Below the pieces are notes generated by a model, which worked only from the letters and a program-made list of their open reading frames with translations, had not been told where the DNA came from and searched no databases. Positions 1 through 54,998 of a stretch of DNA of 54,998 bases are shown here, piece by piece. The stretch is taken from assembly GCA_017609445.1 (NCBI GenBank), contig JAFCDY010000002.1, positions 1-54,998 on the forward strand, given 5' to 3'. How positions within the stretch are numbered: position 1 is the first letter of the stretch; each line of letters opens with the position of its first letter. The position numbers were made by a program, and so were the translations under genes. The DNA is from Candidatus Aenigmatarchaeota archaeon. Lineage in GTDB: Archaea; Aenigmatarchaeota; Aenigmatarchaeia; Aenigmatarchaeales; Aenigmatarchaeaceae.

Positions 1-297
1 TGCGTTTGTTAGTTTTGTTAATAGGCTTGATTTTCCAGACTGCGTCAGACCAATTATAGTTATCTGTGCGTCTCCTTCCTTGGGAATTGTTGTTATGTGC
101 CTTGCCTTTTTTCCTTCACTTTGTTTTCTTAATTTGGCTAGTTTTGACTTCAATTCAGCAAGAAGATGCTCTGTACCTTTGTGTTTTGGACAGGTTCTGA
201 TCATTTCCTCAAGTGCTTCTATTTTTTCTCTCTTTGTCCTCGCATCCAGATATCTCTCATGTGCTTTAGCATACTCGGGAGTGACGTTGGTTGGCAT
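1..297 (-). CDS. DRG/Obg-family GTP-binding protein, N-terminal part (3' end runs off the window)
   Basis: Own minus-strand translation from the ATG at 297-295 gives MPTNVTPEYAKAHERYLDARTKREKIEALEEMIRTCPKHKGTEHLLAELKSKLAKLRK...GDAQITIIGLTQSGKSSLL. This is a helical N-domain followed by a P-loop (GxxxSGKS), as in archaeal DRG-type GTPases. It is absent from the ORF track because there is no stop codon inside the window. Confidence 0.6.
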   Translation of the reverse strand, partial: MPTNVTPEYAKAHERYLDARTKREKIEALEEMIRTCPKHKGTEHLLAELKSKLAKLRKQSEGKKARHITTIPKEGDAQITIIGLTQSGKSSLLTKLTNA

Positions 298-328
298 AAA
301 TATAGAATTCATTCAGAATATTTAAACT

Positions 329-1297
329 TTACAAAATCGAAGCAATCTCAACATAAGATGACGCATAAAGAATAATAGTTGAGATAACTAAAAGTATAAT
401 GGTAACGCTAAGATATCTCTTCCAACTGTGCTCTCTTGTTAGGACATTTGAAAGAAAATAAAATATTGAAAAGGAAAATATGATGAAACTTATGAATTCT
501 AAGATAACTATGTTAAAAATATCAAATCCTAAGAGACTCGTATCATAACCTAGAACTAATCCTGTGTTATATGAAATGGGTATCAGTAATATTCCTGAAC
601 TCAGAACGGTTGCACTTGCTTTTTTCATGTTATCTCCGAATATTAAAAAACTTGCAGAAGGTTTATCCTCATGGTATTCTTCTTTGATGATATCGTATGT
701 TTTATTCTTCTCTTTCAGGGTGACAACTATTTCTCTATGTATGTTTCGGGCTTCTTCTATTTTTCCTTCTTCAATCGTTTCTACCTCCGACTTGATTATC
801 ACTTCTTCTGCGTGTCTAGCAGAGTAGAAACCGTAAGAAAATGAAGAAAGAAGTAACACAACTGCAATTATAAGGCATGCTAGAATTTTGTTTATTTTTA
901 TTTTAGTTTTCATTTTACTAATTTTCTTTTCATTGGCCTTAGATATCCATCCAGCAAACGAACCGTAAACCATTCCCGAGAGAAGATATCTGAGGCTTAA
1001 TGTAAATATGACTGTAGAACCATAAGAAACATTGAATAGTGTGTAACCCACTATCACAGAAAGTAAGGCATTTGCTAAGAGTCCCATTGAACCTATCAAG
1101 ACACCTTCGTAAACGCCTAGTCTTTTTCTTTTGTAAATTAAAATATAAGAAACGATAGATAAAACAAAAATAGTGAACCCGACGTTATAACCCAGAACAT
1201 CCAAGTTCAGGTTGAGGTTGTAAGTAAATGATATGACTGTATGTAGAAGAGTTATAATCGAAACAGTTAGTATCATTTTCTTTGTTAATGTTTTCAT
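329..1297 (-). CDS. Polytopic integral membrane protein of unknown function; the C-terminal half is possibly SpoIIM/DUF95-like
   Basis: 322-aa ORF with several hydrophobic segments separated by a charged central loop. It lies 5 nt downstream of the surface-protein gene on the same strand. Confidence 0.5.
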   Translation of the reverse strand: MKTLTKKMILTVSIITLLHTVISFTYNLNLNLDVLGYNVGFTIFVLSIVSYILIYKRKRLGVYEGVLIGSMGLLANALLSVIVGYTLFNVSYGSTVIFTLSLRYLLSGMVYGSFAGWISKANEKKISKMKTKIKINKILACLIIAVVLLLSSFSYGFYSARHAEEVIIKSEVETIEEGKIEEARNIHREIVVTLKEKNKTYDIIKEEYHEDKPSASFLIFGDNMKKASATVLSSGILLIPISYNTGLVLGYDTSLLGFDIFNIVILEFISFIIFSFSIFYFLSNVLTREHSWKRYLSVTIILLVISTIILYASSYVEIASIL

Positions 1298-1302
1298 AAT
1301 AA

Positions 1303-4300
1303 TCAGTAGTATTCTGTTCTGTAGCCCTCTTCACCAGAAGGATAATAATATTTGTCGTCATCTCTCTTTTCTTCCTTGGGACCTCTCTTCTTTTTACCGA
1401 GCAAATTGTTTATGATCTCTGTTACCTTATCCCTATACTTGAAGAAAGTTATTCCAGCTATTGCTACTACTATCACGATAGCAAATACCCATATGACTAT
1501 ACCATAGTCTGGAGGTGGCTCCTGCTGGTTCTCGAGAGAGGCTATGCTGCTCCTCAAGTCAGAAATCTTATTCATGGCTGAATCATATTTGCTCTTGGAT
1601 GTGGGGTAGTCTTTATCCAAGTAGGCGTCGCTTGCTTCTTCCAGTAAAGTAAGTGCATCGTTATACAGTGCTTCTATATCAGTGGTGTCCTTGCCTCTGT
1701 TCTTAAGGTCTGTTATGTTCTGTTGAAGAGACTGAACCTCAAGAGTTAGTGTTTGTGCCTCTACTGAGAGATCGTCTATAACATCTATTGTGACGTCAAC
1801 CTGCGCGTTACCGACAGAACTATAGATATTAATCTTGCCTGAATAGGTTCCCACATCTGTTCCTGTTGTGTCTACTCTTGCTTTGAGTGTGCCTTTGCCT
1901 GACGCAGATATTGTGTTTGGCTTGGTGACTATAGAGACCACTTGGGATGCGGTCCCTGATAGATTTGCTTCTATGTTTGCGGCTGAGACTGTGTCTTTGT
2001 TCTCCAATGAAAATGACTTGTCAAATACCTCATCTGGAACAGTGACCTCAGAGATGAAAGTTGGGGTCACCACCAGACTGCTCTGTGGCTGAACAGTAGC
2101 ATTATAGTTAAGAGATATGTCAATAACAATTCTAGCCACGTCAGAATCAATTGTTATAGTTCCAGTGTGGTTTCCTGGTACACTGACATTCAGATACGCT
2201 GTGAAATCAGTTGACCCGCCTGCAGATAGAGAAGATATATTATTTTTTGTGAGGCTTATGTATGGTTCTAGTTCTCCTCCCTCTGTTATGTTTATATCAT
2301 GCAGAGTGCTTGAACCGCCGTTGGTTATTGTGAATTTCTTGGTCTCTATTCCTGATGTATCTGTTACAACCTCCCAGTTCAGCGGTGTCACGGACAAAGC
2401 TGTGCCACCAGCATTAAACGACAGTGTACTGGTATAATTCCTGTAAGAATCATTAACCAGAATATCAACACTGAAAGATCCGCTTGTGGCATTTGAAGAT
2501 ATAGAATATATTGTGTCTGATGTTCCATTGTTTTCTATCTCGTCTATGAAACTCGCTGCATTTCCATCTGGGTCTGTTACATCTATACTGACAGTGAAGT
2601 TCATATCAGTGTAGACATTCTGTGTGGTAACGGTTATGGTAACATTGTCGCCAATGTCATATGATGAATTGTCAAGGGTAGAAAGTATGTTCCAGGCCTT
2701 AACAGATATAATTTTACTCTTATTTCCTATCTCTGGAACACTTGTTATCAGAGTGTAGTTGCCGTTAATTGACGACGGTTCCAAAGAATATGAATAGCTC
2801 CAGTGGGTAGCATTAATTTGATCCATATCTATAGAGTCTATCAGATTCTGACCATCTGGTTTTCTAATAGTAAGAAGCGCTCCGCTTATTGCTCCTTCAG
2901 TATAGACGTCTGCAACAACTATCTCTTCTGGAGTATAAGAATCCTTATCAGTTGCCATTGAGAAGTCTCCAGTTGTTGGGTTTATTATTTTGTAATTTCC
3001 GCCATATTTACCGAGACCTATCATTGAAGAGTTTTCCGCAACAACTTCCAAAATTACTCTTCCCCAATCGCTCGGAGTTATTATTTGTTGGCATAGATTG
3101 TGATTTGAATTGCAGAGAGCATTGACTGGTCCCTCCCCTATTATAGAAAAATTAGACATGTTCCAAATTCTATAGTACATATCAGAACCAAGTGGGCTAG
3201 AACCAGAATATGTACTCACATTTATTGTGTATGATGCACCTGGTTGATAATCGCCAGAATGTATGTTTATAGTCAAGTTTCCGCAAGTGACTGTGTCTGT
3301 ACCATAACCTTTGAGGACCTTGTCTTTCTCGTGAGCAGTCACATTTATTAAATATTCGAATGGATCACTTAATTTTATACTGTCTGTGTATCTGTATCCA
3401 AATGAAGGGTCAGATGTTTCTGTGATAAGGGATAGAGACCCAGTGTCACCTTCTGGTATAGTGGTATAGTTCACAAGATTAAGGATACCATAAACATGCG
3501 AACCCTGTGCTGTGACTAGAGCATATAACAAAAATTCAGTATCTTGTGTCACGTTCCTAGGAATTGAAATAACATCTACAATCCATTCATCTTCTCCTAG
3601 CAAGTTATATATTGTTCTGTCAAACACTTCCCAGGTCTGGCTTGTGAAGTCTGACGGATTTAATAATCCCCAGAAAGCTCCCCTGTCGGTTGTATTGACT
3701 ACAGAATAGGTTCCTGATGGCGAGACATCTGAACATAATGTTCCTATCCATCCTTCGTTTCCGTCCTGCTGCCCATGAACCCTGACTTCATGATTACTTG
3801 TAGAATATATTGGTGGATCGTGGTCAGAATCGATGTCTAAGTTAACTGTTATTGATCCCTCATTTAATTTTGACCAGTATGTGTAACCTCTTTTTGCCTC
3901 ACAGTTATTGTCAGACAGAGAAGTGCTAACCCCAAGATTCACTGGCGACCCGAAAGCGCATCCCTCTATACCAGCATTGTCTTTGTAGACGTTTCTGAAT
4001 GTCATGAAGACTTTTCTGTCGGCTGTAATGTAGTTGTTTATGTTTGAACAGAAGTTGTCTCTATCGCTTGAACTTGAATACACATCAGCAACAGTAACAT
4101 CACCTACGAATATTAAATCAGAACCGTCGGCCAAAGTTTGCCAGTGGCTGGCGCCATCCCTTACGAGAGACGGCTCTATAGTAGTAACATCATATCCTAT
4201 GGTCTCTAATCTGTCACAGAACTTTCTGTCTTCACTCCCTGATGTTATGCCTGAACATGTATTGACATCACCTGTATCAGATGTAACATAGAGTATTGTT

Positions 4301-4368
4301 TTGGTTGCCAAAACTCCTGGTATTATGAATAAGAACATGAGAGCTGCTGCTAAAACTACTTTCTTCAT
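1303..4368 (-). CDS. Large secreted cell-surface (S-layer/adhesin-like) protein with a C-terminal membrane anchor
   Basis: 1021 aa. It has an N-terminal signal peptide (MKKVVLAAALMFLFIIPGVLA), many N-x-S/T sequons, and a coiled-coil-like stretch before a single C-terminal TM (IVIWVFAIVIVVAIAGITFF) and a charged tail. An SD-like AGGTGGATCA sits directly upstream of the ATG. Confidence 0.75.
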   Translation of the reverse strand: MKKVVLAAALMFLFIIPGVLATKTILYVTSDTGDVNTCSGITSGSEDRKFCDRLETIGYDVTTIEPSLVRDGASHWQTLADGSDLIFVGDVTVADVYSSSSDRDNFCSNINNYITADRKVFMTFRNVYKDNAGIEGCAFGSPVNLGVSTSLSDNNCEAKRGYTYWSKLNEGSITVNLDIDSDHDPPIYSTSNHEVRVHGQQDGNEGWIGTLCSDVSPSGTYSVVNTTDRGAFWGLLNPSDFTSQTWEVFDRTIYNLLGEDEWIVDVISIPRNVTQDTEFLLYALVTAQGSHVYGILNLVNYTTIPEGDTGSLSLITETSDPSFGYRYTDSIKLSDPFEYLINVTAHEKDKVLKGYGTDTVTCGNLTINIHSGDYQPGASYTINVSTYSGSSPLGSDMYYRIWNMSNFSIIGEGPVNALCNSNHNLCQQIITPSDWGRVILEVVAENSSMIGLGKYGGNYKIINPTTGDFSMATDKDSYTPEEIVVADVYTEGAISGALLTIRKPDGQNLIDSIDMDQINATHWSYSYSLEPSSINGNYTLITSVPEIGNKSKIISVKAWNILSTLDNSSYDIGDNVTITVTTQNVYTDMNFTVSIDVTDPDGNAASFIDEIENNGTSDTIYSISSNATSGSFSVDILVNDSYRNYTSTLSFNAGGTALSVTPLNWEVVTDTSGIETKKFTITNGGSSTLHDINITEGGELEPYISLTKNNISSLSAGGSTDFTAYLNVSVPGNHTGTITIDSDVARIVIDISLNYNATVQPQSSLVVTPTFISEVTVPDEVFDKSFSLENKDTVSAANIEANLSGTASQVVSIVTKPNTISASGKGTLKARVDTTGTDVGTYSGKINIYSSVGNAQVDVTIDVIDDLSVEAQTLTLEVQSLQQNITDLKNRGKDTTDIEALYNDALTLLEEASDAYLDKDYPTSKSKYDSAMNKISDLRSSIASLENQQEPPPDYGIVIWVFAIVIVVAIAGITFFKYRDKVTEIINNLLGKKKRGPKEEKRDDDKYYYPSGEEGYRTEYY

Positions 4369-4400
4369 TGATCCACCTAAATATACTTTCTGAAACTGGC

Positions 4401-4988
4401 TTATAATAGTTTTGCTTCAAGAACAAGAAGATCTTCCCAAGGTACTTTCTTGTTTTTTATGATATTAACACTGAAATTGTTGTCTTTGAAGAGAGTTTGT
4501 ATTCTTTTTAGTCCTGTTAGAGAACTGATCAATAATAGAATTTCTCCGTTTTTCTCCAAGTGTTGTTTAGATTGTTCTATGAATCTCTTAATAGTTCCGT
4601 CATCTGACCACATCTCACTTCCCTTTATTTTATCCTTATCAGGAAGATATGGCGGATTAAAAACTATCAGATCAAATTTACCTTCTACGTTTTTGAAAAG
4701 ATCAGAAACAAAACATTTTATCTTGACGTTATTAGACTCAGCATTTTTCTTCGTTATTTCGACTGCTCTGGGATTTAGATCAACACATGTAACTGCTGAT
4801 TGTTTGGCTGCTATTATAGATAGCAGACCAGAGCCGCAGCCAACTTCGAGGATTGTTTTATATTTTTTCTCTTTTAATTTCTCCTCCAGTGCTTCTGCTA
4901 TCAGAATAGAATCCTCCCTAGGTTCGTAGACATTTTCAGATACGGTCAACTTGATATCTTTGTAATATAGATTCATATTACTCAACAT
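4401..4988 (-). CDS. HemK/Mtq2-like N5-glutamine (release factor) SAM-dependent methyltransferase
   Basis: SAM-binding motif LEVGCGSGLLS and catalytic NPPY (VFNPPYLP). It overlaps the ABCE1 stop by 11 nt. Confidence 0.8.
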   Translation of the reverse strand: MLSNMNLYYKDIKLTVSENVYEPREDSILIAEALEEKLKEKKYKTILEVGCGSGLLSIIAAKQSAVTCVDLNPRAVEITKKNAESNNVKIKCFVSDLFKNVEGKFDLIVFNPPYLPDKDKIKGSEMWSDDGTIKRFIEQSKQHLEKNGEILLLISSLTGLKRIQTLFKDNNFSVNIIKNKKVPWEDLLVLEAKLL

Positions 4989-6738
4989 AGAAATATCTGT
5001 TTTTTTCTTTCTGGTCCCTGTCCTTCTGGCTACCTGGTTTGTTTGCCCTCGGCCTTCCTGACTGCGGATCTTTTCTGAATGTTATGTCAACTTCTTTCAG
5101 AAATCGGTTGAATCCTTCCTGAAGCTCCAGCTGTTCAGCAGAACCACTCTTGCCAGACTCCCCGGTAAACAACATTGCCCTGTCTGAAAGGTAACTTAAA
5201 AACAACAGATCATGGTCTATTATCATTGCTGAACATTCCTTTTTCTCGCAAAATCTCTGTATGGTCTTGGCAACTGCTATCCTCTGTTCTACGTCTAAAT
5301 AAGCAGAAGGCTCATCCAGTAAATATAAGTCAGCTTCCTTTGAAAGACAGAGAGCGATAGCAACCCTTTGCAATTCACCACCAGATAAGTTAGAAACCTG
5401 ACTTTCTAGAAGTCTCTCGATTCCAAGAGGTCTCATTATTTCTGTCTTATATTCTTCTGTGAAGATCTTGTCTGTTGCTGACATCAACAGCTCAGAAACT
5501 GTTCCCGTAAAACTAGAAGAAATATATTGTGGCTTATAGGATATCCTCATTTTCTTGGTTATTTCTCCTTTGTCTAGTTTGATCTCACCTGCTAGTATTC
5601 TAGCAAATGTTGTTTTTCCTAATGCATTTGATCCAAATATTCCCAGAACCTCTCCTCTCTTGACGTATCCTTTTTTAATTTCAAGAGAGAATCCTTCGAA
5701 CTGTTTCACCATATCAGTGAATTCTAAACAAAATTCTTCCTGTCCCTCTTTAGCAGACTTTATATTTTTGAATTCCAATGGTTCGGGCCTTACTCTTACG
5801 TTATCTTCTTTGATAAAACCGTCCAAGAAAATATTAATGCCAACCCTTGTTCCGTATGGTTTTGAAACAATTCCAAACGCACCCGGATAACCGTAAAAAA
5901 CATGTATTCTGTCGGAGAGAAAGTCCAGTGTCGCTAGATCATGCTCAACCACCATGACAGCTGATTCCTTTGAAAGTTCTCTTATTAGTTTTGCAACCTG
6001 CAGCCTCTGTTTGACGTCCAGATAACTGGAGGGTTCATCAATATAGTATATTCCGGCCTTCCTGACTGCTGTAATTGCTATCGCAACTCTTTGTAACTCT
6101 CCGCCTGACAACTGCTTCAGTTCCCTGTCTTTACAATTAGTTAATCCAAGTTTACCTATGATCTCATCGGTAATTCCCTTTTCATCATATTTCTTTATTG
6201 TATCATAAGCAGTTCCATTTACCTCAGATAAAATGTCTATTTGCTGCGGTTTGACAACAGCTTTTATTTTGTTTTTTTCTAATTGTTCAAGATGCTTTTG
6301 TAATTCAGTTCCCCTGAATATCCTTATGAGTTCCTTTATGTCAGTTTCTTCTGTTTTTCCTAGATTAGGCTTCATCTCGCCAGATAGAATATTGAGAGTT
6401 GTGGTTTTTCCTACGCCATTTGGACCTAATAATCCAACTACTTCTCCCTGAACAGGGAAAGGCAATCTAAATAACGTGAAGCCGTTTTTTCCAAACCTAT
6501 GAATAGGTTCTTCTTTTAATTTTTCAGGAGTATTGACAACAGTTATCGCCTTGAAGGGACATTTCTTGATGCATAATCCGCATCCGATGCACAGTTCCTC
6601 GTCTATTGTTGATTTCTCAGGATCGCCGCTAAGAAAAACACATTTCTCTCCTGATCTGTTTATCGGACAGACGTCAATGCATTCTAGAGAACATTTTTTT
6701 GGTCTGCATCTCTTTCTGTCTATTATAGCGATTCTCAT
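4978..6738 (-). CDS. abcE1: ABCE1 / RNase L inhibitor homolog (ribosome recycling ATPase)
   Basis: N-terminal 4Fe-4S ferredoxin cysteine clusters (CxxCxxC..CP twice) followed by two ABC ATPase cassettes. The cassettes show Walker A (GPNGVGKTT, GSNALGKTT), signature (LSGGELQR twice) and Walker B motifs. Confidence 0.95.
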   Translation of the reverse strand: MRIAIIDRKRCRPKKCSLECIDVCPINRSGEKCVFLSGDPEKSTIDEELCIGCGLCIKKCPFKAITVVNTPEKLKEEPIHRFGKNGFTLFRLPFPVQGEVVGLLGPNGVGKTTTLNILSGEMKPNLGKTEETDIKELIRIFRGTELQKHLEQLEKNKIKAVVKPQQIDILSEVNGTAYDTIKKYDEKGITDEIIGKLGLTNCKDRELKQLSGGELQRVAIAITAVRKAGIYYIDEPSSYLDVKQRLQVAKLIRELSKESAVMVVEHDLATLDFLSDRIHVFYGYPGAFGIVSKPYGTRVGINIFLDGFIKEDNVRVRPEPLEFKNIKSAKEGQEEFCLEFTDMVKQFEGFSLEIKKGYVKRGEVLGIFGSNALGKTTFARILAGEIKLDKGEITKKMRISYKPQYISSSFTGTVSELLMSATDKIFTEEYKTEIMRPLGIERLLESQVSNLSGGELQRVAIALCLSKEADLYLLDEPSAYLDVEQRIAVAKTIQRFCEKKECSAMIIDHDLLFLSYLSDRAMLFTGESGKSGSAEQLELQEGFNRFLKEVDITFRKDPQSGRPRANKPGSQKDRDQKEKNRYFYVE

Positions 6739-6770
6739 AGAAGTGTTTTGATTAGAATAACTTATATAGA

Positions 6771-7271
6771 TTATTCAAAAGCTAGTTCCACTTTGTTGTC
6801 ATACATGTTTGTTATGATTTCTGAGAAGATGTCTTTAGAAACATGAACTCTATTCCTGTCTGCTTGGGATATTCTCACTTTATGGACTTCTCCCTCCGGA
6901 GTATATACTGTATTGATACCGACGACAGGCACTGGTGAAAACAAATTTTTCAGAAACTCTTTGAAGTTGTCTGCTTCTTCAACCACCCTTATCGGTTTGT
7001 TGAACTCTTTTGCCAAAGCCTTCACAACAGACCCCGCCTTGCCAACTATCCTAGCGGCGTCCCCTCTACCAGCTATTATCAGAACAACGTCAGAATTTAT
7101 TACCTTGATTATTTTTGCGTCTGAGAGTGTCCTTATTTTACTGCTTAATTTGAACAAGAACTTCAAAATATTTATTTCATTATCAGATAATCTTCCACTG
7201 TCTAGTTTTTCCTTACAGGCACTACATAAAAGATCAGAGTTCAGACATACTTCACAAATAGGGGTTTTCAT
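6771..7271 (-). CDS. NusA-like KH-domain RNA-binding protein with an N-terminal zinc ribbon
   Basis: The N-terminus has CEVC...CSAC. The KH-type GxxG region is IVGKAGSVVKALAKEFNKPIRVVE, followed by a NusA-like FLKNLFSPVPV segment. Confidence 0.55.
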   Translation of the reverse strand: MKTPICEVCLNSDLLCSACKEKLDSGRLSDNEINILKFLFKLSSKIRTLSDAKIIKVINSDVVLIIAGRGDAARIVGKAGSVVKALAKEFNKPIRVVEEADNFKEFLKNLFSPVPVVGINTVYTPEGEVHKVRISQADRNRVHVSKDIFSEIITNMYDNKVELAFE

Positions 7272-7324
7272 ATTTATCAGACCTATTTAATTATTATAGT
7301 AGAAAGATATAAAAGTTGATTGTT

Positions 7325-8452
7325 ATGGAGATAGGAATTGTAGGCAAGACAAACACAGGGAAGTCAAGTTTTTTCAAGGCTGCGACCCTCATAGATGTGG
7401 AAATAGGCAACAGAACATTTGTAACCATAAAGCCTAACCAGGGGGTTGGGTTTGTTACTGTTTCTTGCCCTTGCAAAGAGTTAGGAGTCAAGTGTAATCC
7501 TAACAACTCAAATTGTGTCAATGGTATTAGATTTGTCCCTGTTAAACTTTTGGATGTCGCTGGGTTGGTTCCCGGTGCGCATGAGGGAAGAGGTTTGGGG
7601 AATAAATTCTTGTCTGATCTGACGAGAGCAGATGTTCTAATATATGTAGTTGATATATCTGGTACAACTGATGCTGAAGGCCAGCCGACATCTGGTTACG
7701 ATCCTTCCAATGATATAAAATTTTTAGAGGAAGAAATCGATCTTTGGTTTGAGTCTGTAATAAAAAGAAACCTCGAAAAAATAAAAGACGAAAAGAAAGC
7801 TGCGACTGTCTTGTCCGGCTTGGGAATAAAAGAGAGACATATTTTAGAAGCCCTCGAAAAAACTGGCGTGGAGCCTTCCAAACTGTCTAGGGAACTAAGA
7901 AAACTGTCTCTTCCTATTGTTGTGGCTGCAAACAAAATTGATGTCGCTGGTTCTGATAAGAACCTAGATGATGCTAAGAATAATTTTTCTGATTTAACAA
8001 TAATCCCCTGTTCAGCGGAATCTGAGATAGCTCTGAAGCAAGCTTCCAAGTCAGGAGTGATTGAATATATCACTGGTTCTGATAATTTCAAAGTAAAGGG
8101 TAAGGTAAATGAAAAACAAGAAAAGGCTCTTGAGTTCGTCAAGAAATCTGTCTTAGAGAAATATGGTTCAACTGGTGTGCAGGAGTGTCTGAATAAATCA
8201 GTATTTGACTTCTTAGAATATATCGTGGTCTATCCTGTTGAAAACGAGAACAAGTTGTCAGACAAGAAAGGAAATGTTCTTCCTGATGCGCACCTGATGC
8301 CTAAGGGTTCAACTGTTATTGATCTCGCTCACAAAGTTCATGAAGATATTGGGAAGAACTTTATCGGAGCCATTGATGCTAGGACCAAAAAGAGAATAGG
8401 GGCTGACCACGAATTGAAAAACGGAGACATAATTTCTATTCAATCCAGATGA
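7325..8452 (+). CDS. YchF/Obg-family GTPase with a C-terminal TGS-like domain
   Basis: P-loop GIVGKTNTGKSS, G3 DVAGLV and NKID motifs, and a C-terminal TGS-like end (LKNGDIISI). The track ORF starts at TTG 7316, but the first ATG at 7325 is the likelier start. Confidence 0.8.
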   Translation: MEIGIVGKTNTGKSSFFKAATLIDVEIGNRTFVTIKPNQGVGFVTVSCPCKELGVKCNPNNSNCVNGIRFVPVKLLDVAGLVPGAHEGRGLGNKFLSDLTRADVLIYVVDISGTTDAEGQPTSGYDPSNDIKFLEEEIDLWFESVIKRNLEKIKDEKKAATVLSGLGIKERHILEALEKTGVEPSKLSRELRKLSLPIVVAANKIDVAGSDKNLDDAKNNFSDLTIIPCSAESEIALKQASKSGVIEYITGSDNFKVKGKVNEKQEKALEFVKKSVLEKYGSTGVQECLNKSVFDFLEYIVVYPVENENKLSDKKGNVLPDAHLMPKGSTVIDLAHKVHEDIGKNFIGAIDARTKKRIGADHELKNGDIISIQSR

Positions 8453-8489
8453 TCATCTTCTTGTGTGTAAATAGTGTATGACGTGTTTT
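8451..8489. repeat. Left copy of a perfect 39-bp direct repeat (GATCATCTTCTTGTGTGTAAATAGTGTATGACGTGTTTT)
   Basis: Read directly from the sequence and identical to 9513-9551. It overlaps the TGA stop of the GTPase gene. Confidence 0.95.
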
Positions 8490-9512
8490 GTCTTGGAGGT
8501 TGGGGATCTTGATATTCGATTCTTCGCGGATTCGCTGAAACAGCTTCTCCCTAGGAATGATTCCTTTGTATTCAAACCCGTTATCTTCAGTCATTTCGCG
8601 CCCCGGTATTCTTTCCTATTTCCGGGTTGAGTTTAGATACATTTCTTCAAATTCTGGACGAATGCCCGTCCGAATCTAGACTAGACCACTACTACTTGAT
8701 AGTAAACTTTTTAAATGTAGGATGTCAAATAATAACAGGGGTATGTATGAGTCCAGAAACCTATGATGGCCTGATATTTTGGGGAGTAGATAACGACAAG
8801 TTAGCGGCAAAGGTAGGTAGAAGACTTGAAGATAATCCTCCTGAAGGCATCAAAGTTATTGAATACACTGGTGATACAGACTCTCCTGGCTGGTATAAGG
8901 AACTTGATCAATTCATATATGTCGAAGATGCTATAGCCGCTTTAGAGAAAGCATATAGCAGGGAGCATATCCAGAAGCTTCATGATATGGACGGTGTTTA
9001 TGTTAGAGAAATATACGATTGGGAAAGAAATCTTCTTAAGAATTACAAAGCGAGATTCAGCATTGAGTTACATGATACCCCGACGAGAAGAGGATTTCGT
9101 GAAGATGATTGCAGTGAGAAAAGGGGATTGATCGATATAGGGCTCCTAATACCATCATTTAACAGGAAGATGTTTCATCTTTTAGATGAATACTGCAAAG
9201 CCACCAGACCAACTTTAGTCGAGGAATACAACATAGAATATTTCTCCGCTAGCTCAAGGCTTCTGGGTACAGCACCGTATCATCAGATTCTTGTGGAAAT
9301 CGACCACGATCCACTTAAATGCCATACAACGCAAATGGCAGAGCAGAGAGTAGAAAACACGTCCAATGCCCTCATTGAACTAATCCAGTATATGCAAAAA
9401 CAATACCCTAAGCTGTGGAAAAAATATATTTGATTGAGAAACATTGACCATATCTGGTATGACAAACGAATCCCTGAGTCCGCATGAGATAGTAATCATT
9501 TCGTGTCTAAAC
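8490..9512. mobile_element. Putative inserted cassette or integrated-element remnant bounded by the 39-bp direct repeats; no recombinase recognised
   Basis: 1023 bp lie between the two repeat copies. The segment carries its own TATA-like box and orphan ORF(s). The right copy forms the last 12 codons of the MFS gene, so the left copy looks like an att/target duplication. Confidence 0.35.
8747..9433 (+). CDS. Hypothetical protein (orphan) carried on the insertion
   Basis: The track ORF 8627-9433 starts at TTG. The in-frame ATG at 8747 lies about 30 bp downstream of the TATA-like CTTTTTAAAT (8707-8716), which fits a leaderless mRNA. No motif was recognised. Confidence 0.5.
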   Translation: MSPETYDGLIFWGVDNDKLAAKVGRRLEDNPPEGIKVIEYTGDTDSPGWYKELDQFIYVEDAIAALEKAYSREHIQKLHDMDGVYVREIYDWERNLLKNYKARFSIELHDTPTRRGFREDDCSEKRGLIDIGLLIPSFNRKMFHLLDEYCKATRPTLVEEYNIEYFSASSRLLGTAPYHQILVEIDHDPLKCHTTQMAEQRVENTSNALIELIQYMQKQYPKLWKKYI

Positions 9513-9551
9513 GATCATCTTCTTGTGTGTAAATAGTGTATGACGTGTTTT
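9513..9551. repeat. Right copy of the perfect 39-bp direct repeat
   Basis: Identical to 8451-8489. It encodes the C-terminal residues (..KHVIHYLHTRR*) of the minus-strand MFS gene. Confidence 0.95.
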
Positions 9552-10864
9552 AATTCTCTTAGAGTACTTTCAATCGGAAACACTACAAGGACATTGAAGA
9601 ACATGTTCTTAAGGTGTACATTTTTCTTATTCACCCTAACCTCATTGAATCTGGGCATGAACGCGCCGACAAAGATGATTCTAAGAAAGAAAGATAATAG
9701 GAACAACAACTGAATCCCAACTAAAGTGAATAGACTAAATCCTGTGAAATATGCTGCAAGCAAACCACCAACCAAAGGACCGACGAACAACCCTGCTTTA
9801 CTCAAGAATCTATAGTTTGCTACAAATGAGGGACTCTCATTTTTAGGGACAACATCTAAAAGATAGTTGAAGCTAGCCAAACTAAAACCAGCAAAAACAA
9901 ACCCAGAAAATATCTGAACTAGCATTGCTTGTGGACCGTTTGTCACAAATATAAAAGGCAAAATACCAAGAGGTGTCAAAATAGAACATATCCTAAGGAC
10001 CAAAACATCCCCATATCTGTCTGATATGACTCCCCAATACCTCTGGGAAACGACGCTTGTTAATATGAAACCTGCAGTAACAGCTGCAAACCAGAAATAT
10101 CCTATTTCAATTGTTTTTAACATAGAGACTATGATAAAAGGAGACGCCATACCGACCGCAAGATGCATGAGCATTCTGAAGATGACAAAATTAGAATAGT
10201 TCTTATGCTCCCTGATACCCCTTAGGAAATGCGGAAAACTAAAATGAAAGTGTTTGTGAGATTTTGGTGGGTCTGTGTCTGGGACCCTCTTCATATAAAA
10301 ATAGGATATCATACCAAAGACAAACGAGATTGCGAAGATTACAGCAAATCCCTGGATGTTGTCTATCCACCCGAGAAACCAACCAGCAGACAGGGTAGCT
10401 AAGAAAGAAGCCAGATTATTGAACATGTTTCTTGTTCCGAAAAACCTTCCTCTGATTCTTTCTGGAACCAGATCAGCCATCCAGGTAGTCCAAGCAGTGC
10501 TGCCTATCTCACTGAATATTGCATACAGAGATAAGAACAGCAGAATAATCCAGATACCGCCATCGTAGAAGAATGGGACAAATATAATGGGCAACAAGAA
10601 GAGCCTGTTGAATAAGGCTGTCACAAGTGATGCTCTTTTTTTGCTGTTAGTCTTCTTTATGAACTTAGAAGAGAAGAGCTGCGAGAGCATCCCGACAAGT
10701 TCAGGCAGAGCTTTTATTAGACCAATCATTTCATTTCCTGCGCCGACAGCTAGGGCGAGAGGTATCATATAGTTGTCCTTTATTCCCTGCCTGACATGGT
10801 TAGTGAAACCATGTTTTAGAGAATTCTTTAGTCCTCTGTCTACCTGTTTCTTAGATAATTTCAT
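9515..10864 (-). CDS. Major facilitator superfamily (MFS) transporter
   Basis: 449 aa with about 12 hydrophobic helices and an MFS-like loop motif (PERIRGRFFG) after the second or third helix. Confidence 0.8.
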   Translation of the reverse strand: MKLSKKQVDRGLKNSLKHGFTNHVRQGIKDNYMIPLALAVGAGNEMIGLIKALPELVGMLSQLFSSKFIKKTNSKKRASLVTALFNRLFLLPIIFVPFFYDGGIWIILLFLSLYAIFSEIGSTAWTTWMADLVPERIRGRFFGTRNMFNNLASFLATLSAGWFLGWIDNIQGFAVIFAISFVFGMISYFYMKRVPDTDPPKSHKHFHFSFPHFLRGIREHKNYSNFVIFRMLMHLAVGMASPFIIVSMLKTIEIGYFWFAAVTAGFILTSVVSQRYWGVISDRYGDVLVLRICSILTPLGILPFIFVTNGPQAMLVQIFSGFVFAGFSLASFNYLLDVVPKNESPSFVANYRFLSKAGLFVGPLVGGLLAAYFTGFSLFTLVGIQLLFLLSFFLRIIFVGAFMPRFNEVRVNKKNVHLKNMFFNVLVVFPIESTLRELKHVIHYLHTRR

Positions 10865-10870
10865 AGTTCA

Positions 10871-11068
10871 TCATTTTTTCTTCTTTTTTGGCTTTTCCAT
10901 ATAACCTGTGTAGAAAATCAAAACGCCTAAGATGATCAATACCAAGGGACCTAATCCTTTAGCTATTCCCCAGAGGTATACCCAATATCCCTTACCTAAA
11001 AAAGAAATAGGCAATATTAACCATAATCCTATCAGGAACACAACTATACCAGCTATCTTCTTTATCAT
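10871..11068 (-). CDS. Small two-TM membrane protein with a poly-lysine tail
   Basis: 65-aa ORF with two hydrophobic helices, ending in KPKKKKK. It lies 6 nt upstream of the MFS gene on the same strand. Confidence 0.4.
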   Translation of the reverse strand: MIKKIAGIVVFLIGLWLILPISFLGKGYWVYLWGIAKGLGPLVLIILGVLIFYTGYMEKPKKKKK

Positions 11069-11127
11069 GCACTCACCTAAATCTTTATGATTTGTTTCTC
11101 TATAAATAAATAACTAAGAAAGAGAAT

Positions 11128-11502
11128 TCATCCGGTTACTCCTGTAGCTTCCAGTAACATAGTTTGGATTTCTGCCAATTGATTTTCTGGTAGAGAATAG
11201 ATATAACCAAAGATGGAGTCTTTATCGCCTCCTGTTGTGCCAACTTCTTTCACACCATGTTCAGATACCAGATGAGAAATAGCCTCAGGGACTCCTTCCC
11301 AAGAATAGTTCCAGCCTGCTCCTGCTCCCATCGGATCGTAGGACATAGCAAGCCCAAACCGCTCTGGTTGTTTGGGTTGATAATGACCTTTACAGTACTC
11401 TTTGTTTCCATAAACCTCAACTCTTCTGATTCGGGGCCCATCGAATGTACACTCAGACCCTAGACTACAAGAACCTTTTTTCATATTAGACATAACTTTC
11501 AT
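11128..11502 (-). CDS. Hypothetical protein (orphan)
   Basis: Open frame 11128-11520. An ATG at 11502 lies downstream of a TATA-like box in the promoter region shared divergently with L15e. No motif was recognised. Confidence 0.45.
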   Translation of the reverse strand: MKVMSNMKKGSCSLGSECTFDGPRIRRVEVYGNKEYCKGHYQPKQPERFGLAMSYDPMGAGAGWNYSWEGVPEAISHLVSEHGVKEVGTTGGDKDSIFGYIYSLPENQLAEIQTMLLEATGVTG

Positions 11503-11580
11503 ACTACATATAATAAACAAAAATCTTTATAAGTGTTCCATTTATATATAGATAACTAAGCTTGAAGCCAATGGGGCGAT

Positions 11581-12138
11581 GTGAGAATGGGAATGTACAA
11601 ATATATCAAAAAAACTTGGAGAAGTCCTGAGTACAAGGAAATACAGAAAGAGAGACTGATTTCTTGGAGAAAACAGCCTGTCACCCTTAAAATTGACAGA
11701 CCTACCAGACTGGACAGAGCCAGATCTCTGGGATACAAAGCAAAACAAGGTTATGTTCTGGTCAGGACAAAAATAGGAAAGGGTACGAGTAAAAGAGAAA
11801 CTCCTTCTGGAGGCAGAAAACCACTGCATGCAGGAAGAACAAAGCATACACCAGGAATGAGTCTGCAGAGGATAGCTGAAGGGAGAGTAAATAAGAAATT
11901 TCCGAATCTTGAAGTTCTGAACAGCTACTATGTGGCCGACGACGGAAAGAGCAAGTGGTTTGAGGTAATTTTGATTGATCCCAACCATCCTGTCATCAAG
12001 AACGATCCGAAAATGAAGTGGATTGGAAGGCAGAAGAGGAGAGTTTACAGAGGACTGACGTCTGCTGGAAAGAAGGGAAGAATGATGAGAGGAAAAGGCA
12101 AAGGATTTGAGAGAAAGAACAAACCCAGAATGAGATGA
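11581..12138 (+). CDS. rpl15e: 50S ribosomal protein L15e
   Basis: [15 protein letters not shown]... then a very basic protein with the L15e-typical N-terminus and length. The start may be the ATG at 11587. Confidence 0.9.
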
Positions 12139-12143
12139 ACAAT

Positions 12144-12181
12144 TTTGTACAACAAAAATGTTTAAATATTTGTACAACAAA
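12144..12181. promoter_or_regulatory. TATA box (TTTAAATA, 12161-12168) flanked by two copies of TTTGTACAACAAA, each containing the palindrome TTGTACAA
   Basis: Direct reading shows 13-bp repeats at 12144-12156 and 12169-12181. The site lies upstream of the 44-codon ORF at 12190. Confidence 0.5.
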
Positions 12182-12189
12182 TTCTTAGT

Positions 12190-12324
12190 ATGGTGAGAGT
12201 GGGAAAAGCCAACAGCATAACTGTAATAGTAAGGGATAGAAAGAAAGGGAAGAGCAAGTCTTTCACAGTCTATGATGCGAACGTCAATGAAGTTATAAGG
12301 AAAATAAAGAGAGCTTTGAGATGA
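12190..12324 (+). CDS. Small basic ORF (44 aa), hypothetical
   Basis: Own translation: MVRVGKANSITVIVRDRKKGKSKSFTVYDANVNEVIRKIKRALR*. It is below the ORF-track cutoff and is preceded by the TATA/operator arrangement. Confidence 0.3.
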   Translation: MVRVGKANSITVIVRDRKKGKSKSFTVYDANVNEVIRKIKRALR

Positions 12325-12346
12325 TTCTATTGTCGTTAGCTTCCTG

Positions 12347-12369
12347 TAGAAAGGTATTTAAGTTTTTCT
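12347..12369 (+). promoter_or_regulatory. BRE/TATA promoter module TAGAAAGGTATTTAAGTTTTTCT
   Basis: The TATA-like TATTTAAG lies about 30 bp upstream of the ATG at 12385 (leaderless geometry). A 22/23 identical copy is at 54906-54928. Confidence 0.55.
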
Positions 12370-12384
12370 GAACAAGATAAGCTT

Positions 12385-12708
12385 ATGAATAGACATAAGA
12401 AAAAAGAGAAAGGCGCTCCGGTAATTTTTGGTGGTGGCAGAAAAACAGGAACCAATCTTGGAGATGCGTGGACACGATATAAGCTTGGTGGTAATGGAGG
12501 TGTCTATATGGAAGATCTTCAATTAGACGGCATCAATAAAGGAAGACACAATGGGCCACGTGGCCAATATGGTTCTTACATGGTGATTGTAACCGGGGGC
12601 TTTAACTATAGAAAGCTAAGGGGAGGATCTACTGTCAATTTAGAAATAACCAAGGTAAGCGGAAATCTTGCCCTAGGAAGGTCCATTAAAGAAGTACCAA
12701 CTTTATAA
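12385..12708 (+). CDS. Small glycine-rich basic protein, hypothetical; the C-terminal part is weakly TRAM/OB-like
   Basis: 107-aa ORF behind a strong consensus-like promoter. The pattern ..YMEDLQLDG..GSYMVIVTGG..GGSTVNLEITKV..ALGRSI loosely resembles TRAM-domain beta strands. Confidence 0.45.
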   Translation: MNRHKKKEKGAPVIFGGGRKTGTNLGDAWTRYKLGGNGGVYMEDLQLDGINKGRHNGPRGQYGSYMVIVTGGFNYRKLRGGSTVNLEITKVSGNLALGRSIKEVPTL

Positions 12709-12747
12709 ATAACACTCTTTTTTAAACACAATTTCCCTATTCTAATC

Positions 12748-13452
12748 ATGAAATTCTATGATCTAGAACTACATACAGGAGACAACACAATCCAGCAGCT
12801 AGCTGAATTTGCAGAGAAATTAGAATATTCGGGAATAGCTGTTTGTAATGATTTTGAAAGTTTGGAAAAACTGGAAAAAATAAAGAAAGAAATAGAAGAC
12901 GTAAAGTCTAATATAAAGATACTCCTAGGAGTAAAAATAAAGGCTGACGAACCAGCTGAACTCAACAAACTAATAAGTCAGGTCAGAAATAAGGTGGATA
13001 TTCTCATTGTCTATGGTGGGAAATACAACATAAACAGGGCTGCCTGCGAGAACCCCAGAGTAGACATACTAGCGCATCCAGAACATGGAAGATATGATAA
13101 CGGATTGGATGTTCCATGCATGAGGGCCGCGGTCACTAACAATGTGGCAGTTCAGATAAACTTCAGAAATATTCTTCATACATTCAGAAGGCCTAGAGCC
13201 CATATCCTGAGCCATATAAAGAAGAATATAGAATTGTGCAAAGGGTTTAATGTTCCTATTATTTTGTGTTCAGGCGCCCAAAATACCTGGGAGATGAGAG
13301 ACCCAAGAGAGATAATATCAATAGCAAATGTTCTGGGGATGGATCTAGGGAAGGCTTTTGTATCAATGTCCGATGTACCGAGAGGAATTATTGACAAGAA
13401 TCTGAAGACTTTAAAGGGAGAAGCTTACAGAGGAGTTGAGGTAGTTGGCTGA
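12748..13452 (+). CDS. rnp3: RNase P protein component 3 (Rpp30/Rnp3, PHP-like fold)
   Basis: MKFYDLELHT... Size and position directly before Pop5 match the conserved archaeal superoperon. Confidence 0.8.
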   Translation: MKFYDLELHTGDNTIQQLAEFAEKLEYSGIAVCNDFESLEKLEKIKKEIEDVKSNIKILLGVKIKADEPAELNKLISQVRNKVDILIVYGGKYNINRAACENPRVDILAHPEHGRYDNGLDVPCMRAAVTNNVAVQINFRNILHTFRRPRAHILSHIKKNIELCKGFNVPIILCSGAQNTWEMRDPREIISIANVLGMDLGKAFVSMSDVPRGIIDKNLKTLKGEAYRGVEVVG

Positions 13453-13822
13453 AAGACCGCGGATATTGCCGCCCACTCTTAGGGAGAGGAAGAGATATCT
13501 GGCTTTCAAAGTAATATCTGAGGATAAAATGAATTATGCTGATTTATCAAACACAATATGGCACTCTATTTTGAATTTCTTGGGAGAGTTTGGAACCTCA
13601 GAAGCAGACATCTGGGTGCTGAAAGATAACTATGATGAGAAGGAACAGACTGGATTGATAAAATGCGACCATTTGGCTGTAGAAAAGGTCAGGGCAGCCC
13701 TAGCACTGGTCCAGAGAATCGGCGACATTAGGGTCATCATAAGGGTTCTCGGTATTTCCGGAACAATCAGGGCAGCCAAAAAGAAGTTCTTTGGCGAAAA
13801 AGACCTGACAAATTACACTTAA
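13445..13822 (+). CDS. rnp2: RNase P protein component 2 (Pop5/Rnp2)
   Basis: The N-terminal LPPTLRERKRYLAFKV is the Pop5 signature. It overlaps the rnp3 stop by 8 nt, with a TTG start in the track. Confidence 0.8.
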   Translation: MAERPRILPPTLRERKRYLAFKVISEDKMNYADLSNTIWHSILNFLGEFGTSEADIWVLKDNYDEKEQTGLIKCDHLAVEKVRAALALVQRIGDIRVIIRVLGISGTIRAAKKKFFGEKDLTNYT

Positions 13823-13858
13823 ATACTTTTGGGTAGTAAATAATTAATAGGTGTTATA

Positions 13859-14236
13859 ATGTCGGGTATAGAAGTCGCAGAAGCTGTTCTTTTGCTTCAA
13901 AAAGAGAAAGGCTCAGTCACATTTGTTTATCAGAGTCCATCTATCTTATCTATTTATGGAGATGACGACTTGTTTAATGGGCTAGCTGGACTAAATAATT
14001 ATAAAGAATCCTTTGATCTTCTGGCCAATTTGGAAGGAAAAGAATCAGCAAGTTTTGAACTCATACAACTTTTAAGTGATGCAGAAAACAGATTGAAACA
14101 AGTCACAAACCACTTTTCCAGAATCTCTCCTGGAAAGGATCAAAGACTTGCCAAATATAGCGAAGAAGTTAAACAAGTATTTGAGGGCACTTGGTCTCCA
14201 GATACATCTAGTTATAGGAAAAAAGACGAAGAATGA
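13859..14236 (+). CDS. Hypothetical protein (orphan) inserted in the superoperon
   Basis: 125-aa ORF with no motif recognised, lying between rnp2 and psmA. Confidence 0.5.
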   Translation: MSGIEVAEAVLLLQKEKGSVTFVYQSPSILSIYGDDDLFNGLAGLNNYKESFDLLANLEGKESASFELIQLLSDAENRLKQVTNHFSRISPGKDQRLAKYSEEVKQVFEGTWSPDTSSYRKKDEE

Positions 14237-14299
14237 TCATTCCTTGTACAGTCACCGTTTTGTAGTCAATATATAAGTTTTTGGGTTCTAAAGATAAGT

Positions 14300-15142
14300 A
14301 TGTTGACAGGACCGCAGACAATACAGCTGATAGGGATATTCTCTGATGCTTTGTATTGCTCAAATAAAGGAGATTTCTGTAACTTTATGGCAAATATGGG
14401 GCAGGCTGCCGCTCTTGACAGACAACTTATCAATATGTATGAGACAGTTGGTCTTGGCAATAAAGGCGACTATTTGTTGGGTATTGCTAGAGCAAGGAAA
14501 GAATCGCTGATAGAGGGGCTACCATTCCCGTATTGGACTGTGGGAAGGGAATTGAGAATCTGCCCTGAGAGTAGTGTGAAGGAAGGAGAAACTAAAAGGG
14601 TTTCAAAAATTGTGGCAGATGTTATTGAAGAAGTTGGTTTAGATATGGGGGTGAAGACGTACGTCAATTCCACTGAGCCTCGTGATTGGAATAACATTGG
14701 AGTTGAGATTGTTCTGAGAGACCCGTCTTGCGATGTGTCTGATACTGATAGGGCATTGGCTGAATTCTACTCAGAGACCAGAGGTGTTGATGTTGAGAAG
14801 TTATCAAGATATCTTTCAAAAGAGAGGTGGAGAGACCCAGCATATCTTCATCCGACAGGAGAGAGGGGTCACCCTCATGCAGATGTTGTTATAACTGAAC
14901 ATAATCTGTTTATGGGGGAAGGATCAGATCTCGTTCGCGAACACAGTTATAGTAGAGGAGCGTTAATACTAAATGAAGGTGAGGAAAAAGCTAATGTTGT
15001 TTCTGGAATATACCAGCTGCTGGGAGAATATACACCTATTATAACCGGTAGCCCAAATGTGGAAAGTGATAACCCAACAGATAGGGTTAAAGCATTGTGG
15101 AAAGATCTAGAAAGGAGAACCGCATTGTTCCTAACAACATGA
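14300..15142 (+). CDS. Hypothetical protein (orphan) inserted in the superoperon
   Basis: 280-aa ORF with a TATA-like AATATATAAG about 28 bp upstream of the ATG. No motif recognised. It contains His-rich HPTGERGHPHAD. Confidence 0.55.
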   Translation: MLTGPQTIQLIGIFSDALYCSNKGDFCNFMANMGQAAALDRQLINMYETVGLGNKGDYLLGIARARKESLIEGLPFPYWTVGRELRICPESSVKEGETKRVSKIVADVIEEVGLDMGVKTYVNSTEPRDWNNIGVEIVLRDPSCDVSDTDRALAEFYSETRGVDVEKLSRYLSKERWRDPAYLHPTGERGHPHADVVITEHNLFMGEGSDLVREHSYSRGALILNEGEEKANVVSGIYQLLGEYTPIITGSPNVESDNPTDRVKALWKDLERRTALFLTT

Positions 15143-15243
15143 TGAATTCTAACCTGATATCTTTATAAACCTACATATACTTTAATATAGACAGTAAAAA
15201 AGAAAGATAATAATTTTATTTTGAGGTGATTAATATCGAAGCG

Positions 15244-15945
15244 ATGCCTGAATTTATGGGTTATGATAGGGCTATAGTAACGTTTTCTCCTGACGGAAGA
15301 TTATTCCAAGTAGAATATGCAAGAGAAGCAGTCAAGAGAGGAACAACATCAGTAGGTCTAATATTTTCAAATGGTGTCGTTTTGGCAGCAATAAGAAGGC
15401 TATCTGACTTAGCTATTCCAAACATTGGAAGCGATAAAGTTCATCAGATAGACGACCACTTGGGAGCAGCCACCTCTGGCTTCCTGGCAGATGGCAGAGT
15501 ACTAATAGAAAGAGCTAGAATCAAATCGCAGATTTACAAATTAACATATGACGAACCAATAAATGTACTGGGAACAGTTAAAGAAATATCAGATGCAATG
15601 CAGTTATTCACACAATATGGCGGTGTGAGACCGTATGGTGTCGCACTACTAGTAGGCGGAGTAGATGAAAAAGGTCCGCAGTTATTTGAGGTTGATCCTT
15701 CTTCAGCATTCTATGGATGGAAAGCACAGTCAATCGGAAGGGGCGCTAATGCAGCAGTCAAGCTATTGAGAAAGGGATGGAAGGCAAATCTTTCTCAAGA
15801 CGACGCGATCAGACTAGCTTTGAGTGCTTTGAGAACAGGAGAAAAAGGGGTTAAAATATCTGAAATTGAGTTGGCTGTCATAAAAAAGGACAAATTCATG
15901 GAATTTGTTGGAGATAGCATTAAAAAATTAAAAAAATACTGGTAA
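15244..15945 (+). CDS. psmA: Proteasome subunit alpha
   Basis: MPEFMGYDRAIVTFSPDGRLFQVEYAREAVKRGTT is the canonical alpha-subunit N-terminus. An SD-like GAGGTGAT lies upstream. Confidence 0.95.
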   Translation: MPEFMGYDRAIVTFSPDGRLFQVEYAREAVKRGTTSVGLIFSNGVVLAAIRRLSDLAIPNIGSDKVHQIDDHLGAATSGFLADGRVLIERARIKSQIYKLTYDEPINVLGTVKEISDAMQLFTQYGGVRPYGVALLVGGVDEKGPQLFEVDPSSAFYGWKAQSIGRGANAAVKLLRKGWKANLSQDDAIRLALSALRTGEKGVKISEIELAVIKKDKFMEFVGDSIKKLKKYW

Positions 15946-15963
15946 ATTCAGAAGTTGATTACT

Positions 15964-16674
15964 ATGCCAATTTCTGTTGAAAAGGCTGTAATAGCAAGAA
16001 TAACTAAAGGTGGAGAGAAATTCGAGATTCTCGTTGATCCAGAGAAAGCTCTAGAGGTAAAATCGGGAAAAGAGGTTCCGCTGGACGAATTAATAGCATC
16101 ACCAGAAGTCTATGAGGATTCAAGAAAAGGGACAAGAGCCTCAGATGATAAAGTGAATAAAGCCTTTGGAACAAACGACATCAAGATCATATCAAAGAGA
16201 ATAATAAAAAACGGAGAAGTCCAGTTAACAACAGAACAGAGAAAATCAATGCAAGAAGAAAAAGTAAAAAAAATAGTAAATATGATATCAAGAAGGGGAA
16301 TAAACCCGCAGACAAATGTTCCCCACCCACCTGAGAGAATAGTGAAAGCGATTGAACAAGCTAAAGTGAAAGTAGATCCAGGAAAAAGAGCCGAAGAACA
16401 GGTTGACTCCATCCTAAAAGAGATTCAAAAGATAATTCCAATAAAATTTGAAAAAATACAGATTGCGATAAGAGTTCCGCCTGAACATGCTGGAAAATGT
16501 TCCAATGTCATGAGGAACATGGGGACTCTATTAAAAGAAGACTGGAAAGCAGACGGAAGCTATGTTTGTTTGTTAGAGATGCCGGCTGGGTTGCAGCATG
16601 AAGTCTATGATAAGTTGAATAACATAACTCATGGTAATAATGAAGTTAAAATTGTAAAAAAGGAGAGTGTCTAA
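15964..16674 (+). CDS. sdo1: SBDS-family ribosome maturation protein (Sdo1)
   Basis: AVIARITKGGEKFEILVDPEKALEVKSGK is the SBDS N-terminal domain pattern. Its position after psmA is conserved. Confidence 0.9.
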   Translation: MPISVEKAVIARITKGGEKFEILVDPEKALEVKSGKEVPLDELIASPEVYEDSRKGTRASDDKVNKAFGTNDIKIISKRIIKNGEVQLTTEQRKSMQEEKVKKIVNMISRRGINPQTNVPHPPERIVKAIEQAKVKVDPGKRAEEQVDSILKEIQKIIPIKFEKIQIAIRVPPEHAGKCSNVMRNMGTLLKEDWKADGSYVCLLEMPAGLQHEVYDKLNNITHGNNEVKIVKKESV

Positions 16675-17364
16675 ATGGATGAAAATAAATCAGAAGTTTT
16701 GGTAAATGAAAGACAATTGGTAATACCTGGAGATGTACTCGCAAGGGGTTTGGATTTTCTTCCAAGCACTGGGTGTTACAGATCAGACAATGAAATAAAA
16801 ACTAAGTTATTAGGATTAGCAAGAATAAAAGACAGGTTTATAGGAGTTGTCCCGCTGTCCGGTGTGTATGTGCCTAGACAAGGTGACGGAATAATTGGCA
16901 TTGTGCAGGATCTGCAGTCAACTTTTTGGATAATTGACATAAACAGTCCTTATGACGCCATCTTACAGTTAGGAGAGGCTACTGGAGAATATGTTGATTT
17001 AAGTAAAACAGACATATCTGTTTACTATGATGTCGGTGATGTAATATATGCCAAGGTAAATACTGTGGCAAAATCAAAGAACATAACGCTGACAATGAAC
17101 GACTACAGGGCAAAGAAACTGGTAGGCGGCAAGATTGTAAAAATAACGCCATTCAAGGTCCCAAGGCTGATAGGAAAAGAGGGATCAATGATTGAGCTGA
17201 TAAAAGGCAAGACAAACTGCCAGATAATAGTCGGGCAGAACGGTGTTGTTTGGATAAAGGGTGATAATGTGGGTCTGGCAGCCAAAGCTGTGAAGATTAT
17301 AGAAAAAGATTCTCATACATCAGGGTTAACTGATAAGATCACAAAAATACTGGAAGGTGAATAA
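16675..17364 (+). CDS. rrp4: Exosome complex RNA-binding protein Rrp4 (S1 + KH)
   Basis: N-terminal domain with PGD, an S1-like middle region, and a KH GxxG-type segment (LIGKEGSMIELIK). The order rrp4-rrp41-rrp42 is conserved. Confidence 0.9.
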   Translation: MDENKSEVLVNERQLVIPGDVLARGLDFLPSTGCYRSDNEIKTKLLGLARIKDRFIGVVPLSGVYVPRQGDGIIGIVQDLQSTFWIIDINSPYDAILQLGEATGEYVDLSKTDISVYYDVGDVIYAKVNTVAKSKNITLTMNDYRAKKLVGGKIVKITPFKVPRLIGKEGSMIELIKGKTNCQIIVGQNGVVWIKGDNVGLAAKAVKIIEKDSHTSGLTDKITKILEGE

Positions 17365-17365
17365 T

Positions 17366-18100
17366 ATGAAAGTAGGTGCACCAGAAAAATTAATAACCGA
17401 TGGTAAAAGAATAGATGGAAGAAAATTAGATGAGTTCAGAAAAATAAAAACTGAAGCAAGAGTATTGGATAATGCTATCGGATCGGGGATGTTCTCTTTC
17501 GGAAATACAAAGGCATTGTCGTCTGTTTATGGTCCAAAACCTTTTTTTCCGAGAGGATTGCAAGATCCCACAAAATCAATAATAACTTGCAAGTATAACA
17601 TGGCGCCATTCTCAACAACCGAGAGAATAAGGCCAGGGATCCACAGGAGAAGTGTCGAGATATCAAAGGTCATAGGCGAGGCGTTGTCTAATGTTATCTT
17701 TTCTGAAGATTATCCAAAGACAGGAATAAGCATCTTCATAGAGATAATCCAGGCAGATGCATCGACCAGATGCGCTGGTCTGAATGCAGCTTGTATTGCG
17801 TTGGCAGATTCAGGCGTGCCAATGAGAGACATGGTAAGCTGCTGTTCGGTTGGAAAAGTTGATGGAGAACTGGTATTAGATGTAGGAAGATTAGAAGATA
17901 ACTATGGTGACGTTGACTTGGCCATAGCAACAGTAGGCGGGACAGACAAAGTGGTATTACTTCAAATGGACGGAATAGTTACAAAGGAAGAATTGTTCAA
18001 ATTACTTGACATGGGCGTCAAAGGCTGCGCAGTTGTCTGCGACGAGCAAAGACAAGCATTAAGAAAAAAATACAGCACAGGTGAAACTAATGAAAGATAG
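17366..18100 (+). CDS. rrp41: Exosome complex exonuclease Rrp41 (RNase PH fold)
   Basis: Contains RIDGRKLDEFRKIK, GSGMFSFGNTKALSSVYGP and ADASTR motifs typical of RNase PH/Rrp41. Confidence 0.9.
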   Translation: MKVGAPEKLITDGKRIDGRKLDEFRKIKTEARVLDNAIGSGMFSFGNTKALSSVYGPKPFFPRGLQDPTKSIITCKYNMAPFSTTERIRPGIHRRSVEISKVIGEALSNVIFSEDYPKTGISIFIEIIQADASTRCAGLNAACIALADSGVPMRDMVSCCSVGKVDGELVLDVGRLEDNYGDVDLAIATVGGTDKVVLLQMDGIVTKEELFKLLDMGVKGCAVVCDEQRQALRKKYSTGETNER

Positions 18101-18857
18101 AAAAGATTATGTTAAAAAAATAGTTGAAAGTGATATGAGGATCGATGAAAGAGGTCTTCTTGATTTCAGAGAAATGAAGGTTGAGACAGGAGTTGTTTCA
18201 AGTGCAGAAGGCTCTGCCAGGGTTACTATAGGAAAAACACAAGTTTTAGTTGGAATAAAGATGTCAGTGGGCAAACCCTTCCCAGACACTCCTGCAGAAG
18301 GAGTGATGATGGTTGGAGTTGAATTTTCTCCAATAGCGTCACCTGATTTCGAACCTGGACCGCCAAGCCCAGAAGCAACCGAAGTGGCTAGGGTCGTGGA
18401 CAGGGGAATAAGAGAAAGCAAGTGCATTGATCTGGAAAAACTATGTATTACAGAAAATGAAGAAGTCTGGATGATTAGCATTGATATACATGTGTTAAAC
18501 CATGATGGAAATCTGATGGATGCGTCTTCGCTTGGAGCAATAGCCGCACTTTTAAATACGCAAATACCAAAATGTGAAAACGGGAAGGCCGTGTTCGGAG
18601 AATATAGTGGGAAACTTCCAATAAGAGACAAACCAATAGAGGTCACAATCAATAAAATATCAAACAAGTTTTTGATTGACCCTTGTCTCGAAGAGGAAGA
18701 GGCAGTTGACGCAAGGCTGACGTTTGCATTAAATGAGAAGGATGATATATGCGCGATGCAGAAAGGCGGAAAGGGACACTTCACTGTAGATGAAATAAAA
18801 CGGGCCCTTGAGATAGCAACCGAAAAAAGCAAACAAATAAGAAGCTTAATATCATAG
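18090..18857 (+). CDS. rrp42: Exosome complex component Rrp42
   Basis: RIDERGLLDFREMKVETGVVSSAEGSARV, an RNase PH-like fold, and its position after rrp41. Confidence 0.9.
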   Translation: MKDRKDYVKKIVESDMRIDERGLLDFREMKVETGVVSSAEGSARVTIGKTQVLVGIKMSVGKPFPDTPAEGVMMVGVEFSPIASPDFEPGPPSPEATEVARVVDRGIRESKCIDLEKLCITENEEVWMISIDIHVLNHDGNLMDASSLGAIAALLNTQIPKCENGKAVFGEYSGKLPIRDKPIEVTINKISNKFLIDPCLEEEEAVDARLTFALNEKDDICAMQKGGKGHFTVDEIKRALEIATEKSKQIRSLIS

Positions 18858-18864
18858 TGATACC

Positions 18865-19116
18865 ATGCCGAGAACAAAAAAGGTAGGAAGAACTGGTAGA
18901 TACGGAGTCAGATACGGAACTCGAACAAAAAAAATAGTTAGAGCTATAGAGAAAAGACAAAAGACAAGACAGGAGTGCCCGTATTGCGAAAGACTTACCT
19001 TGAATAGAGCAGCCGCAGGTATATGGGAATGCAAAAAATGCAAGGTTAAGTTTGCGGGTGCAGCTTACTTCCCAAAATCTGCAATAAAATTCCAAGAGGG
19101 TGAAAAAGGTGTATAG
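18865..19116 (+). CDS. rpl37ae: 50S ribosomal protein L37Ae
   Basis: MPRTKKVGRTGRYGVRYG... plus a zinc ribbon CPYC...CKKC. Confidence 0.9.
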   Translation: MPRTKKVGRTGRYGVRYGTRTKKIVRAIEKRQKTRQECPYCERLTLNRAAAGIWECKKCKVKFAGAAYFPKSAIKFQEGEKGV

Positions 19117-19243
19117 TTGTTTGAAGTGCGGGAAGGATGTAGAAATGGACCAGATAAAAGATAAGATAAGATGCCCTTTTTTTTTATTTAGAATAATCGT
19201 AAAAGAGAGGCCTAAGAAGACAATAAAGGTCGCTGCAAAGTGA
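19100..19243 (+). CDS. rpoP: RNA polymerase subunit P (RpoP/Rpo12)-like small protein with a degenerate second Cys pair
   Basis: Own translation (GTG start): MKKVYSCLKCGKDVEMDQIKDKIRCPFFLFRIIVKERPKKTIKVAAK*. The CxxC...RCP..RI..K.R layout and the position after L37Ae match RpoP, but the second CxxC reads CPFF. Confidence 0.5.
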   Translation: MKKVYSCLKCGKDVEMDQIKDKIRCPFFLFRIIVKERPKKTIKVAAK

Positions 19244-19467
19244 TGTTCTTGAAGGCTGATATAGAGATAGAACACAACGATCCTGATCTGGTAGTCAAAT
19301 CGATCAAACCTGATATTGATGTTAAAGATAAATTCAACGTGAAAATGTATTCGGAGGAGAATAAAATAAAGTTAGTGGTTGAGTCCAAAGACATAACAGG
19401 CCTGTTGGCTGGAGTCAACTCATACTTGAGGCTCATAAGAGCGGTAACTGACACAGGAGGTAATTAA
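19243..19467 (+). CDS. pcc1: KEOPS complex subunit Pcc1
   Basis: ADIEIEH...KLVVESKDITGLLAGVNSYLRLIRAV matches the Pcc1 C-terminal pattern (LRa.vNSyLRwi). It lies before prefoldin beta, as in other archaea. Confidence 0.7.
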   Translation: MFLKADIEIEHNDPDLVVKSIKPDIDVKDKFNVKMYSEENKIKLVVESKDITGLLAGVNSYLRLIRAVTDTGGN

Positions 19468-19830
19468 ATGGAAGAACCAATGAAGCTGTCACCACAAGCA
19501 CAGCAAGCTTTGATACAAATGCAGACTTTTCAACAGCAGATGCATGGAATTGTGTTGCAGAAAGAAACATTAAACTTACAGAATATGGAGATAAGTAAAG
19601 CCCTCGATGAATTGGAAAAAGCAAAAGATGGTGACGATGTTTTCAAGGCAGTTGGCCCTATTCTCATAAAATCTTCAAAAAAAGACATGGAAAAAGATCT
19701 GAAAGAGAAAAAGGAAACAATAGGCCTGAGGGTAAACAATTTGGAGAAGCAAGAAGGGAAACTTCAAGAGAAAATGAAGGAAGTTCAGAAAAAGATCCAA
19801 GACATACTAAAACCTAAGACAGCAGAATAG
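19468..19830 (+). CDS. pfdB: Prefoldin subunit beta
   Basis: Two coiled-coil arms flank a beta hairpin (VFKAVGPILIKSSK), and the protein is 120 aa long. Confidence 0.85.
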   Translation: MEEPMKLSPQAQQALIQMQTFQQQMHGIVLQKETLNLQNMEISKALDELEKAKDGDDVFKAVGPILIKSSKKDMEKDLKEKKETIGLRVNNLEKQEGKLQEKMKEVQKKIQDILKPKTAE

Positions 19831-19858
19831 TTTTATAGTGCGTCTTACAATTATTCTT

Positions 19859-20824
19859 ATGATTAGACAGATAGCCAAAGAGTTGAAAAATTATAGTGGT
19901 AATGTATTAGTTCTAACTCACCACAACGCAGACATAGATGCAATAGCTTCATCCATTGGGATGTTCCACTGTTTGAAGGAACTTGGCCTCAAGGTGGATA
20001 TCGGTGTTTCTGAATCTGTTTCCAGAACAGCAAAAAGAATAAGTAAAGATTATGATGTTAAGACAAATCCAGATTGCAGAAAATATGACAAAATAATTTT
20101 AGTCGAAACATCTGTCCCTGAGCAGCTGAAAGGAGTGAAGAATCTTAAGGTTGATATGATAATAGATCACCATCTACCCGGAAAGCTTGCTGATGTGGAA
20201 GTAAAGTGGATTGATCCTTCTTTCAAATCAACAACACAGATGATATATCTAATTCTCAGAGAGCTTGATGTTCCTGTTGATAAGAATCTGGCTAGATTAT
20301 TGGCAGCAGGAATAATAGCTGACACAAAATATCTCAGGATAGCTGATGTTAGTTCTCTAGAAACAATCATCGAGCTGATGAAAAAGGGAATAACAATCGA
20401 AGATTCTATGGGCATGATAGCCATGAAGCCTGATATTTCCGAAGTTGTAGCGTGTCTGAGAGCAGCAAAGAGGCTAGAGATGTACAGAGTAGGTGACTTG
20501 ATTTTGGTCTTTTCTAAAGTGGCCTCGCATGAAGCAGCTGCCGCCAGATCCCTTGTAAGAATCGGATCAGATATAGCTGTGGTAGCTGCCATAAAAGAAA
20601 AGGAGTTGAGAATATCATCAAGAGGAAATTCCAAGATACTTGGATATAACATAGACTTGTCAGAGATCTTCAAAGAAGTCGGTGAGGCAATAGATGGTTC
20701 TGGCGGTGGACATGATTTAGCTGGCTCAGCTAACGGGAAGAATATAAAAGCAGCTGATAATGCCTTTAGATTAATTCTAAAACAAATATCTGAAAAAACT
20801 TGCAAAAAAGTAAAAAAATTGTAA
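19859..20824 (+). CDS. DHH-family phosphoesterase (NrnA/RecJ-like, DHH + DHHA1)
   Basis: Motifs HHNADIDAIAS, IIDHH and GGGHDLAGSA. The track ORF begins at an upstream GTG (19838). Confidence 0.8.
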   Translation: MIRQIAKELKNYSGNVLVLTHHNADIDAIASSIGMFHCLKELGLKVDIGVSESVSRTAKRISKDYDVKTNPDCRKYDKIILVETSVPEQLKGVKNLKVDMIIDHHLPGKLADVEVKWIDPSFKSTTQMIYLILRELDVPVDKNLARLLAAGIIADTKYLRIADVSSLETIIELMKKGITIEDSMGMIAMKPDISEVVACLRAAKRLEMYRVGDLILVFSKVASHEAAAARSLVRIGSDIAVVAAIKEKELRISSRGNSKILGYNIDLSEIFKEVGEAIDGSGGGHDLAGSANGKNIKAADNAFRLILKQISEKTCKKVKKL

Positions 20825-20874
20825 ACAGAAAACAATTTAAATATGAAACTGCAAGTAAGTTCTCAGGTGTCATA

Positions 20875-21117
20875 ATGTTCGAGAGTATAATTAAACTGAT
20901 AGAACAGATTGCATCAGACAGAACAGTTCCGAGAAACATTAGAACCAAATGCGAAGAATCTGTCGAGATATTGGGAAACGAAAAAGATGCAGTAGATATA
21001 AGGATAAATGCAGTTGTTGGAATAATGGATGAAGTGTCAAATGACCCGAATATACCGATGTACACAAGAACTCAGGTCTGGAACATTGTATCAGCTCTCG
21101 AAAGTATCGAGAAATAA
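20875..21117 (+). CDS. UPF0147-family small archaeal protein
   Basis: IASDRTVPRNIRTKCEE...SNDPNIPMYTRTQVWNIVSALE matches the UPF0147 pattern. The ATG is at 20875 within track ORF 20800-21117. Confidence 0.7.
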   Translation: MFESIIKLIEQIASDRTVPRNIRTKCEESVEILGNEKDAVDIRINAVVGIMDEVSNDPNIPMYTRTQVWNIVSALESIEK

Positions 21118-21164
21118 GATATATAAATGGAATATAGCAATAATAATTATGGTATAGTGGAGGT

Positions 21165-21506
21165 ATGAAAATGGTTCTAGAAAGACTATTTGGCAAGTCA
21201 CTTGAAGAAGGGGAGTTTATTGAACTTGATACAGCTAGCGTTGATACGCCTTCTGGAAAGATACCAATAAGGGTAGAGAAAATAGATGACTTTTCAGATT
21301 CTGACAGGATACAGAAAGCTGTTAGAGACGGATCAATTGTTTTAGCTAAAATAAAGTCTCTAAAAGACAAGGACTTATCAGAATTGAAGAGGGCAATCGA
21401 CAAGTTAAGAAAGACCTGTGTCGCAATAAACGGTGATATTGCAGGTATAGACGAAGATTGGATTGTTCTTTGTCCAAGCTTTGCTCACATCGCTAGAGAG
21501 ATGTAA
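21165..21506 (+). CDS. sepF: Cell division protein SepF homolog
   Basis: The archaeal SepF layout is present: FIELD..., IRVEKIDDFSDSDRIQKAVRDGSIVLAKI, then INGDIAGIDEDWIVLCP. An SD-like GGAGG lies upstream. Confidence 0.7.
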   Translation: MKMVLERLFGKSLEEGEFIELDTASVDTPSGKIPIRVEKIDDFSDSDRIQKAVRDGSIVLAKIKSLKDKDLSELKRAIDKLRKTCVAINGDIAGIDEDWIVLCPSFAHIAREM

Positions 21507-21508
21507 GA

Positions 21509-23005
21509 TCATTGTATCTTTTTGAAGAGAATCTCTCCTTTCTTTACTTTTGTACCTGATTTCAGAAGTCCCCACTCTAGATTATCCCATTTTATATCTT
21601 CTTCCTTGAGACCCAACTGCTCCATAATTTTTACAGAAGCATTGGGCATGAATGGATACAGTAGAATAGAAGTTATCCTAAGGTATTCTAAAAGATTATA
21701 GAGTATATTTGAAAGTCTGTCTTCGTCCATCATCTCCCAGGGTTTTGTGTCGTTGATATATCTATTCAACAGAGCAACTATCTTCCATGCTTCAGATATA
21801 GCAGATTGGAACTTGAAATCATCCATAAAGTCTTCATAGTCCTCTGGGATAAATTTGAATATGGGTTTGAACAAATCCCTCTTACCTTCAGGAACTGTTC
21901 CTCCATTTTTTTCAACCAGCGACAGAACCCTCAGAACCAAGTTTCCTAGATCTCCTGCCAGGTTTGAGTTTATCTTTTTAGCAATTGCCTCCTCTGTAAA
22001 ATCACCATCATCTGCTGATGGAATCTCATTAAGTAGATAATACCTAAATGCATCTACTCCATACTTATCTATCTGAACAAACGGGTCAATAACATTTCCC
22101 ATTGTCTTTGACATCTTCTTACCCTGCGATGTTATGAATCCGTGGACAAAAAGTTTCTTGGGAAGAACAATGCCGGCAGACAACAACATTGCTGACCATA
22201 TAACAGCATGGAACCTTAGAATATCTTTCCCTATGAAATGTATCTCTGCTGGCCAGTATTTATTAAATTTCTTTTCGTCGTAAGTATAGCCAATTCCTGA
22301 GAGATAGTTTGTCAACGCATCACACCAGACATACATTATCTGTGAGTCGTCGTCTGGGACGGGGATTCCCCAATCCAAAGATCTCTTGTCCCTAGAAAAA
22401 CTAACATCTGTCAATCCGCTATTAATGAAACTGATTATTTCATTTCTCCTCTTTTTTGGTATTATTCTATATTCTCCTGCTTTTATTTTATTGGCTAGTT
22501 CTTCAGAATATTTTGATAGCCTGAAGAAATAGTTCTCTTCCTCAACCAAATCAGGTTTTTTGTTATGAAGTGGGCATAGACCATCCACAAGTTCTTTTTC
22601 TGTGATGAATTTCTCACAGCCAGTGCAATACCTACCCTTATATTTTTTCTTGTAGATATCTCCTGACTCAACTAATTTTCTCCATATCTTTTGCGCAGTT
22701 GGCCAGTGTCTTTCTTTATCGGTAGTTCTTATGTAATCGTTGTTCGAGATGTTCAAAATGTCTATTAACTTTTTGACAGATAATGTGTTATCGTCTACAA
22801 ATTGCTGCGTAGTCTTGCCAATGTCCTTAGCAGCTCTCTGGTTCTTCAACCCGTTTTCATCACTTCCTGTTAAAAAGAATACATCATCTCCAAGAATTCT
22901 ATGGAATCTGGCAATGGCGTCTGCTTGAACCAGTTCTAGGGCAAATCCTATGTGCGGCTTTGCATTAGTATATATAATTGATGTTGTTATGTAGAACTTC
23001 TTGAT
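21509..23005 (-). CDS. metG: Methionyl-tRNA synthetase; the conserved N-terminus begins at an ATC codon with no canonical start
   Basis: Own translation upstream of the track ORF gives IKKFYITTSIIYTNAKPHIGFALELVQADAIARFHRILGDDVFFLTGSDENG. Further in are a Zn knuckle (CTGC..CPLH) and KMSKT. The in-frame upstream sequence is ATG GTG ATT TAA. Confidence 0.85.
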   Translation of the reverse strand: MKKFYITTSIIYTNAKPHIGFALELVQADAIARFHRILGDDVFFLTGSDENGLKNQRAAKDIGKTTQQFVDDNTLSVKKLIDILNISNNDYIRTTDKERHWPTAQKIWRKLVESGDIYKKKYKGRYCTGCEKFITEKELVDGLCPLHNKKPDLVEEENYFFRLSKYSEELANKIKAGEYRIIPKKRRNEIISFINSGLTDVSFSRDKRSLDWGIPVPDDDSQIMYVWCDALTNYLSGIGYTYDEKKFNKYWPAEIHFIGKDILRFHAVIWSAMLLSAGIVLPKKLFVHGFITSQGKKMSKTMGNVIDPFVQIDKYGVDAFRYYLLNEIPSADDGDFTEEAIAKKINSNLAGDLGNLVLRVLSLVEKNGGTVPEGKRDLFKPIFKFIPEDYEDFMDDFKFQSAISEAWKIVALLNRYINDTKPWEMMDEDRLSNILYNLLEYLRITSILLYPFMPNASVKIMEQLGLKEEDIKWDNLEWGLLKSGTKVKKGEILFKKIQ

Positions 23006-23036
23006 TTAAATCACCATAAGAGATAATGTTCTCGAA

Positions 23037-23049
23037 TATTTAAAAAACA
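23037..23049 (-). promoter_or_regulatory. TATA box (TTTTTTAAATATT on the minus strand) upstream of metG
   Basis: Read from the sequence. It lies about 25 bp upstream of the minus-strand ATG at 23017-23015. Confidence 0.45.
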
Positions 23050-23055
23050 GGGGGA

Positions 23056-24225
23056 CTAAATCCCTGCCTGCTTCTTCAACTCGTCTGCCTTGTCTGTTTT
23101 CTCCCAGGTGAAGTCTGGATCGTTTCTCCCGAAGTGTCCATAGGCAGCTGTCTTCCTATAGATCGGTCTCAACAAATCCAAGGTCTTTATGATTCCTTTC
23201 GGAGTCATGTCAAAATTCTTGTTGACTAACTCTACTATCTTTTCTTCCGGAATTTTCCCTGTTCTGAAAGTATTGACCATAACTGAAACAGGTTTTGCGA
23301 TTCCTATTGCGTAAGCTATCTGAACTTCGCACTTGTCTGCCAGTCCGGCTGCGACAATATTCTTTGCGACATATCTTGCCATATAGGCTGCTGACCTGTC
23401 TACCTTTGTCGGACACTTGCCAGACATACATCCTCCGCCATGACTACCAACGCCACCATATGTGTCCACGATTATCTTTCGTCCAGTAACTCCTGAATCA
23501 CCCGGAGGACCGCCGATGACAAATCTTCCAGTGGGATTAATATAATACTTTGTTTTCTCGTCAACCCAGTCTTTACAGATTGGAAGTATTACTTTTTCCT
23601 TCACCTGTTTTCTTATTTCTTCTGTGCTGATCTCTGGGTCGTGTTGAGTTGAAACAACAATAGTGTCAACTCTTATTGGTTTTCCATTGTTATATTCTAC
23701 TGTGACTTGAGACTTTCCATCTGGCCTTACCCAAGCGAGTTCTTTTTTCTTCCTGACCTCAGCCAATCTCATTGTCAGCTTATGGGCAAGGGATATTGGT
23801 AATGGCATCAGCTCTTCTGTCTCGTTACTAGCATAGCCAAACATCAAACCTTGATCGCCTGCTCCCTGTTCTTCCCCCAACTTTCCTTCCACGGCCCTGT
23901 CATCAACACCCTGAGCAATATCAGGACTCTGTTCATGCATAGCAACAAGAACAGCACACTGGTCAGCATCAAATCCATATTTGGGGTCATCGTAACCGAT
24001 TTCTCTTATAACCTTTCTTACTGTATCTTGGACGTCAACATAACCTTTTGTATTGACCTCGCCTGCGACAATTATGATTCCTGTTGTTGTTAGGCATTCA
24101 ATACCAGTTCTACTGTTAGGATCCTGCTTAAGCAGCTCGTCCAACAGAGCATCTGAAACCTGATCACATACCTTGTCTGGGTGACCTTCGGTAACAGATT
24201 CTGAAGTAAAAAGATGTCTTGTCAT
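23056..24225 (-). CDS. metK: S-adenosylmethionine synthetase, bacterial/eukaryotic MetK type
   Basis: [55 protein letters not shown] and [23 protein letters not shown] are near-colinear with bacterial MetK. Confidence 0.95.
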
Positions 24226-24339
24226 TATATCTTACCCCCTAATTTAGTTGAGATAGTGTATTGATCGCCAGTATTAATATTTAATTGTTAGTAACATTCC
24301 GATAGGAATATTTATATGGATAAAAAATTATTGATAGTT

Positions 24340-24888
24340 ATGGAAATAAAAGATATCAGAACGCTGAGAAAGAAATATGGACTAACTCAAAAAGAACTAG
24401 CTGTCAAGTCAGGGGTTTCTCAATCATTAATAGCCAAGATAGAGTCTGGAAGAATAGATCCAGCATATTCCAAAGTTATGGTTATCATAGATGTCTTGAA
24501 GCAACTGGAAGAAAAGAAGTCAATAAAATTGAAAGACGTCATGAACAAGAAACTGATGCTCATCCATAGAAAGGATAAGGTATCCAAAGCTGTGAAGCTA
24601 ATGAAACATCATAAAATATCCCAGTTACCTGTTTTTGACAAGAATGTTTGTGTTGGGAGCATATCTGAAAAAACTATTCTGGAAAGAGTGACCTCAGGCG
24701 AGGACCTGAGAGGACTGTCCAGAAAAAACGTTGAATCCATAATGGAGGAGGCGTTTCCTCAGGTTGATGAGAACACACCTATAAGTGTGATATCTGAGCT
24801 TCTCGCGAGAAGATACGCAATCCTGATAACCAAAAGGGGCAAGACGATAGGGATTGTCACCAAAGCTGATTTATTGAAAGTTATTTGA
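24340..24888 (+). CDS. XRE-type HTH plus CBS-pair transcriptional regulator
   Basis: The HTH is LTQKELAVKSGVSQSLIAKIESGR, followed by two CBS-like repeats. The ATG at 24340 is favoured over 24316 because of the TATA position. Confidence 0.75.
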   Translation: MEIKDIRTLRKKYGLTQKELAVKSGVSQSLIAKIESGRIDPAYSKVMVIIDVLKQLEEKKSIKLKDVMNKKLMLIHRKDKVSKAVKLMKHHKISQLPVFDKNVCVGSISEKTILERVTSGEDLRGLSRKNVESIMEEAFPQVDENTPISVISELLARRYAILITKRGKTIGIVTKADLLKVI

Positions 24889-25648
24889 GAATATTTGCAA
24901 TAGACTTCATGACTAGGTTTGGTTCGTTTATTCCTGTAGCAACCAGGTAGTTTTTCTCGTTGTCTGATCCTGTCAACACCAGAACTGTTTTGAAACCCAT
25001 GATATTTCCAAGAGCGATGTCAGACTTGCACTCATCGCCGAAGAAAATAGTTTTTTCAGGATCCAGATTCAAAACCTTTACTTCGTCGACCATGAACTGT
25101 GAAGGCTTCCCTATTAGGGTCGCTTCCCTTCCACAACAAGACTCTATTGCAAGAGCTACAGCACCAGAACCAATTTTTCTGTCTTTGCCGTGAACCCAGG
25201 CCCCACCCAAAGCTGTCTTATAAAACTCAACTCCATTTGAAAGAATAGTACATGCTTTTGACATATTGTCAAAGTTAACGTTCCTGCTCTCTGTGACTAT
25301 AACAGCATCAGCCCTTGATTCAACAACCTTGATTCTCGATCTTCTCAGTTCAGATATCATCCCCTCTCCTATACAAAAAACTTTTTTGTTTTTTAGGACT
25401 TTCTTGGCAGGAAGGCTGGGATTTATTATTTGTCCAGTGGATGCCTTTATCCCAAAGTTCTGAAGTTTTTTTGCGAGACCTTCTCTAGTCAAAAGAGTGT
25501 TGTTCGTAAGAAATACTATGTTTTTATTTTTCCTTCTCAAGACTTGGAAGACCTGTATTGCTTTGGGAACTAGCTTGTTCCAGGTCCACACTGTTCCGTC
25601 TAAGTCAAATACAAAGTTATCATACTCTGAGAAGTCTTTTAATATCAT
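24881..25648 (-). CDS. HAD-superfamily hydrolase, subfamily IIA (NagD-like phosphatase)
   Basis: Motif I FVFDLDGTVW, motif II FLTNN, and C-terminal FGDECKSDI. Confidence 0.8.
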   Translation of the reverse strand: MILKDFSEYDNFVFDLDGTVWTWNKLVPKAIQVFQVLRRKNKNIVFLTNNTLLTREGLAKKLQNFGIKASTGQIINPSLPAKKVLKNKKVFCIGEGMISELRRSRIKVVESRADAVIVTESRNVNFDNMSKACTILSNGVEFYKTALGGAWVHGKDRKIGSGAVALAIESCCGREATLIGKPSQFMVDEVKVLNLDPEKTIFFGDECKSDIALGNIMGFKTVLVLTGSDNEKNYLVATGINEPNLVMKSIANILK

Positions 25649-25710
25649 GAATAATAAATCGAGAACATGGTTTATAAATTTTTATATTCTAGAAAAAGAC
25701 ATTAGTCGTT

Positions 25711-26391
25711 ATGAAACATATGATAGAACTGAGAAATGTTCACAAAAATTACCAGTTAGGTGACTATGTCCTTCACGTCTTGAAGGGGATCAACCTTAGA
25801 ATAAGAGAAGGCGAAAGATTAGCAATACTTGGTAAATCTGGTTCTGGAAAATCTACGTTATTGAATATGGTCGGGGTACTGGACAATCCGACTAGGGGGG
25901 ATGTGTTCATAGACGGCAAGAACGTTTCCCAGATGACCGAGAACCAATTGGCTAGATTAAGAGGTAAGAAAATAGGATTTGTCTTCCAATTCTTTCATCT
26001 GATACCTAGCATGAATGTTCTGCAGAATGTTCTCCTTCCAATGACCTTCTTTGGCAAGAAAGATGTTAACAAAGCGAAAAAAATACTGAGATTGGTCGGC
26101 CTCGGACACAGAATAGAATATATGCCGAGACAGTTAAGTGGTGGAGAAAGACAGAGGGTAGCAATAGCCAGAGCATTAATAAATGATCCAGAGATAGTCT
26201 TGGCTGACGAACCTACTGGGAATCTAGACTCAAAATCAGGAAAACAGGTGTTAGATACATTATTAAAGATAAACAAACAGAATAACATAACATTGGTGAT
26301 AATAACACATGATGTTTCGATAACAAAAAAGATGAATCGAATTGTGTATATGAAGGATGGTAAAATCGTAAAGGAGAGGTGTAAAAAATGA
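25711..26391 (+). CDS. ABC transporter ATP-binding protein (MacB/LolD/FtsE-like)
   Basis: Walker A GKSGSGKST, Q-loop, signature LSGGERQR and Walker B LADEPTGNLD. Confidence 0.9.
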   Translation: MKHMIELRNVHKNYQLGDYVLHVLKGINLRIREGERLAILGKSGSGKSTLLNMVGVLDNPTRGDVFIDGKNVSQMTENQLARLRGKKIGFVFQFFHLIPSMNVLQNVLLPMTFFGKKDVNKAKKILRLVGLGHRIEYMPRQLSGGERQRVAIARALINDPEIVLADEPTGNLDSKSGKQVLDTLLKINKQNNITLVIITHDVSITKKMNRIVYMKDGKIVKERCKK

Positions 26392-27534
26392 AAAAATTAT
26401 TTTTGATACTGACAATTCTGGCGTTCTTGCCCAGCATAGTTTTAGCTCAGGCAAGTCTACAGGTAACTTCTACAGTCACACCAGACCCAGTTGTTCCTGG
26501 CAACGATGGCTATGTTGAGTTCGTGATAACGAACGTCGGCAATACAACTGCAGATTCACTGAAAGCCTCTCTCCAGAGAATAGAGTCTCCGCTTAAAGCA
26601 GAATCAACTAGCTTCATCGAGAGCATTGGTGCACTTCGGACAAATCAAGTAAAATCCTTTATATTCAAGTTCAGTGTTCCTTCAAACACAGCCTCTGGAT
26701 TCTATATAATTGAATTCAAGTTATCGTCTTGTTCGGACGGCGTATGCAGAAATACGATCCAGAGCGCCGCTGTGACTGTTCAGTCTCCGTCGAGCTTAAG
26801 GATAGATTCAATAGAACCAAACGAACTAAGGATCGGTGAGAACACAACCGTCAATCTTGTTTTAAAGAATGCTGGCGGGAATGAAATAAATAACATTCAA
26901 TTAAAATGGAATTCTAGCAGTGACATATTGCCGTTTGGTTCAGATGATGAGGAGTTTGTGTCCAGAATACAAGCAAATCAACAGTACACGATCCCTTCAA
27001 CAGTACACGATCCCTCTGAACATATTTGTCAGCCAGGGGGCTGACTCTGGAGTATATCCATTTGACATTAACATAACCTATGATGATGCAACAGGATCTT
27101 CACAGACAACGAGCACCACAGTAGGAATACTAGTGACTGGAGACGTTGATTTTGTAATAAGTCTAGATGAAACAAACCTTGCTTATGGGTCAACTGGTTA
27201 TGTTGACATAGATATAGCTAATAGAGGAACTGCTGCTGCAAACTTCCTATCAGTCATGGCTTCTTCGCCCTACGGGGAAAATGAGTTTTACATAGGAGAA
27301 TTGGAAGCAGACGATGAGGATGCAATTGAGCTGACGCAAAATCTCGGAGGGGCATACGGTCCGTATGATCTTGATTTAACTCTGACATATAAAGATAACT
27401 TTAACAACGAGCATGTTGTTGAGAGGATAGTGAGGGTCACCCCATCACCACCCTCATTCCTAATTGTCGGAACAGTTGTTCTAGTAATAGTTGTTGCTGG
27501 TGTCTGGTACTGGTGGAAGAAAAAGAAAAAGTGA
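26388..27534 (+). pseudogene. Secreted, C-terminally anchored surface protein (CARDB/S-layer-domain-like) of the ABC operon, split by a 19-bp tandem duplication
   Basis: Track ORFs 26388-27044 (signal peptide) and 26920-27534 (C-terminal TM plus KKKKK) are in different frames. Removing one 19-bp repeat copy gives a single 375-aa frame reading ..QANQQYTIPLNIFVSQGADSG.. Confidence 0.6.
26978..27015. repeat. Perfect tandem duplication, 2 x 19 bp (TCAACAGTACACGATCCCT)
   Basis: Read directly: 26978-26996 equals 26997-27015. Confidence 0.95.
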
Positions 27535-27539
27535 TATAA

Positions 27540-28733
27540 TTGATTCAGGAGAGCCTCAGAATATCTATTGACATGATTAAACATAGAAAAGTTAGGTTCG
27601 CTTTGACTGTTCTCGGTATTGTAATAGGAATAGCTGCTGTTGTCGGTCTGGTGTCAATAGGACAGGGTATGGAAACATCTATAACAGAAGCTTTTGAGTC
27701 GTTTGGCGCTGACAAAATAATTGTTTTCCCTGGTGAGTTCTCGGGGCCGCAGACAGGAAGCTATTCCATCAGCCTGGAAGATGATGATGTAGACGAGATA
27801 CTAAAGGTAAGTGGAGTTAGAGATGCTGCTGGAATGTGGGTTTTGTCTTATCCTATAAAATTCAAAGATGAAACTCAAACTGTTTACTTGTTTGGAATGG
27901 ACCCAGACAAAATTGAAGACATCTTTGAAGGTATACAGTCGTTTGAGTTGGAAGACGGCAAATTTTTAGAGAGGGGAGATAATTATGAAGCTGTTTTAGG
28001 ATCGCTAACAGCTCATTCTACTTTTGATAAGGATATTGAAGTTGGGGATAAGATAGAGATTAAAGATACCAAATTCAAGGTTAAAGGTGTGATCCAGTCG
28101 ACTGGAAGTCCTCAAGATGACAGATCAGCTATGCTATTGTTAACTACAATGAGGGAGATGTTTGACAATGGTAATGAGATCTCAATGATAATGGCTGTAG
28201 CAGATGAATCCAGAATTGAAAAAATATCTAAAGATGTCGAAGAAGTTTTAGAAGACAAATATGGAGAGGATACGATTTCTGTCACCACAAGCGAGCAGCT
28301 CGCAAGCCAGATAGGGGATATATTTGCTATTCTATCTCTGGTACTTGGTGCGATCGCGTCAATCTCTCTGCTGGTAGCTGGCGTTGGAATTGCGAACACA
28401 ATGTATATGTCTGTTCTTGAGAGAACCAGAGAAGTTGGCATAATGAAAGCTATCGGCGCAACAACCTGGAATGTTTTGGAAATATTCTTGATTGAGTCCG
28501 TTGTTATTGGAGCCATAGGTGGTTTGATCGGGTCTATTGTCGGTGTTGCATTTTCATATGGAATAAATATAATATCGCAGGGTTACTTGCCGATACCTTT
28601 GAAGGCAAGTGTCTCTCCGCTGTTGTTCTTGGCTGGAGTATTGTTTTCTATTATAATCAGTGTTTTGTTTGGTCTGATACCTGCGAGAAAGGCTGCAAAA
28701 CTGAATCCAACTGACGCACTACGATACGAATAA
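27540..28733 (+). CDS. ABC transporter permease (MacB periplasmic-domain plus FtsX family)
   Basis: N-terminal TM (RFALTVLGIVIGIAAVV), a large extracytoplasmic domain, and three C-terminal TMs with an FtsX-like loop (ERTREVGIMKAIGAT). Confidence 0.85.
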   Translation: MIQESLRISIDMIKHRKVRFALTVLGIVIGIAAVVGLVSIGQGMETSITEAFESFGADKIIVFPGEFSGPQTGSYSISLEDDDVDEILKVSGVRDAAGMWVLSYPIKFKDETQTVYLFGMDPDKIEDIFEGIQSFELEDGKFLERGDNYEAVLGSLTAHSTFDKDIEVGDKIEIKDTKFKVKGVIQSTGSPQDDRSAMLLLTTMREMFDNGNEISMIMAVADESRIEKISKDVEEVLEDKYGEDTISVTTSEQLASQIGDIFAILSLVLGAIASISLLVAGVGIANTMYMSVLERTREVGIMKAIGATTWNVLEIFLIESVVIGAIGGLIGSIVGVAFSYGINIISQGYLPIPLKASVSPLLFLAGVLFSIIISVLFGLIPARKAAKLNPTDALRYE

Positions 28734-28793
28734 TATATTTAAAGGTTTCTAGGATAGAACAAGAATAAATGCTTTTCGGTTCTTAATTTCATT

Positions 28794-29270
28794 ATGCCGC
28801 TATACTTACAGGGAAGTGATATTAGCACAGATGGTCTTGCGAGTTTCCGAGGCAATCTAACTCTTTTGACGGACCTCAGGAAAAGAAAAGGTCGTGGGAA
28901 AAATAAGAGGAGAGAAAGATATGCAACTATTTTTGAATTTAGTGATTATGAAATAGATGAAGGTGGCGGCAGGCCTATAGCTAGGATCAGAGTGTCTGAG
29001 ACAAACCCTAGGGCTGCTACATATAAATTCGAGTCTGGCAGTATGAATGATATAGATTCTACTGTTATAGCCATTCCACTGTCAACTGAAGCCTCTTCTG
29101 ATGGAAAAGTGGCATTATATCTTGATAGATCTTCTTTTGAGGGTTTGATAACCGAGCAAGAGGATGCGTTTAAAGGGAACAGATTGAGAGCCTACCCAGG
29201 TAAAATATCTGATGATTATCACAATTTCCTAGAGAGATGCTATCTTCTGTCTCAGCAACGAACTATTTAA
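28794..29270 (+). CDS. Hypothetical protein (orphan)
   Basis: 158-aa ORF with a basic patch (RKRKGRGKNKRRER). No motif recognised. It contains some CGN arginine codons, which are rare in neighbouring genes. Confidence 0.45.
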   Translation: MPLYLQGSDISTDGLASFRGNLTLLTDLRKRKGRGKNKRRERYATIFEFSDYEIDEGGGRPIARIRVSETNPRAATYKFESGSMNDIDSTVIAIPLSTEASSDGKVALYLDRSSFEGLITEQEDAFKGNRLRAYPGKISDDYHNFLERCYLLSQQRTI

Positions 29271-29292
29271 ACGATTTTTACGAAATAACACT

Positions 29293-29706
29293 ATGCAGAA
29301 ATATACCCACGTTATATTTGCTATCTTGCTCTTCCTTCTATTCAACTTCATCTTCCGCTTTCCGTTATATGTTTCGATCTTTGCTTTCATAGGAGCAATG
29401 ATTCCTGACATTGATTTAAAACCCAAAAAATATCACAGAAAGCTGCTTCACAATGTCTGGGTTTTGATTTTAATTTTGTTTGCAGGATTCTCTCTCAGTC
29501 TTATAGACAGAATGTTTGCAATAGCTTTCTCAATTGGATTTTTATCACATTTAATAATTGACGGAATAACACCAATGGGAATAATGCCCTTCTGGCCAAT
29601 TAAAAAACCTAGGATACGGGGGCCAATCAAAACAGGAGGCTGGGGAGAGTTTGCAGTTATGATTTTTTTACTGTTTATCATCTTTTTAATAGCTAGGTAC
29701 TTCTAA
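29293..29706 (+). CDS. Membrane-bound metal-dependent hydrolase-like protein (YdjM/DUF457-like)
   Basis: Starts with ..THVIFA, has four hydrophobic helices and conserved His residues (HNVW, SHLIIDG). Confidence 0.5.
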   Translation: MQKYTHVIFAILLFLLFNFIFRFPLYVSIFAFIGAMIPDIDLKPKKYHRKLLHNVWVLILILFAGFSLSLIDRMFAIAFSIGFLSHLIIDGITPMGIMPFWPIKKPRIRGPIKTGGWGEFAVMIFLLFIIFLIARYF

Positions 29707-29752
29707 CAGTAGGAACAAGCCTTTATATAGGTAAAACCTGAATATCTACAAG

Positions 29753-30043
29753 GTGAATAATTTGACATTCAGTTCAGAGATAAAAAAGACGCCTCTAAAA
29801 CAAGGAGACCAATACAAGGTGAAAATAACTTCTGAAGAGAACGGAAAGGGAACAGTTAAAATAAAAGAACACACAGTGTACGTGAACAACACAAAAAAAG
29901 GGGACAAAGTAAAGATAGTGATAACAGATGTCGCCAGAGAGAAAGCAAACGGAAAGGTCATACTTTCCACAGAAGGTCTCACTGAGGATGGATTAAGCGA
30001 AGAAGTAGCTGAACTGGAAGAAAGAGAAGGTGATTTAATATGA
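29753..30043 (+). CDS. TRAM-domain protein
   Basis: KQGDQYKVKITSEENGKGTVKIKEHTVYVNNTKKGDKVKIVITDV fits the TRAM beta-barrel pattern. GTG start in the track. Confidence 0.6.
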   Translation: MNNLTFSSEIKKTPLKQGDQYKVKITSEENGKGTVKIKEHTVYVNNTKKGDKVKIVITDVAREKANGKVILSTEGLTEDGLSEEVAELEEREGDLI

Positions 30044-30330
30044 ATATAGGTGAATTAAGCCCTGGGATGAGCAATGTTAGCTTAACGGCAAAGGTTTCTG
30101 AGGTATCTGAACCAAAGCAGGTTACTACAAAATTCGGAACCCAGACAACTCTTACAAACATTAAGCTAAAAGACGAAACCGGAGAAATACCAATGGCTCT
30201 TTGGGGACTGCAGTCTGACGGAATATCAGAAGGCTTGGATGTGGAGATCAGCGGCGGTTTCACAAAAGAGTTCAGAGGAACATTGCAGTTGGGAATTGGA
30301 AAATCAGGTTCTATCAAGCCTGTTCAATAG
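30040..30330 (+). CDS. Single OB-fold nucleic-acid-binding protein (short RPA/SSB-like)
   Basis: VSLTAKVSEVSEPKQVTTKFGTQTTLTNIKLKDETGEIPMALWG...LQL is the typical OB-fold pattern. ATGA overlap with the TRAM gene. Confidence 0.65.
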   Translation: MNIGELSPGMSNVSLTAKVSEVSEPKQVTTKFGTQTTLTNIKLKDETGEIPMALWGLQSDGISEGLDVEISGGFTKEFRGTLQLGIGKSGSIKPVQ

Positions 30331-31044
30331 GCCCAGAAAAGTGCCGTCGAGGAGATAGATTTCTGATTCTCCCCAATTTAGAATATTCTTCAGGATAGGT
30401 CCAAGGGGTTTGAAATCTCTAGAATTAAAAGGCATTCCGCCTATTATTGGGTTGAACACAGGCATTATTATGCAGTCTTCTAGATTTGCTTTTTTCTTAT
30501 ATTTTTTCTCTATTTTTTTGTTCCAAATAGAACATTTTAGCCAGCAATGTTCCACTGACCGGTAACCTCTCATCCAGAACTCAATCGCCGGGTGGACGTG
30601 AGCTATTACCAGATGTTTTGCCTTGAGGCAGTCTTCATCAAACCAGGCCTGGCCATGGCAGAACGCATGATCCTTGATTCTAAAGCCCTTTGGATTGTAG
30701 ATTCTTATTTTTTTATTGACCAGTGCCTCTATATCGCCGTCATGATTTCCCTTTACTATTGAGACCTTTACTTTTCTTGATATTGAGTTGAGGAAGGCTG
30801 GGATTTCTTTCGATTCCTGCCAGGATATATTGGGAACCTGGTGCTTTATGTCGCCTAGGATTATGAGTTCTTTTGCTTTTGTCTTTTTTATCAGACTGAA
30901 AATCCTCTTTTTTAGTTTGTCTAATTGTGAGGGTATTGATATTCCCGACTTGTAGATCTCGTATTCTATACCAATATGAAGGTCTGCTATGATCAGGGTC
31001 TTTCCTAATAAGAGGGCTGGTTCTGTCAGGAATCTTGCTTTCAT
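30304..31044 (-). CDS. SbcD/Mre11-related metallophosphoesterase (archaeal MJ0037-like)
   Basis: Motifs IADLHIG, LGDIKH, GNHD, HGQ and AHVHP. Its 3' end overlaps the OB-fold gene by 27 nt. Confidence 0.8.
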   Translation of the reverse strand: MKARFLTEPALLLGKTLIIADLHIGIEYEIYKSGISIPSQLDKLKKRIFSLIKKTKAKELIILGDIKHQVPNISWQESKEIPAFLNSISRKVKVSIVKGNHDGDIEALVNKKIRIYNPKGFRIKDHAFCHGQAWFDEDCLKAKHLVIAHVHPAIEFWMRGYRSVEHCWLKCSIWNKKIEKKYKKKANLEDCIIMPVFNPIIGGMPFNSRDFKPLGPILKNILNWGESEIYLLDGTFLGLLNRLDRT

Positions 31045-31131
31045 AATAATAGTGAATTTCCAAGATATTTATTTCTCATTCATTTCTGGTGGGTTATGTT
31101 ATTAACCATAAAGTAGTAAATAACCGATAAG

Positions 31132-31163
31132 TTTATATAGTACTAGACACTACTATGTAGTAG
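31132..31163 (+). promoter_or_regulatory. TATA-like box (TTTATATA, 31132-31139) followed by the palindrome CTACTATGTAGTAG (31150-31163)
   Basis: Read directly. The palindrome sits between the TATA box and the ATG at 31172, an operator-like position. Confidence 0.45.
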
Positions 31164-31171
31164 TGGTAAAT

Positions 31172-31291
31172 ATGAATATTGCGGCGTTACTTCAAAAAAA
31201 GGCAGAAAAAGCTGTCAGCGATCCAGAAGGATTTAGAGATGAGTATATGGACGACACAAGGAAGGAAGCTCTCAAGAGGTATGGTGAGTGA
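31172..31291 (+). CDS. Small ORF (39 aa), possible antitoxin-like partner of the downstream PIN-like gene
   Basis: Own translation: MNIAALLQKKAEKAVSDPEGFRDEYMDDTRKEALKRYGE*. The stop lies 5 nt before the ATG of the next ORF and overlaps its upstream GTG. Confidence 0.3.
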   Translation: MNIAALLQKKAEKAVSDPEGFRDEYMDDTRKEALKRYGE

Positions 31292-31296
31292 GTTTT

Positions 31297-31830
31297 ATGG
31301 CTCAGGTTTCTGGTGCAAGTGCAGGTGGAGCAAATTTTTCTAATGCTGGTTATGTTAATCCTGTAAATGTGTGGGATACTTCAAGTTTGATTGAAATAAG
31401 TGGTTCGCCATCATATAACGGTATACCTGGTGGTCAAAATATGACTACTTATGGCGGCAAAGGTGAGACAAGTGCCTACGCCCGTAGGGGTAGGATTGAT
31501 ACGGAACTTGCTGATGCAGTAGAAGTAGGATCAGTCCAAGATGAAAAAAGTTTTAAAGACTTGGCTAGTTTTGCTGCAGTTGTATCAAACCGCTTACCTG
31601 TTGTTAAAAGGGGCATGAGTAGTCCTCTTTCACATACAGATTCCAGGATTGTAGCTCTTGCAATTAGATATAGTATTGAAAACGGGGTTCTTGTTAATCT
31701 TTATTCAGAAGACCTCGCACTATTGCAAACTGCTAATGAAGTGTTAAAAGACATACCAGAAGCTGATGTTAATCTGATTTCAATTAGAAATGAACAAAAC
31801 CACGGACGTTATCCAGATCACTACGTCTAA
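31297..31830 (+). CDS. PIN-like nuclease domain protein (VapC-like?)
   Basis: Acidic PIN-like motifs are present: VWDTSSLIEI (N-terminal Asp), ..TELADAVEV.., HTDSRIVALAI and LVNLYSEDLALLQ. It uses CGT/CGC arginine codons, which are unusual for this window. Confidence 0.4.
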   Translation: MAQVSGASAGGANFSNAGYVNPVNVWDTSSLIEISGSPSYNGIPGGQNMTTYGGKGETSAYARRGRIDTELADAVEVGSVQDEKSFKDLASFAAVVSNRLPVVKRGMSSPLSHTDSRIVALAIRYSIENGVLVNLYSEDLALLQTANEVLKDIPEADVNLISIRNEQNHGRYPDHYV

Positions 31831-31832
31831 TT

Positions 31833-32300
31833 TCAAATTTCTTCAGGTCCAGCTATTTTAACAACCTTACTGAAGCCGTCTTTTTCTTTATCTCTCTCCA
31901 GCCTATACAAATACCCAGAAACAGCTGTCTCCAAGTTTGGGTCGTGTGTAATCAGAAATATCTGATCCACAAATTCAGAAACCTTGTCTCTCAAGACATT
32001 GGCCAGGTCCTCTACAGCTCTCGAGTCTAGATTATGGGTAGGTTCATCCAGGACCAACCACCTCAGCTGCGGTGCTAATACAAGAGCAAAGGCAATTCTC
32101 AAAGCCAAACAAGCTATAGACCGTTCGCCCCCAGAAGCAGTACCATCTGCAGGTATCCAGCCAGTGCTGTCTTCTAATTGTAAAATATAGTCCCCTTCCT
32201 CTATTCCCAGCCTTACCCCATAGAGATCCTTATAGGGATATAACTCTGGCCATATTGCTTCCATCGCCTGGTTCACAGCTGAGACAAAATTCTTTCTCAA
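31833..32300 (-). CDS. rad50: Rad50 C-terminal segment (signature, Walker B, D-loop); frame open upstream to 32345
   Basis: TASGGERSIACLALRIAFALV (signature), LVLDEPTHNLD (Walker B/D-loop) and ITHD (H-loop). Confidence 0.85.
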   Translation of the reverse strand: MRKNFVSAVNQAMEAIWPELYPYKDLYGVRLGIEEGDYILQLEDSTGWIPADGTASGGERSIACLALRIAFALVLAPQLRWLVLDEPTHNLDSRAVEDLANVLRDKVSEFVDQIFLITHDPNLETAVSGYLYRLERDKEKDGFSKVVKIAGPEEI

Positions 32301-34111
32301 TTGCTCTTGAGTGGAGACAATGGCTTTAATCTTTTTTTCTTTTCTTCAGCAATAGAAGAGATATTATTCATGTTGGTTTCAATTTCTTTTTCAAGCACTA
32401 TCAGGTCTTTGAATTCTTTCTCAAGATTTTCTAAAACTGTTGCCGAAAACCTAGAATAGTTTTGTTTTTCTTGCTTTAGATCATTCACTTTGTTATTATA
32501 CTCCTTTATTCTTTCAAATTTGTCATTAACTTCTTTCTTTTTCGATATAAAGTCCTTTGTCTCATCCCTTCTCTCTTTAAGTTCATCTGTCTTCTTTTGT
32601 ATCATACTCAGGGTTTTTTCTAACATCTTCCTCTCATTCAAATGTTCGAAAATCTCCCCTCTAAGCACCTTCAAGGCGTCTTTTGCAAATTTCAGTTCTT
32701 TGTCCTTGTCTTTTATGTTCTCGTATCTCTTTATTAGATCATCTATCTGGCTTAAATCCCTTTCTAATTCTTCTACAGAACTTTTTAACTTCTTTATTTC
32801 TTTTTTAGACTTGACTATAGTCTTTTGCAGGTCTCTAATGTTCTTTTTCTTCTTATCCATGATAATCTTCTTCTTTTTAGACGATAGTTTATTATCACAA
32901 ATAGGGCAAGAATCCTTTAATTTCTTGAATTCTGTGATGCTTTTGTCAATCTGCTCAATCTCAACCTGAGCTCTCTGAAGAGCTAACTGGTTAAATTCTA
33001 GCTCTTTCTTCAATTTAGACAGCTTTTTATCTGAATCTTTAACTTTAAGCTTCTTTAATTTCTTCTTTAGTTCATCCCTCTCCCTTATGATCTCCTCTAA
33101 TTCGGGAATCTTCTCAGAAACCATCAAAGTAACCTTAGCTTCTTTTTGCGCAATCACTTTAATCAAGAAATCAAAATTCGATCTTTCTTTTTCGAGGCTT
33201 TCCTGAATCTTGCTTATCTCAGTTGTGAGATTTCTGAATTCCCTCTCAAGGTCCTGGTCTGTTTTTTCAGCTATTGGCATGAGGCATTCTTTTAGTTTTT
33301 CTATATCTTTTTCAGCGACTTCTAGGAGAGCGCTTTGAGTTTTTATCTGCTCTTCTATTTCCTGTATCCTTTTTTGTTGTTTTTTTAGATTAGTTACTTC
33401 TTTTTCAACAAACTTCCTTCTGTCAGTTGTTTGAGATAACTTTTTATCAAGATTATTCTTATCCTGTATTAATTTCTCTAGTTCTCTTTTGATTGTATCA
33501 AGTTTTTTCAGGCTATCGTCAGATTCTAGATTTTGGTAGACTTGCTTTTTTTCTTCTATTGAAGTTTTTAGTTTTCTGGAGACTTGTTTGGCGGTTGCTT
33601 TTGCCTTTTCAAACTTGTCTATTGATAATAGCTGGTCTATTTTTTTCATTCTGAGTCCCTTTGGGATAGTTAAGAACATATCCAATTGGTTCTGTTCTGA
33701 ATAGATAGCTCTGGTGAATAGATCATAATCTAGTTTTAAGAGTGAGTTGACTTGTTTTGTCACCTTGGTTGATTGCGGGGATTCAACTAGATGGGCGTTC
33801 TTTCTCAGCTCAGCTGTTGTTCTTCCCTTGTCTATCAGCCTCTTGACTGTCCACTCGTTGTCGTCCAGCTGGAAGGTGACAGATACTTCTGCTCTGTCCT
33901 GTTTTTTTGGTTTTTTCATGATAATGTCTTCCAGCTTTATTTTCTTTGATTGTAAAGTTGGGAAGGTTCCGAACAATGCAAAACAGATTGCGTCCAGGAT
34001 AGAGGTTTTTCCTGCTCCCATTGAACCGATAAAACAGTTTGTTCCCTCTGAGAAATCGATATTTGTATCTAAGTGAGATCTCCAATTTTTGAGTTGTAGT
34101 TTGGTTATCAT
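32297..34111 (-). CDS. rad50: Rad50 N-terminal segment (Walker A, coiled coil, zinc hook)
   Basis: LKNWRSH...GSMGAGKTSILDAICFALFG (Walker A), a long K/E-rich coiled coil and a CPICD zinc hook. It ends 11 codons after an A7 run, where the frame switches to the C-terminal segment. Confidence 0.85.
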   Translation of the reverse strand: MITKLQLKNWRSHLDTNIDFSEGTNCFIGSMGAGKTSILDAICFALFGTFPTLQSKKIKLEDIIMKKPKKQDRAEVSVTFQLDDNEWTVKRLIDKGRTTAELRKNAHLVESPQSTKVTKQVNSLLKLDYDLFTRAIYSEQNQLDMFLTIPKGLRMKKIDQLLSIDKFEKAKATAKQVSRKLKTSIEEKKQVYQNLESDDSLKKLDTIKRELEKLIQDKNNLDKKLSQTTDRRKFVEKEVTNLKKQQKRIQEIEEQIKTQSALLEVAEKDIEKLKECLMPIAEKTDQDLEREFRNLTTEISKIQESLEKERSNFDFLIKVIAQKEAKVTLMVSEKIPELEEIIRERDELKKKLKKLKVKDSDKKLSKLKKELEFNQLALQRAQVEIEQIDKSITEFKKLKDSCPICDNKLSSKKKKIIMDKKKKNIRDLQKTIVKSKKEIKKLKSSVEELERDLSQIDDLIKRYENIKDKDKELKFAKDALKVLRGEIFEHLNERKMLEKTLSMIQKKTDELKERRDETKDFISKKKEVNDKFERIKEYNNKVNDLKQEKQNYSRFSATVLENLEKEFKDLIVLEKEIETNMNNISSIAEEKKKRLKPLSPLKSN

Positions 34112-34112
34112 T

Positions 34113-34577
34113 TTACAACAAACCAAGTCTTTTCATTATCATTGGTACGAACTTTGCATCAAAGATTATAACCTTTCCTTGATCAACTAATTTTTGAAAT
34201 TCTTGCTTGTTGACAAATCTCAATTCATTGAATTCATTATCAGTTGCCTTTTCAAGATCTGGCTTGGTTAATAATTCGCAGACAAAATACATGGCAATTC
34301 CTAACCATTCGTCGTACTCGTTGCTGAATTGTCTGGGGTTGCAGTCAAAGAAAAACGGCAATTTGTCTTTGACCTTTATATCAGCACCTAATTCTTCTCT
34401 GATTTCCCTCTTAAGCGATTCAATAACATCTTCTCCAGGTTCCAGCCCGCCACCTGGAATCTCCCAGTGATTTCCTTTCATTCCTCCTTCATGTTGAGGC
34501 TCAAAACCTATCAATACCTTGTCTTCGTCAAGTGCAATCATCTTCACTGACACGTAAAGTGGAATTCTTTTACTCAT
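34113..34577 (-). CDS. Nudix hydrolase
   Basis: Nudix box GGGLEPGEDVIESLKREIREELGA. It overlaps the mre11 stop by 8 nt, and its own stop lies 1 nt before the rad50 ATG. Confidence 0.85.
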   Translation of the reverse strand: MSKRIPLYVSVKMIALDEDKVLIGFEPQHEGGMKGNHWEIPGGGLEPGEDVIESLKREIREELGADIKVKDKLPFFFDCNPRQFSNEYDEWLGIAMYFVCELLTKPDLEKATDNEFNELRFVNKQEFQKLVDQGKVIIFDAKFVPMIMKRLGLL

Positions 34578-35760
34578 TTTTCTTCACCAACAAATTGAAA
34601 ATATCCTCAGAGTCGCCCTCTACTAATAGATCAAATATATCCTGGATGTTTATATCACAATTCAGTTGTTTCAAATTATCTTCAAGTATCCTGATTCCAT
34701 GTTCCTCTGGCGAGAGCTTCTGTTCTCTTATTAGCTTGACTAATTCGACCTGCTCTTTAAGACTTTCTGATTTTAGTTTTCTGTCGATCTTAATTATCGC
34801 TCTGTCAGAGTACTTCCTTTCTATTTCATTGAAATCAATAGGAGCAGAATCTTTTGGAAGCGTTCCTTTTATTTTTAGTACTGCTATTGGTTTGTTTTGC
34901 ATCTGGGGAATGCTGCCCAACATACTTTCTACATCGTTAGCAATGTTTGAAGTGTATTCAAACTCGTTCCAGAATATTTTTCTTTGCGACTCAAGAGGTA
35001 TTTTTTTTATCTCTCCATTGTATTGATAGACATACTTTGGTTGAAGTGATTCTGTTTTATGAAGAGAAGTATATGTAGTGCTGCCGGTTAAGAGAAACTT
35101 TCCACTGTTTAGATCTTTGATTTCGCTCCAGTGTATGTGACCTAAAATGTACAGATCAAAACCATTCGGAAGGTCCTGCAGTTTTATTGTGGGCGGCTCA
35201 AGAGGAGAATAGATATAGGGTTCGATGCTCTGGTGGAACATCAAAATGTTCAACGCGTCTGGAATTGGTTGTGGATTCCATTCTCTGAGAACAGAGCCAG
35301 CATACCTGTCTGGAACGCCGGACATTCCGTGTATGGCTACTTTTTTTCCATCAACTTCAAAGACAGCTGTTGAACAGTTCAGATGGATCAGCAGCCCTGC
35401 ATGTTCTAAAGCCTGTATTGGATTAACCAGATGCTTTGATCTTCTCTCATGCGTCCCGTGAATTGCTACTATTGGTATTCCTCTCAGAGCTAGAGGCGAT
35501 ATTTCATGTTTTTCCTTGTTTTTTATCTCTGAGAAGGATGTTCTGGATGGAACATGTTGGGCTTTTGACAATATTCTGGCTGCTCTTGAAAATACTTCAG
35601 GTCTTGGAACTCTTGTGTCGAATATGTCTCCTGCCATCAGGATTAGATCAGAGTCAAGTGATTTTTCTATTGCTTCCTCCAATCCTAGGAAAGAGTCTTC
35701 TCCTCTCTCTGATCCATATGCAAATCCACAGTGACAATCAGAAAATATAGAGATTTTCAT
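34570..35760 (-). CDS. mre11: DNA double-strand break repair nuclease Mre11
   Basis: Phosphoesterase motifs SDCHCG, AGDIFD, GTHE(RR), GHIH and HQ. Confidence 0.9.
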   Translation of the reverse strand: MKISIFSDCHCGFAYGSERGEDSFLGLEEAIEKSLDSDLILMAGDIFDTRVPRPEVFSRAARILSKAQHVPSRTSFSEIKNKEKHEISPLALRGIPIVAIHGTHERRSKHLVNPIQALEHAGLLIHLNCSTAVFEVDGKKVAIHGMSGVPDRYAGSVLREWNPQPIPDALNILMFHQSIEPYIYSPLEPPTIKLQDLPNGFDLYILGHIHWSEIKDLNSGKFLLTGSTTYTSLHKTESLQPKYVYQYNGEIKKIPLESQRKIFWNEFEYTSNIANDVESMLGSIPQMQNKPIAVLKIKGTLPKDSAPIDFNEIERKYSDRAIIKIDRKLKSESLKEQVELVKLIREQKLSPEEHGIRILEDNLKQLNCDINIQDIFDLLVEGDSEDIFNLLVKKNE

Positions 35761-35915
35761 GTTAATAATGTCACTAAGAAATATTTAAATCGTTTTACTG
35801 ATAATTATAGGCGGGTGTCTGGATGGGTGAACTAATTCCACTATACAGATGAATCATCTAGTTATTTCTACAAAGTTTTTAAACAAGCAATACGAATTTG
35901 TAAAGGAGGATTAAT

Positions 35916-37334
35916 ATGTCTGACAAACTCAAATTAAACAAGAAGAATTTTTCAGAGTGGTATGACAAAATACTGGCTTATGCTGATATAGTGGATGACA
36001 GATTCCCGTTAAAAGGAGCTTTTGTCTGGAAACCTTATGGATACAAAGCTCTCTCGCTAATGATGAAAAAAATGGAGAAGCTTCTAGAAAAAGACGGCCA
36101 CAAAAGATGCCAGTTCCCGATGATAGTTCCAATGTCATTATTCAAAAAAGAAAAAGATTTTTTAGAAGGCTTTACAGGGGAGACATTAAGAATAACAAAA
36201 ATCGGGAGAAGGGATCTAGATGAAGAACTAATAGTAAGACCAACATCTGAAACAATAATCTATCCAATGTTCTCTTTGTGGATAAGAAGCTACAGAGACC
36301 TCCCACTCAAGGTCTATCAGATAGTTCCTATCTTCAGATGGGAAACAAAGATGACCAAGCCAATGCTAAGAGTAAGGGAGTTGGCAGCCTTCAAGGAAGC
36401 CCATGCTGTCCACGCAACATTAGAAGATGCAGAGAAGAATTTCAAAAATATGGTCAAATTGTATGAGGAATTCCACTCTTTCCTAAAAATACCCTTCATC
36501 TCCCTAAAGACTCCTGAGTGGGACACGTTTGCCGGTGCACTATATAATTATGATCTATTTACCATCCTGCCTGACGGAAAGGCGGTTGAACTTGGGTCTG
36601 TAATAAATCTTGGTCAAAAGTTTTCTAAAGCCTATGACATAAAATATATGGACGAAGACGAGAAAGAAAAGTACTGTTACCAGACAACTTATGGGATATC
36701 TGAAAGAAGTTTTGGCTCTGCTCTAGCTATTCATGGTGATGACAAGGGATTGGTGTTCTCTTCAGAAATAGCCCCCATACAAGTTGTTATAGTCCCTGTA
36801 AGCAATGATAAGATAGTCTTGGATAGAACCAAAGTGATTAGAGAGTTATTAGAAAAAGAATTCAGAGTTGAAATTGATTCTTCAGACAAAACTCCTGGAG
36901 AGAAGTTTTATCACTGGGAAGCCAAAGGCGTTCCTATTAGAATTGAGGTAGGGAATAAAGAAGTTGAAGGTAACTTTTTCACAATAAGTAGGAGAGACGA
37001 CTCAAGCAGGCACAAGATATATGAAAAAGAAATTGTAAAAGAGATTCATTCCACCCTGAAAGATATTGACATGAAACTATACGAGAAAGCTGAGAAGTTC
37101 TTCTTATCAATGATAACGAATGTTGACACGTCTGGGGAAGCAGAGAAGGTCCTCAAGGAGAAAGGCGGGATTATCAGGATACCTTGGTGTGGAGACAATT
37201 CATGCGGGAAGAAAATGAGCGAAGACATCGTCGGCCAGGCTCTAGGTATTGATGAAAAAGAGAAGACAGATAAAAAATGTGCTGGCTGCGGTAAATCTGG
37301 GAAGTATATGTTACACATCGGAAGAACCTGTTGA
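35916..37334 (+). CDS. proS: Prolyl-tRNA synthetase (archaeal/eukaryotic type)
   Basis: FSEWYDKIL..., class II motifs (RPTSET, FRWE, GRTC end) and a C-terminal zinc-binding Cys cluster. SD AAAGGAGG lies upstream. Confidence 0.95.
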   Translation: MSDKLKLNKKNFSEWYDKILAYADIVDDRFPLKGAFVWKPYGYKALSLMMKKMEKLLEKDGHKRCQFPMIVPMSLFKKEKDFLEGFTGETLRITKIGRRDLDEELIVRPTSETIIYPMFSLWIRSYRDLPLKVYQIVPIFRWETKMTKPMLRVRELAAFKEAHAVHATLEDAEKNFKNMVKLYEEFHSFLKIPFISLKTPEWDTFAGALYNYDLFTILPDGKAVELGSVINLGQKFSKAYDIKYMDEDEKEKYCYQTTYGISERSFGSALAIHGDDKGLVFSSEIAPIQVVIVPVSNDKIVLDRTKVIRELLEKEFRVEIDSSDKTPGEKFYHWEAKGVPIRIEVGNKEVEGNFFTISRRDDSSRHKIYEKEIVKEIHSTLKDIDMKLYEKAEKFFLSMITNVDTSGEAEKVLKEKGGIIRIPWCGDNSCGKKMSEDIVGQALGIDEKEKTDKKCAGCGKSGKYMLHIGRTC

Positions 37335-37436
37335 TTTCACTCATGGTTGGAAATAAAGATTATTTGAAGTTCTAACTGTTTTAAACCCAAAAAAGTTTGA
37401 AAGCTTTTATTAACCTTTAGTTAACAATAACCAAAT

Positions 37437-38177
37437 ATGTTGAATGCCTCGCTCATCGATAACCTGAAAAGGTTGGGATTAAACGAGTACGAGGCAAAAA
37501 CTTACCTGACTCTTGCCATACACGGACCACTGAGTGCTTCCTCTATAAGCGAAAAGGGGAGAATTCCACAATCTAAAGTCTATGAGATACTGAGATCGCT
37601 AAAAGTCAAGGCCCTGGCACAAATATGGCCGTCAAAGCCTTACAGGTACAAGGCAGTGGATCCTTCTGTTGCTTTAAAGAACATTGTGATTGAAAAAAAG
37701 ACTAATTTGAATAAATTAGAAAATAACATAAACGACTTAATCAGTAAGATTAGACCAAAAAACACTGAAGATGATAATGAGTTCTGGATATTGAAGGGGA
37801 GGAAAGCATTTTTGGAAAGTCTCGCATCGTCCATCTCTAAGTGTGAAAAACTGGTATATCTAACAACAGAAGACTTTCCGAGAAAAGAATTTCTGGATGA
37901 TGCTTTCCTCAGTATAATTAGAAAAGGCGCTAAGGTGAAATTACTCGGTACGAATCTTACTGAACACTCAAAGGTTAGGAGTAAATGGTACAAAAACGTC
38001 GGAGCTGATATCTCATTATTGGAAAATAACAAGATCAACATAGGTGTGTTTGACGGTAGGGAGGGGTTTATCAAGGTTGGTGACAATGAATTTGTCTGGG
38101 TTAAGAATAACTCTTTGGTCAATATTCTGAAATATTATTTTGAGATGATGTGGAGTTCATCTAAGAACTTTCGATAG
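37437..38177 (+). CDS. TrmB-family transcriptional regulator
   Basis: LGLNEYEAKTYLTLAIHGPLSASSISEKGRIPQSKVYEILRSL is the TrmB winged-helix signature. Confidence 0.8.
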   Translation: MLNASLIDNLKRLGLNEYEAKTYLTLAIHGPLSASSISEKGRIPQSKVYEILRSLKVKALAQIWPSKPYRYKAVDPSVALKNIVIEKKTNLNKLENNINDLISKIRPKNTEDDNEFWILKGRKAFLESLASSISKCEKLVYLTTEDFPRKEFLDDAFLSIIRKGAKVKLLGTNLTEHSKVRSKWYKNVGADISLLENNKINIGVFDGREGFIKVGDNEFVWVKNNSLVNILKYYFEMMWSSSKNFR

Positions 38178-38544
38178 TTACTTCATCGTCATTTATTGAA
38201 ACAACAGAACCATCCTTAATCTCTTCAATATCAATCTTATCGACACATGGTATTTCGCTTATTATCACACCCACAGCAACAATAGTCTCGCATTCTTTGT
38301 TTATCATAGCCAACGGCGCGACATTGTTTTTCTTCAGTCTGTATAACGCGTAGCTGCCGACAGTGCTCCCCTTTCCTCTCGGGAAGACAAGAATCTTTCC
38401 TGCTATTGATTTCCCTTCTAAAGGATGGCCTTTCTCGGTTACTTTTCCTGTGTCAGGGTCAACTCCACCGAAAAATGATATGGCCTTATCTGTAACGATC
38501 GCTTCTCCTTTCACCTTACCTGAAAAGATGACTCTTCCTTTCAC
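38161..38544 (-). CDS. Aconitase X swivel-domain subunit (DUF126), putative phosphomevalonate dehydratase small subunit
   Basis: GEAIVTDKAISFFGGVDPDTG...GKILVFPRGKGSTVGSY matches the DUF126 pattern. It overlaps the DUF521 gene by 4 nt. Confidence 0.8.
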   Translation of the reverse strand: MKGRVIFSGKVKGEAIVTDKAISFFGGVDPDTGKVTEKGHPLEGKSIAGKILVFPRGKGSTVGSYALYRLKKNNVAPLAMINKECETIVAVGVIISEIPCVDKIDIEEIKDGSVVSINDDEVTIESS

Positions 38545-39713
38545 CTAACCATCTCCTCCAGACACTTCTCAAAAGACATTATTTTAACCTTGAAATTATT
38601 TTTTCCCACTCCGTAAAAACATCCTTTGGCTGAATCAGTTGCCAAGCACTTAAATCTTCCTTTGATCGGCGCGACAACACAACAAGTATCGCAAGCGATC
38701 TTCGCTCCAGAGTCCTCTATTGCTTTTATGTAACCCAAGTCTTCGGCTCTCTTCTTGATAGGTCTCGCCACTGTTATCCAAGCCTCTTTTGTGACTTTCT
38801 TTCCTCTCAAGAAATTTGATATCTTCATTATCTCTTCTAACGTACAGTGAGGACAACCGATGCTCACAAAATCAACTTCACACTGATCATTCAACTCTAC
38901 TTCAGCTTTCAAAATATGATCTTCCTTAACTGTGATCTGCTCTATGGGAATAGAGGTTTGGTTTGGCGTTATTCCTTCTATGTGAAACATCGCAGTTCCA
39001 CCGTATGTTGCGATTGAAGCACAGAGAGATTTTAATTCTTCGGTTGAGGCTGTCTTAATTCCAACAAAATATGGTATTTTGTTTCCTATTTTTTCTCCGA
39101 CTATTTTTCCTAAGAGACCAAATCTCTCAGTTCCTTTCATCTCAGCTTCCACTTTAACTCTGACCTGAGCCTGTCTGTTTTTTTCAAGATGCATACCATA
39201 TTCAGGAGTTTTTCCGGTTAATGCTGCTGCTATTGCTGAAGGCCCGCCTTCCCTGTTTGTCCTTGCTCCTAGAACTGAGTTTGCATAACATACTGCAGAA
39301 CTCTCTGACCAAGCAATGTGGTCTCCTTTTTTTGGTTTGTTACCTATAAGATAAGGAGTGCATGTGCAAGTTACATCCACGCCCATTTTTTTGAAAGCGT
39401 CGATAACTTTTCTTTGTTTATCTGCGAAATCTTCAGAGATCCCTAAAGATTTATAATTTTCCAGATCCATGCCTGCAGGATTAAGGGTTGTCAATACTTT
39501 AACCCTTCCGTCCTCTCCAATTTTTTCTAAAAACTCTAAACCAGCTTCGCCTAAATTAGAATAACTCACACCGGCAATTTGTACGCTGGTAACACTGATC
39601 ATCTTCTCTGCTCCATATATTTTTCCAAGAACAACTAGAATCTGCATTGCTTTTTGTTCTGATTTGGAACATTCTCCGTTAAACATTTGTTGTTCTTCTT
39701 GAGTAAGTTTCAT
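38541..39713 (-). CDS. Aconitase X catalytic subunit (DUF521), putative phosphomevalonate dehydratase large subunit
   Basis: 390 aa with the MKLTQEEQQMFNGE... N-terminus and conserved Cys residues (CTCTPY, IGCPHC) typical of AcnX. Confidence 0.8.
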   Translation of the reverse strand: MKLTQEEQQMFNGECSKSEQKAMQILVVLGKIYGAEKMISVTSVQIAGVSYSNLGEAGLEFLEKIGEDGRVKVLTTLNPAGMDLENYKSLGISEDFADKQRKVIDAFKKMGVDVTCTCTPYLIGNKPKKGDHIAWSESSAVCYANSVLGARTNREGGPSAIAAALTGKTPEYGMHLEKNRQAQVRVKVEAEMKGTERFGLLGKIVGEKIGNKIPYFVGIKTASTEELKSLCASIATYGGTAMFHIEGITPNQTSIPIEQITVKEDHILKAEVELNDQCEVDFVSIGCPHCTLEEIMKISNFLRGKKVTKEAWITVARPIKKRAEDLGYIKAIEDSGAKIACDTCCVVAPIKGRFKCLATDSAKGCFYGVGKNNFKVKIMSFEKCLEEMVR

Positions 39714-39717
39714 TTTT

Positions 39718-40368
39718 TCACTTCCTTTTCATATAAACAGAATATGACACAACTGGTTTCATTGTTTCTATTATTTTTAATATTTTAAAGTGCTTTTGAA
39801 AAATATTCTTTAATTCTTTTTTTGTGAAGCCTCTACTATATTTCCCTGATTCTATCTTCCAATTCCTATTTTTTGGGAATCTTTTATCTTTATAACTAAA
39901 GACTATCAAAAAATAATAACCTTCTGGGTTTAGTGAATATAATAGGTTTTTGATATATTTTTTATACATGCTCCTTGGTATGTGATGAAAACAACCCGCA
40001 TCTAAGCAAATATCAAACTTTTGTTTTAAAGGTTTGGAGAGAAAATTATATTTTTTGAATCTTGCTTTTGATCTTTTTATTTTGTTTAGTTTCTTACAAA
40101 GTTTCAATGCCTCTGGAGATATCTCTATTCCTAGCGCATCGAAACCATATTCGGAGGCAAGAATCGTATTTTTACCAACACCACATCCAATGTCTAATAA
40201 TTTTCCTTTAATTTTGTTTTTTCTTATATATTTGAAAATTTTTGTAACTCTTGAACTCACTCTCGCTGAACTTGGTCTGCCAATTTTGTCTACTAGAAAG
40301 GTTTTTCTAGCTTTGTTGTATTTGATATCATATTGTTTCCGTGTCGTTCTCATTGTTACTTTTTTCAT
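39718..40368 (-). CDS. Class I SAM-dependent methyltransferase
   Basis: Motif [13 protein letters not shown], acidic post-I GIEIS, and motif [17 protein letters not shown]. Confidence 0.8.
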
Positions 40369-41645
40369 TTAAAATCATCTAATTTAAGTTTGTGGTATTT
40401 TACTTTTTTCATTTTATCTACTCTGTCCAACGGCATCGTGAAATCAAAACCTACTTTAGTTGTTTTTCTGGTTTCTAAGTCTGATGAAGGGTCTAGAGAA
40501 GATCCCCTCTCCCCCTCCTTGACTACCATGTCTCTATTGGCCTGAAAACGAGTAGCCATTGCCCACTCGACCTCATTAGGATTGTAAATATCGATGTCTT
40601 TATCAACGACAAACACGTGCTTGCAAGAACTATGTCCCTTGAAGGCAGCTTCTATAGCTTTCCTTCCGTCGTCTTCGTTTTTTTTATCTATCTTAACAAT
40701 AGCATGTAACCAAGAGCATCCACCAGGATTTATATTAACGTCCAGACACTTCACAACCCTGTTGACCTCTCTAAATATTGTTGGTTCTCTGGGCATGCCC
40801 ATCAATACCTTATGCTCATAACCCCCTGGGTTCAGACCGTGCCAGATTGCGTCCTTTCTGTGGTAAATCTTCTTGACGGTAAAGACAGGTTCTCTTCTGA
40901 TGATATCTTTAGTCTCTGTTAAATCCAAGAAGGGCCCTTCTTCGTGCCTCTCGTTTAGTGAGAGTGTGCCTTCGATAACAAACTCAGAATCAGCTGGTAT
41001 CATGACATCACAGGTCTTTGCCTTGACAACTCTTATTGGCTTCAGCGTGTTTGCGATCTCCAACTCGTTCACGACTGTTGGTGTCGAGATTGCAGCTGAG
41101 AGTAAGACTTCAGCTCCGCAGCCAATACAATAAACAGCTGGAAGCTCGCCGTTGTTTTTTTCCAATAATTTCATTGTGTGCCTCTGCAAAATTCTCACAG
41201 CTAACTTATCCTTTTGAAACGGCATCCCTCTATGGAATGCAACATTTTGTCCAAGCTCTTTGTCCTTAACAATAACAACTCCTGAAGTTATGTAATTTCC
41301 TCCGTCGATTTCTGTGTGAAATAGAATTGGTAATTTCTCCAGATCATTTTCTTCGATCTCAAAGCAGGGAGCATCGCTTACTTCTTCTGGTTTGGAAGGA
41401 TTTTCTATAGCGTTAATAATTTTTGGTATAAGCTCTTCTGTTTTGCACCCAAGATATTTTCCTGCTCTTTCTTTGGAAGCAAAAACATTTCCGGCAACCC
41501 TGAACTCTGACTCTTTTACTTTACTTAACAAGACTGATTTTTCCCCTGCTTCATGAATTATGCCAGAAATTGTTAGTTTTTTCGAGACCGGCTTATCTAT
41601 TTTGATCATGTCTTCATCATTTTCAACGAATTCTCTAAAACTCAT
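40365..41645 (-). CDS. UbiD-family decarboxylase, candidate trans-anhydromevalonate-5-phosphate decarboxylase
   Basis: 426-aa UbiD-like protein, co-operonic and overlapping with ubiX, mvk and AcnX. Confidence 0.8.
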
Positions 41646-42195
41646 CTTTCCACCTCTTTATCTTATTGTTCTCTATTTCTAATAAATCTAAGATTTTTCC
41701 TGTTATAAAACCCTCTAGGTCAGAAATTGTCTTTGGTCTATGGTAGAACCCTGGAGACAATGGTAAAACAATTGAACCATACATTGAAAGGTTCCTCAGC
41801 ATGTCAAGAGCTGGCGTGCTTAGAGGTGTTTCCCTAAGACAGACGATCAATTTCTTTTTTGTTTTCAACATATTATCAGCACACCTAATAATGAGAGTTG
41901 AGGTGTGGGCTGTCGATATCTCTGAACAGGTCTTGATAGAAGCTGGAATTATTATCATCCCGTCCACTAGAAATGAACTAGAAGATATGGAGGCTGCCAT
42001 ATCATTGTTTTCATAGACTTTGGTTGAGAGGTCTTTTATCTCGTCCATTGTATTCTGAGTTTCTTCCTTCAGAACATATTTTCCCCAGTCAGAAACTATA
42101 ATATGTGTCTCTATGTTTCTCTCTTTTAACTCTTTCAGTAATGAAATTGCATAATTTGAACCAGATGCACCTGAGATTCCTATGATTAGTTTCAT
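41635..42195 (-). CDS. ubiX: UbiX flavin prenyltransferase
   Basis: MKLIIGISGASGSNYAISLLKEL with the flavoprotein fold, 186 aa. Confidence 0.9.
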   Translation of the reverse strand: MKLIIGISGASGSNYAISLLKELKERNIETHIIVSDWGKYVLKEETQNTMDEIKDLSTKVYENNDMAASISSSSFLVDGMIIIPASIKTCSEISTAHTSTLIIRCADNMLKTKKKLIVCLRETPLSTPALDMLRNLSMYGSIVLPLSPGFYHRPKTISDLEGFITGKILDLLEIENNKIKRWKDEF

Positions 42196-43125
42196 TTATT
42201 CACCTATTTTAATTTTAATCGAATCAAACCCATTTTCCTTAAAGACCTGAGAGATCTTTGTTTGCATTTCTTCATTTTCAACTAGAGATATCATCATTCC
42301 ACCACCACCAGCTCCGGTCAATTTTGCACCCAGTGCTCCGTTTTCTAGGGCTAGTTTGCAAAGCTTATCCAGTTCAGGGATGCTAACCCCTATCTTAACA
42401 AGTAACTCTTGATTCCTGTTCATCAGTTCGCCTACTTTTTTCTCGTCGCCACCGAGGAGAGCGTCTTCAGCCTCAGAAACAAGTTTTTTGTACTCTTCAA
42501 ATACCTTATCATATTCCTCTGGATTCTCTTCTTTCCTTTTCCTAACACCAGCGACTAACTCTTTAGTGCTTCCCTTTTTTCCTGAATCGCCGAAAACAAG
42601 ATAAAATGGCTTTGAGAGTTTTAAGATTTCTATTTTGTTTTTTTCTCCATGCATATTTTTCTCAAAATGCAACAATGAACCGTAGGTGGCACAGGTGTTG
42701 TCGATTCCAGAAGGTGTGCCGTGCGAGACTGTTTCGCATTTGTAGGCTAATTCGTTGACTTGCTCGTCGGTTAGACCTAGATTGAATTCATTATTTAACG
42801 CTCTTATGACAGAAACTGATAGCGCTGCACTGTAACCCATCCCATGTTCAGGGACTATTGAAGAATTAAGAGTTATCTCGATGTTGTCTATATTCAATTC
42901 GTCTAAAACTGGTTTCAAAACTCTAGCGTTTATGAAATTTTCATCTTCCTTCAGGTTATCGACCCTATTATAGATATTGTCTATGAGCATTATTCCTGAA
43001 TCTACTTTTTTGGTTGTAGCTTCTGTAAATAAATTCTTTATGCCAGAAGCTAGACCAGAAAGACCATATACTACAAAGTGCTCACCAAAAAGTATTACCT
43101 TTGCAAACCCTTTACCAGACGCCAT
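42196..43125 (-). CDS. mvk: Mevalonate kinase (GHMP kinase)
   Basis: KVILFGEHFVVYG, GHMP motif GMGYSAALSV and C-terminal KLTGAGGGG. Confidence 0.9.
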   Translation of the reverse strand: MASGKGFAKVILFGEHFVVYGLSGLASGIKNLFTEATTKKVDSGIMLIDNIYNRVDNLKEDENFINARVLKPVLDELNIDNIEITLNSSIVPEHGMGYSAALSVSVIRALNNEFNLGLTDEQVNELAYKCETVSHGTPSGIDNTCATYGSLLHFEKNMHGEKNKIEILKLSKPFYLVFGDSGKKGSTKELVAGVRKRKEENPEEYDKVFEEYKKLVSEAEDALLGGDEKKVGELMNRNQELLVKIGVSIPELDKLCKLALENGALGAKLTGAGGGGMMISLVENEEMQTKISQVFKENGFDSIKIKIGE

Positions 43126-43396
43126 ATAAACACCATGCTAATTATACGTCTAGAATAGCATTTATTAGTTTACTGTTCGTTGTAATTGAAAAATGCTAAA
43201 ACTAATAAATTGTCTGTGAAGCATTGTCTTGTTCAGGAGATTTTATTGATATCTCATATTTTTTGGTGGTTGGCCATATTTTTCTACCACATCGACGAGT
43301 CCTGTTGGTTCTCCTTCTGGAACAAAGAAATCTATTCCGTCAATCCCCGGTACCATTGTTATCATAGAATAGCATTTTACGGAAAGGTATTTAAAC

Positions 43397-44434
43397 CTAT
43401 CTCCTGAGAACCCTTAAAAGTCCGTTTTCTTCGACATTTGTCTTAATTCCTGTGCTGCAGAAGTGAGTTCTGCTTGCCTTAAACCCTTTTTTCTTCAGTT
43501 TTTGAATGACTCCATCAATCTTCCTTAATTCTATCTTATGCTTCTTAGCTATCTTATGTAGATCAAAATAGAAGGGGGTGTCTACTTCATCAATAATTGT
43601 TTCTAATAATTTAATCTCGCTCTTATCAAATTTCCGTTTCTTTACTTCTCTCAAGACTTCCTTACAAAATTTTTTGTCTTGTATCTTTCCAAGATAGAGC
43701 AAACCAACGTCTTCCACATATTTGAACTCTTTCAAAAGGCTTTTTATATTTCCAGAATGTTCGATCTTACCAAAAACTCTAAAATAATGTTTAGATGAAA
43801 ACGACAAAACAGGAATGAACGCCCTCTCATAAATTGCCATTGTTCTTATGATAGCTGAAATAAGGATCCTCATGCCCAATTCATCATAATAATCAGTTTT
43901 TTTAGATCTCAGCCCATACTTTCTAAAACAAGCATCAGGAAATGCTCCGCAGAGAGCAGTTAAGTCAGTAGCAGTAACAGCCAAGAAGCCTTTATGATAT
44001 ACTGATCTTGCGGCTGAATCTAAAAATTGAACAGGTGGGCCGAACGGATCCAAATCAATAAAACCAAAAACATTCTCTCTCATCAATAGGTTGGCGTCTT
44101 TTTTTGTTGCTAGGCACTTTTTAGGTTTATTCAACTTGATATTCTTCCTGATGAGATTGAATGCTAAAGGGTTTTTGTCATTCAAAGTAATATTTCCCAA
44201 GTTTTTTACTTCCTTGGCATACCTCAGTCCTCTAACACCAGTGGCAGACAATGCATCCAAAACACTTAACTTGTCTTTAAACTGTTTTTGAAATACCTGC
44301 AGGGCAGCAACTGATATGTCTCTGGTCAATCTTGCTTCAGGATTGTAAAAAACTGCGGCCTGATATGTTTTTTCCACAGGGACCCTCAGCTCAACCTTTC
44401 CTTCTTTTGTTTTTTGCGTTTTCATAGAAACCAC
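43397..44434 (-). CDS. trm1: tRNA (guanine26-N2)-dimethyltransferase Trm1
   Basis: FYNPEARLTRDISV, LDALSATGVRGLRYAKE and DLDPFGPP. The start may be the ATG at 44425. Confidence 0.9.
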   Translation of the reverse strand: MVSMKTQKTKEGKVELRVPVEKTYQAAVFYNPEARLTRDISVAALQVFQKQFKDKLSVLDALSATGVRGLRYAKEVKNLGNITLNDKNPLAFNLIRKNIKLNKPKKCLATKKDANLLMRENVFGFIDLDPFGPPVQFLDSAARSVYHKGFLAVTATDLTALCGAFPDACFRKYGLRSKKTDYYDELGMRILISAIIRTMAIYERAFIPVLSFSSKHYFRVFGKIEHSGNIKSLLKEFKYVEDVGLLYLGKIQDKKFCKEVLREVKKRKFDKSEIKLLETIIDEVDTPFYFDLHKIAKKHKIELRKIDGVIQKLKKKGFKASRTHFCSTGIKTNVEENGLLRVLRR

Positions 44435-44523
44435 TACCAGTTAATTTTTAATATCTTATTGTCGTAGTTATATTTATAAAGTAACGAATTTTATTTAATG
44501 GTTGTACATCTGAAGTGATAACA

Positions 44524-45564
44524 ATGGAAGGAGTTAAAAAAATATTATCTCAAATAAAACCTCTTATTGACGAGAAAATAGAAGAAATCTTACCCAAAAA
44601 AGGATTCCCCCAGATTCTTTTCGATGGTTCTTGGAAATATTTTGAATATGGAGGAAAAAGGTTCAGACCAGCTCTGATTGCTTTGGCATGCGAGACCCTG
44701 GGAGGGAAAGCAGAAGACACGCTATATGCTGGAACTGCTTTGGAGATAGCTCACGCATTTCTCTTAATTCATGATGATATTGAGGACTTCTCAGACGTTA
44801 GGAGAGGCAAACCTGCTTTACATGTAACCTACGGTAAGCCCCATGCAATTAACATGGGGGATTATCTGATAATGAAATCGTTTGAAAGTTTGGTTGCTGG
44901 AGCTAAGGTTTGGGGGCCCGAAAAAACCATAAAGATACTCAATCTATTCAACGAGATGCTTCTGAAAACAGGTGAGGGTCAGGCAACTGAAATAGAACAG
45001 AGAGATAAGGGTTTGTCAGAAGCAACAGACGATTGGTACAAAAAGGCGTCCCTCCTAAAAACAGGTTACTATTCTGGTGGCAGCCCTTGCGCAATAGGCG
45101 CGGTGATAGCCAACGGTACTGAGGAACAAATTGAAGCTCTGAAAAAGTTTGGTTTCGCAATAGGTATTGCCTTTCAGATTCAGGACGATATTCTGAATGT
45201 TACTATGAATCCAGAAGAAGAGAAGGTTGCCCCTGGAATTGGTGAAGGCGGCGTTGGGAAAGACTTTGCAGGCGATTTGAAGGAAGGTAAAAGAACCCTA
45301 ATGATTGTTCATGTTTATGGGAAGTCGAGCGATGAGGAAAAAAGGAAATTGGAGAAACTGATAGGAAAGAGGGATATCACAAAGGAAGAAAGAGTTGAAA
45401 TCATAAATATGATGAAAAAGCATGGCTCAATAGAGTATGCAAAAGAATATGCAAAGAAAATAATGGAGGAAGCTGTCAGGAATCTAAGAGAAGTATTTCC
45501 TGATAACAAAGGGAGAGAGAAGCTAGAAGAAATCGCAAGATTCCTGATTGAGAGGAACTTTTAG
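44524..45564 (+). CDS. idsA: Geranylgeranyl diphosphate (polyprenyl) synthase
   Basis: FARM LLIHDDIEDFSDVRRGKP and SARM FQIQDDILN. Confidence 0.9.
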   Translation: MEGVKKILSQIKPLIDEKIEEILPKKGFPQILFDGSWKYFEYGGKRFRPALIALACETLGGKAEDTLYAGTALEIAHAFLLIHDDIEDFSDVRRGKPALHVTYGKPHAINMGDYLIMKSFESLVAGAKVWGPEKTIKILNLFNEMLLKTGEGQATEIEQRDKGLSEATDDWYKKASLLKTGYYSGGSPCAIGAVIANGTEEQIEALKKFGFAIGIAFQIQDDILNVTMNPEEEKVAPGIGEGGVGKDFAGDLKEGKRTLMIVHVYGKSSDEEKRKLEKLIGKRDITKEERVEIINMMKKHGSIEYAKEYAKKIMEEAVRNLREVFPDNKGREKLEEIARFLIERNF

Positions 45565-45573
45565 GTGTATTAG

Positions 45574-47163
45574 ATGTCTGATATAATATTTGTAAAACTC
45601 GGCGGATCTGTCATAACAGACAAGAGAAAAAGAGAAACAGTTAGAGAGAAGAAAATAAGAAGAATAGCCAGAGAGATCAAAGCTGCAAAAAAGAAAAAGA
45701 AAAATCTTAAGATAATTCTCGGACATGGTGGGGGATCGTTTCCACACTATCCAGCTAAAAAGTATAGGGTAAAGGAAGGGATAGTATCAAAAGACAGTTG
45801 GCGCGGGTTTGCCGAAACAAGAGCCGCTGCCTCTAAGTTAAATCAAATTGTGACTGATATATTTCTAGAAGAGGGCGTTAATGTTGTTTCTTTCCAGCCG
45901 TCTTCCTCTGTAATAAGCGACAACGGAAAAATTGTTCATATGGACGTGAGGCAAATAAAATTCCTTATCGACAACCAACAGATACCGGTCACGTATGGGG
46001 ATGCTGTTCTTGATCAACAAAAAGGGTGTACTATAATTTCAACAGAAGATATTTTTGTATATCTCTCCAAACTTTTTTTGCCTAAAAAAATAATTCTAGC
46101 TGGTGAAGTAGAAGGGGTCTACACTTCAGATCCACTCAAAAAGAAGAATGCTGAGATAATTCCAGAGATATCAAATAAAAACATCGATGATGTGAAGAAG
46201 ATGTTGGGCGGATCGCATGGAACGGATGTAACTGGTGGCATGGTATCCAAAATAATGAAGTCATATGATCTCGTCAGGGTAAATCCTCAATTGAAGATAC
46301 AGTTGATTTCTGTTAATAAGAAAGGTAGATTGGAGAAGGCTATCTTAGGTAAAAAGGTAAAGGGTACGATTGTCAGATACATAGGAAAAAGTCCAATTCC
46401 AAAATATCTGTTTCTGGATGTTAATGGTGTTATAGTGAAACAGGGTGTCAAACCATGGTTTGAATTACTAAAAGATCTCGTCAAGGATAAACTGATATCC
46501 AAAGAGGACTGGAAAGAAAAGCTGTTCCCATACGTTGAGATGTATTTCAAAAGAAAAATGAATAGAGACGAAGCAGTAAAGTTAATAACCACAAATTACG
46601 CTGAAGCTCTGAAAGGAAAAAGTTATGAGTCAATAATCAATGCTGCCAAGAAGACATTAAGAAAAATAAGGAAGGCATACAACCCATATATCTTAAAGTT
46701 GATAGAACATGCTACAGAAAAGGGATGGAAAGTGATACTTATGTCTGGCAACTTCAGAGAAATAGGAGAATTGATAGGTAAAGATGTTGGGGCTGACGTG
46801 GTGTTTGGTGCCGGACTAGAAGAGTGGAACGGAATCATAACAGGAAAGGTCACTGGGGACTTCATGACAGCCAGTGGCAAGGCCCTGTCACTACAAAGGG
46901 TTCTCAATAGAGGAGAAACTATAAAGGAAAAGACTATCTATATTGGAGATGACTACGGAGACTGGAAAGCAATGCAACACTGCGGTTTCAATATAATATA
47001 TCAGCCGGATCTCTCTAAGAGTGATAAGTTAACTCTGGAAGAAAGAGAATGGATAGATGAGATAATGGATGTTATGAGAACCAAAAGTATTCCCAATCTG
47101 GTTATAGCAACTGGTTCAATGGAATCAATAAGGCTTGAAAGCTTGCTGGATAGAATATTCTAA
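45574..47163 (+). CDS. ipk: Isopentenyl phosphate kinase fused to a C-terminal HAD-IB-like (phosphatase-like) domain
   Basis: The N-terminal half is AAK/IPK (IFVKLGGSVITDKRK, GHGGGSFPH, TDVTGGM). The C-terminal roughly 270 aa carry HAD motifs LFLDVNGV (DxN variant), ILMSGN, SGK and YIGDDYGD. Confidence 0.8.
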   Translation: MSDIIFVKLGGSVITDKRKRETVREKKIRRIAREIKAAKKKKKNLKIILGHGGGSFPHYPAKKYRVKEGIVSKDSWRGFAETRAAASKLNQIVTDIFLEEGVNVVSFQPSSSVISDNGKIVHMDVRQIKFLIDNQQIPVTYGDAVLDQQKGCTIISTEDIFVYLSKLFLPKKIILAGEVEGVYTSDPLKKKNAEIIPEISNKNIDDVKKMLGGSHGTDVTGGMVSKIMKSYDLVRVNPQLKIQLISVNKKGRLEKAILGKKVKGTIVRYIGKSPIPKYLFLDVNGVIVKQGVKPWFELLKDLVKDKLISKEDWKEKLFPYVEMYFKRKMNRDEAVKLITTNYAEALKGKSYESIINAAKKTLRKIRKAYNPYILKLIEHATEKGWKVILMSGNFREIGELIGKDVGADVVFGAGLEEWNGIITGKVTGDFMTASGKALSLQRVLNRGETIKEKTIYIGDDYGDWKAMQHCGFNIIYQPDLSKSDKLTLEEREWIDEIMDVMRTKSIPNLVIATGSMESIRLESLLDRIF

Positions 47164-48086
47164 GGAATTATTAGGGTCCCAAATTCTGGTTTCTCATGGT
47201 CAAAATCTCCGACCATGGCCCTATACACATGTCTTGGTTCATCGCCCACTATAAAAACAGGTATATTGTTATTCTCAGCTATAGACATGGACTTCTCAAC
47301 CTTATTTAATATTGGACCAGAGGCATCTTCAGTACCGCTCAAATCTATTTCATCTATACCCTCGGAGACATGAACAATCGGTATTCTGACAGCATCGTCA
47401 TTAGCATTAGGATCTGTGTCATGGATACCGTTAATATCTGAAACCATAACAGCCATTTCAATCTCTAGCTCTTGAACACCACAAACAGCTTCTATAATGT
47501 TATCAGCTGAAAGCGGTATGTATGGGAATAATGGGTCAGAATAATTAAGACCAGATTCAGATGTTGCTTCTACAAGATCACCAAAAGAGTATGGAGTCAC
47601 CCCCCTATGCAAACTATCGGTAATTCCCTGAAGTAGAAGTTCCACATTATATTGACTGTCCCCGATATAAGTCGCACAATCAAACGGTGCAATAACATCT
47701 AAATCAATACCGGTTCTTGAGAAAATTTCATGGACCTCATTCACCAAATATTCCATGATATCCTCATGAACCCTACGTGATTCCTTTAGACCTTGTCTAA
47801 CCTGTGTAACTCCATAATGACCGACTCTCCCTGCCCCTGTAGCCATAATGAGCTGAAACCGTGGGCTGTTGGTTTGGGTTCCGACATCTTCTATGTAACC
47901 ATATACGTCTGTTTGAGAAGAAGTATTATCATAAGCATTCGGCAGATCCAAACCAAAGTAAGCAGAAGCTATCTCAAGCGTGGCTCTGTACAAACCTAAT
48001 TTGTTAATAGACGAACTATCAACTCTTTTAGGTGATATCACAGATCCACCGACTTTAACAGGAATGCATTTAGGAAGATTTGTCAT
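47160..48086 (-). CDS. Divergent amino-acid-kinase-fold protein (IPK/FomA-like paralog)
   Basis: IPVKVGGSVISPK, MATGAGRVGHYG and SDINGIHDTDPNANDDA follow the AAK/IPK motif order. The stop overlaps the ipk-HAD stop by 4 nt (convergent genes). Confidence 0.6.
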   Translation of the reverse strand: MTNLPKCIPVKVGGSVISPKRVDSSSINKLGLYRATLEIASAYFGLDLPNAYDNTSSQTDVYGYIEDVGTQTNSPRFQLIMATGAGRVGHYGVTQVRQGLKESRRVHEDIMEYLVNEVHEIFSRTGIDLDVIAPFDCATYIGDSQYNVELLLQGITDSLHRGVTPYSFGDLVEATSESGLNYSDPLFPYIPLSADNIIEAVCGVQELEIEMAVMVSDINGIHDTDPNANDDAVRIPIVHVSEGIDEIDLSGTEDASGPILNKVEKSMSIAENNNIPVFIVGDEPRHVYRAMVGDFDHEKPEFGTLIIP

Positions 48087-48181
48087 ATATTAGATTTGGA
48101 TAGAAAGACTTTTATAGGGATTGACAGTAACAAAAATCGTGTATAAATTTAAATAAGAAAACACAACTTAGAAGAGGTGTT

Positions 48182-48706
48182 TTGGTGGAACAAATAATAC
48201 TTGTTGATGAAAATGATAATGAGATAGGGTTTGAAGAAAAGATCAAAGCCCATGAAGACGGAGGAAAGCTTCACAGAGCTTTTTCTATTTTCATATTTAA
48301 CTCCAAAGGTGAGATGCTGATACAGCAGAGAGCATCCACCAAATGGGACTTTGCTGACTTTTGGACAAACACGTGCTGTTCCCATCCGAGGAAAGGAGAG
48401 AAACTGGAAGATGCTATCCATAGAAGACTTAAAGAGGAATTTGGTTTTGATACAGAACTGAAAGAAGTATTTAGTTTCGTATATAAAGGATCAGACGGCG
48501 TGACTGGATTAACTGAATATGAATTTGATCATGTTTTTATTGGAACATTTAACGGCGAGCCAAAACCAGACCCAGAAGAAATAGGAGATTACAAATGGAT
48601 AACAATGGAGGAACTAAAGAAAGATGTGAAAAATCATCCAGAAAAATATACTCCCTGGTTTAAGATAGTTTTAGAGAGATTTGACAAGGAAAACCAAACA
48701 AAATAA
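48182..48706 (+). CDS. idi: Isopentenyl-diphosphate delta-isomerase, type 1 (Nudix fold)
   Basis: LHRAFSIFIFNSKGEMLIQQRA, WTNTCCSHP and EYEFDHVF correspond to the type-1 IDI catalytic Cys/Glu regions. The start is TTG or GTG at 48182/48185, after GAGGTG. Confidence 0.85.
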   Translation: MVEQIILVDENDNEIGFEEKIKAHEDGGKLHRAFSIFIFNSKGEMLIQQRASTKWDFADFWTNTCCSHPRKGEKLEDAIHRRLKEEFGFDTELKEVFSFVYKGSDGVTGLTEYEFDHVFIGTFNGEPKPDPEEIGDYKWITMEELKKDVKNHPEKYTPWFKIVLERFDKENQTK

Positions 48707-48741
48707 ATTATTATAAATATTCTTTCTAACATATTTCTCGT

Positions 48742-50478
48742 ATGATAAGGCAACCTATAGTATGTGTTCTAGGTCATGTTGATCACGGTAAGACAACTTT
48801 ATTAGACAAAATAAGGCAGACAGCTGTAACTGCAAAAGAAGCTGGTGGAATAACACAAGCTATAGGCGCAACCGAGATCCCAATAGACGTTATTAAAAAA
48901 ATATGCGGACCACTTCTGGAAAAATTAAAAATAGACGTAACGATTCCGGGCTTGTTATTTATCGACACGCCGGGACACGAAGCTTTCACTTCTCTAAGGA
49001 AGAGAGGAGGAAGTTGTGCAGATTTAGCAATCCTGGTGATTGATATCAACGAAGGATTTAAAGCACAGACAGACGAGTCTTTAGATTTTCTAAAAGAATT
49101 CAAAACGCCTTTCTTAGTAGTAGCAAATAAAATAGACAGGATATCTGGATGGATTCAAAACAAAGACAAATCGTTTTTCGAGTCCTTCTCAAAACAGCCT
49201 GAATGGGTAAGGGAAAGACTAGATGAATTGCTATACAAAGTTGTCGGACAGCTTTCTGAAAGAGGGTTTGACTCAGAGAGAATAGACAGGGTCTCTGACT
49301 TCAAAAAAAATGTTGCGATTGTTCCGTGCTCAGGAATGACTGGCGAGGGGATTCCTGAAGTTTTAATGATTCTAACGGGACTGGCACAACAATTTTTGCA
49401 AAAGAAATTAGAAACAACAAAGGGTGTTGGAAGGGGTTCTGTATTAGAAGTAAAAGAACTAAAGGGTCACGGAGCAACAATAGATGTTGTTCTATATGAC
49501 GGTGAAATAAGAAAGGGTGACTGGTTGGTTATTGGCGGCAAAAAACCTGTTGTGACAAAAATAAGATCATTGTTAAAACCGCCTGCCATGAAAGAATTGA
49601 GAATCCAGAAACAATTTGAGACAATTGGTTGCGTACATGCGGCAGCTGGAATAAAGATATCAGCTCCTGGTTTGGATAAAGCAATAGCAGGAAGCCCGAT
49701 AGCTGCTGTCAGGAATGAAGGGGACGTGGAAAAAATTAAAGAGGAACTACAGAAATCAGTAGAAGAAGTTGAATTTGAGGTTTCAGGAGAAGGCGTTATT
49801 CTGAAGGCAGACACATTAGGAAGCCTAGAAGCGCTGATACATATTCTCAAGAAGAAGAATATACCGATTAAGAAGGCTGAAGTCGGTAATGTCCTTAGGA
49901 AAGATATTTTATCATTAGAAGCTGTTAAAGATCCGTTGAAGAAAACAATAATCGCCTTCAATGTCTCTATTGATGAAATCGCTAGAAAAGAAGCCAAAGA
50001 CAGAGGATTGAAAATAATCGAGAGTCCGATAATTTATAAATTAATAGAAGATTATGAGGAATTTGTTTCCGAACAAATCAAAAAGATGAGGGAAGAGAAA
50101 TTATCTTCGATAACAAGACCGGCTATAATCAAGCTACTTCCTGGAATGACTTTCCATGTTTCTAATCCCGCAATAGTTGGTGTTGAGGTTGTTGAAGGGA
50201 CAATAAAGTCTGGTTATTCTTTGAAGAGAGGTGAAAAAGAAATCGGAAAGATAAAAGCTATTCAAGCGGAAGGCTCCTCTGTCGTCGAAGCTAAGAAAGG
50301 GGAGAAGGTTGCTGTTTCTATTGACGGCCCGACTGTAGGAAGACATATCAGGGAAAACGATGAGTTGACGACTGTTTTAAGCAAAGTTGATATGAAGATT
50401 CTACAAGAGCTAGATCTCAGAGATGAGATTAAGTTAGCTAACAAGATAATGGGATTAGAACAGACCGAAACCCAGTAA
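48742..50478 (+). CDS. infB: Translation initiation factor aIF5B (IF2 homolog)
   Basis: RQPIVCVLGHVDHGKTTLLDKIR, DTPGHEAF, NKID and the four-domain length (578 aa). Confidence 0.95.
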   Translation: MIRQPIVCVLGHVDHGKTTLLDKIRQTAVTAKEAGGITQAIGATEIPIDVIKKICGPLLEKLKIDVTIPGLLFIDTPGHEAFTSLRKRGGSCADLAILVIDINEGFKAQTDESLDFLKEFKTPFLVVANKIDRISGWIQNKDKSFFESFSKQPEWVRERLDELLYKVVGQLSERGFDSERIDRVSDFKKNVAIVPCSGMTGEGIPEVLMILTGLAQQFLQKKLETTKGVGRGSVLEVKELKGHGATIDVVLYDGEIRKGDWLVIGGKKPVVTKIRSLLKPPAMKELRIQKQFETIGCVHAAAGIKISAPGLDKAIAGSPIAAVRNEGDVEKIKEELQKSVEEVEFEVSGEGVILKADTLGSLEALIHILKKKNIPIKKAEVGNVLRKDILSLEAVKDPLKKTIIAFNVSIDEIARKEAKDRGLKIIESPIIYKLIEDYEEFVSEQIKKMREEKLSSITRPAIIKLLPGMTFHVSNPAIVGVEVVEGTIKSGYSLKRGEKEIGKIKAIQAEGSSVVEAKKGEKVAVSIDGPTVGRHIRENDELTTVLSKVDMKILQELDLRDEIKLANKIMGLEQTETQ

Positions 50479-50579
50479 CAACGAGATTAGGATCAATAAC
50501 GGTTGATGTGATAAGTATAAGATTGATTTCCTAGAAACGCTTCATAATCTTTAAATATCTTGGTTATAATTTATAAACA

Positions 50580-50616
50580 CCCGGTAGTGAGCTGTTTTAG
50601 CAGCAAAACTGGGAGG
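50580..50616 (+). promoter_or_regulatory. Possible SD-sequestering hairpin in the S6e leader
   Basis: CCCGGT (50580-50585) can pair with ACTGGG (50608-50613). An inner stem GCTG/CAGC is also possible. The 3' arm overlaps the SD-like GGGAGG (50611-50616), 10 nt before the ATG. Confidence 0.25.
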
Positions 50617-50626
50617 AGTTGGTATA

Positions 50627-51064
50627 ATGCCATTTAAGGTAGTAATAAGCGAACCTAAAACAAAAAAAGCTTATCAAATAGAAAAAGACGTTCCTTCTTT
50701 AATCGGTGTCAAAATCGGTGATAAGTTCGACGGAAGCATGTTGGGTCTTTCTGGATTCACTCTTAAGGTCACTGGCGGAAGCGATAAAGAGGGATTTCCA
50801 ATGAGACCTGATCTTCAGGGGACTGCGAGGAAGAAAGTTCTTCTGACAAAATCTGTTGGATTCAGGGGACGAAAAACAATCAAGAAGAAAGGTAAGAAAA
50901 AACTTGTAAAGGTAAAGGGGATGAGAAAAAGGAAATATGTCAGGGGAAATACGATCTCAGATGAGATAATGCAGGTTAACTGTAAGATCGTTGAAGGCGA
51001 AGGTGACGTTGTTTCTATATTGGGATTGGACAAGAAAGAAGAGAAAGCTGAAGAGAAAAAATAA
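50627..51064 (+). CDS. rps6e: 30S ribosomal protein S6e
   Basis: FKVVISEPKTKKAYQIE...GGSDKEGFPMRPD is the S6e signature. Confidence 0.9.
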   Translation: MPFKVVISEPKTKKAYQIEKDVPSLIGVKIGDKFDGSMLGLSGFTLKVTGGSDKEGFPMRPDLQGTARKKVLLTKSVGFRGRKTIKKKGKKKLVKVKGMRKRKYVRGNTISDEIMQVNCKIVEGEGDVVSILGLDKKEEKAEEKK

Positions 51065-51065
51065 G

Positions 51066-51587
51066 GTGATTGGAATAGAGAGAGAAGTTGAGATAAAATT
51101 CAAAGTAGATCAGAACATTCTTTCTAGACTAAAAGATATCAAACTAGAACCTTATGAGGAAGTAGATGAGTATTTTACAACAAAAGAAATGCTGAATAAC
51201 TTCACATTTCTTAGGATCAGAAGAAAAAAAGGAAAGACAATCTTACAGCTAAAGGATGTAATCAAGGGCGGCAAGGACACTGAAGATTGTTACGAGTCAG
51301 ATGAGCTTCATCTAGAATTAGATGAAGAACAGTGCGAAAAAATCAGAAGAATGCTTTCAAAAACATTTCCACATAGCTTCACAATAAAAAAAATCAGGAG
51401 TAAGGGAACAATGAATGATTGTGAAATATGTCTGGATGACGTAGAAGGTTTAGGTAGGTTTTTAGAGATTGAAGGTGAAAGAGAAAAGATATTAGTGACT
51501 TGCAATAAACTTAATCTAGACACAGAGAATAGAGATATGGAAAGAGGATATGCGATAATGATGTCAAAGAAGCTGGGGTTATTATGA
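51066..51587 (+). CDS. CYTH-domain protein (class IV adenylate cyclase / triphosphate tunnel metalloenzyme-like)
   Basis: N-terminal EREVEIKFKV (ExExK), ..DEYF.., LRIRR, LQLK and DDVEGLGRFLEIEGE. GTG start at 51066 within track ORF 50991-51587. Confidence 0.75.
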   Translation: MIGIEREVEIKFKVDQNILSRLKDIKLEPYEEVDEYFTTKEMLNNFTFLRIRRKKGKTILQLKDVIKGGKDTEDCYESDELHLELDEEQCEKIRRMLSKTFPHSFTIKKIRSKGTMNDCEICLDDVEGLGRFLEIEGEREKILVTCNKLNLDTENRDMERGYAIMMSKKLGLL

Positions 51588-52789
51588 AGAAAAAGTTAGA
51601 CCCAAGAATGATACCCGAGATAAATATCGGCACTATTGGTCATGTTGATCACGGTAAATCAACCTTGGTCCAGGCAATAAGCGGAAGATGGCCTGCTCTG
51701 CACTCGGAGGAATTAAAAAGAGGGATCACGATTAAACTAGGTTACGCAGACGCAACAATATACAAATGCAAAAAGTGTAAGGGTCTCTCACCGATTGATA
51801 AATGCTCAAAGTGCATGGAAGTGTGCAACGCATTAAGAACTGTCTCTTTCGTTGACGCACCCGGACACGAAACACTGATGGCAACTGTATTAGCTGGCGC
51901 CAGTCTCATGGACGGTGTCTTGTTCACAATAGCTGCAAATGAAAAGTGTCCGCAACCCCAAACAAAAGAACACCTGATGGTTCTGGACATCGTCGGTATT
52001 AAAAATATAATCATTGTTCAGACCAAAGTTGACTTGGTAACAAAGGAAAAGGCTCTTGAGAATTATAAACAAATAAAGGAATTCGTCAAAGGCACGGTAG
52101 CTGAAGATGCGCCAATAGTTCCTGTTGCTTCTCAAAAGAAAGTGAATATTGATTTATTACTCAAAATGATTGAAGAAAAGATCCCTACTCCTAAAAGGGA
52201 AAAAGAAAAGCCCCCGAAAATGTTCATTGTGAGATCTTTTGATGTCAATAAACCAGGGACTGAAGTCAAAAAGATATCGGGTGGAATTCTCGGCGGTTCA
52301 ATAATCCAGGGTGAGCTAAAGGTCGGGGACGAGATAGATATAAGACCTGGATTGCAGAAAGGAACCAAGTGGGAAACAATTAAAACAAAAGTGGTTGGAC
52401 TACAGAAAGCTGGCTACAACCTCAAAGAAGCCGGGCCCGGCGGTTTATTGGGTGTGATGACTGAGCTTGACCCATTTTTAACTAAAGCCGATTCTCTTGG
52501 AGGGAGCGTCTTGGGCAAAGAACTTCCAGGAACCAAATATAATCTTTCTCTTAAAGTCAATTTGTTTGAAAGGGCCGTTGGCTTGGAGAAAATAGAACCA
52601 ATAAAAGCTGGAGAGCCACTCATGTTGAATATCGGAACAGCAAGGACTGTTGGTGTTGTTGATTCTATCAAAAAGGAAGTTGATGTTTCCCTGAAAATAC
52701 CTGTCTGCTGTGAAAAAGGCGACAAGGCTGTTATTTCTAGAAGAATCCAGGATAGATGGAGATTAATTGGCTGGGCAGAGATAAGGTGA
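51584..52789 (+). CDS. eif2g: Translation initiation factor aIF2 gamma subunit
   Basis: NIGTIGHVDHGKSTLV, a zinc-ribbon insert (CKKC..CSKC), DAPGHE and QTKVD. ATGA overlap with the CYTH gene. Confidence 0.95.
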   Translation: MKKKLDPRMIPEINIGTIGHVDHGKSTLVQAISGRWPALHSEELKRGITIKLGYADATIYKCKKCKGLSPIDKCSKCMEVCNALRTVSFVDAPGHETLMATVLAGASLMDGVLFTIAANEKCPQPQTKEHLMVLDIVGIKNIIIVQTKVDLVTKEKALENYKQIKEFVKGTVAEDAPIVPVASQKKVNIDLLLKMIEEKIPTPKREKEKPPKMFIVRSFDVNKPGTEVKKISGGILGGSIIQGELKVGDEIDIRPGLQKGTKWETIKTKVVGLQKAGYNLKEAGPGGLLGVMTELDPFLTKADSLGGSVLGKELPGTKYNLSLKVNLFERAVGLEKIEPIKAGEPLMLNIGTARTVGVVDSIKKEVDVSLKIPVCCEKGDKAVISRRIQDRWRLIGWAEIR

Positions 52790-52838
52790 TTGTCGAATCG
52801 CTTTGAAAGAATATAAAGGCTCCTGAGAAAATCATTTT

Positions 52839-53081
52839 ATGCTGGCCCGTGATTCTAAACTTATCGCACTACCTGAAGATCAACAATTCAAACCCCCGTC
52901 TGTATATGGTCAACCCCACGGTGGTGATTATCGAGATAATGTCGTCTGTTTTTATCGTGCACTTCTTCTAGCTATGGGAGAAACCCCACCTAATCGTGAA
53001 TATATGTCGGCTCTTGGAAGGTCGGCTCTTAATGTTATGATGAGGTTCCCAGAAACTTATCCTGATTGCATTATGGGTTAA
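52839..53081 (+). CDS. Hypothetical small protein (orphan, foreign-looking codon usage)
   Basis: 80-aa ORF in which 4 of 6 Arg codons are CGT/CGA, whereas neighbouring housekeeping genes use almost only AGA/AGG. Confidence 0.4.
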   Translation: MLARDSKLIALPEDQQFKPPSVYGQPHGGDYRDNVVCFYRALLLAMGETPPNREYMSALGRSALNVMMRFPETYPDCIMG

Positions 53082-53115
53082 AAATCTATTTATTGGAGTT
53101 TTTCTAACTTAAATT

Positions 53116-53472
53116 ATGGATTGTCAGATATGTAAGAAGAAGCTGGGAGAATATCAGTGTTCTGTTTGTAAGAAACTAGTCTGCGAAGACCATCACAAAA
53201 CAATAGACGGAAAAGTTTATTGTACAGAACATCTTCCTAAAGAACCAGGAAGAAAACAAGGAATCAAGAAAGCAATAATAACTGTCTTTATTCTTTTGGT
53301 GGGTGTCGTATCGATATCATATATTTTAGAGTATTATATAGGAGCCTCGCCCATGTTCTCGGACGTTGCTCCACTTATGGCAGGATTCACGACAATAAGA
53401 ACAATGGTATCAATGGCTCTGACAGCTATTCTGATATTGTTGCTGATAGCATATTTCTTCACGAAGAAATAA
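53116..53472 (+). CDS. Zinc-ribbon/B-box-like membrane protein
   Basis: N-terminal CQIC..CSVC..CEDHH..CTEH, followed by two or three TM helices. Confidence 0.55.
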   Translation: MDCQICKKKLGEYQCSVCKKLVCEDHHKTIDGKVYCTEHLPKEPGRKQGIKKAIITVFILLVGVVSISYILEYYIGASPMFSDVAPLMAGFTTIRTMVSMALTAILILLLIAYFFTKK

Positions 53473-53510
53473 AGTTTATAAATCCAGAATACACAATTAA
53501 ATTGAAGATT

Positions 53511-54908
53511 ATGAAAAGACTAATACCTTTCTTGTTGGCGGTTTTGATAGTTTTGCCTATAGCCGCTTATGCCCAGGATTTCTCATTAACAATAGAAGAT
53601 GAAGATGAGTACCTGGCAGGAAAGACATATGACTTAAACCTAACAATAGACAATTCGGGTCCTGAGGAATGGTTCTCAATATCATTATTAGGCGTTCCTT
53701 CTGACTGGATGAGCACTTCAACAACATCTCTTAAAGTTGATCAGGGTTCGTCTGGCACAATGAGACTGATACTTTCTTCTCCAAAAGATTCAAAACCAGG
53801 GTTTTACAGTTATCTATTAACAGTCACGAGACCCAGCACAGAAGCAAAGGTGCAGAGGCAATTATTGGTGTGGATAAGGCAAATTTCGTCTGCTTTGGTG
53901 ACTGATGTCGAATTGAGCTGTAGACAGTGTCTGGACAGTGTTATTGTCTCTGGTTTTGTGGATAACATCGGAACAGTGGACCAGGAACTAACTCTCAATG
54001 TCAGGATGAATGACCAGGAGTTCACGCATGATCTCGGACTTTTGAATGTTTCTGACAAAATATCTTTTGAAGATACGTTCTCACTTGCAGACATGATGCC
54101 AGACAACTACAGCATAGAATTCGAACTAAAGAACAAATCAGGTCATATTGTATTTACAAACGAAGAGAAGTTTGATCTGAGAAGAGTAAAAAATATAAGT
54201 TATGTGAAGCGCTCGTCAACAAACCCATTTGGAATTTTTGTCACGCTGGGTGCGACAAACTATGGCAATGGTGTTGATACAGCAAACCTTAATTCGACAT
54301 TAACCAAAGAATGGTATACTGTTTATTCTGGTCCAGAACCATCAGATATTTCTGATAATGACTATGTCTGGTCAATAGAACTAAATCCAGAAGAGAGCAC
54401 AGAAATGAGTTACTCTGAAGTTTATTGGCCAGTCATTGTATTGATAATAGGTGTGATAATATTTGGTTTAATATCATACATTCAGTTAGTCACATTATCT
54501 ATAAGGAAGAGGGTAAGAACAAGGAAAATAGAAAAGGGCAAGCCAATTTCTGTCGCATTACATATAAAGAGCAGGATGAGGACAGCCGAGTCTGTTGTTG
54601 TAAAGGATTTCATCCCCAACGGATTCAAGATAACTCAAAAGTTTGAAACTGTCAAGCCCCTGATAAGAAAGAAAGATAATGGGACAGAAGTTGTCTGGAA
54701 AGTTGGAAGAATAGGCAAAAGCGAGGAAAGAATTCTTCACTATAGGATAACACCTGTCAAGGACTTCTCTGGTAAAGTTCAGTTACCGCCAAGCAAGATA
54801 AGAGTAAAGTACGGCGGAAAGCCTGCAGAAGAAAGATCAAATTCAGTTGTTCTTTATGGCAAGGGTGAAGAACCCCCAAAGAAGATACTTCTTGTGAAAG
54901 TTGAATAG
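53511..54908 (+). CDS. Membrane-spanning surface protein with an N-terminal NEW3/CARDB-like domain and a C-terminal DUF11-like domain
   Basis: Signal peptide MKRLIPFLLAVLIVLPIAAYA, a beta-rich ectodomain, a TM (VIVLIIGVIIFGLISYI) and a roughly 130-aa domain after the TM. The ATG is at 53511 within the track ORF. Confidence 0.6.
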   Translation: MKRLIPFLLAVLIVLPIAAYAQDFSLTIEDEDEYLAGKTYDLNLTIDNSGPEEWFSISLLGVPSDWMSTSTTSLKVDQGSSGTMRLILSSPKDSKPGFYSYLLTVTRPSTEAKVQRQLLVWIRQISSALVTDVELSCRQCLDSVIVSGFVDNIGTVDQELTLNVRMNDQEFTHDLGLLNVSDKISFEDTFSLADMMPDNYSIEFELKNKSGHIVFTNEEKFDLRRVKNISYVKRSSTNPFGIFVTLGATNYGNGVDTANLNSTLTKEWYTVYSGPEPSDISDNDYVWSIELNPEESTEMSYSEVYWPVIVLIIGVIIFGLISYIQLVTLSIRKRVRTRKIEKGKPISVALHIKSRMRTAESVVVKDFIPNGFKITQKFETVKPLIRKKDNGTEVVWKVGRIGKSEERILHYRITPVKDFSGKVQLPPSKIRVKYGGKPAEERSNSVVLYGKGEEPPKKILLVKVE

Positions 54909-54928
54909 AAGGGTATTTAAGTTTTTCT
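54906..54928 (+). promoter_or_regulatory. Second copy of the promoter module (TAGAAGGGTATTTAAGTTTTTCT)
   Basis: 22/23 identical to 12347-12369. It begins at the TAG stop of the preceding gene, and the downstream target runs off the window. Confidence 0.5.
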
Positions 54929-54998
54929 ACACAACATCATTATAGGTGTTAATTTGTCGTGTCCTTTTGAGAGAAGGATGTTCGATAGACACGAGAAC

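Follow-up and report, generated by a model that had tools for sequence, protein, structure and literature searches.

Tyrosine-integrase elements of archaea and bacteria are known to leave degenerate islets, which are flanked by attL and attR at the 3′ end of a target gene. Att cores at the 3′ ends of genes are classically recognised by a repeat that matches the last stretch of the gene and whose outer limit lies just beyond the stop codon. A second well-described group comprises SCCmec and the pseudo-SCC elements, which rely on the Ccr large serine recombinases, insert at the 3′ end of rlmH/orfX, carry short direct repeats and include ccr-less derivatives. The att sites of large-serine-recombinase elements have an imperfect dyad symmetry about a 2-bp crossover, and the identity that they share is short. 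The documented illegitimate events of prokaryotes are mostly short patches or are accompanied by target deletions. A search of the literature returned nothing on the locus described here or on a long-duplication mechanism in Aenigmatarchaeota.

The locus lies in a window of 54,998 nucleotides, which is the whole stretch of DNA that was analysed. Judged from its sequence, it is a recent integration scar in a chromosome of the Aenigmatarchaeota (DPANN), and the inserted DNA derives from a mobile genetic element. This foreign DNA of 1,023 bp separates two core genes, one for a GTPase and one for an MFS transporter. The features of the region are listed below.

7325–8452 (start at 7316 or 7325), plus strand: Obg-like GTPase of the YGR210/OLA1 type, left flank; TGA stop at 8450–8452
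8451–8489, no strand: left repeat copy; it duplicates the MFS 3′ end without being functional and is either attL-like or a target duplication
8479–8594, minus strand: stump of gene X, first 38 codons; ATG at 8594
8595–8746, no strand: divergent intergenic (promoter) region of the element module, collinear with L003
8747–9433, plus strand: ORF228, intact; it belongs to a small mobile-element-associated family that lacks annotation
8918–9007, no strand: tract of perfect identity to L003, 90 bp inside an otherwise about 80%-identical gene
9434–9512, no strand: 79-bp tail from the ORF228 stop to the right repeat; the wHTH-containing gene found there in relatives is absent
9513–9551, no strand: right repeat copy, the native and functional 3′ end of the MFS gene
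9515–10864, minus strand: MFS transporter (Pfam MFS_1), right flank

The GTPase, called by JGI as a protein of 375 aa, contains the Pfam domains MMR_HSR1, YGR210-like_G4 and TGS and is 70% identical to its orthologue from Ca. Aenigmarchaeum subterraneum. Orthologues of the MFS transporter were found at 62%, 59%, 43%, 41% and 37% identity, all of them in syntenic L15e-linked loci. An exact search of the 55-kb window for the 39-mer GATCATCTTCTTGTGTGTAAATAGTGTATGACGTGTTTT returned exactly two copies, at the positions given by the first-pass annotation. No third copy was found in the window at up to three mismatches, the repeat was absent from all 100 shuffles, and it is the sole long exact direct repeat in the 55 kb. 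The second base of the GTPase TGA is also the first base of the left copy, in agreement with the earlier description. The right copy contains one base of a Leu codon of the MFS gene, the 11 codons that follow it (KHVIHYLHTRR) and the stop. The C-terminal motif is kept in orthologues as KHLIHYSSQMK, KHLTHTPA and KLLAHHLHRKQKK. Because the encoded C-terminus is conserved in this way, the right copy is regarded as the original sequence, and its proposed role as functional coding sequence is borne out. Merging of the two copies leads to a GTPase TGA that is directly followed by TCA, which reproduces the abutting stops postulated earlier. The 39-mer has an MFE of 0 and no self-complementarity or dyad symmetry, and the shared identity spans 39 bp. 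No likeness of the 39-mer to any of the element loci rose above that of shuffled sequences. The first-pass annotation had suggested looking for further copies of the repeat or of the insert; none was detected in the window, the fetched loci or IMG/VR. There is no tRNA gene and no Rfam match in the window.

The empty site, which was also to be sought in relatives, is present in two loci. In L038 the MFS and GTPase stops are 2 bp apart, and in L041 the order KH-GTPase-MFS is found with gene ends that overlap by 15 bp; both belong to relatives at 41–62% MFS identity, not to strains. Comparison of these loci shows that the GTPase and MFS genes were ancestrally arranged tail to tail, 0–2 bp apart or overlapping. 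The empty sites and the native right copy support the earlier proposal: two convergent genes that used to abut received an insertion of about 1 kb, and the accompanying 39-bp duplication left both of them intact. At the same junction, L039 carries an independent insertion of about 1.06 kb with an AsnC regulator and an orphan ORF as cargo. It is flanked by a decayed duplication of about 18–20 bp of the GTPase 3′ end, which ends at the GTPase stop. The L039 cargo has no homology to the cargo in the window. In Ca. A. subterraneum the interval holds NUDIX and DUF4382 genes.

The same insert with both repeat copies is present in a separate contig of 740,627 bp (JGI 3300033153, Ga0366824_1000001). 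Over 14 kb, this contig and the 54,998-bp contig differ at a single position, a SNP at 10125. Look-ups of exact matches to the GTPase and to ORF228 returned only contigs with identical neighbours and no strain-level empty-site allele; both available assemblies contain the occupied allele only. It is highly improbable that one repeat copy is an assembly error, or that ORF228 is an old resident lost in relatives. All evidence does come from metagenome assemblies, and the two, at 99.99% identity, may share reads. However, 39 bp is far below the read length and typical final k-mers, and two contigs with a SNP between them agree, so that an assembly artefact is unlikely. Vertical inheritance is opposed by the homology of the insert to mobile-element DNA in other genomic contexts and by the abutting genes in two relatives at different distances. 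Furthermore, gene loss in relatives cannot yield a duplicated, out-of-context MFS 3′ end.

From 8479 to about 9430 the insert is collinear with the L003/L004 integrative element, with 78% DNA identity. In the related elements a Ccr-like large serine recombinase gene and gene X point leftward, and ORF228 points rightward, followed by a wHTH-containing large gene and, farther on, a HerA/DUF87 ATPase. Gene X and the ORF228 homologue stand back to back. The homologue is the first gene of the rightward operon, and the large ORF starts 21–32 bp downstream of it. Serine recombinases adjoin the module in L003, L004 and L005, and the order X–ORF228–large gene is also found in L006. These recombinases carry Resolvase and Recombinase domains. 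The best matches of those beside X in L003 and L005 are the CcrB/CcrC models with an E value of 1e-42, at scores far below the models' cut-offs. Full-length X has 154–238 aa in L003, L005 and L006. The nearest relative of the insert, L003, is located on Ga0366824_1000574, in an unrelated GC-rich (60–68%) genome from the same metagenome.

The stump of X shares about 65% aa identity with the N-terminus of the 154-aa L003 protein (MTEDNGFEYKGIIPREKLFQRIREE... versus MIEKNGFEYEESISREKLFQRIREE...). The 52-codon ORF on the minus strand (8436–8594) that had been listed as a possible gene does exist, but it is not an independent gene: it is the X stump, whose reading frame continues across the repeat as far as the 3′ end of the GTPase gene. 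The last 11 nt of the left repeat copy also match gene X of the donor family (TGACGTGTTTT versus TGGCGCGTTTT in L003), with 9/11 positions identical in register. The chance of a match of at least 9/11 at the left joint is about 2e-4, the comparison being made with a 78%-identical relative of the donor. Over its first 28 nt, the left copy is not significantly similar to L003.

A TATA-like sequence, TTTTTAAAT, lies at about 8707–8716, some 30 nt upstream of ORF228, as had been pointed out before, and is kept in the L003 homologue as TATTTAAAT. ORF228 retains this TATA-like promoter of its own and may still be expressed. The inverted repeat CCCGG-N16-CCGGG at 8602–8627 is likewise real, but it is not significant as a hairpin. 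Shuffled sequences fold equally well (z = -0.85), L003 does not conserve the element, and it was rejected as a functional site. The 79-bp tail showed no similarity above shuffles to L003, L005, L006 or L007.

The 228-aa ORF is not the orphan that it was taken for. A word-indexed search revealed four homologues (P0002–P0005; 78–44% identity), and a profile search retrieved 27 cluster representatives, so that a small family associated with mobile elements exists. The dN/dS ratio against the L003 copy is 0.12–0.15, and the family is, by this measure, under purifying selection. Within ORF228, a 90-bp tract is identical to L003, and 41 codons are free of synonymous differences, against a background pS of about 0.5–0.6; this is likely to reflect a recent gene conversion. 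No match was obtained in Pfam, PHROGs, NCBIfam, PADLOC, PDB sequences, PDB folds or BFVD, and further family members have no additional Pfam domains. A tblastn search with ORF228 of phage and plasmid collections gave no match, and no relatives were found in IMG/VR. A search of the protein for a cryptic recombinase or nuclease fold had been suggested. Profile and structure searches gave no sign of one: no family matched, and for the AF2 model (pLDDT 72, pTM 0.71) Foldseek hits in PDB and BFVD reached TM values of at most 0.32.

The absence of an integrase, transposase and terminal inverted repeats, reported by the first-pass annotation, holds for the insert. The insert, the JGI-annotated 14 kb and 20 further large ORFs of the window yielded no recombinase or integrase, and tblastn of the window with the L003 and L005 recombinases gave no match. 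The insert contains no transposase. Its ends show no terminal inverted repeats (alignment score 8; 269/1000 shuffles did as well), and neither the repeat nor the insert ends form a significant hairpin of the attC kind. Transposition and integron routes are therefore excluded. On its gene content, the insert is a fragment of an element cut at both ends, because X stops at codon 38 and the gene downstream of ORF228 is missing. With X cut, the downstream gene gone and no recombinase, it is unable to move by itself.

Of the three origins previously offered for the insert, the minimal self-contained cassette therefore finds the least support, while the remnant of a larger element and a recombinase-independent capture both stand as viable. 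A functional minimal cassette would be a 1,062-bp unit (the insert plus one 39-mer), a satellite mini-element that still excises and integrates by means of an integrase provided in trans by a full-length relative, analogous to ccr-less pseudo-SCC elements. It would represent a still-active form of the site-specific route proposed below. Its perfect repeats, the intact ORF228 with a conserved promoter, the purifying selection on the family and the Ccr-like recombinases in the family agree with this. So does L005, a locus on Ga0180732_1000137 with its right end at 35,485, where a perfect 47-bp direct repeat surrounds a 3.6-kb integrase-less islet beside a related element. The right copy of this repeat abuts the inferred end of an ORF228-type element, a tyrosine integrase is encoded farther along the locus, and the 47-mer is absent from IMG/VR. 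Long cores and integrase-less islets thus occur around the ORF228 family. A functional cassette is nevertheless improbable: a truncated gene lies inside it, no recombination-site structure is recognisable, the searches described above yielded no further 39-mer and no further insert, both assemblies contain the occupied site only, and no helper element was seen in the 55-kb window.

We propose, with about even confidence, that an att-type integration took place at the MFS 3′ end and that the element decayed afterwards or that a defective derivative had formed beforehand. An ORF228-family element, or a defective derivative mobilised in trans, would have carried an att core mimicking the MFS 3′ end. 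Site-specific recombination would then have placed it at this 3′ end, and for this reason the repeat would be the terminal segment of the MFS gene, ending 2 nt past its stop. Microhomology-mediated deletions would then have removed all of the element except ORF228, the promoter region and the stump of X. One of them would have entered attL, which would have shortened the repeat to its 39 bp and given rise to the 9/11 overlap with X. The empty sites in L038 and L041, the native right copy and the collinearity of the insert with a recombinase-linked module favour this route. The L039 duplication points in the same direction, since it likewise consists of the last nucleotides of a gene, here the GTPase, up to the stop. 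The same holds for the att-like position of the repeat at the end of a gene, for the long core and integrase-less islet of L005, and for the lack of terminal inverted repeats, a transposase and an attC-like structure.

Several observations speak against integration of the att type. Neither the insert nor the searched ORFs of the window encode an integrase or recombinase. Both insert ends lie inside the module, so that integration and at least two deletions are needed while the repeat stayed perfect. The recombinases next to X in the relatives are of the serine type, and the 2-bp crossover of a serine recombinase neither needs nor creates a 39-bp repeat. The 39-mer lacks dyad symmetry, the 79-bp tail, if read as a residual att arm, matches nothing, and neither a full-length copy at this site nor an excision product was seen. 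An attP inside gene X, as in an SSV-like split gene, was considered and rejected. The similarity of the first 28 nt of the 39-mer to X of L003 was matched by 185/2000 shuffles, and the frame ends 2 codons beyond the right copy. X is intact in L003, an element that is apparently itself integrated according to its GC shift, and attP therefore does not lie within X.

The main alternative, which we hold only tentatively, is a capture in one step. In this case, a linear or single-stranded element fragment of about 1 kb would have been joined by illegitimate, microhomology-mediated recombination without a recombinase. This could have happened through a template switch during replication, of the MMBIR/FoSTeS or DIR/SPDIR type, or through the fill-in of a break with 39-nt staggered ends. 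Joints 39 bp apart would duplicate the target, and the duplication would be retained by selection since it spans both stops. The SPDIR report describes that ectopic single strands can integrate at microhomologies during replication (10.1101/2023.11.22.568220). A single event of this kind accounts for everything, including the still-perfect repeat. Both insert ends fall within the donor module, with X broken off at codon 38 and the downstream gene missing, which is what a random fragment would look like, and no recombinase, terminal inverted repeats or structured site are present. The in-register 9/11 overlap of target and donor at the left joint (p ~2e-4) also fits, but it is equally expected from a microhomology-mediated deletion after integration. 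The location of the nearest insert relative in a GC-rich, unrelated genome of the same metagenome fits the uptake of foreign fragments by DPANN archaea, and the 90-bp identical tract indicates recent DNA contact. Genes for Mre11 and Rad50 are present in the window.

To our knowledge, no pathway of this kind has been documented in prokaryotes to produce a 39-bp target duplication around a 1-kb insert, which counts against the capture. The junction falls at the extreme edge of the duplication both in the window and in L039; the joint chance of this under random staggering is roughly 0.05, whereas att cores account for it naturally. The observed overlap concerns the left joint, and the 79-bp tail that adjoins the right one lacks a homologue. 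It is rather doubtful that DPANN archaea of this lineage repeatedly gain foreign or element pieces of about 1 kb free of recombinases, with target duplications of 20–40 bp and preferentially at convergent-gene junctions. Under the recombinase-free reading, the route could be a staggered break or a template switch, and the donor could be an element in the GC-rich neighbour of the same community, possibly the host, as the 90-bp identical tract would suggest.

The locus is a real and tidy integration scar, but no new kind of mobile element. It provides a small, clean example of gene gain in a streamlined DPANN genome: the place of insertion, the duplicated target, the empty state of the ancestor and the element family that served as donor are all directly visible. 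Since L039 was hit independently at the same zero-length junction and also carries a duplication, the ends of convergent genes may be favoured as safe places for insertion where genomes are densely packed with genes. The 90-bp tract shared with a GC-rich genome of the same sample suggests that distant lineages exchanged DNA recently, and it could serve as a clue to a symbiont–host pairing. If the recombinase-free reading were true, the locus would represent an unusual long-duplication capture mechanism and a separate way for ultra-small symbiotic archaea to gain genes. Only the anatomy of the locus is considered established, and the wider implications are not.

Compared with transposons and IS elements, the insert has neither a transposase nor terminal inverted repeats, and its duplication is 39 bp rather than 2–15 bp. 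An integron cassette would have an attC hairpin and an IntI integrase with its attI platform; the insert has no significant hairpin at its ends and no integrase. In elements of the large-serine-recombinase type, represented by L003, L004 and L005, the recombinase is present, but it is absent from the copy in the window. Illegitimate integration, as described for HFIR, DIR and SPDIR in Acinetobacter and for MMBIR/FoSTeS, shares with the locus the arbitrary donor ends, an apparent microhomology at one joint, the lack of a recombinase, a target duplication at the breakpoints and a non-autonomous donor fragment. A 39-bp duplication around 1 kb and the repeated use of one junction are, however, non-standard for these pathways.

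The similarity to SCCmec and pseudo-SCC lies in the insertion at the last codons of a conserved gene, the gene-preserving repeats and the Ccr-like recombinases of the relatives L003 and L005; recombinase-less derivatives are known there too. The locus differs in its repeat of 39 bp instead of about 15–18 bp, its archaeal host, the lack of ccr and the truncated element gene, and the likeness, which is drawn from distant recombinase similarity in relatives, is a suggestive one. With the att-flanked islets, the locus shares perfect repeats that reproduce the 3′ end of an intact target gene, mobile-element cargo, an empty site and a decayed, integrase-less state. Its target is the end of a protein-coding gene that abuts a convergent neighbour, not a tRNA gene. 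The copy in the window is only 1 kb long with two non-native ends and no linked integrase of any type, and the recombinases associated with the homologous module elsewhere are of the serine type. As in core-gene integration hotspots, the same interval holds varied cargo, from none (L038, L041) to that of L039, of Ca. A. subterraneum and of the window. Here the interval between the convergent stops is of zero length, and two of its occupants keep target duplications, which provide unusually direct evidence of the arrival of cargo.

The 39-mer GATCATCTTCTTGTGTGTAAATAGTGTATGACGTGTTTT occurs in exactly two copies in the window, at 8451–8489 and 9513–9551, and is its sole long exact direct repeat. 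No third copy was found in the window with up to three mismatches allowed, nor in 100 shuffled sequences. The copies touch the ends of two convergent genes:

Positions 7325–8452, plus strand: Obg-like GTPase of the YGR210/OLA1 type.
Positions 9515–10864, minus strand: MFS transporter.

The left copy, on the GTPase side, begins at the second base of the GTPase TGA. The right copy encodes KHVIHYLHTRR and the stop of the MFS gene, and merging both copies brings TGA and TCA side by side. Since this MFS C-terminus is kept in orthologues (KHLIHYSSQMK, KHLTHTPA and KLLAHHLHRKQKK), the right copy is regarded as native and the left copy as the duplicate. The perfect repeat, the identities of the flanking genes and the functional role of the right copy, all described in the first-pass annotation, agree with these results. 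The GC content of the insert (0.39–0.42) is the same as that of its surroundings. Elsewhere in the window, the 32-nt motif TAGAAAGGTATTTAAGTTTTTCTGAACAAGAT, which includes the TATA-like TATTTAAG, is found at 12347–12378 and again, with 88% identity, 42.5 kb away at 54906–54937, probably as a promoter element common to both sites.

The window is a contig of 54,998 bp. The same insert with both repeat copies is present in a second contig, of 740,627 bp, from the JGI metagenome 3300033153; over 14 kb a single SNP distinguishes them (G/T at 10125, Ser/Tyr in the MFS protein). The two represent near-identical populations or assemblies, and because the second contig carries the insert and both copies, a one-off assembly error is unlikely. 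The rest of the window encodes housekeeping functions (ABCE1, ribosomal protein L15e, RNase P subunits, aminoacyl-tRNA synthetases, eIF2-gamma, Mre11 and Rad50), and the locus belongs to the core chromosome of a member of the Aenigmatarchaeota (DPANN).

The interval between the MFS and GTPase genes was read from the contigs of MFS orthologues, and five states were seen. In L038 (MFS 62% identical) 2 bp separate the two stop codons, and in L041 (41%), which has the same KH-GTPase-MFS order as the window, the genes overlap by 15 bp. Two genes, about 1,057 bp, lie between them in L039 (59%); NUDIX and DUF4382 genes take this place in Candidatus Aenigmarchaeum subterraneum (37%), and L040 (43%) is without the GTPase. 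From these states it follows that the abutting arrangement is ancestral and that the interval has been filled repeatedly. The proposed insertion of about 1 kb between formerly abutting genes is thus borne out, L038 and L041 providing the empty site that was to be sought in related genomes.

The flanking genes differ in their relationships, as seen when window positions 7325–8452 and 9515–12138 are compared with Ca. A. subterraneum (L021), L038, L039 and L041. The GTPase is 70% identical to the Ca. A. subterraneum orthologue and 46–51% to those of L038, L039 and L041; the MFS protein (59–62%) and L15e (73–75%) are nearest to L038 and L039, the former being only 37% identical to that of Ca. A. 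subterraneum. This phylogenetic discordance could mean that the junction is, in addition, an old breakpoint of recombination or replacement; strongly unequal evolutionary rates could equally produce it. In the Ca. A. subterraneum single-cell assembly, a 200-aa ORF (L021 9963–10565) consists of an N-terminal 100 aa of L15e and an unrelated C-terminal half, which on visual inspection looks like the C-terminal end of an Nre-type protein such as the one adjoining the MFS gene in L040. A fusion, a deletion or a chimera of the single-cell assembly could account for this ORF. In another DPANN-like MAG contig, L025, the GTPase orthologue is enclosed by a near-perfect direct repeat of about 170 bp (2514–2685 and 11163–11334, 8,649 bp apart, with exact blocks of 34, 23 and 93 bp), which could mark an island between att sites or a segmental duplication.

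The occupied interval of L039 carries a duplication of its own. Directly after the MFS stop lies ATTTTGTAGCTGAGATGA, a decayed copy of the last ~18–20 nt of the GTPase gene:

L039 (ENA ERZ27247851 k141_7551710), positions 2277–2296 and 3334–3353: decayed duplication.

Against the GTPase end of L039 itself it has 14 matches in 18 positions, among them an exact 10-mer 1,057 bp away, and against that of L038 it has 15 in 18; random 30-mers reached an equal score in 25 of 5000 trials. The cargo, an AsnC/Lrp regulator and a 119-aa orphan ORF, showed no relation to that of the window. The copy spacing of 1057 bp is close to the 1062 bp of the window, and in both the outer duplication edge is at a stop codon. 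The L039 insertion is independent of that in the window, so that one junction has received two different cargos, each with a target duplication (~20 bp on the GTPase side in L039, 39 bp on the MFS side in the window). The non-functional left copy of the window is still identical over 39 nt, and the L039 relic has diverged at ~22% of positions; the window insertion therefore appears comparatively recent.

The insert encodes ORF228, a 228-aa protein (8747–9433). The first-pass annotation called it an orphan. Relatives exist, yet few: a word-indexed search of 5.8 billion proteins returned four (78%, 46%, 44% and 47% identity), and an exhaustive profile search 27 cluster representatives. Their contexts are mobile-element-like. 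In L003/L004, the nearest relative, and in L005, the ORF228 homologue is divergent from a small gene, X (154–238 aa). After X comes the gene of a large serine recombinase that has Resolvase and Recombinase domains; among NCBIfam models, CcrB and CcrC fit it best, with scores far below the cut-offs. On the 3′ side follow a large gene and a HerA/DUF87 ATPase. The large genes share a weakly conserved wHTH-like N-terminus and have variable TPR, PAS or STAND-NTPase (nSTAND3) C-terminal parts:

L003, positions 8733–11288: large downstream gene.
L005, positions 8847–9782: large downstream gene.
L006, positions 1475–3283: large downstream gene.

They are reminiscent of sensor or defence-type modules; PADLOC matched no system in them beyond generic TPR. 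L005 encodes a tyrosine integrase ~7 kb further along. In the same contig (JGI 3300020171 Ga0180732_1000137), a perfect 47-bp direct repeat (1674–1720 and 5293–5339, 3,619 bp apart) encloses an FRG-domain protein, an IS240-like DDE fragment and others, with no integrase and no tRNA. Its right copy directly adjoins the point inferred as the left terminus of the ORF228-type element, and the repeats may form a tandem att array. The GC-rich host flank of L003 contains three exact intergenic copies of a 21–25 bp motif (1651–1675, 3255–3279 and 4124–4145), possibly a repeat of the REP or terminator kind.

From 8479 to ~9430 the window is collinear with L003 (7749 to ~8711) at 78% DNA identity. The match takes in X as far as codon 38, the promoter region between the divergent genes with its conserved TATA-like box, and the ORF228 gene. 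By this collinearity, the previously suggested 52-codon ORF is not a gene in its own right: it is the N-terminal stump of X (~65% amino acid identity) running into the repeat. The ORF228 stop is separated from the right repeat by 79 bp that matched nothing, and the gene that is conserved on this side in relatives is absent. With X cut short as well, the insert is an internal fragment of a larger element, truncated at both ends, and not the minimal mobile cassette considered earlier. Gene scans, comparison of the ends and tblastn with the element recombinases gave no terminal inverted repeats and no integrase or transposase in the insert, as first reported, and no recombinase of any kind there or among 34 annotated or scanned neighbouring genes. 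The insert matched no RNA family and has no significant hairpin, the CCCGG-N16-CCGGG structure proposed earlier included.

ORF228 had no match in Pfam, PHROGs, NCBIfam, PADLOC, PDB sequences, or phage or plasmid records. Its AF2 model, moderately confident (pLDDT 72, pTM 0.71), resembled no fold in PDB or BFVD (TM ≤ 0.32). Since both searches were empty, the suspected cryptic recombinase finds no evidence. The family is under purifying selection, comparison with the L003 copy giving a dN/dS of 0.12–0.15. Within these otherwise ~80%-identical copies, 90 bp (window 8918–9007) are identical, with 41 codons free of any synonymous change, which suggests recent gene conversion between lineages. The L003/L004 element (L003 about 5275–12500) has 38–45% GC and is embedded in a genome of 60–68% GC found in the same metagenome and in a second one. 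DNA may have passed between a DPANN cell and a neighbour or host unrelated to it.

Similarity to L003 extends 11 nt into the left repeat, and TGACGTGTTTT and TGGCGCGTTTT agree in register at 9 of 11 positions (chance ~2e-4). Therefore target- and donor-derived sequence overlap at the left joint, amounting to microhomology; the other 28 nt of the repeat have no significant similarity to X. In L003 the GC content drops to the element's level at the recombinase end, and X is intact. With no significant similarity of the 28 nt to X, and X intact in the apparently integrated L003 element, a model of the SSV type, in which attP would lie within X, was rejected. Transposition and integron-type insertion are excluded by the insert anatomy.

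We slightly favour site-specific integration, a trans-mobilised variant included, through a long att core mimicking the MFS 3′ end. The element would integrate there and then be stripped by deletions, or a defective derivative would form before integration. Att-type scars at gene 3′ ends are common. The repeat is exactly the terminal segment of the gene, ending 2 nt past the stop, a pattern that recurs in L039; the cargo belongs to an integrative-element family; and the L005 repeat bounds a 3.6-kb integrase-less islet and adjoins the inferred end of an ORF228-type element. This reading has to accommodate the absent recombinase, the serine type of the neighbouring recombinases in relatives, and at least two deletions during which the repeat stayed perfect. 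The arbitrary insert ends and the left-joint microhomology would instead be explained by a single event, in which a fragment was taken up by one illegitimate microhomology-mediated step with joints staggered by 39 bp. It would also fit such a capture that the insert has its closest relative in an unrelated genome, rich in GC, from the same sample. We consider this the less probable course; the stop-codon edges would then need coincidence. We know of no documented 39-bp duplication formed in this way. The nearest mechanistic precedent for such a capture is SPDIR, as outlined in the preprint 10.1101/2023.11.22.568220.

A literature search found no paper on this locus or on a mechanism of this kind in Aenigmatarchaeota. 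Insertions have repeatedly used the point where two convergent core genes abut. The insertion, its empty site and the donor family can all be read with unusual clarity, and there is a hint that DNA has crossed between lineages to enter a DPANN genome. In kind the locus is a known one: a degenerate integrated mobile-element fragment with a target or att duplication.

Follow-up and report, generated by a model that had tools for sequence, protein, structure and literature searches.

Our analysis shows that a small Nudix hydrolase gene sits between mre11 and rad50 in an Aenigmatarchaeota genome, and that the same tight placement of Nudix genes is found in many independent loci, which is more than chance. 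Mre11-Rad50 is universally the first to respond to DNA double-strand breaks, and the occurrence of four unrelated Nudix subfamilies in one spot suggests an undescribed tie of nucleotide clean-up to break repair. Based upon these observations, we favor the view that the Nudix gene is an accessory, co-expressed nucleotide house-cleaning member of an Aenigmatarchaeota mre11-rad50-pdeM repair operon over the view that it is a neutral passenger, and we give the former a roughly even chance of being right. A functional link is likely because the mre11-rad50 junction acts as a slot that has been repeatedly filled with such enzymes in this lineage. The window (the whole stretch of 54,998 nt that was analyzed) belongs to a DPANN MAG of 0.74 Mb in 62 contigs, estimated to be 88.6% complete.

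Organization of the mre11-Nudix-rad50 locus

The genes mre11, Nudix and rad50 all lie on the minus strand, in that order, with zero intergenic space (Table 1). Both junctions are as originally predicted, with an 8-nt overlap of the mre11 stop and the Nudix start, and a Nudix stop 1 nt from the rad50 ATG. The only TATA box at a proper distance is found upstream of mre11. Neither the Nudix gene nor rad50 is preceded by a comparable intergenic space. Since the center of this TATA-like box is ~26 nt upstream of the mre11 ATG, its position would fit a leaderless operon transcript. Judged from gene anatomy alone, the three genes are probably co-transcribed and translationally coupled. We predict that the operon is transcribed from a promoter upstream of mre11, that the Nudix gene would be translated by ribosomes terminating on mre11, by way of the overlap and a GGTGA motif that may serve as its Shine-Dalgarno-like signal, and that rad50 would be translated by re-initiation just past the Nudix stop. 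The claim that the three genes form one tightly coupled operon thus stands as regards their packing, shared direction and zero gaps, but rad50 is split into two ORFs and pdeM is a member as well.

Table 1. Features of the mre11-Nudix-rad50-pdeM region, in window coordinates
Feature	Position	Strand	Remarks
TATA-like box TTTAAATA	35782..35789	-	Center ~26 nt 5′ of mre11 ATG; read from sequence
mre11, first operon gene	34570..35760	-	396 aa; Metallophos 1.8e-10
GGTGA, Shine-Dalgarno-like	34584..34588	-	Within mre11 coding sequence, 6 nt 5′ of Nudix ATG
mre11/Nudix overlap ATGAGTAA	34570..34577	-	8 nt; Nudix ATG and mre11 TAA
Type A Nudix hydrolase	34113..34577	-	154 aa; PF00293 53.6 bits
Nudix box GGLEPGEDVIESLKREIREELGA	34383..34451	-	Residues 43-65
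Nudix TAA	34113-34115	-	Followed by one A, then rad50 ATG at 34111 (MITKLQLKNWRSH...)
rad50 N-terminal ORF	32297..34111	-	604 aa from ATG 34111; Walker A, coiled coil, CPIC zinc hook
rad50 break	32297..32345	-	Frame change near A7 run; TGA stop overlaps TTG codon (TTGA)
rad50 C-terminal ORF	31833..32300	-	155 aa; signature SGGERS, Walker B LVLDEPT
Second variable slot, between rad50 and pdeM	31045..31832	+	Opposite-strand ORFs here
pdeM-like phosphoesterase (COG1407, SbcD-related), third operon gene	30304..31044	-	TIGR00024 113 bits; PdeM 69.9 bits

The translation of mre11 contains the motifs SDCHCG, AGDIFD, HGTHE and GHIH, and is 48-77% identical to the rad50-adjacent Mre11 of relatives. Its scores against the NCBIfam Mre11 equivalogs (55-58 bits) do not reach the cut-offs of 500-600 in this divergent DPANN lineage. 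Rad50 was identified by AAA_23 (104 bits) and NF003034 (154 bits), and possesses a CPIC zinc hook that scores 22.7 bits with the zinc-hook Pfam model, slightly below its cut-off of 24.3. The synteny of mre11 and rad50 is kept in more than 100 loci.

Within this class, the operon has a conserved third gene, which encodes the pdeM-like phosphoesterase. Many relatives carry it immediately after rad50 and in the same orientation, and in ~40 related loci it follows rad50 within ~150 nt. An SbcD-related phosphoesterase, an OB-fold ORF and a TRAM ORF (29753-31044) had been described as lying just beyond the operon. Their identities are correct, and the TRAM and OB ORFs are indeed outside; the phosphoesterase, however, is inside, because the operon is really mre11-rad50-pdeM. 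The second slot, between rad50 and pdeM, holds here a 180-aa ORF (31288-31830, plus strand) with no family match. In other loci it contains, among others, membrane proteins and an opposite-strand HerA, and it is as variable as the first.

Similar to the archaeal herA-mre11-rad50-nurA operon, mre11 precedes rad50 in the same orientation, the junctions are coupled, and the phosphoesterase motifs of Mre11 and the Walker A/B, signature and zinc-hook motifs of Rad50 are all present. In contrast, the third gene here is a COG1407 pdeM-like gene, and mre11 is separated from rad50 by a Nudix gene. Neither herA nor nurA is adjacent to mre11-rad50; DUF87 (HerA-like) genes were found on contigs C32 and C7 only, and NurA had no match in the 88.6%-complete genome. 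A PdeM-family phosphoesterase within a repair cluster is also seen in the bacterial ligase-associated DNA-damage-response cluster (Lhr-PdeM-ligase). The phosphoesterase here scores 69.9 bits with TIGR04123, below the PdeM equivalog cut-off of 150 bits; its gene follows rad50, and the operon showed neither a ligase nor Lhr. PADLOC models gave no specific defence-system match, only generic ones to Nudix (PDC-S07, 47.6 bits, which also matched type B, see below) and to SMC-like ATPases.

The Nudix protein

The Nudix protein matches PF00293 well above the gathering threshold of 21.1 bits. As originally predicted, its Nudix box is canonical, following the consensus GX5EX7REUXEEXGU as G43-x5-E49-x7-R57-E58-I-R-E61-E62-L-G64-A65. 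The catalytic residues E49, R57, E58, E61, E62 and G64 are invariant in nine proteins of this type (type A), which are overall just 38-54% identical. The AF2 model (pLDDT 81) adopts the alpha/beta/alpha Nudix fold and had 552 PDB matches at E<=1e-3, the best 50 of which are all Nudix enzymes; MutT2, NudI, RppH and DR1025 are the closest in fold among the matches listed. These data show a MutT-like enzyme that is small, has a single domain and retains its catalytic box intact.

Assignment to a subfamily by profile search succeeded only in part: the protein clearly belongs to the Nudix superfamily, but no NCBIfam equivalog profile reaches its cut-off. The best-scoring family was NF012016 (NudI nucleoside triphosphatase, 46.6 bits vs 95), with 37.3 bits vs 97.9 for TIGR00586 (MutT 8-oxo-dGTP diphosphatase), and 16.8 vs 169 and 15.7 vs 158 bits for the ADP-ribose/NAD(H) pyrophosphatases NudE and NudC, respectively. 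The small MutT-like pyrimidine (d)NTP pyrophosphohydrolases NudI of E. coli and Salmonella and MutT2 of M. smegmatis are likewise single-domain proteins of ~150 aa with a canonical Nudix box, and they supply the best sequence match (3oga, E 2.6e-9) and the best fold matches (5zrp/3n77, Foldseek E 3e-9, TM 0.7-0.8); identity to them is nevertheless merely 22-24%.

Type A forms a small, lineage-restricted clade, with 22 cluster representatives at E<=1e-10 among 1.84 billion. The gene has no compositional anomaly and all of its closest relatives belong to this lineage, which speaks against a recent foreign insertion.

Recurrence of Nudix genes between mre11 and rad50

In keeping with the original prediction, this operon does not normally include a Nudix gene; in most relatives mre11 and rad50 are separated by 6-60 nt. 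A survey of gene neighborhoods revealed that the arrangement is nevertheless not unique to this genome. Type A occupies the slot in five other lineages, including two close kin with identical junctions. L233/L234 share the 8-nt overlap and 1-nt gap, and their proteins are 73% (Mre11), 80% (Rad50N) and 53% (Nudix) identical to those of the window. The other type A loci are L232 (Mre11 77% identical), L229, where rad50 is intact (790 aa), and L048 and L051.

Three further Nudix types share the slot, and in pairwise comparisons of the types similarity is confined to the Nudix box. Type B (G012; L104/106/107) is an orthologue of MTH1/NUDT1, the oxidised purine nucleoside triphosphatase (E 1.8e-35 to PDB 5otn). 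The G012 protein aligns over its full length to zebrafish and human MTH1 and retains the GFG..WNGFGGK and WxxD motifs, while L106 retains WPDD; it has only the Nudix box in common with the window protein. Type D (G056-58) is ApnA-hydrolase-like and nearest to the Ap6A hydrolase Ndx1, and type E (G074, G076) is nearest to MutT-related 3grn and NudI. The type B, D and E slot genes overlap both neighbors or lie within 9 nt of them. In addition, Nudix genes occur elsewhere in the operon, after rad50 (L033, L031) or 1 nt after pdeM (L182). To our knowledge, MTH1 is unreported inside an mre11-rad50 operon, and the literature that we searched contained no paper describing a Nudix gene within this operon or such a link.

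Among 119 species with linked mre11-rad50, 22 carry an insert in the slot, which is a Nudix gene in seven; the others comprise NYN, IMPase and HAD genes as well as unknown small ORFs. In total, at least nine unrelated families occupy the slot (the four Nudix types, NYN, IMPase, HAD, type C and an orphan ORF), and since NYN, IMPase, HAD and orphan ORFs were inserted too, it is generally permissive. Some 80% of the linked loci lack an insert and the slot of most relatives is empty. The host tree requires at least nine changes for the slot inserts, and loci with an insert all have close sisters without one. Type A genes also occur outside the operon, coupled to leuS (G016), next to kae1 and rpS27e, or after unknown genes, and an MTH1-like gene was found in 59 of 371 genomes but in the slot in G012 only. 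With Nudix genes at ~1% of all genes (eight in the window's genome, G000), a rough binomial estimate for four Nudix families out of nine is p ~1e-6, or ~1e-4 when only small genes are counted. Nudix genes were observed in the slot in 7 of 119 species, with ~1.2 expected from random placement (again rough), and at the genus level in ~4 vs ~0.7 (p ~0.007), a modest excess.

Proposed function and alternative explanations

We predict that the substrates of the Nudix protein would be nucleoside polyphosphates, among them non-canonical or damaged (d)NTPs and perhaps also dinucleoside polyphosphates, so that nucleotide house-cleaning would be supplied whenever the break-repair machinery is made. More speculatively, this might keep oxidised nucleotides from repair synthesis or remove poisons of the Rad50 ATP site. 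The earlier suggestion that the enzyme cleans damaged dNTPs gains indirect support from the full-length MTH1 orthologue in the G012 slot and from the type A fold being closest to MutT2 and NudI. Weighing against an accessory role in this operon are the patchy distribution, the predominance of empty slots, the type A and MTH1-like genes at other sites, the permissiveness of the slot, the modest genus-level excess and the disruption of rad50 in this genome.

The main competing explanation is that promoter-less small genes in streamlined DPANN genomes survive only at tolerant operon junctions, with the mre11-rad50 and rad50-pdeM junctions being merely permissive and having no functional tie to break repair; Nudix genes would land there often because they are abundant and mobile in the lineage. 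We consider this somewhat less likely. The many unrelated families in the slot, the equally variable second slot, the patchy distribution with empty-slot sisters everywhere, the coupling of type A to leuS in G016 and its other contexts elsewhere, and the ~1% share of Nudix genes are all as it would have them. However, four Nudix subfamilies in the slot and two more elsewhere in the operon far exceed a 1-3% background. Further, kin with an Mre11 that is no more than 61-77% identical still keep both the arrangement and the catalytic residues, and the identifiable inserts are nearly all Mg-dependent phosphohydrolases or nucleases, a non-random gene sample.

Beyond the house-cleaning role that we favor for the Nudix gene, we tentatively raise a wider reading, to which we give less than an even chance: a dedicated slot that repeatedly recruits nucleotide-directed phosphohydrolases (at least four Nudix subfamilies, HAD, IMPase-like and NYN) may reflect a functional, perhaps physical, coupling of Mre11-Rad50 to small-molecule nucleotide hydrolysis. 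The recruited enzymes could remove oxidised (d)NTPs before repair synthesis, or dinucleoside polyphosphates and damaged ATP that inhibit the ATPase/adenylate-kinase site of Rad50. If real, such convergent recruitment would point to an unstudied need of break repair, namely that the nucleotide pool be sanitised, or inhibitory nucleotides cleared, when and where repair takes place; one of the recruited enzymes is a clear MTH1 orthologue. It would also mean that genome-reduced DPANN archaea gain functions by inserting genes that lack a promoter into operons they already have, and would provide a candidate function for a lineage-specific Nudix clade and the pdeM-like phosphoesterase. HerA and NurA, the archaeal Mre11-Rad50 partners, were discovered through gene neighborhood, and the present hypothesis can be tested directly with recombinant proteins.

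It is improbable that the Nudix protein acts on nucleic-acid ends rather than free nucleotides, stripping 5′-adenylates, NAD/ADP-ribose caps or ADP-ribosylated ends for Mre11-Rad50-PdeM. Its neighbors, the end-processing Mre11 and a PdeM-like phosphoesterase, would suit such a role, as would the NYN nuclease and HAD phosphatase in the slot of other lineages, the BdRppH and RppH fold matches with scores like those of MutT2 and NudI, and weak Nudt16-like Pfam matches for L048 and L051. Against this, type B is a clear orthologue of MTH1, which acts on free oxidised purine dNTPs, the ADP-ribose/NAD pyrophosphatase equivalogs score just 16-17 bits against cut-offs above 150, and the 154-aa protein has no additional nucleic-acid-binding domain. 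The ADP-ribose and capped-end roles proposed earlier found no support.

The split rad50 gene

A single uninterrupted rad50 ORF of ~790 aa is absent from the window, the gene being split at 32297-32300. It is very unlikely that the locus is decaying or mis-assembled here, with a rad50 pseudogene and a Nudix gene that marks a degenerate operon of no present function. This reading has in its favor the split, the loss of part of one coiled-coil arm and the 62-contig assembly, but is opposed by the same gene order with an intact 790-aa rad50 in L229, the matching junctions in close kin, the retention of all motifs in both rad50 pieces, the intact Nudix box, and a TTG start that overlaps the stop (TTGA) and makes a two-piece Rad50 conceivable. 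The split was left out of the original prediction. Compared with five relatives, Rad50 here is ~31 codons short in the descending coiled coil, a loss that no change in the other arm offsets, and the C-terminal ORF shares 87.6% identity with the C-terminus of the intact L229 Rad50.

The mre11-Nudix-rad50 locus

Our analysis places a Nudix gene between mre11 and rad50 on the minus strand of the window, with zero intergenic DNA at either internal gene (Nudix or rad50). The mre11 stop and the Nudix start share an 8-nt overlap, ATGAGTAA, and a single A separates the Nudix TAA from the rad50 ATG. The gene order, overlap and 1-nt gap of the original prediction were thus borne out by the junction sequences, and profile searches agreed with its three gene identities and with a canonical Nudix box (G43x5E49x7R57E58IxE61E62xG64A). 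The centre of a TATA-like element, TTTAAATA, lies ~26 nt upstream of the mre11 start codon, the Nudix ATG has a GGTGA motif in front of it, and GC is uniform over the three genes. Together with the junctions and profile identities, these features confirm the observation. The Nudix gene has a GC of 0.37-0.39, as in neighbouring genes, and its nearest homologues are from Aenigmatarchaeota, a DPANN lineage; a foreign origin was rejected on these grounds. Large open-frame lengths suggested an Mre11-Nudix-Rad50 fusion; this was rejected, as the frames are separate and have stops. A defence-system reading was likewise rejected, PADLOC matches being generic only. The window's genome (G000), of which the window is contig C40, comprises 0.74 Mb in 62 contigs and is 88.6% complete.

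Coordinates of features in the window and in related loci
Feature	Source	Coordinates	Strand	Details
mre11	window	34570-35760	minus	396 aa; Metallophos and sub-threshold Mre11 equivalog matches (profile search)
Nudix ORF (type A)	window	34113-34577	minus	154 aa; PF00293 53.6 bits (cut-off 21.1)
rad50	window	ATG start at 34111	minus	AAA_23 104 bits; NF003034 154 bits; CPIC hook, signature, Walker B
rad50 split	window	32297-32300
rad50 break (frame shift near an A7 run, missing codons)	window	32297-32345
ORFs between rad50 and pdeM	window	31128-31830	plus	include 180-aa ORF 31288-31830
pdeM-like gene (COG1407)	window	30304-31044		TIGR00024 113 bits
Further Nudix gene	window	48269-48661	plus	others of G000 on contigs C52, C41, C9, C4, C50, C1
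Type C ORF in slot	L032	2615-3004
Type C ORF in slot	L058	2628-3017
Type C ORF in slot	L068	1054-1431
Type C ORF in slot	L074	2332-2727
Type C ORF in slot	L095	2627-3004
Type C ORF in slot	L196 (G083)
Type A orthologue beside leuS	L024 (G016:C1)	3436-3849
MTH1-like Nudix near rad50	G033:C92	3312-4744		divergent to rad50
HerA-like gene between rad50 and pdeM	L139	6192-7718	minus	~500 aa; DUF87 113 bits

The proposed three-gene unit held for order and junctions; what the prediction omitted is that rad50 is split into two ORFs of 604 and 155 aa. The frame shifts near an A7 run, and the descending coiled-coil arm is ~31 codons shorter than in five relatives, with no compensating gap in the ascending arm. 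Because of this deficit, one extra A in the A7 run would not give a Rad50 of normal length. The TGA stop of the first piece overlaps a TTG (TTGA). The break may reflect a genuine deletion of ~94 nt, a Rad50 that works as two pieces, or mis-assembly of the coil, whose sequence is repetitive and K/E-rich.

Recurrence at the mre11-rad50 junction

The junction between mre11 and rad50 (the slot) was surveyed in 41 other genomes of the window's GTDB order, 21 genome contigs, 80 metagenome contigs found by a Rad50 N-terminal profile, and 100 mre11 loci from the class's other families, fetched by coordinates. Within the order, 29 of the 41 genomes have rad50 immediately next to mre11 (gap 6-42 nt), and one family has the two on separate contigs. 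Two of the 41 carry an insert: a 129-aa ORF with zero family matches in G014 and a 158-aa Nudix gene overlapping both neighbours in G012. Inserts of at least 300 nt, classified by Pfam and hhalign, occupy the junction in 22 of the 119 species representatives with linked mre11-rad50.

Families found in the slot and, for Nudix types, their nearest relatives
Family	Genomes	Slot loci	Description or nearest relative
Nudix type A	G000	L048, L051 (metagenome); L229, L232, L233/L234	by sequence NudI (3oga, E 2.6e-9); by fold MutT2, NudI, BdRppH, DR1025 (E ~3e-9, TM 0.7-0.8)
Nudix type B	G012	L104/106/107 (metagenome)	MTH1/NUDT1
Type C	G014, G083	L058, L068, L074, L095 (metagenome)	122-131 aa
Nudix type D	G056, G057, G058		Thermus Ndx1 Ap6A hydrolase and Aquifex Ap4A hydrolase
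Nudix type E	G074, G076		MutT-related 3grn and NudI
NYN domain	G253 (another family) and six species, spanning one whole genus; loci from G256-G262, G253	L150, L159, L169, L172, L192, L195, L140	171 aa; PF01936 133 bits; predicted nuclease
Inositol-monophosphatase family	G081, G109, G111, G117	L170, L175, L194, L206	~260 aa; PF00459 183 bits
HAD phosphatase	G059; G057 (beside its Nudix)	L190, L202	PF00702
Orphan ORF	G120

The mre11-Nudix-rad50 order therefore recurs, as a survey of neighbourhoods had been expected to reveal if the original prediction were sound. A single-sequence protein-index search with the window Nudix returned itself only; a four-sequence profile was required, and with context look-ups it added the last three type A loci. 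In L229, mre11 is followed by a Nudix gene 49% identical to the window's, an intact 790-aa rad50 and then pdeM, an SbcD-related phosphoesterase gene. Mre11 of L232 is 77% identical to the window's, and L233/L234 match it at 73% for Mre11, 80% for the N-terminal part of Rad50 and 53% for Nudix, with exactly the window's 8-nt overlap and 1-nt gap. These loci indicate that the arrangement is conserved in the window's close clade, alongside an intact rad50. All slot Nudix genes overlap their neighbours or lie no more than 9 nt away.

Type C, a non-Nudix slot family, has no Pfam match, and its AF2 model is mostly helical at low confidence (pLDDT 58). Its members share only 14-26% identity, far less than the Mre11 and Rad50 proteins of the genomes that carry them, so type C must be evolving very fast.

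Nudix subfamilies

Sequence searches brought the window protein nearest to NudI, and fold searches nearest to MutT2 and NudI among others; neither went further towards the expected subfamily assignment, every score against NCBIfam equivalogs falling below its cut-off. Type A forms a small clade confined to this lineage, with 22 cluster representatives at E<=1e-10 among 1.84 billion. Nine of its members, 38-54% identical overall, have the same catalytic residues without exception. The G012 protein is orthologous to MTH1/NUDT1 over its full length (E 1.8e-35 to PDB 5otn), and its likeness to the window Nudix is confined to the Nudix box, as is similarity across the Nudix types generally. Every Nudix type is a small single-domain enzyme, and all belong to classes whose substrates are nucleoside polyphosphates. 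The type A tree fits a single capture and multiple captures into the slot alike. Eight PF00293 genes, ~1% of all genes, are present in G000, a high share for so reduced a genome.

Functional link or chance

We give about even credence to the Nudix enzyme being a functional accessory of the operon. In favour, Nudix accounts for four of the nine families found in the slot against a background of ~1% of G000 genes (rough binomial p ~1e-6, or ~1e-4 with only small genes eligible), and two more Nudix lineages attach elsewhere to the mre11-rad50-pdeM operon. Slot Nudix genes occur in 7 of 119 species where random placement would give roughly 1.2, and at genus level we estimate ~4 observed versus ~0.7 expected (p ~0.007). 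When 1.40 Mb from 201 loci were scanned with an HMM, ten Nudix genes were located in the slot, three attached to the operon and only one elsewhere in the flanks, a ratio to be read knowing that this HMM, built from slot types, under-detects other Nudix genes.

Neutral hitch-hiking of Nudix genes at a permissive junction is, in our estimation, the second most probable reading. Several observations count against a functional link. Inserts are scattered over the Mre11+Rad50 tree, requiring at least nine changes; each insert-bearing locus has empty-slot sisters; and within a single small clade the slot is variously empty, filled by type A (L051) or filled by type B (G012). Type A also lies between kae1 and rpS27e and in further non-mre11 contexts. 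In G016 the type A orthologue shares 8 nt with the 3' end of leuS, so that in a sister genus this small gene is translationally hitched to a wholly different partner. Nearly all MTH1-like genes lie outside the slot; that of G033, an 81%-complete genome in which mre11 was not found, lies 372 nt from the rad50 start.

That the enzyme deblocks ends is improbable in our estimation. A locus in decay or mis-assembled, as the split rad50 might suggest, is very improbable, the same junctions being present in L233/L234. Our full-text literature search (Nudix with Mre11/Rad50/operon and with HerA/NurA) found no report tying a Nudix gene to this operon. The sole context-analysis paper found associates Nudix with TFS instead of Mre11-Rad50.

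Beyond the gene order, junctions, catalytic motif, fold class and recurrence documented here, an accessory Nudix gene would be transcribed from the mre11 promoter, with its translation coupled to that of its neighbours, and its product may hydrolyse damaged (d)NTPs or ApnA. MTH1 and MutT clear oxidised purine dNTPs, the incorporation and repair of which cause strand breaks. Rad50 is both an ATPase and an adenylate kinase, and Ap5A is a ligand of the related SMC ABC site (PMC3476278, citing Bhaskara 2007, Lammens & Hopfner 2010). Either link, through oxidised dNTPs or through Rad50 adenylate kinase and Ap5A, would make a co-expressed Nudix enzyme useful.

The rad50-pdeM junction

In ~40 related loci of the class (among L025-L225), a pdeM-like gene lies on the same strand no more than ~150 nt downstream of rad50, which makes mre11-rad50-pdeM the conserved unit. 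From this gene order we predict that Aenigmatarchaeota share a conserved three-gene operon lacking herA and nurA. NurA was not detected in G000, at 88.6% completeness, and its HerA-like genes are located elsewhere in the genome.

A second variable slot lies between rad50 and pdeM. Type F, a further Nudix, sits there in L033 (PF00293 29.5 bits) and, after one extra ORF, in L031; in L182 a Nudix gene lies 1 nt behind pdeM. That the Nudix gene originally lay downstream of rad50 throughout the family was considered and rejected as a general rule, this layout being found in L033 and L031 only. In the window this slot measures 792 nt and contains opposite-strand ORFs, none of which, the 180-aa ORF included, matched a Pfam, NCBIfam or PADLOC family. 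At the equivalent place, the opposite strand of L229 carries a Yip1-family gene. Many other genomes carry an opposite-strand HerA gene here, as in L139 and many loci of f15, another family of the class.
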